Source of the DNA: Blepharisma stoltei ATCC 30299 | Lineage: Eukaryota; Protista; Ciliophora | Assembly: GCA_965603825.1 (NCBI GenBank) | Contig: CBFDEM010000014.1 | Span: 558,001-622,000, forward strand | DNA: 64,000 nucleotides | Direction of reading: 5' to 3' | Part shown: piece after piece, positions 1 to 64,000 of the stretch | How the letters are laid out: every line of letters begins with the position of its first letter | Numbering within the stretch: the stretch's first letter is position 1 | Notes under the pieces: generated by a model | What the model was told of the DNA's origin: nothing | What the model saw: only the letters and a program-made list of their open reading frames with translations | Database searches by the model: none | Program-made: the position numbers and the translations under genes

Positions 1-2306
1 CTGCAGCTGACCAAGAAATCACACAAATTATATGTGATGAATTATTTGAAAGAGGAGTTGACTTATTTGCAGTTGACAATAAAGGCAAAACACCTCTTCA
101 TTATGCTGCTGCTTCTGGATATCGCTCATTGTGCCAATTTTTATTAGGAAAAGGCTCAAATCATGCATTGCCTGATAATAATGGAATTGTGCCATTAGCA
201 TATGCATTGCAAGGAAGCAAAATATTGACATCAGAACAAATGATCTTGATTTTCAGAGGATATGGGGCATCCTTGTCTTTTACTTTCAGAGAAGACGGAA
301 TTGATCTGACCCCAATTCTTCATGCAATCTCTCAGAAAGGCCCTCCGAGGTTAATAACTTTTCTACTGCAAAATGGATGCTCTTTAACTGAAGTGGACAG
401 CTTAGGAAGGAATGCAGTGATGCTAGCTATAATCAACAATGATATAAAAATGGTAGAAGCACTAATTAAAGAAGGCTCACTTGACATAAACCATTCTGAT
501 AAGAAAGGACGAAACGCAGCCCACTATGCTGTGCAGCCTTTAGAATATGGCTCTTATGAAAATATAGATATACTAAAACTCCTTATAAGCTCAAAGATAA
601 ACGCAGGGAAATTTGATAATGAAGGATGGTCACCATTCTGTCTGGCAGCTTTACAAAGGTCAAGAAGAATGGCCAAGCTGCTTGAAGCCCACAGATTCAA
701 GGTTTCAGAGTACCCAGAACGAAGACTTTCTGTTTTTGAGCCCAGCATGGAGGTGGACTATGAAAAAGACGCTGAGTCATATCTACAAAAGCAGTCAGAG
801 CTTGTTAAAGAAGAAAAAATAAAGAGACTTCCAGACAACACACAGGACTTCCCTGACTATTATGAAGTGGTTGACGACTATGACTTATACATGACCAAGG
901 TAGATCTTCAATATGGCCCTTACTCTCAATATCTTTTCTATAGAATGCAGTTATTGCATGACACAAATAGAGATAACTATATCATTTTCACCAGATGGGG
1001 AAGGATTGGAGAAGTAGGAGCTTTCCAGAGGACGCCTTTTGCTGATAGAAATGAAGCAGAAACAGAGTTTAAAAAGATTTTTAAGTCAAAATCTGGCAAT
1101 GAGTGGAGAGAAGACTTTGTAAGAATTAAAGGAAAATATGTAAAGGTTGAATTCGCGAAAAAGAAAATAAGTCATAAGGACTTTATTAATGATTTTGATT
1201 TAGAAAGAGCTCCAAATAGCAATTTAGTTGAAGAGCTGCAAGTAGCGGTAAAGCATTTTACAAAGAATTCAATATATAGAAGCTATTTTGATCAGTCAGG
1301 AATTGATGTCAACGTTCTCAACTTTTCTTCAATATCAAGAGAAACTATTTTAGAAGCTGAAGAAATTATAAGGAAAATTGCTGTTTTGGTTGGGGAGCTC
1401 AGAGATTCTCAGGATGTTGATAAAAATCTAGATATCAAACAAGAAATTTCTGACTTATCAAGCAGATATTATGAATTAATACCATCTCCTGGATTTGAGC
1501 ACACTGCAGTTAGCCCTATTTTAGCCCCTTTAGATGTTAAAGCCAAACTTGATACTCTTGACAGCTTAAAAAACATCCAAATTGCAAGCAAAATTATTTT
1601 GGGTGCCATTAACAGTCAGGATTCTATCAATCCTCTTGACTATACATATCTTGCCTTGAATACAAGCTTAAACCTTGTAGACTCTAAAAGTCCAGAATTT
1701 AACGTTATTGAGAAATATATGAAAGCAGGAAGAGGCGATGATACACAAATTTTAGGCTTGTTCCAGGTAAATAGAAGAGGTGAAGCTGAAAAAATAGAAA
1801 AATTCAAAAATATAGAGCAAAGAAAGCTATTATGGCATGGAACTGGATCAGCGAATATTATTGGGATTTTAACTCAAGGACTAAGAATTGCTCCCCCTGA
1901 AGTGCCTAATATGGGCTGGATGTTTGGAAAAGGTGTATATTTTGCAGACATGTTTATGAAAAGCTTGGGATATGCTCATTCAGAAGCTGGAGATACAAGC
2001 TTTTTCATGCTTTTGTGTGAGGTTGTGCTTGGGAAGACTTATGATAGATATCAATCTGAATATGTAGAGAAACTTCCTGAAGGGTTCCTTTCTACTCTTG
2101 GGAAAGGACAAGAAGGCCCAGACTGCACTCAGAGTATCTATTTACCAAATGGTGTCGAAGTACCGCTTGGCCCTATTATTGAACAAGAAAAGCCTAATAA
2201 TGAGCCATACTGGAGTTTAAATATGAACGAATATATCGTTTACAACACTGATCAAATAAGAATCCGCTACCTGCTGCATTTGAAATCAGAGCAGCCAATG
2301 TGGTAA
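1..2306 (+). CDS. Ankyrin-repeat + WGR + PARP regulatory + PARP catalytic domain protein (5'-partial)
   Basis: Frame is open from position 3 (AADQEITQ...DNKGKTPLHYAAASG, ankyrin). WGR motif RWGRIGEVG; catalytic H-Y-E triad in LLWHGT / GVYFAD / NEYIVY; ends TAA. Confidence 0.93.
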   Translation, partial: AADQEITQIICDELFERGVDLFAVDNKGKTPLHYAAASGYRSLCQFLLGKGSNHALPDNNGIVPLAYALQGSKILTSEQMILIFRGYGASLSFTFREDGIDLTPILHAISQKGPPRLITFLLQNGCSLTEVDSLGRNAVMLAIINNDIKMVEALIKEGSLDINHSDKKGRNAAHYAVQPLEYGSYENIDILKLLISSKINAGKFDNEGWSPFCLAALQRSRRMAKLLEAHRFKVSEYPERRLSVFEPSMEVDYEKDAESYLQKQSELVKEEKIKRLPDNTQDFPDYYEVVDDYDLYMTKVDLQYGPYSQYLFYRMQLLHDTNRDNYIIFTRWGRIGEVGAFQRTPFADRNEAETEFKKIFKSKSGNEWREDFVRIKGKYVKVEFAKKKISHKDFINDFDLERAPNSNLVEELQVAVKHFTKNSIYRSYFDQSGIDVNVLNFSSISRETILEAEEIIRKIAVLVGELRDSQDVDKNLDIKQEISDLSSRYYELIPSPGFEHTAVSPILAPLDVKAKLDTLDSLKNIQIASKIILGAINSQDSINPLDYTYLALNTSLNLVDSKSPEFNVIEKYMKAGRGDDTQILGLFQVNRRGEAEKIEKFKNIEQRKLLWHGTGSANIIGILTQGLRIAPPEVPNMGWMFGKGVYFADMFMKSLGYAHSEAGDTSFFMLLCEVVLGKTYDRYQSEYVEKLPEGFLSTLGKGQEGPDCTQSIYLPNGVEVPLGPIIEQEKPNNEPYWSLNMNEYIVYNTDQIRIRYLLHLKSEQPMW

Positions 2307-2456
2307 TTAATAAAATTAATTCAGGTTCTCTGGTCTATTCTATATTTCAAAATTAGTTTAACTGCATCTTTTCTACCTAAAATAAGATAATGATCAAAAG
2401 TTCTTGCTAATATCATTAATATCATAAACAATATAATTATATTATTCATTTAAGAA

Positions 2457-3176
2457 ATGATAAAAAGGCTATTTCCTTCTATCATTTCTCCCTTCAAAAG
2501 GCTCCCTCATTTTAACTTTTCCACTTTTAATCGCCTACAAAGGTCAATCGACAAAGAACTCGTCCACGAAAACGAGAACTACAAAATCAACGAAGCGATC
2601 CCTCGATTCCTAAAAGATCGAGATTTCACCTTGACCGACATCAAAGACTCCACACAAATTTTACTCACAAAAATTTCTCACGGTAAAAACGTGGTTGTTT
2701 CCTTCAACGCCAAGATTGTCTTCAAAGAAGAAAAGAATTTGCCACAAATTTCTGATTTAGTTGAAGAAAAAGGCATAAGAAAGACTTTTAGTGACAAAGA
2801 AGATGAAAAGGTTCCTTTCAAATTATCTCCAGATTTTCATAAAACTTCAGTTGATTTCATTGTAGTTATAAAAAAGCCTGATGCGAAATCTGGGATGGTT
2901 TTTGAATGCTCGACAAAAATAAATGAGGTGATCATTCATAAAGCTTATTCTACACATGATACAGAGATATCGAAAGATATTTCAGCTGTTGATTATAGGT
3001 ATAAAGGAAGGAATTTTGAAAATATAGACAGCAATTTGAGGTTAAGGATGACTGATTATTTGAAAGACCATGGAATTGATGAAGAGCTTGTAGCTTTTCT
3101 TGAAGCATATTCCCCTGACAAAGAGAGGCATCAGTATGTAGAGTTTTTGGAAAAGCTGAAAAATTTCGTTAAATAG
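2457..3176 (+). CDS. Mitochondrial acidic matrix protein, MAM33/p32 (C1QBP) family
   Basis: Basic presequence-like N-terminus; C-terminal YKGRNFENIDSNLRLRMTDYLKDHGIDEELVAFLEAYSPDKERHQYVEFLEKLKNFV matches the MAM33 tail. Confidence 0.85.
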   Translation: MIKRLFPSIISPFKRLPHFNFSTFNRLQRSIDKELVHENENYKINEAIPRFLKDRDFTLTDIKDSTQILLTKISHGKNVVVSFNAKIVFKEEKNLPQISDLVEEKGIRKTFSDKEDEKVPFKLSPDFHKTSVDFIVVIKKPDAKSGMVFECSTKINEVIIHKAYSTHDTEISKDISAVDYRYKGRNFENIDSNLRLRMTDYLKDHGIDEELVAFLEAYSPDKERHQYVEFLEKLKNFVK

Positions 3177-3212
3177 ACTTTTACAATTATGTGTTAAGAA
3201 TTAATTTTTGGA

Positions 3213-5360
3213 CTAAAGTGCAAAATTATAGTGATTTGTGCCGTTTTTCGAGTAAGACTCAGCTGAGCTCTCTCGGAACTTAGGTCGAGGGATTCTGGAA
3301 GGCGTAGACTGGTTTGCAGTCTGAATCGGCTGATATTTTGTTGGAGGCCTTCTCAACGCCAGTGGACTTGCGCTAAGCACTCTTTTAATATTCACATCTT
3401 TCACCTTAAGCTGCTGCAGAGCTTTATTTTTAGCTTGTGCTTCATTTTCTGCATGAGATTTTATTATTCTCAGCTTTTTATTTGCTTCATCTTGAAAATT
3501 TTTCAATAAAACTAGCTCTTTTCTATATTTCTCATTTTCTTCTGTAAGCTGTTTTTCTTTATTTTTCATTTTAATTATAAGTCCTCCGATTTTCGAGTCC
3601 CTATCTTTTATGGCATATTGGTAGCTTTCAATATCTCTTTCTAGCTTGTCTAGTTTCCTTAAAATTGTATTTTTATCAGCCCTTTCTTTTTCCAGCAGCC
3701 TAAGAGTCCTTTCTACTTCTTCATTTTTTAGGTTTTTTCTAATTGAATATCCTAAATCTACAGATTTAAGCCTAGTGCCTAGTGCTAATGTACAGACAGT
3801 TTCTCCAGAACTTTCTTCACAAGGATTGCAGTTTAAAATTACAGTTACCATGCTTTCTTCACCTCCTAAAGTCTGCTGCAGAATTCTTGTCAGCATAGAG
3901 TTTCTGTAAGGGATATGGTTTTGCTTGGTTTCTAGTGCTGCAATTACATCTTGCAGTGCTGATAAAGACTTGTTGATTAGCAAAGTTTCTTTTAAGATAT
4001 CTCCACTGACTTTACTTTTGCTTATTCGTTCACTGCCAGCTAAGTCTACAAATTGAATAATTCCTGTATGGCTTCCTTTTACAATTTTCAATGTATAAAT
4101 GCAATGGCTTCTGGATGAACTGGAATTCGACTCAGTAAATTTTGTGGATCTTTTAAGGGCTGCTTGCTGAATTAAAGTCAAGCATTGGCTAAACCAATCA
4201 TTTTCTAGCTTAATTTCAGCCATTTCAACAGTTTCTTTTCAGTTCTTGCTGAGTGCATCATTACTTAGCAAGTTTCTTACTTGTTCATTATAAATTTCAA
4301 TACAATTCAAATATACCTGATACTCTCCTACTATCGCCACTTTTAAAGCTTCCACAGATTTCGACAGCACTTCATTCATTGTATAAGTCTTCCCAGATCC
4401 AGTCTGCCCATAAGCTAAAATGCATGCCCTTCCTCCAGATGCTACCATATTAATCGATGGGGCAATGTCAAAAAACAAGTCGTCAATCGAAGACTCTGAC
4501 CCAAATATCCTATCAAATTCGAATTTCTTTATTTCAGTTATAGGTTTCCCTTTTTCTTTGTTCAAAAAAGTGCTGACTTGGATTCCCAACTCATCATAAG
4601 CCACACAAGTACTTTTATTTGTATCAGAATCCAGCACAGGCCGCACTTTTACTAAGACTTTTACACTGTGGCAGGCTTCTGCTGGCGAGTTTGTGCTTGA
4701 ATCAATGGAGTTTCTACGAGAAGAGATATGAGATCCAGATTTTTTGGTTTGTCTAGAAGTATCTAATTGCGATTTGAGCTCTTCCTGCTCCTTTAAGGTA
4801 TTAGATAGCATCTGTTCTAGCTCTGCTAGTCTTGTTGTGTCTCCTTTTTGTGTAGCCAAGGTTGCTATTTCTTGTCTAAGTTCATTGCATTCTTCTTTTA
4901 GCCTTTGTATTTCTACTTCTTTCGCATAGGTTATTTCATCAAGCTCACCTTTATACATGATAGCGTTCTCTTCAGCTTGGTATAAGCGCTCCTCTAAGTC
5001 TTGTTTTGAGTATTCAAGAATCCTGGCTGAGTTTTCCCATTGATCATTTAAATGTTCAAGCTCTCTTTTTTGTTCTTCAAATATTTTCAGCCTTGACCTA
5101 AGCTGATCGATTTCTTTTTGCAGTTTGCATACCTCTGACTCGTTTTTTTGGTACCTTTCCTTATAATTTTGGAGCTCTTCAGTAAGTTTTTCAATTTTAT
5201 TGACAGCTTGTGACAGCTTTTCATCTTTTTCGGCAACTTCAGATTCAAGAAGTTCTTCATATTCTTTGGATTGAGCTTGATAGCTGAGTAAAATTTACTC
5301 TTCGTATTCTTGCTTTAATTGGTCTAATTGTAAATAGATATCAGCCTCTTGATCACTCAT
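3213..5360 (-). CDS. Kinesin (kinesin-14-like motor) with N-terminal NudE/NDEL1-like coiled coil, about 710 aa
   Basis: ATG at 5360, 15-nt intron 5284-5298, TGA(W) at 4239-4241 joins the two track ORFs. Motor motifs GQTGSGKT, NSSSSRSH, DLAGSER, HIPYRNS; ends TAG. Confidence 0.92.
5284..5298 (-). other. 15-nt spliceosomal intron (GTAAATTTTACTCAG)
   Basis: GT-AG with A at -6; contains the in-frame TAA; removal gives continuous ...KQEYE-D-YQAQSKEYEE. Confidence 0.88.
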
Positions 5361-5729
5361 TATAAAGTATGGATATTACTTAAATTAATATTTGGTATGA
5401 CATATATAGGGATATTTTGAGGTTGACAAATGAGAAAGAAAAGAATAAGACGAAAAGCGAGATTTAGATAATATTGCGTAATTAAAATATAATTAAAATG
5501 CATATGAAAATGCATATCTACAGAAATATTAAAGGAGTTTTATTTCAAAGCCATTTAATTATTTAAGAAAATAACAGGAAAATTTTGTAAACAAGTGGAA
5601 TGAAAAATCTTTTGGTTTGTATTTTCTATGCTCATAATATATAAGCATTTTATCAGTGATAAAATTAATTTTGCTAGAAATTAAATAAATGCTGATTTTC
5701 TTAATTAAACAACACATTTCCTTTTACAA

Positions 5730-8034
5730 ATGGACTACTCCTTTAGATCAAAAGAAAGCATTGAGGCGTCATGAATGAAACTGGAAAACAGTTTTTCCAC
5801 AAGCCAAAGCGCTAATCAATCAATTTCTGTATCAGCTCGACCAAATACTTCAGACTTTATCCAAAAGCCTAAAAGCAGATGCTCGAGAGAAAAATTCCAC
5901 CATAACAGAAGTGCTAGCTTGCAAAATCAGTCGATGAATACTAAACACTCTAGAGCAAGTTCTCAGGATTATCCTATTAGTCACTCTCATTCAATCTCTT
6001 ATTCAACGTTTATACCAAAAACTGAACAATATTCTATCAACGGCTTGGATGCTTATCAAATTCACAGAATTTATGTAGCGAAATGCAATGATTTGAAAAT
6101 CCCAGTGCTTTTGGATCAGGAAAAAAATTTCTTCTCCTATTGTCATATACATTTTACTAAAAGAAAATTTGAGTTGAGTGAATCAGGGATAGGTCCGAAG
6201 GCTGCAAAAGCTATTGGTGAAGTAATTGAACATAACAAAGAATTCGCATATTTAGAACTAAGTAAAAACATAATGGGAGATAAAGGAGCAATTATATTAG
6301 CCAAAGCTTTATGCAGAAATACAGACTTAGTGCATTTAGATGTGAGCAGCAACGATATCACTCCTGAGGGTGCATCAGCTCTAATTATGTTAGTTTTAAA
6401 GCACCCAAGCATTGCAAGCTTAAATATATCATCACATGAAGGGCTGCATAGAAATCGTCTTGGAATTGTAGGTGCAAGCGCTATCAGAAGGGTTTTAGAA
6501 AGCAGTATGATTATTTCCTTTCTTAATATAGCAGGAACATCAATCGGACCAGAAGGACTTATCAGTTTGAGCAAAGGACTGAAAAATAGCAAAACACTTG
6601 TTTCTCTCAATATTGCAAATAATGGAATAGGCTCGACAGGAATTTCCAACCTAGCAGAAGCGATTGCTTCATCTTCCTTAAAAATCCTCAATATTTCTCT
6701 CAATAAAATTGGTAACGAAGGCTGTGATATCATTTCGAATTTATTAATGGGTGAATTTGATGCTATTTGCCCTTTAGAAACCCTTGATTTATCACAAAAT
6801 GAAATTTCCACCCGAGGAGCTTTTAACCTATTTACTGCAGCAACAGGGAATATTATATTGCAAACACTTAATCTAGAAAAGAATAAATTCAGTTCAGGGC
6901 TATCACCAGCGTTTCACCCATTTGTCTGTGGAAATACCAAAATAAAAATGCTGAATTTAGCATTTTGCCAAATAAAATCTGAAGGAATTTGTACAGTTGG
7001 GGATGGGCTGATAAAGAACAAAACACTAAGAATTTTAAATATCAGCAACAATGTGATTGATGATAATGGAGCTGAAGCAATTTCTATAGGCTTGCATACA
7101 AATAGAGGACTGAAATTTTTGGATTTAAGCAATAATTTTATAAAAAATAAAGGAGGTTTAGCATTAGCACAAGCGCTAAAAATGAATCAGTGCTTAGAGC
7201 AGATAAATTTAAAGGGAAATGGGCTGAAAGATGACGCTGCACAACAATTGAGCGAGATTTCTAGATTTCGCCCAAACTTAGTGAGACTCGTACTGGATTT
7301 AAATCCAGTGAGTTTTAAGTATCTTAATGATATAAAAGGACACATGAAGCATAATGTTTCAGTCCATCAAAAATATTTGGTTCCCAAATTAAGGTCAAAA
7401 ATCAGTGATATTCAGTTTAACGAAAGCGAATTTGATACTATCAGACGAAAAATTGAGTCAAAAATGAAAGAAAAAACAGAAAATCAGCAAAAGTTGGAAA
7501 AACAAAATGTGAGGTATATTGAAGTTAAAGAAAATGAAGAAAAAAAATATTTAGTAATTCACGAAGAGTTTGAAAAATTATATGAGCAAAGAAAAGAATT
7601 AAGCAAGGCTATTGATGAGCTTGAGGGTGAAATTAAGGTAAAGTCTTATATAGAAAACAAAAATAATCAGAGAAAGAGAAATCAAGGAATTAAGCGATAA
7701 AATTGCATATACTGTATCAGAAGCTAAACAATTAGAAAAACAAAAAACACATAAGAGAGAACAATTAGGGTTGCTAAGAAACCAGCATACAAATATAATA
7801 AATGATTTAAGAGCTAAGCTTGAAAATGAGGAATTATTAAAAAGAAATGCAGAGTCAACGATTTATTTTGCGAAGAAAAAGCTTGATGAAAAATCCAAGG
7901 AGCTTGCTAGGATTAAAAATACAGAAAACGATAAAAATATTGAAGCAGCCAAAGAAGAGTATGAAACAAAAATACAAAATGCAATTTTTGATCCAAAAGT
8001 GCCTCCTACAAAGCTGAAGCCAGTCAAAGCATAA
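5730..8034 (+). CDS. Leucine-rich repeat (RNase-inhibitor/NLRC3-like) protein with C-terminal coiled coil
   Basis: ATG 5730 is in frame through TGA 5772. Repeated LxxLxLSxNxIxxxGA units; 16-nt intron 7638-7653 joins the 7771 ORF. Confidence 0.85.
7638..7653 (+). other. 16-nt spliceosomal intron (GTAAAGTCTTATATAG)
   Basis: GT-AG with A at -6; removal shifts the frame to continue the coiled coil (EIK-KTKIIREREIKEL...LLRNQ). Confidence 0.82.
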
Positions 8035-8327
8035 TATTTTCTTTTGTAATAATTGGATCAGTTATTTTTCAAATCAATATTTAATAAGCTTTCTTTCGTG
8101 GAGTAGGACTATTACGGGAAATAAAAATTCTGTATATAATTTTAGTCAGTAGCCCTGCAATAATTTATTTCTTATTTCTAAAATATCATTATTTTTCAAA
8201 TTACCAAAATTTTCTTAACTTTTCTTAGCTAATATTGATTAACTTTCTAATCTATATTATTTTTATTACTTCGCTCATTTATTCAATTAAGATTTGTTTA
8301 AAACAGCTATTATTTTTTAAATAAAAT

Positions 8328-9779
<1,452 letters not shown>

Positions 9780-10137
9780 TTTGATATTAAATTAATAGTT
9801 TCAAAGTAATTACGAGAGTACATAAATTTTTTGAAAATATTAGGTCTCTGTATAATTATCAAAACCCTAAAGCATAAATTTTAATCAAACGGATAATTAG
9901 TTAAAAATAAGTACATTAAACTGCATTAGCAGTCTTAATCTTTAATTTTCATTACACTTTTGCATGGTAATTATTCCAATATAATGCAAGATTAATAATT
10001 AGATAATATAAATCAGCATTGAGCATTTATTTTGAGAAAAGCGTCAGAATCTTTAAGTTTTCTAGTTTAGAAGCTTATTTTCCTTTAAAATTAAAGATCA
10101 CACACTTAAATAAATAAGAGATAATTGATATTAAGAT

Positions 10138-10557
10138 TTACACATAGCTTGATTTTTTTCCTTTGTTGAGTTTCATAATTAAATCTTGATAAAACTGAGA
10201 ATTGCTGAGAATAGGTCCAATTCCTGGAATAAATTTGACAGAATGCAGTATTTGTGGGATGAAATCTTTAAAGAGTTGATAAATGCCATAAAGTTGAAGG
10301 ATTCCACCTACTGTTGACCAGCCTACTAAAATCAAAAAGAATCCGATGAAATAGCAGATTGTACCTTTAAGCTTTGATGGCTTCATAAAGAAAAATATTA
10401 ACCCAGATATTCCAGTTAAATATCCAGTCCCAATCAAGAATAGAGTATTGCCTATGAGCAAAAATAATCTATCAAACCACAAGAAAACCCCTATAAGGTA
10501 CAAAATAAGTCCTAAAACTGTAATAGGTGAGCCTATAGACTTATTTGAAAAATTCAT
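10138..10557 (-). CDS. GOT1: Got1/Sft2-family vesicle transport protein
   Basis: Four hydrophobic segments with FDRLFLLIGNTLFLIG, FFMKPSKLKGT and YGIYQLFKDFIP, typical of Got1. Confidence 0.85.
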   Translation of the reverse strand: MNFSNKSIGSPITVLGLILYLIGVFLWFDRLFLLIGNTLFLIGTGYLTGISGLIFFFMKPSKLKGTICYFIGFFLILVGWSTVGGILQLYGIYQLFKDFIPQILHSVKFIPGIGPILSNSQFYQDLIMKLNKGKKSSYV

Positions 10558-10876
10558 ATATTTTTTCTGACATCATGCTTTGCATATATTTTACTTATAA
10601 AATGGAATCAGGAATAAATCAATTATCTATTTTTTCAAGTATCTTTTTTAATTATTTTAGATTCAGGAATATAGAGAGAACTTTAAAAGAGGAACTTTTT
10701 TCTGCTGGTGATCAAAGAAAGAGCAGCAAAAGGATCAAATAAACTTAGGAATATGAAATTCTACGAACATTTAATATATAACGATAGCAAAGGAATTAAA
10801 TATTGTCTATTATTAATTCAAAATATCATTAAGGCAAATGAGAATTTAACATTTTCTAATATAATGCTTTTATAAA

Positions 10877-11503
10877 ATGGAATTAGGTAGGATTGATTTA
10901 CCTAAATACTTTCGAACTCAATTTTGGAATGATCTAATTGATATCTTAGAACACTATCATGTTGAGAATAAAAACAGTATATCTTCAGCTAACCTTCCTA
11001 TATGAATTTACAAAGAAGTTGTAAAAAAAGATGTGATGTCTAAAATTAAAACAAAAATCAAGCAATATATCAAGAAAGCTATGAAAAATGAAATTGAAAA
11101 ATTATGAAATGCTCATAGCGAGTCAATAATAGATCCATGCCCTAAGATAAAACATCCAAAGAAAGTTATCACAAATCTTATTCATTCTTTGTTTACAAAA
11201 TTCCAAAGCGTTTTTACCCAAACCTCAAAAAGCGTTTATTCTTCCAGAGATAAAGTAACTGAAGTAGATGCGTTTATGAGTGAAAGATACCTTAGCATTT
11301 GGAATATGATAAAAGGACTCATGAATAAAGATATTTTTGATAAGTATTTTGTAGAAATTGAGGTTGAAATTTGTGCAAATATACTTATTAAAATTGCTGA
11401 GAAAAATGATGAAATTGGAAGAGAAAATGAAAAACTCAATGATATTTATTATAGACAAATTGATTCTATTAGAAGGACATTAATGATTATGCTATCGAGA
11501 TAA
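10877..11503 (+). CDS. Hypothetical protein, 208 aa
   Basis: ATG 10877 is in frame with track ORF 11189 through two TGA codons; no recognisable motif. Confidence 0.55.
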
Positions 11504-12073
11504 TAATTAATTGAAATGAAATTTAATTTATTTTACTTTAGCATTATATTTAACTTTTCTTTACACCCAAAATTGCAGATGATTTAGTTAGATATTCTTT
11601 TTCTTCTGTTGGAAATTAAGTTTCAGAACTTTTGCACCCTTCAGAGTCCATTTGGTTTAATATAATTAAATCATCCCCAAGTATGCATTCTACCAAAAGG
11701 TTTAGTCTTTTGAAAGTATTCATAAAAACTGACAAGAACCTCATTTGATATTTATAAATATATCAACATTCTCGTTGAATCTTATAGGCTACCCAGATAT
11801 ATCTAATTTTAATTATATATATTTGGCATTGTATTATGATTTTAACTATTTTAATTAGAAAAATTAATTGATTTTTTTATTTTCATTTTAAAAATGTTAT
11901 TGATATTAACTCATTAATTTATGTTTAGCAGCTTTAAGGGCTTAAAACAATTTTTTAGCATACAATTTTATTCTTTTAACGTTACACATCTTTTCTGCAT
12001 TTATTACCTTTAAATTTTATTTAATTTTTTTCATTCATATAGTCATATTTATAAGACTAAAAAACGTATAAAT

Positions 12074-13918
12074 ATGGGCTGCTGTTCTTCAAACAACGAG
12101 CAAGTTCGTACTCTTGAAAAAGAAATCGCTAATCTTAAAAGCGAAAAAAAAGACCTTAATGAAAAACTTAACACCACAAATTCCACAACAATTATTCATG
12201 AAAACGAGCCTTCAAGCGATGTCGTTCAATTAATCAGCTCTGAGCAAAATGAAGTTTCTCAAGTTTTACATATTTTGATCAATTACCTTGGAAATGCAGG
12301 ACAAATGATCCATGAGATTGGGGTTAACTCAAAAATCAAAGATCTTGAAAAGCAACAGGGGGTCGAAAAAATTAAGAAATACATGACTGTGAGGAAGGAA
12401 GAGACGAGTCTTGAGTTAAGACTTTGTGAAAATGTTAAGCAAGCTGCTGAAAGGCTAGAACAACTGGATAGCGAAAAAAGAGCAGATATTAATAGCAAAA
12501 TTAATGAATTAGAAAGCTTAATTCCTGAAAGTTCCAATTCAAAGCCTTTTCTGGATGCAATTAAGAAAAAATCAGATGAATATGGTGGGAAAAAAGATTT
12601 AAATATTGTCAATGTGGCTACAAGGCTGCTAAATACGTTACATTTAGAGCATGAGATTGTGGTGCTAAAAAATAATTTACCAAAAAATTATGATGAGGTT
12701 GAAGGAGAAGCTGTTAAAAATTTAAAGCAAATCCAAGAAGAATTGCTACAAGCTCTAAATGAGTCTTATTTAAACCTCAAAAAGATCAGCTTAGACCATG
12801 GCTCTCCAGATGATAATGCAAAGATAAATTCTATGAAAAATCTCACTGAGCCAGAGTTTTTCTCTGATTCTATCTTATCTGTTGCAAATTCACTATCAAA
12901 TGGATTTAAAAATTTAATCTCAATAGAAAAAGAAAAAACAAGGATTTTGCAAGCGAATACAGTCGATAACGAAATTAATCAAATTGATGAAAAAATGAGC
13001 AAATACTTAGAGCAGTCAAATTCTGCAAAAGAGAAGACCCTTTCAAGTTTACAAAGACATTTGGGAGGAGCTGAAAAAGTTGACGTTCAAAAAATAACAG
13101 ATTTGTCAAAGCTTTTTAGCTCAGCCAAAGGAAATATCCATTCATCTTTACTAGGAGCTTTAGGGACTCTTAACCAAAAAAGTTTATTGAAGACTACTAG
13201 ATCGCTTCGGTCAAAAATAGAAACAATAATAAGCCATTCAGAACAGCAGGATAAAGCGTTATTTAACTTAGCTGAGCAGGTTGCAGGCGTTCAAAATCAT
13301 TTAGATGATCTTGAAATCCAATTAGACGAATTTTTGAAGCAAGAGATGAGAGAGTTAACCAGAACTGTATCAGCAAATGATCAAGAATCAAGAGATTTAT
13401 TGGACAAGCTTAAACCAGTGATTTTTGAAAGAAACTCCCAAGCTGAAACTGCTATGAATATAGTCGACCATCTTGGTGTAATCTTCAATAAATTTAAAGG
13501 TTCCCATAAAATTGAGCAAACTAGAGAGAAAATTCGAGAATACAATAAAGATGAAATTAATCGCGTAAAATCAGAAATGCAAGAAAAAATTAACCAATTA
13601 GAAGATAGAAAATCCCAGCTCGAAACTGAAAATGAAAGAATTGAAGCTCAAATAAAAATACTGCAAGCAAGCATACAAGCTGATGCCGAAATTGTTAACA
13701 ATTTGAGCCAAAGTTCGTCAAGCAAAGAAATGGAAATGAGCAACTTGAAAAATCAAGTCACAAGCTTAACCGAAGAAATTTCAAATTTAAAGGAAGAACT
13801 GGATAAGGCTCAAGATGAAATATCAGACATGAGGAAGGAAAATAGGACTTTGAAAAAGTCTATAAGAGAAAAAGAAAACGAAATTAGAGAGCTTAATGAA
13901 AAGGTTGGAGCAGCTTAG
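12074..13918 (+). CDS. Long coiled-coil protein with MGCCSS dual-acylation motif
   Basis: 614-aa ORF, heptad-rich; N-terminal Gly2-Cys3-Cys4-Ser6. Confidence 0.85.
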   Translation: MGCCSSNNEQVRTLEKEIANLKSEKKDLNEKLNTTNSTTIIHENEPSSDVVQLISSEQNEVSQVLHILINYLGNAGQMIHEIGVNSKIKDLEKQQGVEKIKKYMTVRKEETSLELRLCENVKQAAERLEQLDSEKRADINSKINELESLIPESSNSKPFLDAIKKKSDEYGGKKDLNIVNVATRLLNTLHLEHEIVVLKNNLPKNYDEVEGEAVKNLKQIQEELLQALNESYLNLKKISLDHGSPDDNAKINSMKNLTEPEFFSDSILSVANSLSNGFKNLISIEKEKTRILQANTVDNEINQIDEKMSKYLEQSNSAKEKTLSSLQRHLGGAEKVDVQKITDLSKLFSSAKGNIHSSLLGALGTLNQKSLLKTTRSLRSKIETIISHSEQQDKALFNLAEQVAGVQNHLDDLEIQLDEFLKQEMRELTRTVSANDQESRDLLDKLKPVIFERNSQAETAMNIVDHLGVIFNKFKGSHKIEQTREKIREYNKDEINRVKSEMQEKINQLEDRKSQLETENERIEAQIKILQASIQADAEIVNNLSQSSSSKEMEMSNLKNQVTSLTEEISNLKEELDKAQDEISDMRKENRTLKKSIREKENEIRELNEKVGAA

Positions 13919-14448
13919 AATTTTTTAATTTTCAAATAACTTTCAATTGATTAAAGCAGGGAGCGGAATTTTTAAAATAATATTACATGTATCGATAATA
14001 GAATCTCTATTGAAAATTTGCTAATATATATGATTTCACTGTTCAGCTTATAGAATAGATTGGTTTCAGAGCTACAATCAAAAGATCTTCTTTTTGGTAC
14101 AGTTCTTTATATTGATCCTTTAAAGATGGTGGCAGAACCGTCAAACTAGTTAGACCAAGTATGATGGAACTTTTAGAAAAAATTGATAAAATATTTACTT
14201 AAATTATTTATCTAAAATAATATCCTGGATATTTTCGAAGACGATTAAAATTTAATCTAAATTGATAATATTTGTTTGGCATAATTATTAAATTTTCAGG
14301 AGTTATCAAGAACTAAATTTAAGTATTAATTAAATATATAAATCAAGTGTGCAAAACAAATTCTGCCAAATTTATGTTTTAAATAAATAAGCATAAATAA
14401 ATATGGATTTATTATTTTAATATGACGATTTCTTATCTCTTTGCTTAT

Positions 14449-14625
14449 GGCGGGAAAATCCTAATAAACTCTCCACTTTTCCTCTCTATCTTCAAATTGC
14501 TTCAAATACCTTCTGAAATTGAATTTCCTTCTCAATTTCCCCATTATCTCTATCTTTCTCTCCCCCTTCCCTTAATCCTTTTTCATTTTCTATTAATTCA
14601 TAATAGAAAATAATTGAATTGGCGC
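14449..14625 (+). promoter_or_regulatory. Cyclin upstream region: E2F-like sites and pyrimidine-rich tract
   Basis: GGCGGGAAAA at 14449-14458 (reverse TTTTCCCGCC) and ATTGGCGC at 14618-14625 flank a C/T-rich, G-poor tract. Confidence 0.4.
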
Positions 14626-14626
14626 A

Positions 14627-15904
14627 ATGTATCAACCCCATTCAAAAGATTATGCAGTACTCACCTCTGCTCGCCCCCAGACCCAGACTGTTTCCTCACA
14701 CTATCAAAATGAAAACAATTTTAAAGGTTGCTCATCCCTTTATAAAGACTCTTGTGATACAAAAAATTCAATTGCTTCAGAAATTGACCTTGAATGCCAT
14801 GATACTTTAGACTCTGCATCTGCTGATCTTGAGATGTCCCCTCCTATTTGAAAGCCAAAAGATGATGATTTCCTTCAAATTGTCAAAGAAAAGCAAAACA
14901 GTTATATGCCGAATCCTAATTTTATGGAATACAATCAGCCATATATAAATCCGATTATGAGGACAATACTTTTTGATTGGATGATTGAGGTTACCAGCGA
15001 GTTCTTAATGAAGCGGGAAAGTGTGTATTTAGCAATGAATTATGTGGATAGACTCTCATCAATTGTCCCTAATATAAAAAAAGAAGAATACCAGCTTGTT
15101 GGAGTAACCGCACTATATATAGCTTCAAAACTTGATGAAATTTACCAGCCAAAAATCAGTGACTTCGAAAGAGCAGCCGCAATGGGATATTCTGTAGCAA
15201 GCATAAAAATAATGGAAAAAGCTATGCTTAAACATCTAGGATGGAAAATTCTTCCAATTACCACTTATAATATTTTGAATTGACTATTAAACCAGTGAGA
15301 CTCATATATTACTTATCATTTTGGAAGCCAAGTTTACAATAATCCTAATGATTTTAAAAATTTACCAAATGATGAAAAAATTAAAGTGCAAAAAAAATAT
15401 GAAGAAAGGTTCATTACTTTCAAGCAAGCAAATAATCAGTCTTATATGAGGTTCCGAGATATAATTCATGTCCTAGACGCTTCGTTTTTGGATCAGCGAA
15501 CATTAAGGTTCCCTCCAAGAATTATTGCTGGGAGTTTATTTTATTTAATGACTTCAAAATTCTTCAAAAATTCCAAATATGCTCTTTTCCTTCACAATAC
15601 CATGTTCCAGGACCAAGATTGTCTCCAGCTTGAGTTTGAATTTGCTTGTAGAGCTCAACAATTTATTGCAACTTTTCTGTCGAGTACCTTGGAAATTGAT
15701 AATTTGGAAGAAATTTATGATTCTGCAACCTTTTTAATGCAGTATGCAGAAATTGATTTTACGTACGAGCTACCAATGGTTTGCAAGTTGCAGTCAAAAG
15801 AAAGGATTGAGCAACACTATGAAGAGTTTTTGACGTATCAAACACATAACCCAGCTCATAAAGATTTTGTGGAAAATAGAATGAAATGTATGAGGCAAAA
15901 CTAA
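14627..15904 (+). CDS. Cyclin (cyclin A/E-like cyclin box), 425 aa
   Basis: Three track ORFs in one frame joined by TGA (14849, 15281, 15296); MRTILFDWMIEV, YQLVGVTALYIASKLDEIYQP. Confidence 0.92.
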
Positions 15905-16278
15905 ACAAAATTAAAACGTGCTAAAATATTTGGCAGTCCTAGAGCCTGAATTTTTAGTAATGAAATAATTTAACATTTTCACATAATTTATAACAACTCT
16001 GATTTGAAATATGCCGAAAATTTATTAGGAGAATTCCTCAACCATATAAAGTTTTCACAATATTCTATCTTTCCTTTATTATTATAATTATCACTCAAAT
16101 ACAAATTATTTATAATCTAATTAGCATCTAAACGAAGCTTATCAGTCTTACAGTCAATAATTATAAAAATCTTTTATACATTACCCCACCTACTCTTTCT
16201 ATCAGTTACAAAAAAACAATTTACTCTAAAATAACTCTCAAAATTATTCAAAAATTTCTTATTGTTAGTTATAGTTAA

Positions 16279-16734
16279 TTAGATTGACAATCTTTTTCTT
16301 TTTATTTGTCCAAAAATTTCTCTTGGAAACCTTCTAACCTTTTTGGGTTGATCTACAGTCCACCTTTCAAGTGGTCTAAAGGTAACATTAAAAGGCGTTT
16401 GGTATCCATTGCCCATAAATGTAGGAGTTTTAGCGTCTAAAATTAAACTTTCGCTTTCTTTGATAGTAATCGATGGGAAAAACCCAGTTTTTATAGGTAT
16501 CATAGATGAATTAAATGATTTTTCACGATGCTTTTTTGATAATTCACTGATTAGTGAATCATTGTGATGCTTCCCTTTACCGGAGCTTAAACTTAAAATC
16601 CTAGAGGGGTCTGTAAATGATTTATATCTTCGATTGCTGCTTATTTTTATAGTTGGTCGTAGATGTGATTTTATAGGAGTTATTAATGCTGAAAACTCTG
16701 AATCTTGATTGTTTAATACGCTGCTCATTTCCAT
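16279..16734 (-). CDS. Hypothetical basic Ser-rich protein
   Basis: ORF with ATG at 16734; low complexity, no domain recognised. Confidence 0.6.
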   Translation of the reverse strand: MEMSSVLNNQDSEFSALITPIKSHLRPTIKISSNRRYKSFTDPSRILSLSSGKGKHHNDSLISELSKKHREKSFNSSMIPIKTGFFPSITIKESESLILDAKTPTFMGNGYQTPFNVTFRPLERWTVDQPKKVRRFPREIFGQIKRKRLSI

Positions 16735-16858
16735 TACCAATCAAAATGGTGCCGCAAAGTAATATTAATTATCTGTGAGTTATTTAAACTTCATTATATT
16801 TTTGGGAATTTAGTTACTGAATTTTTTATTTAAGAAAATAATTTTTTGATTTAAATAT

Positions 16859-17650
16859 TTATGGAGACCCTGAGTAGTCGCCTTTATCCGAAACAATCAC
16901 ATCTTCATTTATAAAAGAAGATCCATCACCCATTTCCCAGAATCTTTTAATTGTTTTTATGAGCTTATCATCTTCAATATCTGTTGTAATGTCACATGTT
17001 AATTTTAGTGCCCCATCTATTCAGCTGCCAACTTCCCAGTTATTTTTTATTCCTCCACTTGGGACTTCTACATTAGGCATTTGAGGATTGTCTATAAAAT
17101 CTCCAGCGAGCAATATCACTGTAACTGATTTGGTATTGTCATGAGGCCCACATCCTATCCCGATTTTTTTAAAATTTCCACTAAGAAAATTGATGCGATG
17201 CTCTCTTGATTCAATGCCATCGTCAACTAGAAAGCTGTGAATTACTTCATATCCAGTTAAGCTTCCATAATCTAAGGCTTCTGTCACACATTCAGACCAT
17301 TTACCAAATGGGTCCAAACGATCACTTAAACTATTTGATGAAGGTGTAAAATGGCCTATAATATTTTGGTTCCATGAGAAGTTTGCCCAGGATTGTGCAG
17401 CTTTTGAGAGACCAAGGCTAATTTTGAGAGGTTTGACTGGGCGGCTTCTTCTAAGAGTTTCAATCAACTCATTGGCTGGCCCTTTTCCTTCTTTTGTAAT
17501 AACAGGGACGTCTCCTTCTCTATGGTATAAATTATGAGTTTTATAATTTTCTAAATTACCCTCTACTATTTCTGCAAACCGGCTTGGGTTAGTTCTGGCT
17601 AAGTTGATATATTCGAAAGCATCACTTATAATTTTTTCAAAGTTTTCCAT
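16859..17650 (-). CDS. CAP/SCP (allergen V5/Tpx-1) domain protein, 263 aa
   Basis: INLARTNP, LSKAAQ, LVDDGIESREHRINFL, KKIGIGCGPH; reads through TGA 17021 to TAA 16859. Confidence 0.88.
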
Positions 17651-17736
17651 GTTTTATATTGTTTATCTATTTAATAATTATAAATAACCTTTCTCTATTA
17701 CTAGCATATTTTTGATGTTTTTAAAAAAATTTAGTA

Positions 17737-18597
17737 TTAAAGCTGCTCCTCTACATTAGTTAATGCCCAGATCTGCACATTATATATTTCCATCTGCGCT
17801 GGCACTGCCGCATAATCACAGCACCCAGGAAAACTGCAAGGCCAATTTCCTCCTACAGCTAAATCGAAAATTATATTAAACGGCTGATTATAAGGAGCAT
17901 TTCCAGGGTATTTTTGTCCATTGCTATTCAATGAATACCACTGTGAAGAGTTTATGTGGTTTATTAATTTTCCTCCTTGTATAGATCCATTTATCATTTG
18001 AGCGTCAAGCCAAATGTTCATATAAGTTTGCTGCCATTCAACGCCATACCAATGAGGCTGGTTCCAAGTTACCTCAAAAGGATAAGCATTGCTTGGAAAT
18101 ACAGGATATTGCACATTATTCGGCCATACTCCACCAAAATGTAAAGTAGAATATCCTGAGCTGTTAGAACAAATTGTCTCCATTATATCAATTTCTCCAC
18201 AAGCAGCCCAGCCACCATATACAGACTGAGCATTTGGAGGCATCATAAAAATAGCAGGCCATAATGCGCTTCCTTTAGGAACGACAGCTTTCACGTTGAA
18301 AAATCCATATGGACCCCATGGCCTTACAGAGTTTACTTTTCCAGAGGTATAATTATAGCCTTTATAATTCTGAGCTACAGCTCTAAGAACTAAGGCATTT
18401 TGTCCGTTTATTTTTGTAATAAACACATTTGTAGGGGTGTCTGTGTAGTATTCCCAGTCATTATTTCCTGAGTCTGCTCCAGCCATGACATTTTCAATCC
18501 AGTTGCTCATATCTTGAAAAGTATCATTCATTACATTTACATACCCACTAAAAACGCCACTAATCAAAACTGTAAACAAAATTATTTGTTTCACCAT
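17737..18597 (-). CDS. Secreted GH16 beta-1,3-glucanase (laminarinase-like), 286 aa
   Basis: Signal peptide MVKQIILFTVLISGVFSG; YTSGKV, LWPAIFMMP, catalytic GEIDIME, DLAVGGNWP. Confidence 0.93.
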   Translation of the reverse strand: MVKQIILFTVLISGVFSGYVNVMNDTFQDMSNWIENVMAGADSGNNDWEYYTDTPTNVFITKINGQNALVLRAVAQNYKGYNYTSGKVNSVRPWGPYGFFNVKAVVPKGSALWPAIFMMPPNAQSVYGGWAACGEIDIMETICSNSSGYSTLHFGGVWPNNVQYPVFPSNAYPFEVTWNQPHWYGVEWQQTYMNIWLDAQMINGSIQGGKLINHINSSQWYSLNSNGQKYPGNAPYNQPFNIIFDLAVGGNWPCSFPGCCDYAAVPAQMEIYNVQIWALTNVEEQL

Positions 18598-18687
18598 TTT
18601 TCTAATTTTATAAAATTTCCAATAGAAAACTCTAATAAAGTGCATATCTTTATTAATGGTCTATTCCAAAAAGAAATATAATAAACG

Positions 18688-19680
18688 ATGGAGGAAACTT
18701 CTCCTATGTCAGAAACCGTTCTAATGGAAAAAATCCAAAAATTTTTTGATGAATTTCATTTAAATGCACTCCAAAGAGCTGGAGCTATGAAGTTCATAAA
18801 GGAAAAAATTTCAAATCCTGATGACTTAAGTGTCAATCATATAAGAGAATGGATGCTGGCAAAGCTAAACAATAAAAGAATACCTCCTATCGCACCAATG
18901 CAAAGAGGATGCCCTGAAATCATACCAGGCTTACGTGCACATCCATGGTGGGATGCAAATGAATTTCCATGGATTCGGGATATAGAAGCCAATTATGAGG
19001 TAATCAAATCTGAGCTGTTAGCTTTATATAATAAAGGAGGATTTCAGCCATATCGAGGCCCTTCTTGGGCTGTAGGCATTCCATCTCAAGATGTTGGCAC
19101 CCAAAGCCACACATCTGGAGACTGGAATGTGTTTTATTTATACCTCCACGGTATGAGTTTTGATGAAAATCTTGCCAAATGTCCAGAAACTGTCAGAGTT
19201 ATTAACACTTATGTTCCAAGGCATTATGAGCATGCTTTTTTTTCTGCTTTAAACCCAGGAACTCATGTTTTATCCCACCATGGACCTACTAATAAAAAAT
19301 TAAGGCTGCATTTGCCTATAGTTGATTTATCTGGCACCAGATTGAGAGCTGCAGAAGAAACAAGGACTTTTGAAGAAGGAAAAGTTGCTGTTTTTGATGA
19401 TTCTTTTGATCACGAAGCTTGGCATGAAGGGACAACAACAAGAGTAAATTTAATTATTGATTTTTGGCACCCAGATTTAAGTGATGATGAAGTCAAATTC
19501 TTAAAAATAATGCAAAAATCAAAAATTCGAGCTGAAAAAGAAATTACGTCTAATGAGCAGGATACATTTTATTCTGTAATTGAAAGAGCAAAGGATATTA
19601 GGCCTGGAGATAATTCATGATGGTGTCTTTCAGAAGAAAATGAAAGAGCCTTAATAGCAGCTGGCAATAAAGAAGAGTAA
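18688..19680 (+). CDS. Aspartyl/asparaginyl beta-hydroxylase (AspH/LpxO-like 2OG-Fe(II) dioxygenase), 330 aa
   Basis: FFSALNPGTHVLSHHGPTNKKLRLHLP, FDDSFDHEAWH, LIIDFWHPDL; TGA 19618 reads through to TAA 19680. Confidence 0.92.
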
Positions 19681-20269
19681 ATTAAAATAAATTAAAAGGG
19701 TAGGAATTAATAAACAAATATTTATTTTTGGGAGCTTATAGTTTAAAGAATTTTTCTAATTTAAGAGGCGAAATATTTGGGCCAAAAGCTATATTTACTT
19801 TAAAAAAATATACATTCATTCGAATTAAAAATGATCAGCATATTCAATAGACTTATATTAAGCAAATATCTTTTAGAATTTATCCAAATATGCCAATTTT
19901 TATATGAGCTTCATAATAATCACTTTTTTATTTCATAGATTTTATACAATAAATTTCAGATTAATTAGGAATTATACTATCTATCTTCTTAAAAATCAAC
20001 AGCAAATTATGAAAATTAATTTTTAATATAAGTAATAATAATAGCATATGGTGAGAATAGCAGCATAGGATTAATTAGCCACTTCTATAAATAAAAAATT
20101 ATGCAATTTCCAGTGCTCTATAATTTGTCAAAATTAATGGTATAAATTTTTTTAAAAGAAATCTGGATCAACTCATAGAATTTAAAAAATATTAAGCACA
20201 TAACTCAAAGAAATTTTTCATCTTATTTATCTAATAACTAAAATCCAATAATATTTGTAATCAAAACAT

Positions 20270-23200
20270 ATGAGTTTAGCTTCCGAACTACAAAAGAAAG
20301 TTCATCAATTCACCTCAAATGAAGGAGAAGATATTGAAATTTCATGAAGCCTTGGATACTTAACCTATAATAATTACAAAAGTAGATCATATAGGAGTAT
20401 TTTTATCAACTTTCTTTATAATCTAAGAAGCAGAGAAAAAGAATCAGAGAAAAAATCATCCTTAATATATTTAATAAAAATAGTGTCAAGCAAAATTATT
20501 TTTTCACTGCAGTTGTCAAGTCTTGCGTGAAACCAAAAATCTTCTTATGATTGAAAATCAATTGAAATCTTTTGAATTATTTTGGGCTATGCAAGAATTG
20601 ATGCAATATTTTCTGATTTGGGCATTTTTAGCACGTTTTTATATCTTACAATATCTATAATTTGGGTGTATTTTGTGCTATTAGCTATATTGCACTTATT
20701 ATCAAAAACAAGTAAAAAAATATTTTTATTTATATTGCAATTGGAAAAACTGTGGAGAAATCTAATTTTTAGTATAGGTTATATCCCTATGACCTACTCA
20801 ATGGTTACAACAATAAAATATCTGCTAATTTATCCTAATCAAGAAATGCCAGAATATCAAGATAAAATGCTGGATAAAAATTTAATGGATTTTATCATAC
20901 CATTCATAATAACTGTTATTTTATTATTTTTATTTATATATACCCATGAAATTTTTATATATGAAGATAGGCATAGCTATTCTAAATACAACTGATTATC
21001 AAGATCACACTCAAACGCGGAAAAGCTAAAACTAATTGGGATTAATTTGATTTTTATCACAAGTATGCTATGTGACTCCTCAAATTTAGTTTATATTCGT
21101 GTAGCTATATGCTTTGTATCTTTCATAATTACTGCTGGATATGTTTATTATGTTCCTTACTATAACTCATCTATAAATTATTTAGAAGCATCAAGTACAC
21201 TATTTATTGGAATAGGATCTTTTGCCTATATAATTAGCGAAGAGCAAAATAACCCAATCACTGGCATTTTGCTATTTATTTTTTTAGGCCCTATTTTTTT
21301 ATGGTTTTTGAGAATTATTATGAAGCACAGATATTCACATATAAAAAAGCACAGTCTAATTAAACGATATCTAGATATATATGAATTCGAAAGAGCCATG
21401 AGAAATGACCTTTTTGACAAAGCAGCAAAGCAAGAGGTCCTGGAAACATTCGATTTATCATACTGCAACGAAAAATTAAATGTCTCAAGAATGATTGCTA
21501 TTTGGGAAGCAGACTATTGCCTAAATGTACTTCATAGCCCGAGACTGGCATCTATTAAAATTGGAGCTTGGTATCCATGAAAAAAGCCTAATTTTTCAGA
21601 AGAATTTTTGGAGTATTTTTTAAGAAAACAATTATTTGAGCAGCTTTGTAAGAGCTGCGAAGATATTCAATTCCTTATGTGTCTAGAAAAACTAAGAGAT
21701 TGAAAGAAAACTGATAAAAAATTTTGCATAAATCTAATCAATGTAGTCAATTTGATTTATATGCAACATTATGAAATCCCTTCTATTTTCAGCTCCATTA
21801 AGAGGCTGAATGAAAGATTCTGCACCCTGAGGAAAGATTATAATGAAATCGTCTTAAGTTTTCCTAGAAATTCTGAAGCACACTCACTGTTTTATAAAAA
21901 TATCAATGATATAACAAATTTAATGGAATCAGAGGAATTAACAGCCCATAAAAGTAGATATGAAGGTAATATGCATGCCATTGAAAAAAGTGCAGAAAAG
22001 CTGAACTATTTCGAAGAAAGCAGCGGTATAATTATTGCAAGCGGCTGCAAAAACAACCCTGGCACTATTTTGTTTGCAAATCATCATGCTTCAAAAATAT
22101 TAAGAGAAACTGTTATAGGGATTTTGGATTCTAATATAGATGATTATATACCTTATCCATTTAGCATTGAGCATAAAGCTTCTGTTGACAAATTTTTAAG
22201 GAGTTGTAAGACTGCTGATATAGAGCATTCTATGGAAGGAATCCTAAAAAGAAAAAATGGACTACTGGTTGAAATCACTTTTACAGTAAAATGCGCGTCA
22301 TTTGATAAGTATCCACTTTTACTTCTGCTATTTAGAGAAATAAATAATAACCGTCCTATATGTTTATTGGATGATGAGGGTAAAATTGTTGGCTTAAATG
22401 AACATTTTCCAATAATGCTATATTTATCAACTGAATCTTTATTGAATAAATCTATTTTTGATTTTAAATTACAAGTTGGAAGATCAGGCTTTTTCCGAGA
22501 TCTAAATGCAAGAGATATTTCTAAATCTGGGATAGATAATTTCCGTACTGGCGACTTTATCAGATTATGCAATCCTGTTAGTTACATTCTCTGCCAATAC
22601 TCTTCTACCAAGATTTCTAAAAAAAATATGAATCTACTAGCTATAACTCATGACGAAATTAGCCAAAATGCTGCTTTAAATAATCTGCGAGCCCACTTAA
22701 AAGATGTAGCTAAAAAAGCAGAGTTAGCGACTACAGACGATTGCCCAACTTTTAAAACTGAAAGAACTGAAAATTGCACTAATGTAGCTGTAATAAATGG
22801 AGCCAGCTTATCCAAAAAAAAATTAAAATTATTGACTCAGTCTAATAACATCCATATTCCAGGAGTCGATAGTCAGCAAAGCAAAGACGATTCAGTGACT
22901 CCAGATCAATCTTCTATATTGCCTAAACTTATGAAAGATGATTTTTGATGGGACAAATATCTCACAAAAATCAAAAAGCAATTTTTAATATATAAATGAG
23001 TACTATTGTTTTCAATAATTACTATAGTTGTAACCAATGCCATTATTTTGGGATTTGTATTAACTGAGCTAGACAAAACTAAAAATATCAGCTCTTTAAA
23101 AGAAACTGGGCTCATCATTGACACAATGCTGGCAATCTCTGGGCATGCAGTAAAAATGGATATATCTGACTATACAAATGCTACAGCTTTAACAGTAAGC

Positions 23201-24529
23201 CAAGGAATAATGAGGATAACGTCTTTTATTGAACAATTAAAATCAATGACAAAGGAAATGCTAAATGATCTCCCATCTTGAAACTATTGCCCTTCATTTT
23301 CTTTTTATATTGATAATGAAATTCCTATGTGAGAAACTGACGGAGATTATAAAATTGTCCTAAAAAATTTGGTCGATATTTGCCAAGGCTATGAGCATGC
23401 TGCTGGAGATTTTCTTGAAAAATTTGTAAAAAATGAATCATATATAAAAGATTATAATTATTTGGTATTAAATAGTATTGGCATAATAGCTGAACGGTCA
23501 AGTAGTTTAATGGACATTTTATCATCATGTGAAACTTATAGAACCAATAAATTGACTATGACTATTTCTTCACTTATAGCAATTGCAATTACTGTTCTTT
23601 TCATCTGTGCATGCATTATTACATATATTATTATTGACATTTGCCATACTTTGCAAAGTTTTTATAGTGTGATTTATAAAAAAATAAAGCATTCTTATAA
23701 AGATATTCAAAATAAGCTAATCAACAGACTTTCAGATATACACGGATTTGATTATTCAAATATAAATAATGTTCAAAATACTCTTCCAGTTAAAAAATGA
23801 TCCCAAAGTGATTATATAAGAATGCTGCTGAAAATTTCTATTTACTTCGTGCTGACTTTTGCATTTTATATGATTTTTTATTTTTATGCTTATAAAAAAG
23901 GTGAAGATTACTTGCTTTCTCGACCAGATTTTATTGCACTATTTATCAAGCGGCAATATTTTGGGAGAGTTCTTGCATTCTGAGCAAGAGTCTATGTATT
24001 TCAAAATACCCCAATCGGTCTTTATCATCGGTTAAACATGACATATTTCTTTGCTAATACTTCTCAAGAATATTTTGATCTTTTAGATTATTATCAAAAA
24101 TCATTAAAACTCCCTTTATGAGAAAAAAAAATCCAAAAATTCATATCTCCAGAACTTAGAGAGATGATTTTTGAGAGTTCAAATGCGACCTCTTTATATG
24201 CAAAATATGGAATTTCTTCATGCCAAGATGAACAATTTTTTCAGAGCACATATATTTTTGAAGACAAATGAAATCTAGCAAAATTTTCGTCAGTATTAAA
24301 AACAATTGATATAATAAGAGATACCTTGAACACAATTAATTATAATATTATAGATATAGCAACAAGACATTCCACAGACCTTATACTTCAAAATTTTGAA
24401 TTATTAACACAACTTACTATTATATATGCTGTTTTTGCAGCTGTTATATACATTGGATTTTATCTCCCAAGTATATCACATGAATTCGTAAGGCTAGAAA
24501 CTTTAAAAAGATTTTGCAAGCTAATTTAA
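20270..24529 (+). CDS. Large multi-transmembrane PAS-domain protein (TmcB/C-like ciliate family), paralog 1, about 1419 aa
   Basis: All track fragments lie in one frame and are separated only by TGA. N-terminal TM bundle, PAS-like ILFANHHASKIL...IDDYIPYPFSIEH, further C-terminal TM segments. Confidence 0.88.
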
Positions 24530-24856
24530 CAACATATTTGGTTAATATTAATGAAAAATTTATTAAATTATGTAGTAAAAAATTAACTTTAATAAATAAA
24601 ATTACTATCACTCATATATTAATTAATAATCATCAAAAAATAGTTATATTAAAATTATAAATTTAAAAATCCCAAATTAAGAAATTTATATTAGTGATAA
24701 AAATCACTAAATGTGTTTAATGAATAACAATTTTTATTCAGCAGGTAAAAATTTAAAAATTATCTCAAATTTGATTGAGCTATTACAATCTTATTATTAT
24801 AATAAGGCTATTTTTAATAAGAGATTATATACATTTAAATATAGTGAATTGAATTA

Positions 24857-27800
24857 ATGGCAATTGCAACAGAAGTATTCAACCACAACAAAAATTATAT
24901 GCCAAAAGAAGATGAAAATTTCAATATATCTTGAGGGATTGGTCATATAAGTTCCCGAAACTTTAAAACTAGCTCATTTAGGAGTGGTTTGCTTTCTTTT
25001 CTTTTAAATCTACATAATCTCAAACATGAAGTACAAAAAATTTCTTTTTTGATACCAATGATTAAGCTAGCTTTCTTTAAAGTAATTTTTGCTTTACAAC
25101 TATCAAGTATAGGGTGAAATCAATGGTCTTTTAACCGTTGAAACTCAATTGATTCTTTTTGAAATATCTTAGGCTATGCTAGAATCGATAATATTTTTTC
25201 TGAACTAGGACTCCTCGAATACTTTTTGTGCTTTACAGTATTTATAGTTTGAATCTATTTTATTTTATTAATCGCAATATATTTATTAACAATTAGAAAC
25301 AAAAGGATTTCTTTGATACTATTAAAACTAGAAAATTGATGAAGATTATTAATATTTGGAATCGGTCTAATACCAATGCTATATTCATTAATGATAGCTA
25401 TAAAATATTTGATATTTTATCAAAACATAAGTATGGCTGAATACCAAAATAAAGTTTTAAATAGCTCTTTACTAGATATGGTCCCTGTTTTCATTATCAC
25501 TACAATCTTGCTTTTAATTTTCTATTATATGCATGAAATATTTATCTACGAATTTCGTCATAGCCATTCTTCTTATACTATATATGCAAAATCACACTCA
25601 AATCCAGATAAAATTAAATTTTTTGGAATTACTATCATATTGATTTATAGTATGCTATGCGATTCATCACATCTTACATATAAGAAGATTATTATTTCTA
25701 CTTTTGCGTTTATAATTTGTCTTTTGAATCTTTATTATATTCCTTATTTCACTCCTGAATCAAACTTTTTTGAAGCTTGCAGCATGCTAATTGCAGTCAT
25801 AAATTCAATAGCATTTTTTATTGGTGAAATTCAAGGGAATTCTTCCACAGGATTTGTGCTTTTTTTATTCCTAAACCCAATTTTATCATGATTTTTGCAT
25901 ATGATTTTTAAATATAGATATAGCAAATTAGTGAAACTAAATTCAATCAAAAAATATATAGATGTCTATGAATTTGAAAGAGCTATGAGACAAAGTCTTT
26001 TGTATAAGGAAAATCAACCACAGGAAATCCTTGAAATATTTGATTCAGCCTATTTCAATAATAAATTAAATATATCAAGACTTGTAACAATATGAGAAGC
26101 TGACTTTTGTCTAAATTCTTTAAAAAATCCAAGATTAGCATCAATTAAAATAGGATCAGGGTATCCTTGAAAAAAGCCAAATTTTGAAGAAGAGTTTTTA
26201 GAATTTTGCTTAAGGAAGCAACTGCATCAAGAGTTATGCCAAAACTGTGAAGATACACAATTTCTTATGTGCCTCGAAAAGCTAGAAAATTGGAAGAAAA
26301 CAGACAAAAAATTTTGTTTGGATTTAATTGATGTGATTAATCTTATTTATATTGATCATTTGCCTGTACAAAAAATTTTTCCATCAATAGTCAAAATGAA
26401 TAAAAAATTTAACTATTTGAAAAAAGATTATAAAGAAATAATTTCTAGCTTTCCAAGAAGTTCAGAAGCTCATATAATATTTAAACTGGATATTTTATTT
26501 TTGTGTATAATTATTATCACATCTTGCTAAAAATAATTTATATGCTAAGCGCCAACTACCAAATATTCTCTTTAATAGTATAGATTATTTTTTAAAAATA
26601 TCGATGACATAAATAATCTAATGGAATCAGAAGAATTGACGCTACAAAAAAATAGATATGAAAACAATATAAATGCTATCGCAAAAAATGTAGAAAAATT
26701 GAACTATTTTGAAGAAAGTAGTGGGATAATGATTGTTAGTGGGTGCAAAAATAATGTTGGGACTGTACTATTTGCTAATAATCATGCTGCTAAAATTTTA
26801 AGAGATACAACTTTTAATATTATTGGCTCTGACATAACAGACTATATTCCTTCTCCGTATAATATTAACCATAAAAAACTGTTAAAAGATTTTTTACATT
26901 CTTCAACAACAGGGGAAATAGACCATTCAAATGATGCAATTTTTGTAATGAAGTCTGGGTTTCTAGTAGAAGTCGCTTTTTCAATAAAATGCACTTCCTT
27001 TGACAAATATCCATTTTTTCTTGTTTTATTTAGAGAGAGTTATGATAATCGTCCAATATGTCTCCTTAATGAAAATGGAAGAATTATTGGGTTTTCTCAG
27101 TATTTCCCACTTATGCTTTGTTTATCAGAAGATCTCTTGATAAATAAATCAATTTTTGACTTTAAAATACAAATAGGGAGAAGCAGTGTTTTCAAAAAAG
27201 TAAGCACAAAGAATTTGCCATGCCCTGAAATAAAATTTTTTTCTGATAATGATTTTGTAAAATTATCCACCTCTGGTGGCTATATTTTATGCCAATTTAT
27301 TTTAAAACCATTATTTAGTAAATCTTTATATATTTTGGCAATTACTCACGATGATATAAGCAAAAATGCAGTATTAACAAATTTACGGTCACATTTAGAA
27401 GACTTGAATCCAATAGATGATAATTTGCAAGAGGAAGTAGCTCACTCTCCCATTCCAGACATCGAGCTTACTACAACAAATGTGGGCAATGTGAGCAATA
27501 ACGAAATTAAGCAAAAAATAGTAAAAAAAGAAGTTCCTATCAAAAAATTAAAATTGCTTACAAAATCAAACCAAGTCCATTACCCAGGAGAAGATAATGA
27601 GCAAGACATTAAAAATACTTCTATTGACATGACAAACTCCCAAGATCTATCTAAATTTATTAAAGACCATTTATGATGGGAAATTTATCTATCAAAAATA
27701 CGCCGGCAGTTCAGAATTTTTAAATGAATTTTATTTTTTTCCATAATCACTATCATCACAACTAACGGGATTATCCTTGGCTTCACTTTATCAGAAACGA

Positions 27801-29254
27801 ACAAAGCTAACAATATAAATTCTTTAAAAGAAACAGGGCTGATTTTAGACACAATGATAGGCATCTCCAACAATGCAATGAAAATGGATATTTATGCCTT
27901 CTCAAAAGCATCAAGCAACTCCATTAGTAAAGGAGCAGCTAAAATGAGCATTTTTATAGATTCTTTACAAAATATGACCCAAGAAATGCTAGGGGAGCTT
28001 TCAACTTGGAATTATTGCCCTAGCTTTTCATTTTATGTGAAAAATGAAATACCTATGTGAGAGACGATAGGGGCATATAAAATGACTAAAAAAAATTTAA
28101 TTGATATAATGCAGGGATACGAGAATATTGCTGGAAATTTTGTAAAGGCATTTTTAAATAACGAGTCTTATGTTGATGATTTAAATTTTTTGATGCTAAA
28201 CAGCATTGGGGTATTAGCAAAACAGTATGATCATTTGATGGATATTTTGGCATCGTGCGAGAAATATCGAGCAGGAGAGCTAACTGATTTAATATTATTG
28301 CTGATTATAATAGCAAATATAATGCTTTGTATTTGCTTTTGTATAATTTTTTATATTTTATGTACAGTTTGCAGAACATTACAGAAATTTTATGACGTAA
28401 TTTCACAAAAAATTAGGGAATCATATGGAGGGCTTCAAAATAAATTAATAACGCGGCTGACTGAAATTCATGGCTATGATTATATAACAAGTAGCAATTT
28501 AGCTCGATCAATGCCTATAAAAAGATGATTTACAAATGATTATGCAAGAATATTTTTGAAAATTTTCGTTTATTTTCTACTAACTTTTGCCTTTTATTTC
28601 ATTTTTTATTTTTATGCTTATAAGCGTGGAGAAGATTATTTGATGAATCGTCCTAGCTTTATAGCTTTAATGATGAAAAGACAATTGTATGGAAGGATTA
28701 TTGCATTTTGAACTAGAGTTTATGCATTTGAAGATACACCCATAAGTCTTTCATCAAGGCTAAGCAAAAATTATATTTTTTCGGCACCATATGATGAATA
28801 TTTTTCATTGCTAAATTCTTATAAAGACTTAAAACTCCCACTAAGGAGTAAAGAAATGCAAAAGTTTATGTCAAAGGAATTACAAATAATGGCATTTGAG
28901 AAGCTTGAGGACAGCCCAGACTATGCAAATTATGGAGCTTCATCATGTCTAGATGAACAACTTTTTGAAAGCATTTCTTTATTTGATGCAAGCCGCAATC
29001 TAACCAAATTTTCAGCTATATTAGCAAATATTGACGCAATAAGAGACACTTTAAACAAAGTAAATTATAATATCATCGATATCGCAACTAGCCACTCAAC
29101 AAATCTCATAAAAGAAAACTTTCAGTTATTAACATTTCTCACAGCAATTTATGCTGTATTCTCAATCCTTATATATTTTTGCTTTTACATTCCAAGTATT
29201 TCAAAAGAATTCAGCCGGCTGGCAACTTTACAAAGATTTTGCAAATTGATATAA
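24857..29254 (+). CDS. Large multi-transmembrane PAS-domain protein, paralog 2 (about 1429 aa after removing the 108-bp insertion)
   Basis: Colinear with paralog 1 from LGYARID to LxRFCKLI; single frame; the only TAA interruption lies inside 26473-26580. Confidence 0.87.
26473..26582. mobile_element. TA-bounded internal eliminated sequence (IES)-like insertion, 108 bp plus second TA
   Basis: Absent from paralog 1. TA at 26473-74 and 26581-82; imperfect terminal inverted repeat TATAATATTTAAA / TATACTATTAAA; excision leaving one TA restores EAH-RLFFKNIDD (paralog 1: EAHSLFYKNIND). Confidence 0.8.
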
Positions 29255-29290
29255 TAATTCTAAAAATAATAATTATTTGCTAATTTTTCA

Positions 29291-29992
29291 ATGCCATACT
29301 CAATCTCAATTCCTGAATTTGATAAACAAAGCGACTATGTAGACTATATTTTCTTAGTCGTTGACCCCCAAACAGGAGAGTCTTGGAATTTCAAGCGAAG
29401 ATACTCAGTGCTCCGAAAAATCTCAGAATCACTGAAAAAATTCTCAAAAGATGCTCAATTTCCAGGCAAAAAGGTTTTTGGAAATAAAAACTCTAATTTT
29501 CTTGAGCAGAGAAGGAATGACCTTCAACGCTACTTCCAAGAATTAGTCAAAAACCCAAGCATTTATTCTTCACCAATTTTTCAAGAGTTCATGAAGCCAA
29601 GTGACAGGAAAGTTCTTAATGACTCAAAAAACAGCCAATCACAAAGAAATAAGCCCAAAAAATCTGCACAAGAAATCGAGCAGCAAATTGGTTTATTATG
29701 CTCAAAAATTGCTGAAGAAACATCAAATAAGTTTTTAGATTTGGGAGCACAGCCTAACCCTGTAGAAGATGAGGACGCAGAAAAAAGAGTCAGCGAATAT
29801 TTCAAATCTGCCAATAATTTCAGGTTTAGCTATACTTTAGAGATGCCTGAGGGTCAAAATATTAATCAAACACAAATAGCAAGGCCTGTTGGGGACTTCA
29901 GGCAAATGATTGATAGGCTGTTTGTAGAAATAATCCAAGTGGCTGAAGAGAAACAGCAGTTAGAGTCTTTAGTATTAAGATTAGATCGCTAA
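29291..29992 (+). CDS. PX (Phox homology) domain protein
   Basis: KRRYSVLRKI, FPGKKVFGNKNSNFLEQRRNDLQRYFQEL. Confidence 0.9.
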   Translation: MPYSISIPEFDKQSDYVDYIFLVVDPQTGESWNFKRRYSVLRKISESLKKFSKDAQFPGKKVFGNKNSNFLEQRRNDLQRYFQELVKNPSIYSSPIFQEFMKPSDRKVLNDSKNSQSQRNKPKKSAQEIEQQIGLLCSKIAEETSNKFLDLGAQPNPVEDEDAEKRVSEYFKSANNFRFSYTLEMPEGQNINQTQIARPVGDFRQMIDRLFVEIIQVAEEKQQLESLVLRLDR

Positions 29993-30026
29993 TTATATAG
30001 AAAATTGCCAAGAAATATTTTCTTAG

Positions 30027-30344
30027 TTAATTTCTTCCAATGGAATGCAATCCATGCTTTTTAAGTTCTTCATCAGATAAAATTCTATCATAAAGTGGCA
30101 TTGGGTGTCCTTCTTTTTCGATCATTTCTCTGACTAATTCTGCTTCATGAGTCATGACTTGGATTTCGTTCCATGGCTTCATTCTTACCTGATCATAAGA
30201 TTTTAGTCTTTCGTTCTTTCTTTCCTCTAGTTTATATGTCCAAAATAGAAAAGGATATTTCCAAAAAAGCCAAAAAGGTGCATTTAATACGAGTATATTG
30301 ATGGCAAATCTGATTGACCAGTGGAATTGTAAATTAAAAACCAT
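30027..30344 (-). CDS. Small single-pass membrane protein (hypothetical)
   Basis: 105-aa ORF with aromatic/hydrophobic N-terminal segment and charged tail. Confidence 0.65.
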   Translation of the reverse strand: MVFNLQFHWSIRFAINILVLNAPFWLFWKYPFLFWTYKLEERKNERLKSYDQVRMKPWNEIQVMTHEAELVREMIEKEGHPMPLYDRILSDEELKKHGLHSIGRN

Positions 30345-30549
30345 TTATGATAATCTTTACATTTTGATCATTCTAAAATATTTATTACTTATATCTTTAT
30401 AATAAATATCCCGAGATTTAAAACTTTACTAGCTGTTTATATACCCAGAGGCATTCTCTAAGCCATTTTTTATTTGTAAACGAACTTATTTTTCCAAGTC
30501 TCCTATTTCTATCTAAAAGCTCATCTACCGGGAAAATTTTCTAAAATAA

Positions 30550-31953
<1,404 letters not shown>

Positions 31954-31972
31954 ACTAAAATTATTTCCATTA

Positions 31973-33007
31973 TTAAACTTGGCTAAATAATTTATCTATT
32001 GTAAGTTGAAGAGCACCTGACGATAGGTCTTCATTAAATTCGGAGTATCGAGAAAGAAAATCGTGAAACCTTGATAAGCCGTACTTCAGCATGTCCATTG
32101 TAGGGCTGTTTTCGTAGTATAGAGAAAACGCCCAGACAGCCCAGAAATAGTGAGTACATATCATACACTTTTTAACTTCAATAAACATTTCAGGGCCTTC
32201 TCCATATGCTTTTACGTACTGAGCAATAATTTCATCAGAAGCTTCCATATCTCTGTTATATAAGTAATAAGGCCACTCAGAGTAGTTATAATCATATACA
32301 ACATCTTCTAAAAGCAATGCAATATCGTACCCTCTATATGAATATCCTGAGTAATCATAATCAATAATCACGATTGCATCAGCATCCTCTACATATAAAA
32401 AATTTAAAGTGCTTGTGTCCATATGTGCAAATACTTCAGGCGATCCGATCGGCTGTATATTTCTATACATATCTAAATATTTTTCATCCAAAGACTCTAT
32501 AGCTTCTTTAATATCCTCTTCTCTTTCACTATTCCTATATTTCTGTAAATTAATTATTGATAAATCCCTCCACTTGCGAGCCAAGCTCATATGCACTAAA
32601 TCTTCATTATTCACAATATCACACAAATCCTGGGCATGAAATTCCCTCAATTTCTGAGAAATCAGCTGAATTATGTGGGGCTGATAGAACTCTTCCCTTT
32701 GTAAATTTCTGCTGCCATCTATAAATTCTTCAAGCCTTGCGTGCTCAAGTTCTAAATAAATTTTTGGTGCGATTCCAGTCTCTGAGAGTCTTTTAAAGAT
32801 TGTTGAAGTTTGTTGTAGATTTAAAGTCTCACCATTACCGAATATTCTGTAAATTATACGACGAGGATGAACATCTAAAGAAGTTTCTACTACGCAGACC
32901 GTGTTAGAGTTTCCTACAAGTCGTTTTAAGCTGCATGACTCCTTTTGAACATTGGACCACGAGGGAACTGTCTGCTGACAAAGAGAAATAATGTAGTCAA
33001 TGTCCAT
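31973..33007 (-). CDS. Choline/ethanolamine kinase
   Basis: RLVGNSN, RLEEFIDG, Brenner motif HMDTSTLNFL, IIDYDYSGYSYRGYDIA, HYFWAVWA. Confidence 0.9.
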   Translation of the reverse strand: MDIDYIISLCQQTVPSWSNVQKESCSLKRLVGNSNTVCVVETSLDVHPRRIIYRIFGNGETLNLQQTSTIFKRLSETGIAPKIYLELEHARLEEFIDGSRNLQREEFYQPHIIQLISQKLREFHAQDLCDIVNNEDLVHMSLARKWRDLSIINLQKYRNSEREEDIKEAIESLDEKYLDMYRNIQPIGSPEVFAHMDTSTLNFLYVEDADAIVIIDYDYSGYSYRGYDIALLLEDVVYDYNYSEWPYYLYNRDMEASDEIIAQYVKAYGEGPEMFIEVKKCMICTHYFWAVWAFSLYYENSPTMDMLKYGLSRFHDFLSRYSEFNEDLSSGALQLTIDKLFSQV

Positions 33008-33025
33008 TTTTTATTAGCAGGAAAA

Positions 33026-33568
33026 TTAATTAAGGGAGCGATTTTTTCTGAGACGCCATGGATGAGGGTAAGCGTTTCTTCGATAGTAGCCTGGGACTAC
33101 TGCTGTTTGTATTTCATCAGTCAGGAAATCCATTTGTTTAGTAAGGTGATCAGCAACGTCTTTAAGCTGATCTGAAAGCTCTACAAGTGACTTTGAAGCT
33201 CCTTCAACAAGTTCCAAATAGGAGATGACAGTTTCTTCTGATGTTTTATGTGTATATTCCACATTGTTTCTATTATTTTTTGCTTTTTTAATTATATCAA
33301 ATGCTTCTTTAATCTTTTTCTCGAAATTATCAATTTCTCCATAATCACTTTCTGTTGCGATATGAGCAGAAGCAGCTTCTGCTTTTTTGCTGTCACTATC
33401 CATAGGAGTAATTTCTTTGCTGGTTTCTAAGCTGTCCTTAAAATGGATCCCTTCTGGAGGTGATAAATTCGTTATAGGAGAACTGGTTCATTGTGGAGAT
33501 CTACGTGTGCTTGCTCTTGTGGAAACTGACCGAGGATTTGGCGTTGAGTATATAAATTTAACGTCCAT
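33026..33568 (-). CDS. Hypothetical protein, 180 aa
   Basis: ATG 33568 is in frame with the track ORF through one TGA; Ser/Pro-rich N-terminus, helical C-terminus. Confidence 0.65.
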
Positions 33569-33789
33569 TTGCAAACTTTGTTTATAAAATATAAATGATT
33601 TAGAAGTTTAAATAGCATTAATATAATAAACAATTTAATATTAGCAAAATTATTTATGTTATACTTACGATTTTAAAATAATTATAGGAAAGACATAAAT
33701 TACAGATTAGACCATAAGTCGCTCTAATGATGAATCTAGACTAAAACAAAATTATATTTCGAGTGGTAACCTAATCAAGGATTAATTTT

Positions 33790-34440
33790 TTCTATCACTG
33801 CTCTGAGCTCATTTCTACTAATTGGAGTATTTACTAATTTTTGCTCCACTTCAGCGATTTCTTTTTCTATAATCTATGTCTTTTCTTATTTGTTCAGACC
33901 TAAACTTAGAAAAGAAATTACAAAACTCAAAAAATTGCAGCTTTTATACAAACCATAAGTGGCTTCAGAAAAATTTTTTCCCTAGCATTTCCTTTAAATT
34001 CAGAAATTATTATCTTTATCTGCTCAAGGGGTTCCTGTGAAATATGTGCCATAGTTTAATCAATTAAGGTTTTAAAAAACCTGGTTAGCTTGAGATTGTT
34101 TTAAATGTGCTTTATGATTTTTTTTCTGACCAAAAAGAATTGAGACTCCTTCAGCAATCATGTCTGCCGCTTTTGGGGGGTGATCATAAGCACGGAGTTC
34201 TACTATTCTACTTTCAGTTAAGCTTAGTAAATGAGGCCGAACATTCATAAAGGCATTTTTGGAAGTCGGGAGATAGAAGGCGTTCTGTCTGTTTTCTTCT
34301 GTATACAATTTTTCCAAATCTGATTGAGTAGATTTTAATTTTGAGAGATTTCATTCATTTATTGCCTAGCTCAGTAATTGCTGATATGATTTCTCCTTTT
34401 TTTCAATAACTTGAAAAATTATTGAATAAGATTCCATTCT
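33790..34440 (-). pseudogene. Degenerate gene with dynein stalk/microtubule-binding-domain-like segment
   Basis: LLSLTESRIVELRAYDHPPKAADMIAEGVSILFGQK resembles the dynein MTBD; the continuation is broken by frameshifts and TAA/TAG stops. Confidence 0.5.
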
Positions 34441-34519
34441 GATGGCATAGGAAATATAAAAGTTATAATTATAAGTGTACATTTTTCTGGAGATTTTAAT
34501 AATCAGTTATAATAATAAA

Positions 34520-34807
34520 ATGCACAAGCTTGGTGTTATTGGAAAACTGATCGGCTTCTGGATCATCGTAATGTTCTTACCACTCTATTTGCTTCTTTTA
34601 ACAGCATATGAGGCAACCAAATTTGACGAAAAAGATATCATAAGTAAAGGGATCCCGCTATACTGGAGAGTTCTTATGCTATTTTTCCTGTTCGCAATTA
34701 TGGCCTGCGTTGCCCCGTTTGTCTACATTTTGGCTCTCCCTGTACTTCTAACCTATGGTATCATAATTTATGCCAGATCCATATGGGCATTCTTAAGTAA
34801 GATTTAA
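34520..34807 (+). CDS. Small 2-3 TM membrane protein, 95 aa
   Basis: ATG 34520; hydrophobic segments; ends TAA. Confidence 0.65.
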   Translation: MHKLGVIGKLIGFWIIVMFLPLYLLLLTAYEATKFDEKDIISKGIPLYWRVLMLFFLFAIMACVAPFVYILALPVLLTYGIIIYARSIWAFLSKI

Positions 34808-35167
34808 ACAATTTAATTCTAATTATTTATCTATTTTCTTTATTAAATTTTATTAGCTTGATTTTCTTTATAAAAATTCTCTGAAAACTTCTTCTATACA
34901 AATTTCTGTTTTTTCTGTGATTTTTCCTTATCTTCCCAAAATAGCTATAAATCCCCAGTGCCAATTTTAGCTATAGGCTGCTTCTTTATCAAGCTTTCTC
35001 CTGGCTTATTTGATTCGACTCATTCTTTTATTAGCTCTTAGCTGAAAAATAATTATTTTTGTCAAACTCCCATAAATAAATCCTGCGCCAGTATTTGCAT
35101 TACTAATAATCTTAATTTTTGTTACTAATATTAGTTTTTCGAATATCTAAAAGATAAAATAAGTTTC

Positions 35168-36661
35168 ATGCAGAGAAGTTTCACAAGAAAACCTACGATA
35201 ATTAGAAGACGGACCAGAATTGTAACAAGGTCAACTATTGATAAAAATAAAGATCAAGATGATGCAGTGTCATCCTTTGCTGAAATCCTTTCACTGTTGA
35301 AAACAGACCCAACTATCCGAACACAAAATTCTTTGAGGAAGCTTGAGACTCTGACAGAAAACGTCCCGTTTTTTGTGAAAATCAGAAAAGAGTATGATGA
35401 CATGGCACATCTGAATTGCTGCCAATATATGAGGTACCAATTTTTAAACAAAGGGGACTATGTATTTCACTTTGGTGATGATGGTGATTTGTTTTATATT
35501 ATAATATACGGATCTGTAAAAGTTTTAGTTCCAACTCCTACTCCACATAATGAATATTTGCTTACTGAAGTATCCACTCTAGAGGCTGGCTCTGCATTTG
35601 GAGAGTTAGCATTAATTAAAAATCAGCCTAGAGCAGCTAGTATCCTATGTGCTGAAGACACACATTTCGCAACCTTAAATAAAAAAGACTATTTAAAGAT
35701 CTTAGGTGAGCACGCTACGAGAAAGCTGGAAGACCTTGTTAAATTCCTAAGCGGCCTTCCAGCTTTTGAAAAATGAAACCTCAGTCAGCTGGTAAAGCTC
35801 AGCTACTATTTTACACAATCTACTTATAAGCGAAAACAGATCATCTATAAAGAAGGAGCTGAAGCTGATAACGTTTATATAGTCCGCCGAGGTGAAGTTC
35901 AGCTTTGCAAAGAACTAGAGCTCAAAGCTTCAAGCCCAACTCGGCTTGATGCTCATGGGCGGCCAATGCCTATAATAAAGCCCTACAGAAAACGATGCGA
36001 AGCAAACATCGCGATAAAAGCACAAGGCGAAATTTTTGGGGACGAAGAAATAATTAAAGATATTCCTCGGATCACAACCTGCAAGTGCTTTTCTGATACA
36101 GTCACATTGCTAGTAATTTCTAAGCTTGAATTTAAGCGAAGAATCCGGAAAGAAGAGTCCCTCACACATTTTACAGAAAAATATAAACTTCAAGAGCAGA
36201 CTAGAGAAAGATTGACTTCAGCAATAAGCGGAATAAAAATTCGAGATATGAGCTATACATTAGCTCAAAAATCAAGAGAATCTCTTGATGAACTTAATTT
36301 CTTTAGCATAGACCTTGAAGATGACAAGCGATCTACTATAACTTCTCTTAAAAAACTAAGCCCTACGCCAGAAGCACTTATTACATCAAGAACTCCTACA
36401 GCTTTAAATTCTACAAAGCATGAATTTTTCACTGAAAATTCGCTGGCCTGGAATAATAATTTGACGCCAAGATCAGTAAGGTCGACTATACCTTCTCCTT
36501 TAAGCTGGCCTAAAGAAAAATTCGATTTGTCGAAGAATAGAGTTAGAAGATTGAACTTAAAAATAAAATCGCAAAGAGAACTGAGATGTGACAATGTAAA
36601 AAACATGTTGAGGGAATGCAGTATTTTAGGAGGAAAAGGAAGATTGAGGCGAAAGCGTTAA
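35168..36661 (+). CDS. Cyclic-nucleotide-binding domain protein (two CNB domains), 497 aa
   Basis: GDLFYIIIYGSV, FGELALIKNQPRAAS, second CNB with GEIFGDEE; TGA 35774 joins the two ORFs in frame. Confidence 0.9.
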
Positions 36662-36711
36662 ATTCTGGTTAATTGAGTATTTTTTGTATGATAAATTTAA
36701 CCAATTTATTT

Positions 36712-37029
36712 TTATATATGTCGAGGCCGAACGTCGTAATAAAAGATCCCAAAAGCGCTGCCGTCAGAGCTGGAGCCGTCACTAGAGGATTCTAAATCAC
36801 TGTGAGATTCCTGCCGTATTCTTCTGAACTGTAAAGCTTCATCTATGTCTAACTGAACTTCATTTGTTTGGTTATTAAGATTGATTAACATTTTTTCATA
36901 CTCTGCTTTTACAGTTTCGCTAGGGCTTTTGTCGAGTTTGTACTTTAAAATTCGCTGCTGGCGCGTTAGAACACTTTCTTCCCATTTTAGACGAGCTATA
37001 TCTTCCCTTATAAAATTCGGAATATCCAT
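36712..37029 (-). CDS. Small coiled-coil hypothetical protein
   Basis: 105-aa ATG-TAA ORF. Confidence 0.6.
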   Translation of the reverse strand: MDIPNFIREDIARLKWEESVLTRQQRILKYKLDKSPSETVKAEYEKMLINLNNQTNEVQLDIDEALQFRRIRQESHSDLESSSDGSSSDGSAFGIFYYDVRPRHI

Positions 37030-37608
37030 ATTAAATTTACAGTAATCTTTTAGCTTAGAAATTGCTTACTGTTAGGATAATTGACTTTTTTAAAAGTCTT
37101 TTACTAATTCTTTAATTTTTAAAGTAAATTTTATTGATTAGATTGTTTTTATTTTATTTTAAGCAAGCAATTTATAAAATAATCTGCATGTATGAATCTA
37201 ACAGACACTAATTTTCAATTGTGAAAGTTAATAAACCTATTTATCATTTTGTTAATTTTAGGTCATTTTAATTTTATCTGAGCTCAGGTGAAATTTTTCC
37301 CAAGTTTTAATTTTTCAAAATCTAATTGCATAAGCTTATTTATTGAACTCCACGAATTTTTAGACGAAATATTTAAACATCATCTTTTGTTTTAAGGGAA
37401 TAATTCCACAGCGCCCTTTTCTAAGTCACCACAGAATTTTCCTAAATGTCTATAGACAATATCAAGATTAACTCATAATTTACAATAAAACAAGACTTAC
37501 AGAGATTAAAGCAGTCAATGCCAAGGACCAGATATAGTCTATCATACCCCTATGACAAGGATTGCGAACATGGGAAACAAGACAAGGTTTGTGTGTACGT
37601 TTAAAATA

Positions 37609-37836
37609 TTACAAATTTTTTGCTTCTTCTACGATTTCTAATAGCCCAGGTGACATAGTATCACATGTATCTGGAGTCAGTTGGCCCGCACTTTCCTTAA
37701 AGAACGAACGGTTTGGAACGTTTTTTCCAAACTTCCTTAAGGAATACAATTTGTTATCTTCGAGCGGTTTAAGTATTATAAAGTTATATATTGGCGTCTC
37801 ACGAGGAATTTCATCTATGCTTAGAATGCATCCCAT
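37609..37836 (-). CDS. MGC-starting microprotein, 75 aa
   Basis: ATG 37836, MGCILS...KLYSLRKFG; GC-richer than its flanks. Confidence 0.65.
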   Translation of the reverse strand: MGCILSIDEIPRETPIYNFIILKPLEDNKLYSLRKFGKNVPNRSFFKESAGQLTPDTCDTMSPGLLEIVEEAKNL

Positions 37837-38336
37837 TTTTAATATTATATCCGAACCATAAATCAATAGAATCACCTAGAAAGATGGAATCGGAAACTTT
37901 GACTACTGGATCTTAGTAAAATAAAGATTAAGAAGCAAATTTTTATAAATAAAATTAGGGAATTAAAAAATTGGCATTGGAGATTGGAAGGATAGGATAT
38001 TGAAATTTGGACTGGGAGAGGAGGGAAAGGAAAAATTTAGGAAATTTTAGGGAAATGGAGGAAGGGTTGGTGAAGAAATGAAGGAATTTGAAGTGATGGA
38101 GTTACTTTTTAGGGTTTATTGTTAATAAATCAATATTTTGTGGCTGGTTTAGAAAAGAACCATATTTTTTAAAGCTCCTCAGAAAATGGAAGGGGTTTCA
38201 CAGAAAACTGTTTTAGCAAAAATAAGATAGCATTGTAGTATATATGCATACATTTCGAAATGGTTAATCAATTAACCAAAATATAAATTTCAACTTTAAT
38301 AAGTGTAAAAATAAATAACACCTTTATAATTATATA

Positions 38337-38834
38337 TTAATCAATACCCATTTGCAGCTTCTTGATCTCTTTAAGCTGTTTTTCAATTGTATACATAATA
38401 TCCAAATCGATATTTTCTTCCATCTTATCAATTTGATTTTCTCCCAAGCCTAATTCTTCTATTTGCTTATTTATTTTTTCCATTTCTTCATCAAAATTCA
38501 ACTCATTATAATCCTCTGTGTTTTTCTTAATGCTTTCTTCACAATCCAAACATTTCTCTATTTTTTTAAATTTATTCATTTTTGCCATCCCTTTAGATTT
38601 TCTATCTAAAACCCAAGGACTAATATAGTTTCTTCCATCTATTTTTATATCAATTCTTGACGATCCAGCTGGTTCTTCTATTAATTTCGATTTTAATTGA
38701 TTTATGTATTGGACATTTCCAAACCCAGGGAATTCATCATTTTCAGCTTGAATTGGCATAGGTTCTGGGATTATTTTTTCCTCATTTCTTAAATAAGTCG
38801 CCCAGCACACCCCTAATAGCAGCAAAATCTTCAT
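38337..38834 (-). CDS. Secreted hypothetical protein
   Basis: Signal-peptide-like MKILLLLGVCWA; acidic coiled C-terminus; CxxC. Confidence 0.65.
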   Translation of the reverse strand: MKILLLLGVCWATYLRNEEKIIPEPMPIQAENDEFPGFGNVQYINQLKSKLIEEPAGSSRIDIKIDGRNYISPWVLDRKSKGMAKMNKFKKIEKCLDCEESIKKNTEDYNELNFDEEMEKINKQIEELGLGENQIDKMEENIDLDIMYTIEKQLKEIKKLQMGID

Positions 38835-38923
38835 TTAATTTAATAATTCCGTTAGCTTAACTAACTAAAATGGCTATTTCTCACTATCCTAGGAAAATGG
38901 GATATTTTACCATATTTTAAGAC

Positions 38924-41581
38924 ATGAAGATTAAGCTTGACAGCCGAATAAAAACTTTGGTAGAAAACTGCGTTAAGCTTAAGCAGCGAAGCATGTTTGT
39001 GATTGTTGGAGACCGTGGCCGTGATCGTGTGGCTGATTTGCATTTATTGCTTTCAAGGACTGATCTAAAAGTGAAGCCTTCAGTGTTATGATGCTACTCA
39101 AAAGACCTGGGTTTTAGCTCACACAAGAAAAAACGTATGAAGCAAATTAAAAAGCTGCAACAGCATGGACAATGGGACCAAGAAGTAGATGACCCTTTTG
39201 AACTATTTATATCATCCACACAACTTAGATTTTGCTATTATAAAGACTCGCATAAAGTATTGGGAAATACGTTTAGTGCTGTAGTCTTGCAAGATTTTGA
39301 AGCTTTGAATCCAAATCTGTTGTGTAGGACGGTAGAAACAGTAGAAGGGGGAGGAATGATTATCATTTTGCTTAAAACCATGACAAGCTTAAAGCAGCTT
39401 TATGCAATGACAATGGATGTTCATGAAAGATATAGAACACCATCTCATAATGCAGTAGACCCAAGATTCAACGAAAGGTTTATTTTAAGCTTAACTGTAT
39501 GCTCAAATTGCCTTGTCATGGATGATGAATTCAACATATTAAATATCACAAATCACCCTATAGAAGAAAAAGATGCTATAGAAACACCAGAAGACTTACA
39601 ATTAAAAGACTTAAAAACATCACTTGAAGGCACTTTTCCTATTGGTAATTTAATGGCCAAAGTTAAAACTCTAGATCAAGGAAATGTGACAATGCAAATT
39701 GTATCAAGCTTAGTCGATAAAGAACAACTAACCTTTGCTATAACAGCAGCAAGAGGAAGAGGAAAATCTGCTGCTCTTGGGCTAGCTGTTTCTGCTGCAG
39801 TTTCTATTGGCTATTCAAATATTTTAGTTACCGCGCCTTCCCCAGAAAATCTTCACGCATTTTTCCAATTTCTCTTTATTGGACTTAATGCTTTAGGCTA
39901 CGAAGAGCACCAACATTACGAAGTCCAAAGAGGCTCAAAAGAGCATAAAAAATCAGTGTTAAGAGTCACTATAAATAAAACCCACACACAAATAATAAGA
40001 TATATCACTGTAAATTCCACCCACATCCAAACAGATTTACTGGTAATTGATGAAGCTGCTGCTATACCTTTGCCATTTGTGAAAAGAATGCTGGGGCATT
40101 ATCCAGTTTTAATGTCCTCAACAGTGCATGGTTATGAAGGAACAGGCCGTGCTTTATCATTAAAGCTTTTTAATGACTTAAAAACCAGAAATCTGAAGCA
40201 GCTAAAAATGACAGCACCAATAAGATACTCTTTGAATGATCCTATAGAAAAATGGCTTACAGATTTGCTGTGCTTAGAAGCTACCACACCTTATCCTTTA
40301 GCTTCAGCCCCTCCTCATCCTTCCCATTGTTCTCTGTATTTAGTAAACCGAGATACTTTATTTTCATTCCATAGAGCTTCCGAGCTATTTTTGCACAAAA
40401 TGATGTCATTATTTGTGTCATCACATTATAGGAACTCTCCAAATGACCTTCAGATGATTTCTGATGCACCTTCACACCTATTATTTGTGCTTTTAGGGCC
40501 TATTGACCCAAATAATCCAGCTTTACCAGACGTATTATGTGCAGTTCAAGTAGCACTAGAAGGGAAAATTAATAGAGCAAGGGTCCAAAAAGAGCTAGAG
40601 AAAGGAAAAGCAGGAAGTGGGGATTTAGTCCCTTGGACAGTCTCAGAGTATTATCAAGATGCATCTTTTGGGGAATTGACTGGAGCTAGAGTGATAAGAA
40701 TTGCTACACATCCAGACTTGCAGAAAATGGGATATGGCACTAAAGCTCTAGAAGAGCTAGAAAAATATTTTAAAAAAGAACTGTTTGTAGCAGAAAGAGA
40801 AAAGATTGAACAAATGGATGAAGATGAAAGAGAAAATGAAGGACTGATTAATGAAGAAATCAAGCCTAAAAAATGTGTGCAGCCGCTGCTACAGAAATTA
40901 AGTGAAAGCTCCCCACAAGAAGTTGAATATTTAAGTGTAGCTTATGGGCTAAACCAGCAGCTTTATAAATTCTGGGATAATTCAGGCTTTAAAACAGTTT
41001 ACATAAAGCAAAAATCAAGTGATATCACAGGCGAATATTCCACGATTATGCTTAAAAGCATTACTGATGTTGATTTTTCATCATTTTATAATGACTTTAA
41101 GCGAAGATTCCAATACTTGCTTGGCTTTGAGTTCAAAACTTTGCCAGCAGCGCTTGGACTTAAAATCTTAGACCATAAAATAGGTCAGGATTGCTCTGAA
41201 GAAACCCTTCAGCACTTTGTTAGCCTTTATGATCTTAAGCGTCTTGAAGCTTTTTGCAAGAAATTGATTGATTATCACTTAATTCTTGACCTCTTGCCAA
41301 GACTTGCTGACCTTTACTTTTGCGGCCAACTAAATATCCCTTTTTCAAATTTACAAAAAAATATTTTAATCGCAATTGCTCTGCAAAGAAAAGAATTTGA
41401 ACATCTCCCTCCAGAGCTGGACTTGCCAACTTCACAATTAGTGCTTTTATTTAACAAAATTGTTAAAATTTTGACTGATCATATAAGAAAAATTTTTGAG
41501 AAAAGTGTTGAAGAGACAATTCCTAAAAATGCTGAAGAAAATGAAGAAAACCCAACAAAACACATAAAACTAAGTGAATAG
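38924..41581 (+). CDS. NAT10: RNA cytidine acetyltransferase NAT10/Kre33, 885 aa
   Basis: MKIKLDSRIKTLVEN, VL(TGA=W)CY at 39089, TAARGRGKSAALG, IDEAAAIP, SHYRNSPNDLQ, RIATHPDLQKMGYG. Confidence 0.97.
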
Positions 41582-41814
41582 ATAATGATTTCTTTATAAT
41601 TTAATAGTTTTTAAAGATTTTTAGGTATAAAATAGAAGGTAAAAATTAAAAAATAAGTCAGAGAATACAAACTTATCATCAAGGAACAGGTTCTCAGTAC
41701 GTTCTCATCATTCAATCTATATAAGCTTTTGTCTCTTGCAATAGCTAATCCTTAAGCCATAAATAAAAATTATAAATATGGTAATTTTTACAAATCTAAG
41801 GTAAATTACCTTAA

Positions 41815-42339
41815 TTATCTAAACAAGCTATTTTTAACTCTTATTATTTTTTGATTAAAAGCTGGGTTTCTAGGATATATAGCAGGATCTGAAGAAATCT
41901 TTCCTGCTTTGTTGTGAGGTTTTTGTAATTTTAGGTCCTGGTTTTCTCTTTTTAATTTTTCAATTTCTTGGCCTTTTACTTCGAGCTCCTTATTTAATTT
42001 TTGGATTTCAAGCTTTTGAGTATTTATAATATTCAAATAATATTTTTCAGTTGCAGTCATGGTTACTCGAATATTTCCATCGGACTCTGAAAATAATTTT
42101 TCTGGAGGTTGATTTTTATCAACACTTTTACTCCGCCTATGGTTTATTAATCGCCAGACCTTTTTTAAAGGACTTGTCTGATGTTCGAGTATAAGAGAAG
42201 AATTTAAACTCGCTGGATGAGTCGGGTCTTGGGTTTTGTAAATTTTGGTTTCTTCTTCAGAAGGTGCAACGTAAGACTGATTTCTCTTGTGGTAAGAATT
42301 AGAATGAGGAGTTTGCTTTCGTGAAGGGAAGTAGCTCAT
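41815..42339 (-). CDS. Hypothetical protein with short coiled coil
   Basis: 174-aa ATG-TAA ORF. Confidence 0.65.
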   Translation of the reverse strand: MSYFPSRKQTPHSNSYHKRNQSYVAPSEEETKIYKTQDPTHPASLNSSLILEHQTSPLKKVWRLINHRRSKSVDKNQPPEKLFSESDGNIRVTMTATEKYYLNIINTQKLEIQKLNKELEVKGQEIEKLKRENQDLKLQKPHNKAGKISSDPAIYPRNPAFNQKIIRVKNSLFR

Positions 42340-42834
42340 TGTTTATTATTTCATTTTAATAAAATAAGGACTCGTATGGCTGCATAATCATTATGGTTTC
42401 GAAATATTAAGAAATTTGAGCTGAATCAGATTAAATAGGAAGTTTTGTTTATGCGAAACAGATACTTTTTTTTGGGCATTTTTATTTGCGAAAAACTATT
42501 GGAGAAACATTGGAAGAGGATAAGGGAAAAGTGGCTGAAAAAGAGTGTATATTAAAAAATGAATAATAATTTTGATTTTGCATTTCTATTGAGGATATAT
42601 GAATAAATAAAGCCTGTGAAGAGAGATTTTGTGTGAAAGAGTCAATAAAAGTTTTACTGATATTATATATGAAAATATGATGGAAAAATTAAAAAATTCT
42701 GTATAATTTTCTAAATCATAAATATTATGCTTGGAAGCCAAAAGTTAATAAACTAAGTATAATAAGTTAGGCTGGCTTTGATTAAGCATTTTAAATTTAA
42801 TTTCATTTTGAAATCAGAAAAAATTAATAGAAAA

Positions 42835-44139
42835 ATGACGACCCTTGATTTCGAGAAATTTCCAGAATCCCTCGATCCTTCATCCTATTCATATGATGAA
42901 AAGGTTTCCACTAACACATCACCTTTTGAAAGTGAAGATCTCAACGACGACTTATCTCTTCACAACATTGATTTAGATTTTCGTATTCCAGCATCAGTAG
43001 ACTCCTGGCCCGCTCATAGTTCGTTAAGTTTAGGCTTAGACTACAATCCTATTGACTCTACCCCTACATATCTTTGTACAATTTGCCAGAAAAATATTGT
43101 AAAATTCGAAGACCCTCTACAAATTCCTAAAAAACGTAAAAGATTTGATGATATCCCAATTCTTCCTTCCATGCAAGTTTGTGAAGAATGTCGAGCAATG
43201 GACTTAGCGAGCTTAAAAGACAAAGAAATTCCGGAAAAGTCCAAAAGAGTCGTCAAAAGAGAGCATGCAAAACGCAGAGCAATGGAAAGTGAAGCTGTTA
43301 ACAAGCTCAAAGAAGAACAGAAAAAGTTGCAAGAAATCTGTAAAGATCTCCCAGACGCTGAGAGAAAAAGGCAGCAGCAGATGATCAGAAACAGAATTTC
43401 AGCCCAGCAAAGCAGAGATAGGAAAAAGCAATACATTTCGCTGATCGAAGATGAGAATTCGCAGCTGAAAAAACAAAATTCGTGCTTACAACATAAAGTT
43501 ATGCAGTTACAAGCAGAAAATGACTATTTGAAAAATCAATTAGCAAGCATACATATGAGTGATAGCAGCTCAAATTATTCAAAAATTACAAAAGCTGCTG
43601 GGCTAGCATTTGCTGCGATGATTTCAGTCATGATGATCATGAATCTTTCTATTGATAATTCAAGCCAAAACACTGCATTACAATTATCAAGCGGTAGAAA
43701 ACTTGTAGAAACCACAAATTTCATTAGTGAGTACACAAATCCCCAAGAAGAAATATCAGAAAAAGCAATAGGTGTTATAAATTCACAGCTCCAAAAATAC
43801 ACCCCTGTCCAATTCCATGAAACAGATTTCATTGACATTCGGCAGGAGCGCATCAAAAAGTCAAGCATAAAATCTAGCCTTAGAGCGCTTGGTGCCAGCG
43901 ATCCATGCTCTCGACAGATGATGCAAGAAGTTTCTAAAGGATCTTTAACAACGCTGTTTTGCCCTGCAGTCCAAGTTTTCTGGGAAAATGACCAAGAAGT
44001 GCCCAGCCTGCAAAATTTGCAAGTGATTATGCCACTTGATAATTTGCCAAGCTTAGCACCAGCAAAGATAGACCCTGACAAAAATTATCTGGTCGAGCTC
44101 ATGTGCAAAGTGACGGATGTTAATCTATTGCCAGCTTAA
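42835..44139 (+). CDS. Membrane-tethered bZIP transcription factor (ATF6/CREB3/bZIP28-like), 434 aa
   Basis: bZIP RKRQQQMIRNRISAQQSRDRKKQYI plus Leu heptads; TM AAGLAFAAMISVMMIMNL; RKLV downstream; Cys-containing C-terminal domain. Confidence 0.88.
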   Translation: MTTLDFEKFPESLDPSSYSYDEKVSTNTSPFESEDLNDDLSLHNIDLDFRIPASVDSWPAHSSLSLGLDYNPIDSTPTYLCTICQKNIVKFEDPLQIPKKRKRFDDIPILPSMQVCEECRAMDLASLKDKEIPEKSKRVVKREHAKRRAMESEAVNKLKEEQKKLQEICKDLPDAERKRQQQMIRNRISAQQSRDRKKQYISLIEDENSQLKKQNSCLQHKVMQLQAENDYLKNQLASIHMSDSSSNYSKITKAAGLAFAAMISVMMIMNLSIDNSSQNTALQLSSGRKLVETTNFISEYTNPQEEISEKAIGVINSQLQKYTPVQFHETDFIDIRQERIKKSSIKSSLRALGASDPCSRQMMQEVSKGSLTTLFCPAVQVFWENDQEVPSLQNLQVIMPLDNLPSLAPAKIDPDKNYLVELMCKVTDVNLLPA

Positions 44140-44488
44140 TAGATAATTTAGGGTATTTAAGTTTATAGTAATCTGTGGATAATTTTAAAGCGCTGCTGTA
44201 TAAGCTGAGGAATCTAGCTTTCCTTATGGAATTTATGGTAAAACTTAGTGCTGGCATATCAGCTCAGCCTAAGAGCTTTATTTCTCAAATTTATTGTGTA
44301 AGCAGCTATATTTACTAGAAACATAGGCTGCATTTGCTATTGCATAACTGTCCCCCATCAAATCAATAAGAAAGACGGTCCTTTTGATGCTTTACATCGC
44401 CATTTACATTTATGATTATAAGCCTCAATTTTCTTAATTTATTCTAATTATTTTGTATCGATTTTAAATCATCATACAATAATTATCA

Positions 44489-46717
44489 TTAGCTGATTCT
44501 AGCCCACCAATTATACCCTCTCTCAGATATCTTATCCATCATCACTCTGCTACATATAACACATATATCAGGCTTTTCTTCAAAATAATTTTCCTGGCAT
44601 TCTTGACAAGGAAAACACATCTCACTCTCGCACATTTTTTCTCCGATATACATCATTTTCAGTTCCCCGCAGTTTCTGCATAAAATTTTATTTTCGCTTA
44701 GTATCATTGCCCTTGCACTATTGGAAGCAGAGGCTCCGCAGCCAGGGATGGGGCATACATCATTAAAGATCATAGTCCAACACATTCTACATAGCAAGCC
44801 ATGAGGATTTTGATTAGGTTTGCATTCAAATTCGTAGAATTCTAATATATGTCTCGTTTTCATGCAAGCTGGGCATTGGTCCATCCACCCTTCAGTGTTG
44901 ACAAACATTTTTTCATTGCACTGGCTACAAGTAATTTGAATAGCCCAGCCTTGGCTCTCCATTCGATTTGCAATTACAAGCTTAGAAAGACAGTAGTGGC
45001 ATATAGACTTTTGGCATTTTTGGCATTGGTAGCCTTGATTTGTGTCTTTTTCTTGATGACATTCCTTACATTCGAATTTTCTGTGGTGCTTTAAATGCTC
45101 CTCTTTTAGCCTTGGATATTCTGGAAAAGTTTTTAAGTCTTCGAGTTTGATTATTTGTTTGCATTCTTCTTCACATTCAAAGTTCTCAAAATTATTGGGT
45201 TTCATAAGTAAAAAAATGCAGTCTGAGCAATAATAATGCCCGCAAGAAGATTTCCATACTCCTTGCCTTTTGTTGCAGTAACAGCAGTCTTTTAATATTT
45301 TTGAAATGGTTTCATGGCCAAATTTGACATATTCTAAACTGGACAAATTTAGCTTATTAGCAACTTCAGGCTTCAAGTGGTTTGTAATGAAATCTATCTG
45401 CTGCTGAATTTTGCTTAGATCACTTGCAACCTCTCTATGATTCAGCTTAATATTTGAGTCTTTCAGCTTGTTGAACAATGAAGTGATGTTTTTATCATAA
45501 CTTTGTATCATATTTGCACTTAATTTGAGCGAAATATTAAGTGTTTTTATTTCTTCATCTTTAGTTGCGCATTCACAATCAGTTATTCTTTTAGTTGCAT
45601 ACATAAATTTCTCCGGATTTTCTATTTTAATAGGATTATAGACCCCAGTGCTTACAGAATACCCATCTAAATGCACCATTCCTCTGCTATAAAGAATAAA
45701 AAGCCTAATTGATGGATCTGTAATCATAAAAAAGTTCAAAACTGGCCATGATTTTTCTTTATTTGGTTCATGCACGCTTTTCTGCAGCCCTTGATTGGTC
45801 ACTTTATACACTTTTATTTTTACACATAAGGCATTCGAAAACAGTTTAAAATATAAATCATTCGCAATAGCATTTTCTTCAAACAATTCGGCTTTGGCTG
45901 CTTCTCTTATTTCATTAATTAGTTCTTCATCTAGAGATTTTTCAAATAAACCTTTGGATTCATTACTCATAAGATAATTTTGTCCAATAATCGATAACAT
46001 AAACCTTAAGTTTTGAATTAGGTCTTTATTTTCTGATAGTTTTGGTAGCTCATCAATATTTGAAGTATTAAGTGAAAATCTTACAGAATTCATGATCGAC
46101 AAATATGAATCATTTCTGTGGGCTTGAAATAAATTTTTATTTTGGCTGATTTCATATGAAATTTTGTTATTTTCTACTGCGAAGGCAGGAATCATAAGAA
46201 ATTCATAATAAGCTACACTTATAGCAGTAATTAGGTTATAAATTGACCCAACTCCACGCGCTTGTAGATAACTAATCTTTAAATATTGGAAATCGCATTC
46301 TTTTGGGATGTAGCTTTTAAGCATAGAAATGTCAGTGCGTCTTGAAATGCCATCTAATTGGAGTGGTGTAATTGGAGGAAATTCTAAAACTTTTGGACTA
46401 TTTAAAGGAAAAGGTACTTCACTAAGGAAAGTTGCATAATTGCTATTGATTCCTTCAGATTTAGATTCTTGCGGTCCATGTAATGAATTATCAATTATTT
46501 CAAATGGGTGACTAATGTCAGGCAAATCATCATAGGAAACACAGAGATTATTGAATTCTACAATTTTTTCAGGATTTTTAAAGACTGGCGGCGATGGAAG
46601 GTCAATGATAGAAATATCTTCATGCAGATGCTGATGATTATCTTTGCTTATGGGCTCCTTTTTTATAGGTTCTTTTTTTGGCTTTTTAGGTCTTTTCAAT
46701 CTAGATATTTTCATCAT
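44489..46717 (-). CDS. Cys-rich multi-zinc-finger/RING protein with degenerate otubain-like domain
   Basis: 742-aa ORF; RING-like CCYC...SCGHYYCSDC, then many CxxC pairs; central segment resembles peptidase C65. Confidence 0.78.
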   Translation of the reverse strand: MMKISRLKRPKKPKKEPIKKEPISKDNHQHLHEDISIIDLPSPPVFKNPEKIVEFNNLCVSYDDLPDISHPFEIIDNSLHGPQESKSEGINSNYATFLSEVPFPLNSPKVLEFPPITPLQLDGISRRTDISMLKSYIPKECDFQYLKISYLQARGVGSIYNLITAISVAYYEFLMIPAFAVENNKISYEISQNKNLFQAHRNDSYLSIMNSVRFSLNTSNIDELPKLSENKDLIQNLRFMLSIIGQNYLMSNESKGLFEKSLDEELINEIREAAKAELFEENAIANDLYFKLFSNALCVKIKVYKVTNQGLQKSVHEPNKEKSWPVLNFFMITDPSIRLFILYSRGMVHLDGYSVSTGVYNPIKIENPEKFMYATKRITDCECATKDEEIKTLNISLKLSANMIQSYDKNITSLFNKLKDSNIKLNHREVASDLSKIQQQIDFITNHLKPEVANKLNLSSLEYVKFGHETISKILKDCCYCNKRQGVWKSSCGHYYCSDCIFLLMKPNNFENFECEEECKQIIKLEDLKTFPEYPRLKEEHLKHHRKFECKECHQEKDTNQGYQCQKCQKSICHYCLSKLVIANRMESQGWAIQITCSQCNEKMFVNTEGWMDQCPACMKTRHILEFYEFECKPNQNPHGLLCRMCWTMIFNDVCPIPGCGASASNSARAMILSENKILCRNCGELKMMYIGEKMCESEMCFPCQECQENYFEEKPDICVICSRVMMDKISERGYNWWARIS

Positions 46718-46766
46718 TTTAATTTATATATTTTAAAAAATCATTAAATAACCATATTAGTTAAAT

Positions 46767-47858
46767 CTAAAAGATGCTGCAGTCACTTTTCTGGTTCTCT
46801 TCTACAGCTCTTTGCCTTATTCCTCTTCTTTTTAAAGCAAGTTTAAACTGAATATCATAGCTTTGCTCAAGTTTTGAAATTCTGTCTCTTATTGATTTCA
46901 TGCCTATACCTTGAAAGCTGTTAATTCTTGCAAGCATTTCTTTATTTAAGTATATTTCTAAATGATTCACTCCTAAATAAGCTGAAAACTCAAATCTTCC
47001 GGAAATTGTTATTAATAGTGCTATGGTTGGCTCACTTTGCTCAAGTCTTAATTGGTCCTCGTATCTCTTTAATAATTCTTTCAAGTAGTTTTGTGCTGGC
47101 AAAACATCTTCCCCTCTCATATGGCCTCCGACTTTTTTTGCTTCTAGCTCTAAATAATTAATTTGGTAAAAATCTCTTGTCGGATCCAAGTTTGGCTGCC
47201 CATCAGCTAGACTTTTCAATAAAAATTCTCCATAGCTTTCTTGAGTTTCTCCCTCATAAAACGCGCTAACAACTTGCGAAGTCAGGTATTTTTGTAGTAA
47301 ATATCTGTTATGCAGCTTGTGGCAGTGCTTAGAAGTCTGCATTATTTTTAAAATTAAATCTTGGTCAGCGCCGTTCATTGCTGCAATAACTTGTGCGATT
47401 AATATTGATATTAAAAACCTGAACTGATCAGCTGTCACTATAGGATTTTCAGGAGAAGCAGGGTCATAAGTTCTTTCCCCAGGCACTCTTATCATAACTT
47501 TTCTGCCTTTTTTGCCTTGAAATTCAATTTTCCCTAAATAATTAATTCCATCTTCAATAAAAGGTTGCTCAATAAATTTCACTTTGAATTTCTGCCCATC
47601 TGCTGGGCCTTCACACTTGATAATTACGTTATTTTCTACATGTTCCAAGCGGAATTCTTCGTCGGTAGCTGAATAGCTACACAGATTCGTAATTGTTGAG
47701 TCTTTAAATGATAAAATTTCTCTGATATCGGCACCTCGGAGTTTGCCTTCTCGGTCATATAGGATAGGCGGGTCACAAAAAACTGGCCTTAAAGAGTGAG
47801 AGAAAAAATCTGGTTCAAGTGAAAGGCTTAATCTGCGCTCTAGCTCCTTTTTATCCAT
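46767..47858 (-). CDS. Hypothetical protein with C-terminal CaaX (CSIF)
   Basis: 363-aa ORF ending ...KSDCSIF-TAG. Confidence 0.75.
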   Translation of the reverse strand: MDKKELERRLSLSLEPDFFSHSLRPVFCDPPILYDREGKLRGADIREILSFKDSTITNLCSYSATDEEFRLEHVENNVIIKCEGPADGQKFKVKFIEQPFIEDGINYLGKIEFQGKKGRKVMIRVPGERTYDPASPENPIVTADQFRFLISILIAQVIAAMNGADQDLILKIMQTSKHCHKLHNRYLLQKYLTSQVVSAFYEGETQESYGEFLLKSLADGQPNLDPTRDFYQINYLELEAKKVGGHMRGEDVLPAQNYLKELLKRYEDQLRLEQSEPTIALLITISGRFEFSAYLGVNHLEIYLNKEMLARINSFQGIGMKSIRDRISKLEQSYDIQFKLALKRRGIRQRAVEENQKSDCSIF

Positions 47859-48101
47859 TAAGTTTTTAAATTATCTTCTGAGATTTCAAATATTCCTATT
47901 AGAAAACTAATGAAATTCCAAAAAGAAATTCTGTAAGAAATTAGAAATTGGAGTAGTTAAAAACGAGAAAAAATTAAAATTTTATTTAATATATACAAAT
48001 TATCTAAAAATATAAAACTAGTATGCAGTTTAGCCTGTTAAGAATTATATCTGTATCAAATTTGTTTTAATTATATAAATTTCCAACATAAATTACTCAA
48101 A

Positions 48102-49259
48102 ATGGCTTCTAATAGCAACAGTCTCATATCAATTGACTTCAGTTCCCAATCAATAATTAGCCAGAGTTTTGAAGCTGGAGGTGTTGGGTTTGATTCTTTA
48201 TCAAAAAATAAATACGGTCTTCGAACAGAAAAATGCTTGGAATCTTTAAAATGCGAAGAACAAGTTTTTCTTGATGAAGCTTTAGAATGGCCAGAATCTA
48301 GCAGCGACGAGGAGCAGGCAAAAATTTTTGATAGCCGAAAATCTTTATTATCTGGAAAAGCGAAACAAGAATTTATAAATTTTAGAAAAAAAGTCAAAGA
48401 TCAAATAGTAAAGATCAAACCAAAACTTCCGTCATTTTTCCCACCTAAGGAGCCAGTTTCTGAAGCTAATGTTTTGGGATCAATATTCACAAGGAAAAAT
48501 CAATATTTCGAGCAATTAGGTGACCACCTAATACAAGGAATTGATGCAATTCTTCCTCATGGCTTAATTACAGTAGAGCAAGATATTGGATTTTTATTGA
48601 GGAAATCTAAGCTAAAAATGGTAAAAGATGCAAAAAGTAAAACCAGTGAAGGTAAAGAAAAACTTGCTTATATTGAACAATTAAAAAGAGCTGGAATTTC
48701 TTCGGTAGAAGCAACCCCCCGCAGCCCTTTTCCGGGTGAAAAAATCACTTTTATGCAGCAAGCTATAGCAGCACAAAAAGGTGAAACTTTAAAACCTCCA
48801 GAAACCCCAAGACTCCCTCAAGAAGTAAAAATTCCAGCCAAGAATAATTCTGGAAGCGAAAAAGAAAGCGAAGAAGCCACTTACATAGAAGAATTATCCA
48901 ACGCTGCAGTCACAAAAGAGGAGAAAATTGGCATCTTATCAAGAGCAGCCATTTTTAAAGAAGAGTTCGAAATAAAAGACAAGAAAAAGGCTTTCAAGAT
49001 GTGGAAGAAGAAAACCGAGAGATTTTTAGAGAGAAAACTTGAATTAGATAAAAAAGAAAAAGAAAGAAAAGCAAAATTAGTAGAAGAGCTTAGCTTAGTT
49101 CAGAAAGATAAAATGATTAATGTGAAGAAAGCAAAACCAAGCGGAAGAGAATTATATTATGAAATGGATGAGAAAAAAATTGAATTAGAGCATGTGCTGC
49201 CGAGGAGGCTGTCGAAATATATCAAAAATTGCAATAATGTCTATCGAATAAAGAAATAA
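48102..49259 (+). CDS. Hypothetical Lys/Glu-rich protein
   Basis: 385-aa ATG-TAA ORF; no domain recognised. Confidence 0.75.
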   Translation: MASNSNSLISIDFSSQSIISQSFEAGGVGFDSLSKNKYGLRTEKCLESLKCEEQVFLDEALEWPESSSDEEQAKIFDSRKSLLSGKAKQEFINFRKKVKDQIVKIKPKLPSFFPPKEPVSEANVLGSIFTRKNQYFEQLGDHLIQGIDAILPHGLITVEQDIGFLLRKSKLKMVKDAKSKTSEGKEKLAYIEQLKRAGISSVEATPRSPFPGEKITFMQQAIAAQKGETLKPPETPRLPQEVKIPAKNNSGSEKESEEATYIEELSNAAVTKEEKIGILSRAAIFKEEFEIKDKKKAFKMWKKKTERFLERKLELDKKEKERKAKLVEELSLVQKDKMINVKKAKPSGRELYYEMDEKKIELEHVLPRRLSKYIKNCNNVYRIKK

Positions 49260-50141
49260 ATTTAATTAAGCATTTTTTTGGTATAGAGAAAAAATTATTG
49301 CTATAAAGTTTTTTTATGATCTCTAATAAATTTAAATTTAATAAAGCCGAATGCGTATTTTTCGGTTAGATAACCTAAAAGTACTTATAAACTGAAGGAT
49401 TCTGGCAATTTAAGAAAATGAGCTAGCATTTAATGTTTTTACATAATTATAGTCTTTCGTAGCTAGTTTATCAATAAAGCAGCCTTATAAAGATAGTAAT
49501 TGTTTTTGCACTTAGTTCGTGTCTTTCTCCATGTCTTATTTCATTGCACGAAATTAATTCTGCTAAAATGACTGCTGCAGGATTGATAATAAAAAATTTA
49601 ATAAAAACTAAGAAAATATGCAATTTCCTGATGAAAATTTCAATATTTAGTCATGCGATTATTGAGAAGATTAGCAAAACAATGAAATAGCAAAAAAAAG
49701 TCATTTCTTATTACAAATAATTCAACGATGTTAAAGAAACTAAGCGAATTTTCGAAGGAAAGAAGATCTTGCTCAGATATGCTAATGATGATTTTGCCAG
49801 GAGATGAGACATAAGCAGAAATCACTGCAGCTTTATGTTAATCAGCCAGTGATGTCAGCAAAATGGCATTCGATAAATGGGATGCCTAAATTTTAAACAC
49901 TACTAGAGATTTTAGTTCCCTCTAAAAGTTTTCTGACCAAAATAATAAACTTTATAATATCCATTATGTATCCCGTCTAAACCTCTTTTTGATTATAAAT
50001 TATGTAAAATCCAGCAATTTTTTTACAAAAGTCTCAATAACAATAACCCTCATCACAGCTTTTTTGTTTTTTTATCTGATTTAAGCCATTATTTTGTCGT
50101 CGATTAGATTCAGCCAATTTAACAAAACAATAAAAATAAAA

Positions 50142-51179
50142 ATGCTTTACGACCCGCTTGACGAAATGAAAGCTTATCTTTCATTGATTGTTTATGTTGC
50201 AGATAAACCAAGAAATTTGTGCCGATCCTGCAAATTATCTATTCAAGCTGGAGAAATCGAGGTCTATGATATGGAAGCTGGAAGAATCGGCTACTTTCAC
50301 TTAAACTGCTTTAAGCCGATTAACGTGACCAGAATGGAGCCTGACCATTATAGACTTCAACTAACAGATCCTTTACACATTGAAACCTTTCAAACATGGC
50401 TATCAAATTGAAATAAAAATTTCCCGATTCCCTCTACACCTGCGAAGTTGTTTGAAAAGCCAAACACAAAAGCTTCACAAATACAACCCAGAATCCTCAA
50501 AGAGATTTTCAAGTTTTTATCTCCTAAAGAACTCATTCTTGTATCACAAGTATGCAAAGAATGATACGAAATTTCCTTAAATGGAGAAGTGTGATGTTTC
50601 TTGGTAAATCGCGACTTTCCAAAAGCCGTTTTTTGCGACTCGTGGATAAATTCATATTTTTATAATTATAATAACGCATGCGTGGAATGTGGGGAAATAA
50701 AAGAAAATGGGAAACACTGCCCAATTTTGGATAGGATGATATGTAAAGAATGCCGAGCTTTCAAAAACAGATTTTCTGACAAATATGGATTAATCCCATT
50801 AAAAGCTATAAAGAAGCTATATAACTTGAACGATAACTGGATCAACAAAAGGAAACTAAAGTATTTCAAGACTTCAAGAAACCAAAAAGTGACATATAAC
50901 TTTTTATTGTGGGAAAAAATCAATGAAACAAGATATATTATGAAAGGGAAAATCTTGGAAAATTTGAAAAGGAATTGTAAAGATGAACAGTTAATCGGGT
51001 ATATTAAAAATATCGATCTGATGAATTTATATAGACAAGATTTTGTTGGAGAAGATCTCCCTGTCAAAAGAGCAACAGCAGAAAGTACAGTTAAATTTTT
51101 AATAGAAGCTCAAGATGGAAGAAATTACTTCAGCAAATATTATGAAAGCATTGGGATGAAAAAAGCAAAGAAGTGTTAG
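50142..51179 (+). CDS. zf-PARP + F-box + XPA-like zinc-finger protein, 345 aa
   Basis: One frame through TGA 50409, 50562, 50592. CRSC...FHLNC; ILKEIFKFLSPKELILVSQVCKEWYEISLNGEVW; CVEC-x17-CKEC...KYGLI. Confidence 0.85.
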
Positions 51180-51249
51180 ATATGTGGGCATTTATCAGAT
51201 TAATTAAAATAAAATTATAAAATTATTTTAAAATTGCATCAGTGGAGGC

Positions 51250-52650
51250 TATGTAAATCAGATCAATCAGGATAAATATTTGTGATCACAATACTTATAT
51301 TAAAAATGGAAACAGTGTTAATATAAACCTGATTTGCCAAGTTTAGACTATCAACTAAATTTGTTGAAAAATCACAATTATTTGTAACTGAGTTTGAAGT
51401 ATACTCAGTTGGGTTCTTACTTAAACATTGTCCAGTTAACGACAAGAAATATAATCAAGAAACGTATAAGGCATATTTTTGATAGGTTATATCAGTACAA
51501 GTAAAACACCCCACTAGAGCATGCCATGCATGAGAATCCATCTGAAGAAGCTATATAGCCAGAAATACAGACGCATGTATTAGGAGCTCTACTTGCATTA
51601 GCTACAAATTGAGCACATTATTGAGCCAAACCCTGTGAAAATTGGTATAAAATATCGTTATAATCTTTGCATGTTCCTTTATAACGGTTTGTTTACTCAA
51701 AAATCGCAAAATAACAAGAAGACCTATCATAATAGCTAGATTAAGCACAAAGTCATATAGCTGTGAAAACAAATAATAGGTATAATTCATAACTGAAAAT
51801 TATTAATAAACCCTATAAAGCCAGAAGATCTGCTTTTCCAAAGTTATTGACAAAAAGACTTAGTATACAGTAAATGAAGAGCTTCCGGATAAAGTTTGCA
51901 TTGCACTGTATGTGTAGGGTTTCCAAATTAGCTGTCATACTTCCAGTTGTGTTTGCTTTTCTAATATATCGCAATCAGTTATTAAATACATTCATAACCC
52001 AATAGAAAACTATAAGAAAGATAAATAGATGTTGAGTGTAATAAGTAGCTAAATCCATTAAAATAATGATCTTTCTCATATGCAGGAATAAGATCAAATG
52101 ATTCAGGATTAATGTTTGATATGTCTTGATGATGTTTCAGTTATAAAAATCTCATAAGAACTTTGAAAATAAGAGATTGATCAATTACTAGAGTTGGAAC
52201 TAAAGTACTCATAGCCAAATGCACAATCATTCAAATATATACTGCTACTAATTGTTACCCTGAAACCCAAGAATGACAATAAAATAAGTATTTTGCGATT
52301 ATATTACAAAGCGCATCACATAAAACACAATTAGCTGCACTATAGTTCCAAATAGCCATATCTTGCATTGTCATCATCCTGCTCCATCAGCTTTTGCATT
52401 TGTAATTCAGTTTGAACAATACCTAGAAAAAGAGGTATATTCATACATTGTTCAATTTTACACAGCCTGCAGTTATTTGTAGTTTCCATACAATTAATCC
52501 ATGTTGAACCATCATAATATTGTGATAATTGGCTGTTGCTTGTGCAATTAAGATCAATAGGAGACTTGAGCATGAAGAGGTACAACTGGATATCGAATAG
52601 TCACTAAGATGCAAAGAGTCTGAATTATAAGTATTTATATCATATAAAAA
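51250..52650 (-). pseudogene. Degenerate Cys-rich / multi-TM surface-protein gene
   Basis: Scattered Cys-rich (CTSNSQLSQYYDGSTWINC, CRLCK, GQCLS) and hydrophobic fragments in shifting frames with many TAA/TAG stops. Confidence 0.45.
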
Positions 52651-52856
52651 GCCTAGAATTTTAAGCAAAAATGGGCGAGGAAAAATTTAGATATTACCAG
52701 AGAAAATAATAAAGTTTATTTATTAAATTAAATTAATAAATTAAGTAACTTCATATTATTTACCTTATATAATAGGCTGATACTATCTTTTTTAAGCAAA
52801 ATTTAAAACGCTTTCCTAATATCTATTTTAGTATCAAATTATTAAAAAATATTCAA

Positions 52857-55121
52857 ATGGTAAATTTTACATAGATCTTAGCACAGCTTTTAAACAAATA
52901 CAGGCCTAAAACAAATCCCCCCCATCCTGGCCAAATAAATTTTGACTTTCCTCCTCCAATCGAAGCCGTTACTTTAGACAGGCGGCCACCTCAGCGCTGG
53001 TCTTCTCTGACAAGCCAACTTGCCGACATTGATTCAGACTCAGAAGAACAAATCTTATCTACTGAGCGTGAAAAGTTAAAAATCAGGAATACCCCAGTTA
53101 TCGAGTCCAAGTACAAAGAAGTCTGACAAAGAGCTCGAGCTAAAATTTTCAGCAAATTATTTATGATGAGACTGCAAAAAGAACTGAAAATTTATGGGAC
53201 TTCAGCAATTGCTAATGATTTATTAGAATCGCCTATGGACAATAAAAAACGAACGATTCAGCTGAAATCTGCAACCGCAATCAAAAATTTTATGAAAGGG
53301 GACCAAATTGAGCATTATTATGTCATAAACCAAGACGGAAAATTTAAATCGATATGAAATTTTCTGATAGCTATGCTGTTATTATATACAGCTATAGTTT
53401 TGCCTATAGAATTGGCATTTATTGACGGAAAAACTTATGATGTCTGATGATGGATAAATGTATGGATAAATGCAATTTTTTTTTCTGATGTCATAATAAA
53501 TTGTTTTACTACTTATACAGACTCAAATGGAACTGTTATTAAATCAAGGAAGAAAATTTTTATGAGGTACTTGAAATCGTGGCTTTTACTTGATATTGCG
53601 GCGTGCTTTCCTTTTGATTTCGTGGAGACTGATTCAGGAAGCTCGTCATCTACAAGTAAATATAACGGCTTAGCCCGATTAGCTAGGCTGCCAAGATTGT
53701 CAAGGCTTATAAGAATATCAAGGATGTTTAAGGTCGTCACAAATTATAATAAATTTGAGTTTGTGGAAAAAGTCCAAAATTTTTTTAACATAAAAAGAAC
53801 AGCACTAAGGCTTCTGATGTTTAGTATTACTGTACTTTTGTGTGTTCATGTGATTAGCTGCTTATGGTATTGATCCGCTAAAATGCAAGGATTCCCACCA
53901 GATTGCTGGGTAGTGAAATCAGGATATATGGATTTAACATCAGAATCCCTTTATTTAACATCCATGTATTGAGCGTTTACCACCTTATCAACAGTAGGAT
54001 ACGGAGACATCCACCCATGAAATGATTTAGAAGTCTTAATATGCATGGTCTGAATGATGTTCGGGCTCTGCTTTTTTTCTTTTACAATCGGCAGCTTAAG
54101 TTCCATGCTCTCCAGCTTGGATACTCGAGAAATCGTTTTAAACAATAAATTAACAATTATAGATGAGTTTGCGAAAGAGACAAAGCTGAAAAAAGTATTG
54201 AGACTTCGCCTGCGGCATGCGTTGAAATATTCAACAGAAAGTGCAGGATTCTCTTGAAGCGATAAACTAAATATTTTCAATGAGTTGCCGAGAGAGCTTA
54301 AATATGAAGTTGCACTAAGCATGCATCAAGGGGCAATTAAACATCTTCCTTTTTTTATGGAAAAAGACAAGGTTTTTGTAGCGTCAGTTGTCCCATTTCT
54401 CCAGCATTTATTTCTTAAGCATAAAGAAATAATTTTCACTGAAGGAGAATATGCTGATGAAATTTATTTTCTCTATAAAGGCACTGTAAATTATGTCATG
54501 GGACCTGAAAAAGTTTCTTACAAAAAGCTGCAAGAAGGTTCATATTTTGGCGACATAGAAGTTATTGAAGTAATCCTTAGGAAATACACAGTGGTCGCCA
54601 AAACTGACGTGCATTTGCTTACAATGAGCAAATCTGTTGTCAGCTATATATTAGAAGAATTTCCAACCATTAGCAAAGATATGAGAGAAATTGCCTATAA
54701 AAGAGACAAAATAAACCAATTAGCCAAAGAAGAATTTGCAGAATATCTCAGACTGAAAGAAACTAAAGAAATTGAAGGAAAAGATTTAAAAGAAGTAAAA
54801 GACATGATTAGAGATATTGTTGACAAAAGGAAAAATACCAAAGAAATGCTTTCTCCAAAAGAAAAAGAAGAAATCAAGTTCAGCGAAGTTGTAAACAAAA
54901 TGGACGAAAACAATTTTATGCTAACCAAAATGGAAGGAAAACTGCAATCAATTTGCGAGATTTCTAATGAAATTTTGGAATTTATGAGGAAAGATCCCAA
55001 AAAAGGACTCCCCAAGCTAAAAGTGCCGAAAAAGTTGAAAGGATTAGCTGAAGAAAGAGACAAGACTGAAAGAAGCTTCAAATTCGATATGAATACGTTA
55101 GAATTTAAACCTGTGGAATAG
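52857..55121 (+). CDS. EAG/KCNH- or CNG-type cyclic-nucleotide-domain K+ channel, about 749 aa
   Basis: ATG 52857 followed by a 15-nt intron; one frame with TGA=W; S4 RLARLPRLSRLIRISR, pore TTLSTVGYGDI, C-linker, CNBD GSYFGDIE. Confidence 0.93.
52860..52874 (+). other. 15-nt intron immediately after the start codon (GTAAATTTTACATAG)
   Basis: GT-AG with A at -6, 13/15 identical to the kinesin intron; contains an in-frame TAG. Confidence 0.8.
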
Positions 55122-55272
55122 TGATGATATATAAATTTCGTAATAAAATAAACTGCAAGATATAAAGCTTTTATAGATATTTATTATACAAAAAATTGTT
55201 ATTAAATATTAAAGCTTCATTTTTCAATATGTTTAATATAATTTAGAAACAATAAAGACTATATATTAAAAA

Positions 55273-55479
55273 ATGGGTTGTACAGCAAACATAAAAGGCC
55301 ACAATTGTTCAGGAGATGAAGAAACATCAGAGGAAAAAAATAATAACCCGCCAGATTTACCAAAAGCAGACCTAAGTCTAAGTCTACCAGCAAATGGTAA
55401 AAGTTTCAAGATCAGGGTTTACGGACCAACAACAAATGGATTAATTAATGAGCCTACTGTGGAAACAATAAACGGTTAA
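55273..55479 (+). CDS. Acylated microprotein 1 (68 aa)
   Basis: MGCTAN...KSFKIRVYGPTTNGLINE. Confidence 0.75.
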   Translation: MGCTANIKGHNCSGDEETSEEKNNNPPDLPKADLSLSLPANGKSFKIRVYGPTTNGLINEPTVETING

Positions 55480-55981
55480 TTTTCACTAGGCTCAGCAAAC
55501 GATTTAACATAATTTAACCAATTTTTATGGAAAATGTAGTAAAATTTTGTTGTAGAGATAATTATAGGAAATCTATCTTTTCTTAAAAAAGAGGATGGTA
55601 GATAAACGTGAAATTCAAACAAGGATTGTATAAAGAAATAGACTGATGAATTTTTTTGGCAGCCTGTGGTAGAAAATGGAGCAATATAATTCCTATTTTG
55701 TTCATATTGAAAATCCATTATATTACTTATCAGATAGACTTTAATTAAATTAACAAAATCATTACTTCCATCAATTTCCTGATAAAGAATCAAATAAACT
55801 TAGTCCTTTGGACAAAAGCCATTATAATTGTTGAAAGCCTTTATTTTTAATTTATTTTCCCTAAAAATCTTATTTTTACCATAATTATAATATCAATTTT
55901 GATATTTCACCAAAAATAAGTCTCTCAATATCTCAATAAAGCAACAAACATTTCATAATCTCATAAATTAAATTTGGATAA

Positions 55982-56212
55982 ATGGGGTGTGGAAAGCATT
56001 CGAAGACAAGTCATCAGACTTATGATAAAATCTCTATAAACTTATACGGCAAAAGTTCATGCTCAAAAAAGAAGCAAGGAAAAAACAACTCATTTTCAAT
56101 ACATGAAAAAAGGAAATTGTACTCGATTAGGATATTCACTCCTGACGTTTTAGGACTTCAAGAGAATCCAGGTGGTTTAGAAAATAATGCAAAGGTTGAG
56201 TATAGTATTTAA
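55982..56212 (+). CDS. Acylated microprotein 2 (76 aa)
   Basis: MGCGKHS...RKLYSIRIFTPDVLGLQE. Confidence 0.78.
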   Translation: MGCGKHSKTSHQTYDKISINLYGKSSCSKKKQGKNNSFSIHEKRKLYSIRIFTPDVLGLQENPGGLENNAKVEYSI

Positions 56213-56884
56213 TCATAACAATTTTGTGTAAATCCTCTATTATTTATATTTTTTGAAATTGAAAGGCAAAAATTTTATTTCGCAAAAATTGCTATTGATT
56301 TGCGAATGCGAGATTTAATAGCATAAAACTAAATGAAATATAAATTTTTACCTTTTCTTACATACAATAGGCAGTATTTGAACACTTCTTTTTTTAATAT
56401 TTTATTAAGCATGGATATTTATTTCTTATAATTTAATTTAATATCTTTATCGGCACTGTGAAATACAGAAATATACATTAATTCAGGGAGAATGCTCAAT
56501 TTTATTTATCAATTTTAAATTCTTTCGCCTAAATTCATGAGAATTAATTAAAAAATGCACCATCGGATCAAATTCCAAAGCTTAAAACGATTTTTAAGCA
56601 TTAATACAAAAATCTAATTCTAAAAATAAAATGCCAAATTAAGTAAAATTTTTACCATTACTGTTGATTAAGCCTAATTGTTTTTCTAAATTAAGCTATT
56701 TTAAAGGATTTATGACAGTTATATAAAGCTGCATCGTTAAAATTTTTTAATTTGCATTTTTGCTAGTCTTTTAAAAATTGTTCATTCAGAAAAATAAATA
56801 GCCTAATTTATAAGGTCTTAACAGAAATTATCATTAAATTAGTTTTCATTAAGTCACCATTTCATAATAAAAAATTCTTCAAAA

Positions 56885-57049
56885 ATGGGCTGCGGTCTCT
56901 CAAAAGGATCTAAAATATCAGCAAGAAAAAGAATTGAATTAGTAGAAAAGAAAAGCAAGTATATAATTCGAGTTTTTGGTCCATCTTATATCGGTTTATT
57001 TGATGAATCAACGTCTTTGCCTCAGCCTAACGCTGAGAAAAGTGTGTAA
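56885..57049 (+). CDS. Acylated microprotein 3 (54 aa; below the ORF-track cutoff)
   Basis: MGCGLSKGSKISARKRIELVEKKSKYIIRVFGPSYIGLFDESTSLPQPNAEKSV-TAA, translated by hand. Confidence 0.78.
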   Translation: MGCGLSKGSKISARKRIELVEKKSKYIIRVFGPSYIGLFDESTSLPQPNAEKSV

Positions 57050-57562
57050 CTTTATAATTTTAATGAAAATTTAAAAAGAACTGCTTTAAAAAGATAATAT
57101 ATTAATTTCTGTTAAAATTTTTTATTCTAACTTGAATTTATAAATCATTACCTAATAATTAGGTAGACCTATAATAATAAAATCTGATTAATATTTTATT
57201 TTCTGGTTTGGGTTAATAATTTGAAGTATTATCAGAATCTATTGAAATTTATATAAATATGTCAGTTTAATTCGTGAAATAAGTGTCTGTGTAATAATGA
57301 TAGCCGGAAATTAAAATAAATTGTTTATAAGATACCACATTTAACTCTATAATTAATCAGCTAAAATTAAATACACTATCTAAAGCAGCTTGATTGTAGA
57401 ACATTTATTAATTATCTCAAAATATTTTTATATAAGGTTTTAATGACGAATATTTAAAATTCAAGGATTTTTAAGAAGAGGAGCTAAGCATGTTTATGAT
57501 TAAATTATTCGCATTTATTAGCCATTTTTTTGGCCATTTATATATATAAACTATTATTTAAG

Positions 57563-57781
57563 ATGGGTTGTGGGATACCAAAACACAAAGGATTACTCGA
57601 AAACTCAATGACTTTAAAAAATTATAGTGCTAGAACAAATCACTTTCAAGAACTTTCAAGTCACATAAAAGATTTGATGCTTAAGAAAAAGAGGAAAAGA
57701 TACATCATCAGAGTTTTTACCCCTGATACTATAGGGTTAAACGATGATTCAATCGCTTTACCGCTGTCAAAATCAAGGTAA
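57563..57781 (+). CDS. Acylated microprotein 4 (72 aa)
   Basis: MGCGIPK...RKRYIIRVFTPDTIGLNDDSIALP. Confidence 0.78.
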   Translation: MGCGIPKHKGLLENSMTLKNYSARTNHFQELSSHIKDLMLKKKRKRYIIRVFTPDTIGLNDDSIALPLSKSR

Positions 57782-58305
57782 AGCGTGTAATTTCACTGAT
57801 ATCTAATTAAGTTTAAAATCTTTACTTGAAAAATAAATTACTATATATCAAAAATTCCCTATTAAAAACTTGTCCTAATGCTTATGAAAAGACTCATGCT
57901 AATCTATGATTACCTCATAGAAATTCTAAAAAAATAGAATTTCCTGTTAACTTTCACCAAAAGGTCGAACTTGAAATCAATTCCCAACTCCTGTGTCGTG
58001 CTAGGGATTTGCCAGATAAATCTAGATATTGTTTCAAGCTTATCTGAACCTCCAGTTTACAATTTCTTGTCCTTCCTTCCCACATGGTAAAAATTTAACC
58101 CTAAAAGCTGACTTGGTCTTGGCCTCCGCACTGCTTGAATTTCTTACATATCATTTCTGTCTATTTTTGGATTTTTAAAGCTTGCCTAATACAAATATGG
58201 CAAGCTATGCCTAGATAGATCCATCATATTTAAAATGATTTTCCATATCAGTTTTTCCCTTTTGAAACCAATATAATATCTTACATATATTTCATTTGCA
58301 ACAAA

Positions 58306-59139
58306 ATGGGCTGTGGCCAAATAAAGAATGGACCTCCTTTCACATCTACTTTATTTGAACTTCAACCAAAAGTAATTCTCCAGCAAAGTACTCCAGACAA
58401 TGCTTCTGAGCCTTTTAATTGTCAAAATGTTTATCACATTGAAGATCTCAATAATTCGATTCTAAAAGAAAAGATCCGTGAAGTCAGAGTGAAGCATATT
58501 CATTATAACTCACTTGACTTGAATAATGAAATATCCCTTATCAAGGGAAAATACATCGGATTAGTTTCGGTTAAGGATGCTTTTTTTTCTCAATGCCATG
58601 CTCAGTGCATTAAGGACTTCCAAATTACAGATGGGATATTTATTATGCTATTAAGTATTTATGCATCAAACCCGTCAATTATCGCAAAATTAAAAGCTTC
58701 CCAGAGTCCTCCATATATCAGTATTAACAAAGAAAGCCTGAGGACAGAATCAAGAAATATTGTGGACGCTTGGGATAATTTTGCGAATAAAATGAAAGAG
58801 CTGAAAGAAACATATGCTGGGATCCCAATTGTAAGGAAAAGAATGCAGCAAGCAAGATTAACGCTGGAGAATTATTTAGTTGAAATTGATAGATCTGATC
58901 CTCCACGAGGGGAGCTAGTAGCTTTACAAATAAACCAAAATTTAGCTGAAGAGGGTATATCAATTATAAATAAGCTGGAAACGGAATCAGATAAGCTTCA
59001 TGAAGATATTAAAGATTATGTAAAATCAAAGCTTGATAAAGAAGAAGTCATTAATTTAGGAAAAGAAGCTATTGCGTTAGAAGCTTATGATGGTAATAAA
59101 ATTTTGCATTCTGTTATAGCTCCGAAATTAAATAAATAG
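58306..59139 (+). CDS. Hypothetical helical protein with MGCG acylation motif
   Basis: 277-aa ATG-TAG ORF. Confidence 0.8.
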   Translation: MGCGQIKNGPPFTSTLFELQPKVILQQSTPDNASEPFNCQNVYHIEDLNNSILKEKIREVRVKHIHYNSLDLNNEISLIKGKYIGLVSVKDAFFSQCHAQCIKDFQITDGIFIMLLSIYASNPSIIAKLKASQSPPYISINKESLRTESRNIVDAWDNFANKMKELKETYAGIPIVRKRMQQARLTLENYLVEIDRSDPPRGELVALQINQNLAEEGISIINKLETESDKLHEDIKDYVKSKLDKEEVINLGKEAIALEAYDGNKILHSVIAPKLNK

Positions 59140-59457
59140 TGATTTTATAATAAAATGTCTGAATTTTTAGATAAAGCTATGGTGAGTTAAAAAATAGAAA
59201 GGCTATTACAAATGCTTAACCAAATGCTATGAGCAAGAGCATAAACTGTTTTCCCTTCAAAAAGATGATGACTGCGCACATTATTGCTATGAAGCTATCC
59301 AGCCATTAGACAAGCCTAATATTTTAGAAGCATCTGAACAAGCGAAAGAATTATTAAAAGAATAATCTAAATTTATATTCAATTCTAAGAAAAAATGATA
59401 AAAACAAATTTCTATTACTAAATATCATTTATTGTATTATTTTTATGAAGAAATCAA

Positions 59458-60543
59458 CTATAAAGTTACTGCAAGATGCAAGTGCACGGCCGATGCTAAA
59501 TGCTCAGCTGTTCCAGACTCAGGAAACATAAAAATCTTCCCATTTCTTATAGCCTCTTGGAAACTTTTGCCCATCGTAGAATGCCCACCTTTTAATATAG
59601 ATGACACTTCTCTTCCTATTGGGCTTCCTTCAATAACTAATACAGGCCACCCTGCTTTTATTGCTTTTTCTACCTCCCATAAGCAGTTTGAGTTATCGCC
59701 AACTAACACACAAATAGCTCGACATGTAAAAGAGCCTGGACCTCCTCTTCCTTTTCGAATCCTTTCAATTAAATCGATTTTCAAGGGGACGGTACTGTCC
59801 CATCTCATATTGTCTCCTTTGGAGCCTACTATAAATAGATGAGAATGCCCAGCACTGAGTTCTCCTAGACGGTCACCACTAGAAGCTTTAGTAGGATAGA
59901 CAATCAATTCTTCAGGGCATACTCCAATTAGCCGAACCTTTTTGCGAGCGCAGGCTTGTTCGATTCCACTTTTAAGCCCATTATCTATTATAACTGCATC
60001 TGTGCTATATGCAGCTCTAGCAATCCCAATCAAAAGCCTAGCTTTTTGGTCCCCTTCCGCTCCTGCCAGCATAATAACAGGCAGACTTTCATTTATCCCA
60101 CATCTTTTCAAAATCTCCCCAAGCTTAATATCCTTACTTCTCGGATTCAAAATCCTACACAGTTTTGCTACTTTTCCTCCTGGAAACAACAAATCATTTA
60201 TAGTTCACGGGGCTTCTCCAGGCTTTTCTTCCTCTTTTTTCTGCGTAACAAATGTGTGTGGGCCTTCACTTTCGACTGGCACCAATGATGTAGGAGTTAC
60301 AATATTTTCTTGATATTCTTCTTCTTGCATTCTATTGAGTTTTGAGCTTTTTTTGGATGTTTCTCTGAGCTCTTCTTTGACTTCTTCTTGGATTTTTTCT
60401 TCTAAGGGTTGTAGTAACGAGTTAATGATATTGTCCTTTGGGCTGTCTGATGATTTTTCTTTAGGTGGAGAAGGAGACCGAGAAGAAGATTTTGACTCTT
60501 CTTGGCTTCGTTTGGATTTTGGGTTTGATCTACGAGAATCCAT
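59458..60543 (-). CDS. Stand-alone SLOG (LSDAT / TRPM-type) domain protein, 361 aa
   Basis: TGA 60205 joins two ORFs; PVIMLAGA, AVIIDNGLKSGI, LIGVCP, LSAGHSHLFIV, GWPVLVIEGS. Confidence 0.8.
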
Positions 60544-60568
60544 AATTAATTATATAACTGAAAAATAA

Positions 60569-63151
60569 TTATGCTAAATTAACGAGACATCTTGCAGCTT
60601 GAACTCGTAAAAATTCATTTTTCGTGTTCATGCAATCTATAAGTATTGGCAAGCCATTATTCCTTAAGATGCTTGAGCGGCAGCTAGATTTGGTCGATAA
60701 ATTGGCTAAGGCATGACATAGCTCTACCTTTACGATATCAGTTGCATTGGCCATTGCTTGGATTACATGGCTGACTCCATCACAAATATTGACGTATTCT
60801 ATCATATTATCAGGCAGCCCATCTATCACATTTTCATTATATTTAGCTAGTGCCTTTGTTTCTGAGTATGCCAAAGTTTTTGTATAAATCCTTAAGTCTG
60901 CAATACATCCAAAAGGCTCATTTCCTGCCTTGCTGTTGCCGAAATACTTCATTGGCTCCATTATATTGACGATTTTTATATTTTCTGGCTGATTTTTCCC
61001 ATCAATTAAAACTTCCATTTTTCCATTGTCAGACCTAAGAACAGCCATATGGTGCCAGCCTTTTTCTAGACTGTCAATTCCATCCCATAAGGTAATAAAA
61101 TACCCAGTTTTTTGGTCAAAACTTTTTATTGCGCCTTTATGATAGGCGACCATAGCACCTGCACCTGTTTGCCCTTGTACAAGAATGCTAACTTTTCTTT
61201 TTGATTTGCTTAAAGGCGTCCTGAACCATACAGAAATTGACCAAGCAGGCACAAATGGAATATCCCTAAAAGAAATGGCGTCTCCTGTTGAAAATTCTTT
61301 ACCCCAAATGACATAAAGACCTGTATTCTTTTTAAGAGGAGCAATTTCTATAGTCAACTCAGGGACATGCAGATTTGCCGCATCTACTGCATAAGTTGAG
61401 TCAAATTTAAGCCAAAGTTCAATGTTTTCTGGTCTTGTTGAGAGGTTTATGATAGCTTTTGCAGTTTGACAGATTACGCTATCATTTTTATCCTTAAGCA
61501 GCATCATAAGCTCATCAATGACTCCATTTCCTACTAATAAATGTCGTATAGAGCCTATGCTTGCTAAGACACTTAAAGTCCCTGCTGATCTATTTCTTAT
61601 ATAATGGGAAGGGCTTCTACATTGAGTGCAAACAAATTTAATTTTAGCTTTCATATCAGTTTGAACATATTGTTCAGGTAAAGCTATACAAGTAACCATG
61701 CTAATTTTTACAATTTCTTCAATAATTTCTAACTGTGACGTGCTGGGCTTAGAAATTCCACACTCCCTAGCGATCTCTTCACGAGATTGGTTAGCTTTCC
61801 CTATAAAAAACTCAGCGTAATTAATATCTTGTAACAAAGGTAAATAATTGTTACTAATTAATGCCAAAATTAATATGCAAGCTGATTTTTCTTTAATGCT
61901 CCTCAATCTTGGGTAAATTTGTAAAAGAATTTTTGAGGAGTTTGTTTTGCCTAGCTCAGTTTGGACATCTCCTCTGATAACCAATTTTAATAATATACTT
62001 AATGCTCTATTTTGCACAACAACACTGGAATCTTGTACAAGAATGAGCAGGGGATCTATTAAAGAATGGTAAAGGTCATATAAAGTATATTTTAAGCAGT
62101 CTTTAGACAGCTGTTTCAAGGTATTCACAATTTGAAACTTCCCGCTATTATTTTTCATATCTTTAAAGCCAGAAAAAATATCATTTAGCCAGCCGTGCTT
62201 TTTGAAGTAAGCCAGCTTTTCTTCGTTTAGACATAAAATCAATAGAGCGGCTTTTGCTGAGATAGAAGAAACCTCGTCTTTACTTGTAGAAATTTCTCTG
62301 AGACATATTAAATCGGCTTTGGTGATTTCTTCTCTACCATTTTCGAAGTTACACATAATCTGGAAACACTGGGTGGCGGAGCATAGAATATCAGGACTTT
62401 TACTTGTCAAAAAGAGTCTAATTTTATCGATGACGTCTTCTTCGATAAATCTAGTGCAAATGTTTTTTTCATCAATTATGATTGCAATGCAGGATAGTAC
62501 AAGCCTGACCATGTTTTCAGTAGGTAATTTTTCACTAAGCATGATCCCTGATAAAGTCGCTACAATTCCTCTGGTTAAGAATTCTTTTTTGAATTTCGTA
62601 GCCAAGTTTTTAATCCCTATCAGTACTTCTATCTTAGTTTGTGTATCTACAATAGTTGCCGCTAGCACTGCATTAAATGTATATAAAGGGTTCACAGCTT
62701 CCAGTTTCTCCGAGTAGCTTTTATCTTCTGTGCATTTTACCATTATTCGTATAGGTGTTGATATAAATTCTTTAGTATTTGATAACGCCAGATGATTTAC
62801 TACATGTATGATATCGTGAGAAAAAAGCATGTCAAATTTCCCTTTGTCGTCCATCATCAATTCATAAAAGATTTTTATGGATTCACTTTGTATTATGTTG
62901 CCTTGCTCTTCACCAGGTATTTTTGTGTTTAAACAAGCAATTAGTGCGGGGATGCCTTTGACACCGCTGAGCTCTTGGATTGTGTTTTTGCGTTTTTCTG
63001 GGTTATTCATATCTCGAAGGACCCTGGTGAGGGATTGATGGATAAGTTTGGTCATAGAAAGCCCGGATTGAGATTCAGCTTTGTTGAGCATTATTTGCTG
63101 ACAAAGGGCTTCAACTGAGGATTTTTCAGGAGCACTTTTAGTTGTTCCCAT
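60569..63151 (-). CDS. Armadillo-repeat protein with inserted LamG/concanavalin-A-like domain
   Basis: ARM-like helical repeats (GIPALIACL, AAKAIINLS-type units, GLPILIDCM); WSISVWF, GWHHMAV, IADLRIY LamG motifs. Confidence 0.85.
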   Translation of the reverse strand: MGTTKSAPEKSSVEALCQQIMLNKAESQSGLSMTKLIHQSLTRVLRDMNNPEKRKNTIQELSGVKGIPALIACLNTKIPGEEQGNIIQSESIKIFYELMMDDKGKFDMLFSHDIIHVVNHLALSNTKEFISTPIRIMVKCTEDKSYSEKLEAVNPLYTFNAVLAATIVDTQTKIEVLIGIKNLATKFKKEFLTRGIVATLSGIMLSEKLPTENMVRLVLSCIAIIIDEKNICTRFIEEDVIDKIRLFLTSKSPDILCSATQCFQIMCNFENGREEITKADLICLREISTSKDEVSSISAKAALLILCLNEEKLAYFKKHGWLNDIFSGFKDMKNNSGKFQIVNTLKQLSKDCLKYTLYDLYHSLIDPLLILVQDSSVVVQNRALSILLKLVIRGDVQTELGKTNSSKILLQIYPRLRSIKEKSACILILALISNNYLPLLQDINYAEFFIGKANQSREEIARECGISKPSTSQLEIIEEIVKISMVTCIALPEQYVQTDMKAKIKFVCTQCRSPSHYIRNRSAGTLSVLASIGSIRHLLVGNGVIDELMMLLKDKNDSVICQTAKAIINLSTRPENIELWLKFDSTYAVDAANLHVPELTIEIAPLKKNTGLYVIWGKEFSTGDAISFRDIPFVPAWSISVWFRTPLSKSKRKVSILVQGQTGAGAMVAYHKGAIKSFDQKTGYFITLWDGIDSLEKGWHHMAVLRSDNGKMEVLIDGKNQPENIKIVNIMEPMKYFGNSKAGNEPFGCIADLRIYTKTLAYSETKALAKYNENVIDGLPDNMIEYVNICDGVSHVIQAMANATDIVKVELCHALANLSTKSSCRSSILRNNGLPILIDCMNTKNEFLRVQAARCLVNLA

Positions 63152-63669
63152 TATTAGCTAATATACGTTACTTTAAATAATTTTGGAAATTTATTTGGGA
63201 ATTTAAAAGCATTGATCAATTATTCCTAGTGTGAGAGATTTCGTATAGGATTTATACTCAAATTGGCAGTCGATCTAATGATAAGAATTAGACATAGTTT
63301 TCTTTGTGAAATATTATTGATTTTATTTATAATTTATATTTTAGCAGATTTTTCAATTGATTTTTAAGGATATATGATTTCTATATCCTGTTCTTTATTA
63401 AAAGCTAATGCCATTATTTTTGATGAAAATCCCGAATTTTCTTTGTTTATTACTTTTATGCCAGAGTTCTTTACAAGAAATTCCTCATAGTTATTCTAAC
63501 ATGCAATATTGTTTCTGGTTAATAATTTAGTTCAAATTTTGATTTTCTTTTAATTCAAAGATTTATTTAGTTATTGAAAATTGGAAAACCTTTGGAAATT
63601 TAGCTTATTCAAAAGAACTTAATTAATTTCAGCATTTTATTAATAAAACCTTCATAATAAATTTACCAT

Positions 63670-64000
63670 ATGAAAGGGAAGCTCAAAGACTCATACGATA
63701 ACCATTACGACATGGACATTGACGAAATGGAAAAGCCTCAATACTTAGAAAGCATTGATCAAGAGCTTGAAGAAGATCAACCACAGACAGGTGCAGTCCA
63801 AAATTACATTGACGAGCTTTGGGTATCCCAGCCACAATTAATAGAAGAATCCTTAGAAAAATTGGAAGCTGAAGATAATGAATACAGATCTAGGCTATCA
63901 CAAATTTCTGAAAAAGACAAAAGTCAAGCAGATCAGCTTCTCTTACAAAAACAATTATATGTGGAGCTGATTGATTTTTCATTAAAATTACACAGGATTT
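63670..64000 (+). CDS. Acidic coiled-coil protein, 3'-partial
   Basis: ATG 63670 (MKGKLKDSYDNHYDMDIDEMEK...) stays open to the window end. Confidence 0.7.
   Translation, partial: MKGKLKDSYDNHYDMDIDEMEKPQYLESIDQELEEDQPQTGAVQNYIDELWVSQPQLIEESLEKLEAEDNEYRSRLSQISEKDKSQADQLLLQKQLYVELIDFSLKLHRI

Follow-up and report, generated by a model that had tools for sequence, protein, structure and literature searches.

A 108-bp insert with IES-like anatomy interrupts a PAS-type sensor gene in the main somatic form of Blepharisma stoltei

How does a gene in a somatic ciliate genome come to carry 108 bases that close an otherwise open reading frame? The question is raised by the second of two tandem genes in the somatic (macronuclear, MAC) assembly of Blepharisma stoltei ATCC 30299, which comprises 41.46 Mb in 64 contigs and was translated with TGA as Trp. 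The window, i.e., the whole 64-kb stretch of DNA that was analysed, corresponds to positions 558001-622000 of contig C14, and the features of the locus are collected in Table 1. The original prediction had taken the segment for a TA-bounded IES, somatically retained or variably excised, that might serve as a DNA-level switch for one paralog. We compared 12 sequencing runs with the locus by sampled words and aligned the contigs of four of them (X1, X5, X7 and X9) over 24600-29400. The run data were Logan contigs and not raw reads, so that rare forms can be hidden in them.

Table 1. Coordinates of the features at the locus, numbered from the first letter of the window
Feature	Position	Strand	Description
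Paralog 1	20270..24529	+	1419 codons, uninterrupted; in tandem with paralog 2
Paralog 2, coding sequence	24857-29254	+	one open frame apart from 108 bp (26474-26581)
Paralog 2, coding part 5' of insert	24857..26473	+	539 codons; hydrophobic N-terminal region
Block R1	25292..25410	+	119 bp, coding
Block R2	26306..26556	+	251 bp: 168 bp coding plus left 83 bp of insert
Left ATA direct repeat	26472..26474	.	contains TA 26473-74
Insert	26474..26581	+	108 bp, 21% GC; five in-frame stops; unique in the somatic genome
Left arm of terminal inverted repeat	26475..26484	.	TAATATTTAA
First in-frame TAA	26528..26530	+	predicted product stops at 557 aa (539 native + 18 insert-derived)
TA inside insert	26557..26558	.	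contigs of runs X5 and X7 begin matching here
Right arm of terminal inverted repeat	26571..26580	.	reverse complement TACTATTAAA
Right ATA direct repeat	26580..26582	.	contains TA 26581-82
Paralog 2, coding part 3' of insert	26582..29254	+	890 codons plus stop, wholly open
PAS-type sensor region of paralog 2	26750..27361	+	Pfam Diguanyl_cycl_sensor and PAS_9, both above cut-offs

The proteins of the two paralogs are 54-56% identical. Minus the insert, paralog 2 amounts to 1429 residues (539 + 890). Its N-terminal region is hydrophobic, apparently a multi-pass membrane part, and is followed by PAS-type sensor domains and then by another hydrophobic region. At least 112 genes of the somatic genome belong to the same family, and many of them stand in tandem arrays. 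Besides the window (20270-29254), family members were seen on contigs C17, C4, C32, C25, C46 and others, and each shows this order of two hydrophobic regions, the first of them N-terminal, with PAS-type sensor domains in between. A Pfam search with the membrane parts of family members gave no match.

BLASTN and MAFFT alignments confirmed that paralog 2 holds exactly 108 bases more than paralog 1, which is continuous at the site. Five in-frame stops lie in these bases, at 26528, 26534, 26546, 26573 and 26576; the first of them is the TAA that had been pointed out beforehand. As had also been foreseen, the insert lies upstream of the PAS-type region, which is absent from the predicted truncated product. 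Deletion of 26474-26581, i.e., of the insert with one TA, stays in frame and gives the clean junction SSEAH-RLFFKNIDD that had been claimed. The three nearest paralogs, of which one is paralog 1 and the other two lie on contig C11, possess long unbroken frames and are collinear here, with EAH-S-LFYKNI, EAN-QT-FYRSL and EAD-RVYYKNL corresponding to EAH-RLFFKNI in paralog 2. Since all three are continuous at the site, the insert is derived and peculiar to paralog 2. At a cut-off as loose as E<=10, the 41-Mb somatic assembly yielded no second copy of it.

The ends of the insert are those of a mobile or excised element. The exact direct repeat that matches the in-frame deletion is ATA, which includes the TA pair; a pairing of TATA with TATA in register was rejected, as the deletion would then be 106 bp and the frame broken. 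Read inwards from either end, the inner 10 bases form an inverted repeat with 8 matches (TAATATTTAA / TACTATTAAA), a score reached by only 0.15% of the 24,048 TA..TA pairs in the window (p about 0.0015) and by 0 of the other 535 window TA pairs with 108-bp spacing. Blepharisma IES ends follow a weak consensus, TAT rrr tttt (PMC9942856). The left end, TATAATATTT, agrees with it at 8 of 10 positions, a score with a background of 6.4%, and the right end at 6 of 10, with a background mean of 5.3. The TA flanks with inward inverted symmetry, on which the original prediction had drawn, were thus recovered as ATA/TA repeats and inverted arms, and they support an IES or transposon-end anatomy of the insert.

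Among Blepharisma IESs three quarters are TA-bound, the commonest repeats being TA, TAT/ATA and TATA, and the short ones are mostly non-repetitive and intragenic (PMC9942856). Short IESs furthermore fall into sharp length classes, and the class of 108-112 bp is among the two largest, with 1,592 TA-bound members (PMC9942856 Table S1). The insert resembles the periodic TA-bound IESs of the ~110-bp class (PMC9942856) in the TA-containing direct repeat at both boundaries, here ATA, and in its intragenic, non-repetitive and AT-rich nature, as well as in ends that start with TAT, inverted termini and a removal that restores the frame. Its 108 bp coincide with the lower bound of the class, which taken on its own is weak support for an IES, since such classes cover about half of the lengths from 64 to 115 bp. 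In one respect the likeness fails. Periodic IESs are germline-limited, with a macronuclear retention of <=0.02 (PMC9942856), whereas the insert is in the main somatic form, and contigs of X5 and X7 hold only its last 25 bp.

A spliced intron would also leave the protein intact while the stops stay in the DNA. The four equivalent 108-nt deletions end in AT..GT, TA..TA, AT..AT and TA..TA, and none of them has GT-AG, GC-AG or AT-AC ends; moreover, Blepharisma introns are mostly 15-16 bp long (PMC9942806). With GT..AG ends and about 15-16 nt as the measure, the insert does not fit, in agreement with the earlier claim that it has no 5' GT and is not an ordinary intron. What speaks for splicing is a single in-frame GT-AG span (GTGTAT...GTATAG, 26503-26583, 81 nt), the only one that clears all five stops with the conserved coding sequence uncut, and a 3' end that is T/A-rich and terminates in TAG. 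Splicing of these 81 nt would, however, leave ten additional residues where the three paralogs have 0, and the same site is intron-free in all paralogs compared. We hence regard an unusually long spliceosomal intron, be it the 81-nt GT-AG form or a non-canonical one of 108 nt, as very improbable. Contigs of the RNA-type run X9 lie at 26109-26291 and 28463-29136 only.

In run X1, which probably is a HiFi library of macronucleus-enriched DNA and possibly the source of the assembly, a single contig of 11,075 nt at 72.9x spans the stretch including the insert, with no difference from the reference and no branch. The share of sampled locus words was 1.00 in each of the runs X1-X4, which come from two studies. 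From the unbranched contig and the complete word sets it follows that the insert belongs to the main somatic form, as the proposal of somatic retention had it. It would be conceivable that the insert stems from a micronuclear read merged into the assembly of the soma, since some micronuclear DNA is expected in a library from a macronucleus-enriched fraction; with all sampled words present in four runs from two studies and the insert sitting unbranched within 11 kb at 72.9x, we attach next to no probability to such an artefact. For the second half of the proposal, variable excision, the data gave nothing: no contig with the CAT-AGA junction (26473/26582) was found in X1, X5, X7 or X9, although rare forms may be lost from contigs. 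Nor did anything in the data point to a DNA-level switch for paralog 2.

We counted lineage-specific substitutions with the C11 copies as outgroup, separately for the coding pieces 5' and 3' of the insert. Paralogs 1 and 2 turned out equal, with 30 vs 36 substitutions upstream and 60 vs 55 downstream. By these counts there is no relaxed constraint on paralog 2, and its 890 downstream codons are open; paralog 2 evolved as a working gene. It follows that the lesion is either (very) recent or normally removed.

A recent lesion could be the work of a young TA-targeting, MITE-like fragment that inserted into paralog 2 in the germline, is not recognised by the excisase and would thus be present in both nuclei, making paralog 2 a new pseudogene. 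A TA duplication with inverted ends is the mark of a Tc1/mariner-type insertion, the lack of any other lesion or of relaxed constraint in paralog 2 fits a recent event, and the somatic form has the insert fixed. The abundant MITE family of the Blepharisma germline, the Tc1/mariner-derived BogoMITE, likewise has a TA target duplication and terminal inverted repeats. However, it measures about 389 bp, has TAA/TTA repeats and occurs in about 8,000 copies (PMC9942856), whereas the insert is far shorter, fits the size class of the excisase and is single-copy in the 41-Mb somatic genome. Furthermore, the intact insert is absent from the contigs of X5 and X7. We hence consider a new MITE-type pseudogene quite unlikely.

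We lean, with due caution, towards normal removal, i.e., towards the insert being an IES-type element that a PiggyBac-type excisase usually takes out and that was left in the main somatic form of the reference lineage. Excision is here inferred from the paralogs only, because no contig shows the excised junction, and its agent and the germline derivation of the element are likewise inferred. In this scenario, once the genes had duplicated, a short transposon-derived element would have entered germline paralog 2 at a TA and would then have been handled as an IES, with a precise cut at its TA ends by a PiggyBac-type excisase. Such precise removal would explain why the gene stayed constrained. 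In the macronuclear development behind the present ATCC 30299 soma, the element would have been left in, possibly once a nested inner segment had been removed at TA 26557, and vegetative growth would have propagated the retained state. The outcome would be a product of 557 residues that lacks both the PAS-type sensor and the C-terminal membrane regions. Such a truncation is probably tolerated, as the family counts at least 112 members.

The germline side of this scenario is less simple. Runs X5, X6 and X7, from a second study of the same organism, probably are short-read, sucrose-gradient micronucleus-enriched fractions. They hold 0.90-0.91 of the sampled words, and the missing share corresponds to the 281 words of block R2 (Table 1). 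Present in X1-X4, this block is missing from the contigs of X5, X6 and X7 and has zero depth in X5 and X7. A contig of X5/X7 over 25411-26305 is identical to the reference and then continues, after 26305, with 376 unlike letters; on the other side, X5 has 25 unlike letters, ending in GGATTA, before matching resumes at 26557. Block R1 is represented in X5 by one contig of 153 nt at 4.7x, compared with 60-76x in the flanks, and in X5 and X7 unlike letters precede 25411. The coding parts of the two blocks are genuine gene sequence, with homology to paralog 1.

Searches of the somatic assembly with the unlike letters from the contig ends of X5 and X7 gave no match. They thus behave as germline-type DNA and not as another somatic locus. 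The last 25 bp of the insert, which adjoin the exon at TA 26581-82, run into this sequence, so that the right end of the insert borders germline-type DNA, and TA 26557 looks like a nested insertion point. A simple picture is contradicted by X5-X7, in which neither the insert's left 83 bp nor the preceding 168 coding bp were found, so that the germline state does not look like a plain 108-bp IES and the present germline seems to lack the element in its somatic form. Of the IES-like element originally proposed, the anatomy stands, whereas a self-contained 108-bp IES was not recovered from the germline-type runs. As a minor observation, joining 26305, or a TA four letters beyond it in the unlike sequence, to TA 26581-82 would be in frame with a loss of 56 codons, which has a chance of 1 in 3.

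Several ways to account for the gaps were rejected. Drop-out of AT-rich DNA is not a sufficient cause: the blocks have 21.5% GC, yet 100-bp windows in the flanks with 18-21% GC were assembled. Germline blocks that lie between two IESs, elsewhere or inverted, on a second germline-only gene copy, or on one of two alleles were discarded as well, because each of these models predicts at least half the flank depth for 25292-25410 in X5, where 4.7x was seen. A path from germline to soma by deletion only cannot yield letters that are found in the soma alone.

Alternatively, the locus as carried by the soma might be an older version or a different one, with 26306-26556 and 25292-25410 replaced in the micronuclei. 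The insert would then not have been retained from the germline of today but form part of a wider difference between the nuclei of a clone that is more than 50 years old. In line with this are the zero depth of the one block in X5 and X7 and the thin coverage of the other, the word share in X5-X7 that equals loss of the 281-word block, the flanking contigs that extend into letters foreign to the somatic assembly, and the failure of AT drop-out to account for the gaps. The long time in culture and the second route of macronuclear development that Blepharisma possesses would suit it, too. On the other hand, these are assembled contigs, which lose rare or awkward paths, and a hole in them proves nothing on its own; the depths of neighbouring X7 contigs (104, 58, 177) are non-additive, and the nature of X5-X7 as micronucleus-enriched fractions is read from the methods of PMC9942856. 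It would also be much for chance if one gene had undergone two replacements within 1.3 kb, and in published work the sequences of the soma are treated as a subset of those in the germline. All in all, we hold such a wider discordance to be unlikely. With similar reserve we may speculate that an unexcised IES and coding blocks of 119 and 168 bp persist in the soma where germline-type DNA has germline-only sequence instead, the soma being either a fossil of an earlier germline or the result of alternative block-wise processing.

The spacer between the paralogs (24533-24856) has 14.8% GC and is without a contig in X5/X7, though the genes on either side are covered; the gap may reflect extreme AT-richness or some other difference in structure.

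If the insert is a retained IES, as we favour, it has precedents. In Blepharisma, retention of IESs is a continuum and partial retention has already been reported; the somatic reference contains 10,048 cryptic IESs with length peaks from 72 to 110 bp, deleted in about 5% of somatic reads (PMC9942856). Like the insert, cryptic IESs are segments of the somatic reference and often TA-bound. About 95% of copies keep them and a minority lose them by excision, and such an excised minority was unseen here, where contigs were compared. Cryptic IESs are, however, ordinary somatic sequence that is cut by mistake, whereas the insert does not belong to the gene and disrupts it. Retained or cryptic IESs are thus a kind already known in Blepharisma stoltei, of which the insert in paralog 2 would be a further case. 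A retained IES here would mean that a failure of germline-to-soma editing became the main somatic form and truncates one of at least 112 membrane-PAS genes. It would moreover provide a PCR-testable marker with which excision efficiency can be followed, as well as the way retention is inherited along both routes of macronuclear development.

Comparable phenomena are familiar from Paramecium, with retention of IESs, nested IESs and a mating type determined via IES-like excision of the mtA promoter. Failed or alternative excision of a TA-bounded segment there alters the somatic product and can be passed on through the maternal soma. In the nested IESs of Paramecium one IES lies within another, and the TA breakpoint at 26557 suggests the like for the insert. 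In contrast to these systems, the insert shows no sign of two somatic states, of maternal inheritance or of a phenotype.

More interesting than the insert itself are the somatic blocks that appear to be missing from germline-type DNA. If true, this mismatch would contradict, in an old clone, the rule that whatever the soma contains is also contained in the germline. A further difference was seen in X5 only, where 28836-29179 is bordered by GC-rich unlike letters (junctions 28836-28850 and 29168-29179). These junctions show duplicated overlaps of 12-15 bp, and a (GATTA)n tail follows 28850. A contig with the empty-site junction at this locus reached 56.7x, compared with 78-101x in the flanks. 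The pattern resembles that of retroelement-type insertions, or of a gene fragment that was captured, in a fraction of the copies.

Follow-up and report, generated by a model that had tools for sequence, protein, structure and literature searches.

A tandem array of four small genes

The window, by which we mean the whole stretch of DNA analysed here, comprises 64 kb of the somatic genome of Blepharisma stoltei, in which TGA encodes Trp. Between a K+ channel gene and the gene of an orphan protein it carries four short ORFs, A1 to A4, as follows.

53322-55121, plus strand: gene of a K+ channel with a cyclic-nucleotide-binding domain, 3′ part (TVGYGD, PF00027); not a family member
55273-55479, plus strand: microprotein gene A1, 68 aa, MGCTANIK..., motif FKIRVYGPTTNGL at 55405-55443
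55982-56212, plus strand: microprotein gene A2, 76 aa, MGCGKHSK..., motif YSIRIFTPDVLGL at 56120-56158
56885-57049, plus strand: microprotein gene A3, 54 aa, MGCGLSKG..., motif YIIRVFGPSYIGL at 56960-56998
57563-57781, plus strand: microprotein gene A4, 72 aa counted from the ATG, MGCGIPKH..., motif YIIRVFTPDTIGL at 57701-57739
55480-55981, 56213-56884 and 57050-57562, no strand: three AT-rich intergenic spacers (span 55480-57562), split by A2 and A3
58306-59139, plus strand: gene of a 277-aa orphan protein starting MGCG, downstream of the array; it lies next to microprotein genes in each of the three loci described below

All four ORFs start with MGC and end with TAA. The first-pass annotation had described four same-strand ORFs of 68, 76, 54 and 72 aa, each with MGC and a common motif; the ORF listing and its translation bear this out, and the four motif strings quoted there match the translations exactly. 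Protein databases contain A2 (as P0004) and A4 (as P0002). The ORF said to be missing from the annotation is A3 (54 aa), which is unannotated and not among the protein-database matches; the family HMM matches it with an E-value of 4e-17.

The array was also correctly placed between a K+ channel gene and an MGCG gene. The channel gene upstream encodes a TVGYGD filter, an S4-like arginine repeat (RLARLPRLSRLIRISR) and a cNMP_binding domain (PF00027, E 1e-12). For the 277-aa protein downstream, Pfam yields no family that passes the curated cut-off (best E 0.026), and the ESM Atlas, whose model of it reaches a pLDDT of 0.35, yields no relative; the protein database holds one paralog of it. An origin of the microproteins from this neighbour was considered and rejected: the likeness is confined to the first 14 residues, with an hhalign probability of 9.6%.

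The spacers measure 502, 672 and 513 bp, and another 524 bp separate A4 from the next gene. Spacer GC content is 15-31%, compared with 33-37% in the array ORFs; the three spacers within the array have 20-25%. They had been called unusually long, which is only partly correct: the window's median ORF-free gap is 210 bp, and the genome-wide intergenic mean, calculated from 25,711 genes and 10.1 Mb of intergenic DNA, is ∼390 bp (PMC9942806 with SI). The array is the window's largest stretch devoid of a long (≥ 90-aa) open frame. Comparison of the array spacers with one another found no common repeats, an Rfam search of them gave no match, and an HMM search for further family remnants in them found none. 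Spacer 1 contains a 105-aa ORF on the minus strand (55476-55793), which is not conserved in the second array on contig C11.

A 13-residue motif specific to the family

A1-A4 share a conserved 13-residue motif, [FY]xIR[VI][FY]xPxxxGL. In a six-frame translation of the 64-kb window, it occurred only in the four array ORFs. A degenerate DNA pattern for its core, IR[VI][FY]xPxxxGL, had eight matches in the 41.5-Mb genome; seven of these were family members and the eighth was interrupted by a stop codon. By chance, the motif would be expected about once in the genome, and the reversed pattern, searched genome-wide as a control, gave no match. An HMM search of the B. stoltei genome (G000) returned exactly seven copies. 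Together with P0012 and P0003 from other species (see below), these make up the nine members considered here. The proteins of the family are 54-79 residues long. Across the nine, no part is invariant except the MGC start and the motif.

A second array in an old duplicated block

The other three B. stoltei members (B1, B2 and B3) lie on contig C11. At least 55 kb of the window are colinear, in inverted orientation, with C11:612.7-666 kb, and the order of the array genes there is the same: B1, B2, B3, and then a paralog of the 277-aa MGCG protein, 74% identical to it. The ohnologs of A1 and A2 lie as follows:

C11 616243-616037: B1, ohnolog of A1, 68 aa, 69% identical to A1
C11 614998-614768: B2, ohnolog of A2, 76 aa

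A4 aligns to B3 by blastn (57546-57825, 68%), and A3 resembles A4 and B3 most. Across the two arrays, alignment is limited to the ORFs, and the window's spacers have no similarity to those on C11; around A1, for instance, nucleotide similarity is confined to 55253-55480. The earlier claim that only anchor and motif are constrained stands among the array members, but not between ohnologs, where the full length is constrained (A1/B1, 69% over 68 aa, gapless).

The A1/B1 pair gave pS 0.68, pN 0.16 and dS 1.81, i.e. a dN/dS of ∼0.10, and its codon-position differences (14/10/32) exhibit a clear third-position bias. The values were pN 0.41 and pS 0.79 (saturated) for A2/B2, and pN 0.37 and pS 0.73 for A4/B3. 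The 277-aa neighbours, with pS/pN of 0.63/0.147, fall into the same regime as A1/B1. A Ks peak of ∼1.8 has been published for the Blepharisma-specific whole-genome duplication WGD-beta, and the A1/B1 dS of ∼1.8 coincides with it (PMC13685798). All three ancestral genes were retained on both sides of this ancient duplication while spacers and many neighbours decayed, which makes it an unusually strong natural experiment.

A third locus was found on a contig of a more divergent heterotrich, L010, from run SRR24908292. A single copy occupies the corresponding position there; this syntenic ortholog, P0012, has 63 aa (MGC followed by YKIRIYEPNKIGL). One further copy is probably decayed. L010 also carries orthologs of the channel gene and, as judged from synteny, of the 277-aa protein (37-44% identity). 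In addition, a complete ORF in an MMETSP transcript of another species (P0003) encodes a relative 89% identical to B3.

These data bear on the view that the ORFs are non-functional, that is chance ORFs, decaying 5′ fragments of MGCG genes or annotation noise. They are very short, one is unannotated, their first 14 residues resemble the N-terminus of the 277-aa neighbour, and the probably decayed copy in L010 suggests that copies can die. However, all seven B. stoltei ORFs are intact despite saturated synonymous sites, their lengths are kept (68/68 and 76/76 in the ohnolog pairs), and dN/dS is ∼0.1-0.2. Conservation is confined to the ORFs amid unalignable spacers and comes with the third-position bias noted above, a syntenic ortholog exists in one other species and a transcribed relative of B3 in a second, and seven family members among eight motif matches contrast with the roughly one match expected by chance. 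We regard a lack of function as extremely improbable. The first-pass annotation had named dN/dS as its check for purifying selection; the A1/B1 ratio and the alignment of ORFs alone across the arrays show such selection. As judged from these sequence comparisons, the ORFs are real genes encoding proteins of a lineage-restricted family, and purifying selection has kept them intact since a duplication whose synonymous sites are now saturated.

The same three loci speak to the earlier guess that the microproteins are channel subunits, and more widely to the possibility that they assist the neighbouring cyclic-nucleotide-binding K+ channel as auxiliary subunits or regulate it. The channel gene and the array share a strand and are 151 bp apart, the array lying downstream, and L010 exhibits the same adjacency. 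In contrast, the C11 paralogon has no copy of the channel gene; its array is intact, and the ORF upstream of it is unrelated. The link to the channel is weakened because the duplicated array has no channel neighbour. Moreover, adjacency is weak evidence in a gene-dense somatic genome, and the neighbour that is constant in the three loci is the 277-aa MGCG gene rather than the channel. We therefore consider a channel-subunit role highly improbable.

Database searches and the fibronectin-like matches

Pfam returned noise only for all seven B. stoltei members (E around 0.08-0.1). The ESM Atlas gave no feature match, and its structure matches were meaningless, being based on a model with a pLDDT of 0.47. 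JGI metagenome contigs yielded 248 pattern matches but no relatives, and no contigs encoding the exact P0003 or P0004 product were found. The database members are all 'unnamed/uncharacterized' Blepharisma proteins. A literature search found no paper joining Blepharisma and myristoylation.

One set of matches required closer inspection. A profile search of 1.84 billion representatives returned giant FN3/cadherin-like repeat proteins (P0008-P0013), among them P0008 with an E-value of 2.5e-16 over 10 stretches. When the family was aligned by hhalign with 13 FN3 repeats of P0008, 37 columns from the E to the G strand matched (probability 59%, E 9e-5), and the spacing Y..RV[YF]x.x..G is identical. 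On this evidence, the family could be remnants or distant homologues of the C-terminal E-F-G strands of FN3/Ig-like domains, the motif corresponding to the F strand and FG turn (YxFRVxAxNxxGxS). However, single repeats all scored ≤ 10 bits, with per-domain E-values of ∼1e5 or worse, and the significant E-values arose only from summing 10-18 repeats; the hhalign target, in turn, had been picked post hoc as the best match. Pfam fn3 (PF00041), a domain of about 85-100 aa, matched none of the seven members at E-values up to 10, and a PDB profile search with the family gave nothing below E 0.3, its top matches not being FN3. Furthermore, proteins of 54-79 aa whose N-terminal parts are not conserved are too short for a seven-strand sandwich, and the AlphaFold2 models (see below) contain no strands, an argument whose weight is limited by their low confidence. 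FN3 homology, which we think very unlikely, was rejected on the grounds that the database matches are sums of weak per-repeat scores; the likeness is best taken as an analogy for strand-turn propensity.

With no Pfam, PDB or Atlas relative and only unnamed database members, the family is undescribed, as had been proposed. In these searches no known family matches it, and by its sequence distribution it is specific to Blepharisma-type heterotrichs.

A putative acyl anchor at the N-terminus

In all nine members the initiator Met is followed by Gly2 and Cys3, and in many of them basic residues occur among the first 10. N-myristoyltransferase (NMT) substrates follow the pattern G-{EDRKHPFYW}-x(2)-[STAGCN]-{P} (PROSITE PS00008). 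A pattern of this type, from which the preference of the ciliate enzyme may differ, fits five of the nine N-termini; the [STAGCN] position is occupied by His in A2 and B2 and by Pro in A4 and P0003. The B. stoltei genome encodes an NMT (PF01233, E 1.9e-69; G000:C26:67397-67873).

The M-G-C start, common to all nine members, resembles the SH4-type N-termini of Src-family kinases (Lck/Fyn) and of G-alpha-i/o. The comparison has its limits, as four of the nine deviate from the NMT preference at position 6, and as the signals in Lck/Fyn and G-alpha-i/o head large folded proteins, whereas here they head proteins of 54-79 aa that are predicted to be disordered and contain no further known domain. 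By this analogy, family members are probably dually acylated.

Small lipid-anchored adaptors are known from several systems: AKAP18-alpha/AKAP7-alpha, LAMTOR1/p18, Leishmania SMP-1 and HASPB, and Toxoplasma ISP1-4. AKAP18-alpha/AKAP7-alpha, for example, has 81 aa, is myristoylated and palmitoylated, and carries one PKA-docking helix. In protists, dual acylation serves flagellar or alveolar targeting, and the Toxoplasma ISPs reach alveolar membranes in this way. The family is like these adaptors in concept, i.e. a very small protein that combines an acyl anchor at its N-terminus with a single interaction element. In contrast, it has no sequence similarity to them (no Pfam or PDB match), and its candidate interaction element is a beta-prone segment rather than an amphipathic helix or a folded domain.

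The motif as a candidate docking segment

AlphaFold2, run on the nine-sequence alignment, predicted neither strands nor a fold (mean pLDDT 61, pTM 0.15-0.16); confidence was highest over the motif. The proteins are predicted to be intrinsically disordered, although a failure of prediction on so small an alignment could look the same. Such a prediction, in which the motif is better defined than the rest, fits its reading as a linear motif.

Several known docking patterns were compared with the family. The earlier suggestion of phosphatase anchors is weakened, as neither the PP1 RVxF pattern, [RK]-x(0,1)-[VIL]-{P}-[FW], nor the calcineurin PxIxIT pattern, P-x-I-x-[IV]-x, occurs in any of the nine members. 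A 14-3-3 pattern is absent within the motif. MAPK D-motifs (ELM DOC_MAPK_gen) consist of a basic cluster, 2-4 residues, and hydrophobic-x-hydrophobic. A generic D-site expression of low specificity fits KRKxYxIR[VI] in eight of the nine members, A1 being the exception. While this similarity covers the basic half, it leaves the conserved [FY]xPxxxGL half unexplained, and the Thr-Pro that follows in five of nine members is not conserved and too close to be the cognate phospho-acceptor.

Alternatively, the motif may be a self-association element, the peptides oligomerizing via the beta-prone YxIRVF strand in the cortical/alveolar membrane skeleton or in a membrane microdomain instead of docking a separate enzyme. 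The alternating hydrophobic pattern is strongly beta-prone, like edge or core strands of beta-sandwich repeats; several paralogs are kept in both arrays, as would be expected of dosage-sensitive structural components; and the acylated ISPs of Toxoplasma provide a precedent at alveolar membranes. However, the members have no repeat or coiled-coil architecture, very little structure is predicted, and the linkers diverge freely. We consider self-association unlikely.

Proposed role and meaning

We favour, with a probability of roughly 0.55, the interpretation that the four ORFs are genuine genes of a seven-member family encoding membrane-tethered, disordered proteins that present a linear binding motif. 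Acylation, membrane location, docking and the choice of partner are inferred. In this model, Gly2 of the MGC N-terminus would be N-myristoylated and Cys3 S-palmitoylated, by analogy with SH4-type signals, and the acyl anchor would tie the protein to a membrane, be it the plasma membrane, cilia or cortical alveoli. A variable linker of 20-45 residues separates the putative anchor from the usually basic patch and the [FY]xIR[VI][FY]xPxxxGL segment that follows it. Most probably, the tethered short linear motif would adopt an extended or hairpin shape on a binding partner, which would thereby be recruited or regulated at the membrane. Two candidates for this partner are the 277-aa MGCG protein, whose gene was duplicated along with the array, and a kinase recognizing a basic plus hydrophobic-x-hydrophobic docking site.

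A bolder version, which we put forward as speculative and rather doubtful, is that the basic patch plus [FY]xIR[VI][FY]xPxxxGL constitutes a new class of docking motif. The lipid-anchored microproteins would then bring a conserved signalling enzyme, for example a MAPK-type kinase, or else the co-inherited MGCG orphan of 277 aa to the cortex or cilia, and the paralogs would be tunable membrane 'address tags' kept since the Blepharisma duplication.

The family is one well-behaved example among the about 4,150 genus-specific gene families of Blepharisma (PMC13685798), and settles no long-standing open question. It does offer a clean and computationally validated example of very small functional proteins (54-79 aa) from an early-branching ciliate; annotation had missed one of them. 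If anchor and docking hold true, the motif would be a handle for a membrane-recruited partner in heterotrichs.

Four MGC-start genes share a single motif

The first-pass annotation had described four small same-strand ORFs with an MGC start and a common motif. Both features hold, as the ORFs encode 68, 76, 54 and 72 aa and 4/4 carry [FY]xIR[VI][FY]xPxxxGL.

Family genes in the window
55273-55479 (+), A1, 68 aa, motif FKIRVYGPTTNGL
55982-56212 (+), A2, 76 aa, motif YSIRIFTPDVLGL
56885-57049 (+), A3, 54 aa, motif YIIRVFGPSYIGL
57563-57781 (+), A4, 72 aa counted from ATG, motif YIIRVFTPDTIGL

The published B. stoltei somatic genome (41 Mbp, 66% AT, 25,711 genes) has 15/16-nt introns and reads UGA as Trp (PMC9942806); we confirmed this code from in-frame TGA at Trp positions of the upstream K+ channel. 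GC content was 33-37% in the ORFs vs 15-31% in the spacers, which measure 151, 502, 672, 513 and 524 bp around the array. These spacers had been called unusually long: they do exceed the median ORF-free gap of the window (210 bp), but are only ∼1.3-1.7 times the genome mean intergenic length of ∼390 bp (PMC9942806). A minus-strand 105-aa ORF inside the first spacer (55476-55793) has no counterpart in the paralogous block on contig C11 and is probably a chance ORF.

Six-frame translation of the window confined the motif to A1-A4. When the B. stoltei assembly G000 (41.46 Mb, 64 contigs) was searched with a degenerate DNA pattern for IR[VI][FY]xPxxxGL, eight sites were found in 41.5 Mb, seven being family members and one containing a stop; the reversed pattern gave no site in the same genome. 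A family HMM run on G000 recovered the identical seven copies.

A second array lies in an ohnologous block

The three copies outside the window form a second array on C11, next to a paralog of the downstream 277-aa MGCG gene; their order and orientation with respect to it match those in the window.

Family genes on C11
616243-616037, B1, 68 aa
614998-614768, B2, 76 aa
614147-613908, B3, 79 aa

A1 and B1 are 69% identical without gaps, A2 and B2 both have 76 aa, and A3 and A4 pair with B3. Beyond the array, window positions 3651-59136 are colinear, in inverted orientation and with many interspersed losses, with G000:C11:612702-665998; ∼12 paralog pairs are 41-95% identical and genes were lost on either side. 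This colinearity across the window therefore marks a large duplicated block rather than a local copy, consistent with an ohnologous origin in the published Blepharisma WGD-beta. One pair lies out of order (window 30577-31899 and C11:591111-592437, 95-98% identical).

Between the blocks, only ORFs have retained nucleotide similarity, namely over 55253-55480, over 57546-57825 and along the 277-aa gene, and the spacers of the window array gave no alignment to C11. By the Nei-Gojobori method, all window/C11 pairs showed saturated pS (0.68-0.79) and pN of ∼0.16-0.40; the neighbouring MGCG pair falls in the same regime (pS 0.63, pN 0.147). Absence of purifying selection on the motif had been named beforehand as a refuting point; the ORFs are under such selection: A1/B1 differ at 14, 10 and 32 first, second and third codon positions, with dS 1.81 and dN/dS ∼0.10. 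This dS agrees with the Ks peak of 1.8 reported for the Blepharisma-specific whole-genome duplication, dated by its authors to ∼112 Ma (PMC13685798). Therefore, an array of at least three genes appears to predate that duplication, all three lineages having been retained in both copies.

Relatives in other species

A profile search of 1.84 billion representatives added the 63-aa protein P0012 (MGC plus YKIRIYEPNKIGL), located on Logan contig L010 (run SRR24908292), a divergent heterotrich contig with the syntenic order K+ channel, microprotein, 278-aa MGCG gene, LSDAT gene and 859-aa gene. Identity to the window is 66-88% for the flanking proteins, but only ∼44% for the MGCG protein. Besides this intact copy, L010 carries a weak one (∼4102-4194, +; HMM E 0.011) immediately upstream of the MGCG gene, the place of A4 in B. 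stoltei. It reads RKNKKYSIRVVDW(TGA)SKFSLYD, with a preceding stop and loss of the motif Pro and Gly, and is probably a decayed member. An intact and a probably decayed copy on one contig suggest birth-and-death turnover. The sole transcription evidence obtained was an MMETSP transcript (P0003), whose complete 79-aa ORF is 89% identical to B3. JGI metagenome contigs yielded no relatives.

Comparison with known families

That the family had been called undescribed was borne out: Pfam gave no match, a PDB profile search nothing below E 0.3, and the ESM Atlas no usable neighbour. The profile search also matched giant FN3/cadherin-like repeat proteins (e.g. P0008, 2424 aa), whose F strand reads YxIRVYAxNExGISE, and hhalign of the family against 13 FN3-type repeats gave 59% probability over 37 columns. 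The E-values of the giant proteins arise because 10-18 repeats, each scoring ≤ 10 bits, are summed, and the microproteins are shorter than a full FN3 domain requires. We therefore rejected homology and take the resemblance as an analogy, indicating strand-turn propensity.

A predicted lipid anchor and a probable linear motif

Across the nine members (A1-A4, B1-B3, P0003 and P0012), only M1, G2, C3 and the motif I, R, P, G and L are invariant, MGC being kept in 9/9. As first noted, the linkers diverge, the 20-45 residues between MGC and motif being unalignable among array members. An NMT gene is present in the genome, but a PROSITE-type NMT pattern fits only 5/9 N-termini; myristoylation is therefore likely rather than established.

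The window has many ORFs with an MGC start (8/152 of ≥ 50 aa), and predicted dual-acylation N-termini are frequent there. Examples are a 483-aa MGCYQSK-start protein (8328-9779, +; 95%-identical paralog on C11) and a 614-aa MGCCSS-start protein (12074-13918, +). A 75-aa MGC-start ORF unrelated to the family (37609-37836, −; MGCILSIDEIPRETPIYNF...) is matched by a conserved paralog at C11:627913-628158, with tblastx identities of 68-77%, and is thus probably another real microprotein gene.

AlphaFold2 models of B3 and A1, built from the 9-sequence alignment, had a mean pLDDT of 61 and pTM of 0.15-0.16. B3 formed a single helix, in the linker, and A1 no secondary structure; in both, confidence peaked over the motif (∼70-74). 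This profile matches what a disordered protein with a single binding element should give, as far as a shallow alignment allows such a reading.

Known docking patterns served as leads, not tests. The earlier guess of PP1 or calcineurin docking fared poorly, RVxF and PxIxIT being absent from 9/9 members, as were 14-3-3 patterns. A generic MAPK D-site expression, likewise a lead only, fits KRKxYxIR[VI] in 8/9, and Thr-Pro follows the motif in 5/9.

The gene upstream of the array is indeed a K+ channel, of the CNBD type. The C11 array has no such neighbour, which counts against the suggested role as a dedicated channel subunit. The 277-aa MGCG orphan (58306-59139, +) adjoins microprotein genes in 3/3 loci examined, which makes its product a candidate partner, by linkage only. 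This protein matched no Pfam family above the curated cut-off, and the protein database contains a single paralog, to which synteny adds the ortholog on L010; its Atlas model has a pLDDT of 0.35.

Collectively, A1-A4 and their relatives form a real, selection-maintained and lineage-restricted microprotein family, which is undescribed. Its products most likely are disordered, carry a lipid anchor and display a single linear motif, the mechanism being inferred. The family is one among thousands of Blepharisma-specific families, which are described as typically short and lowly expressed (PMC13685798).
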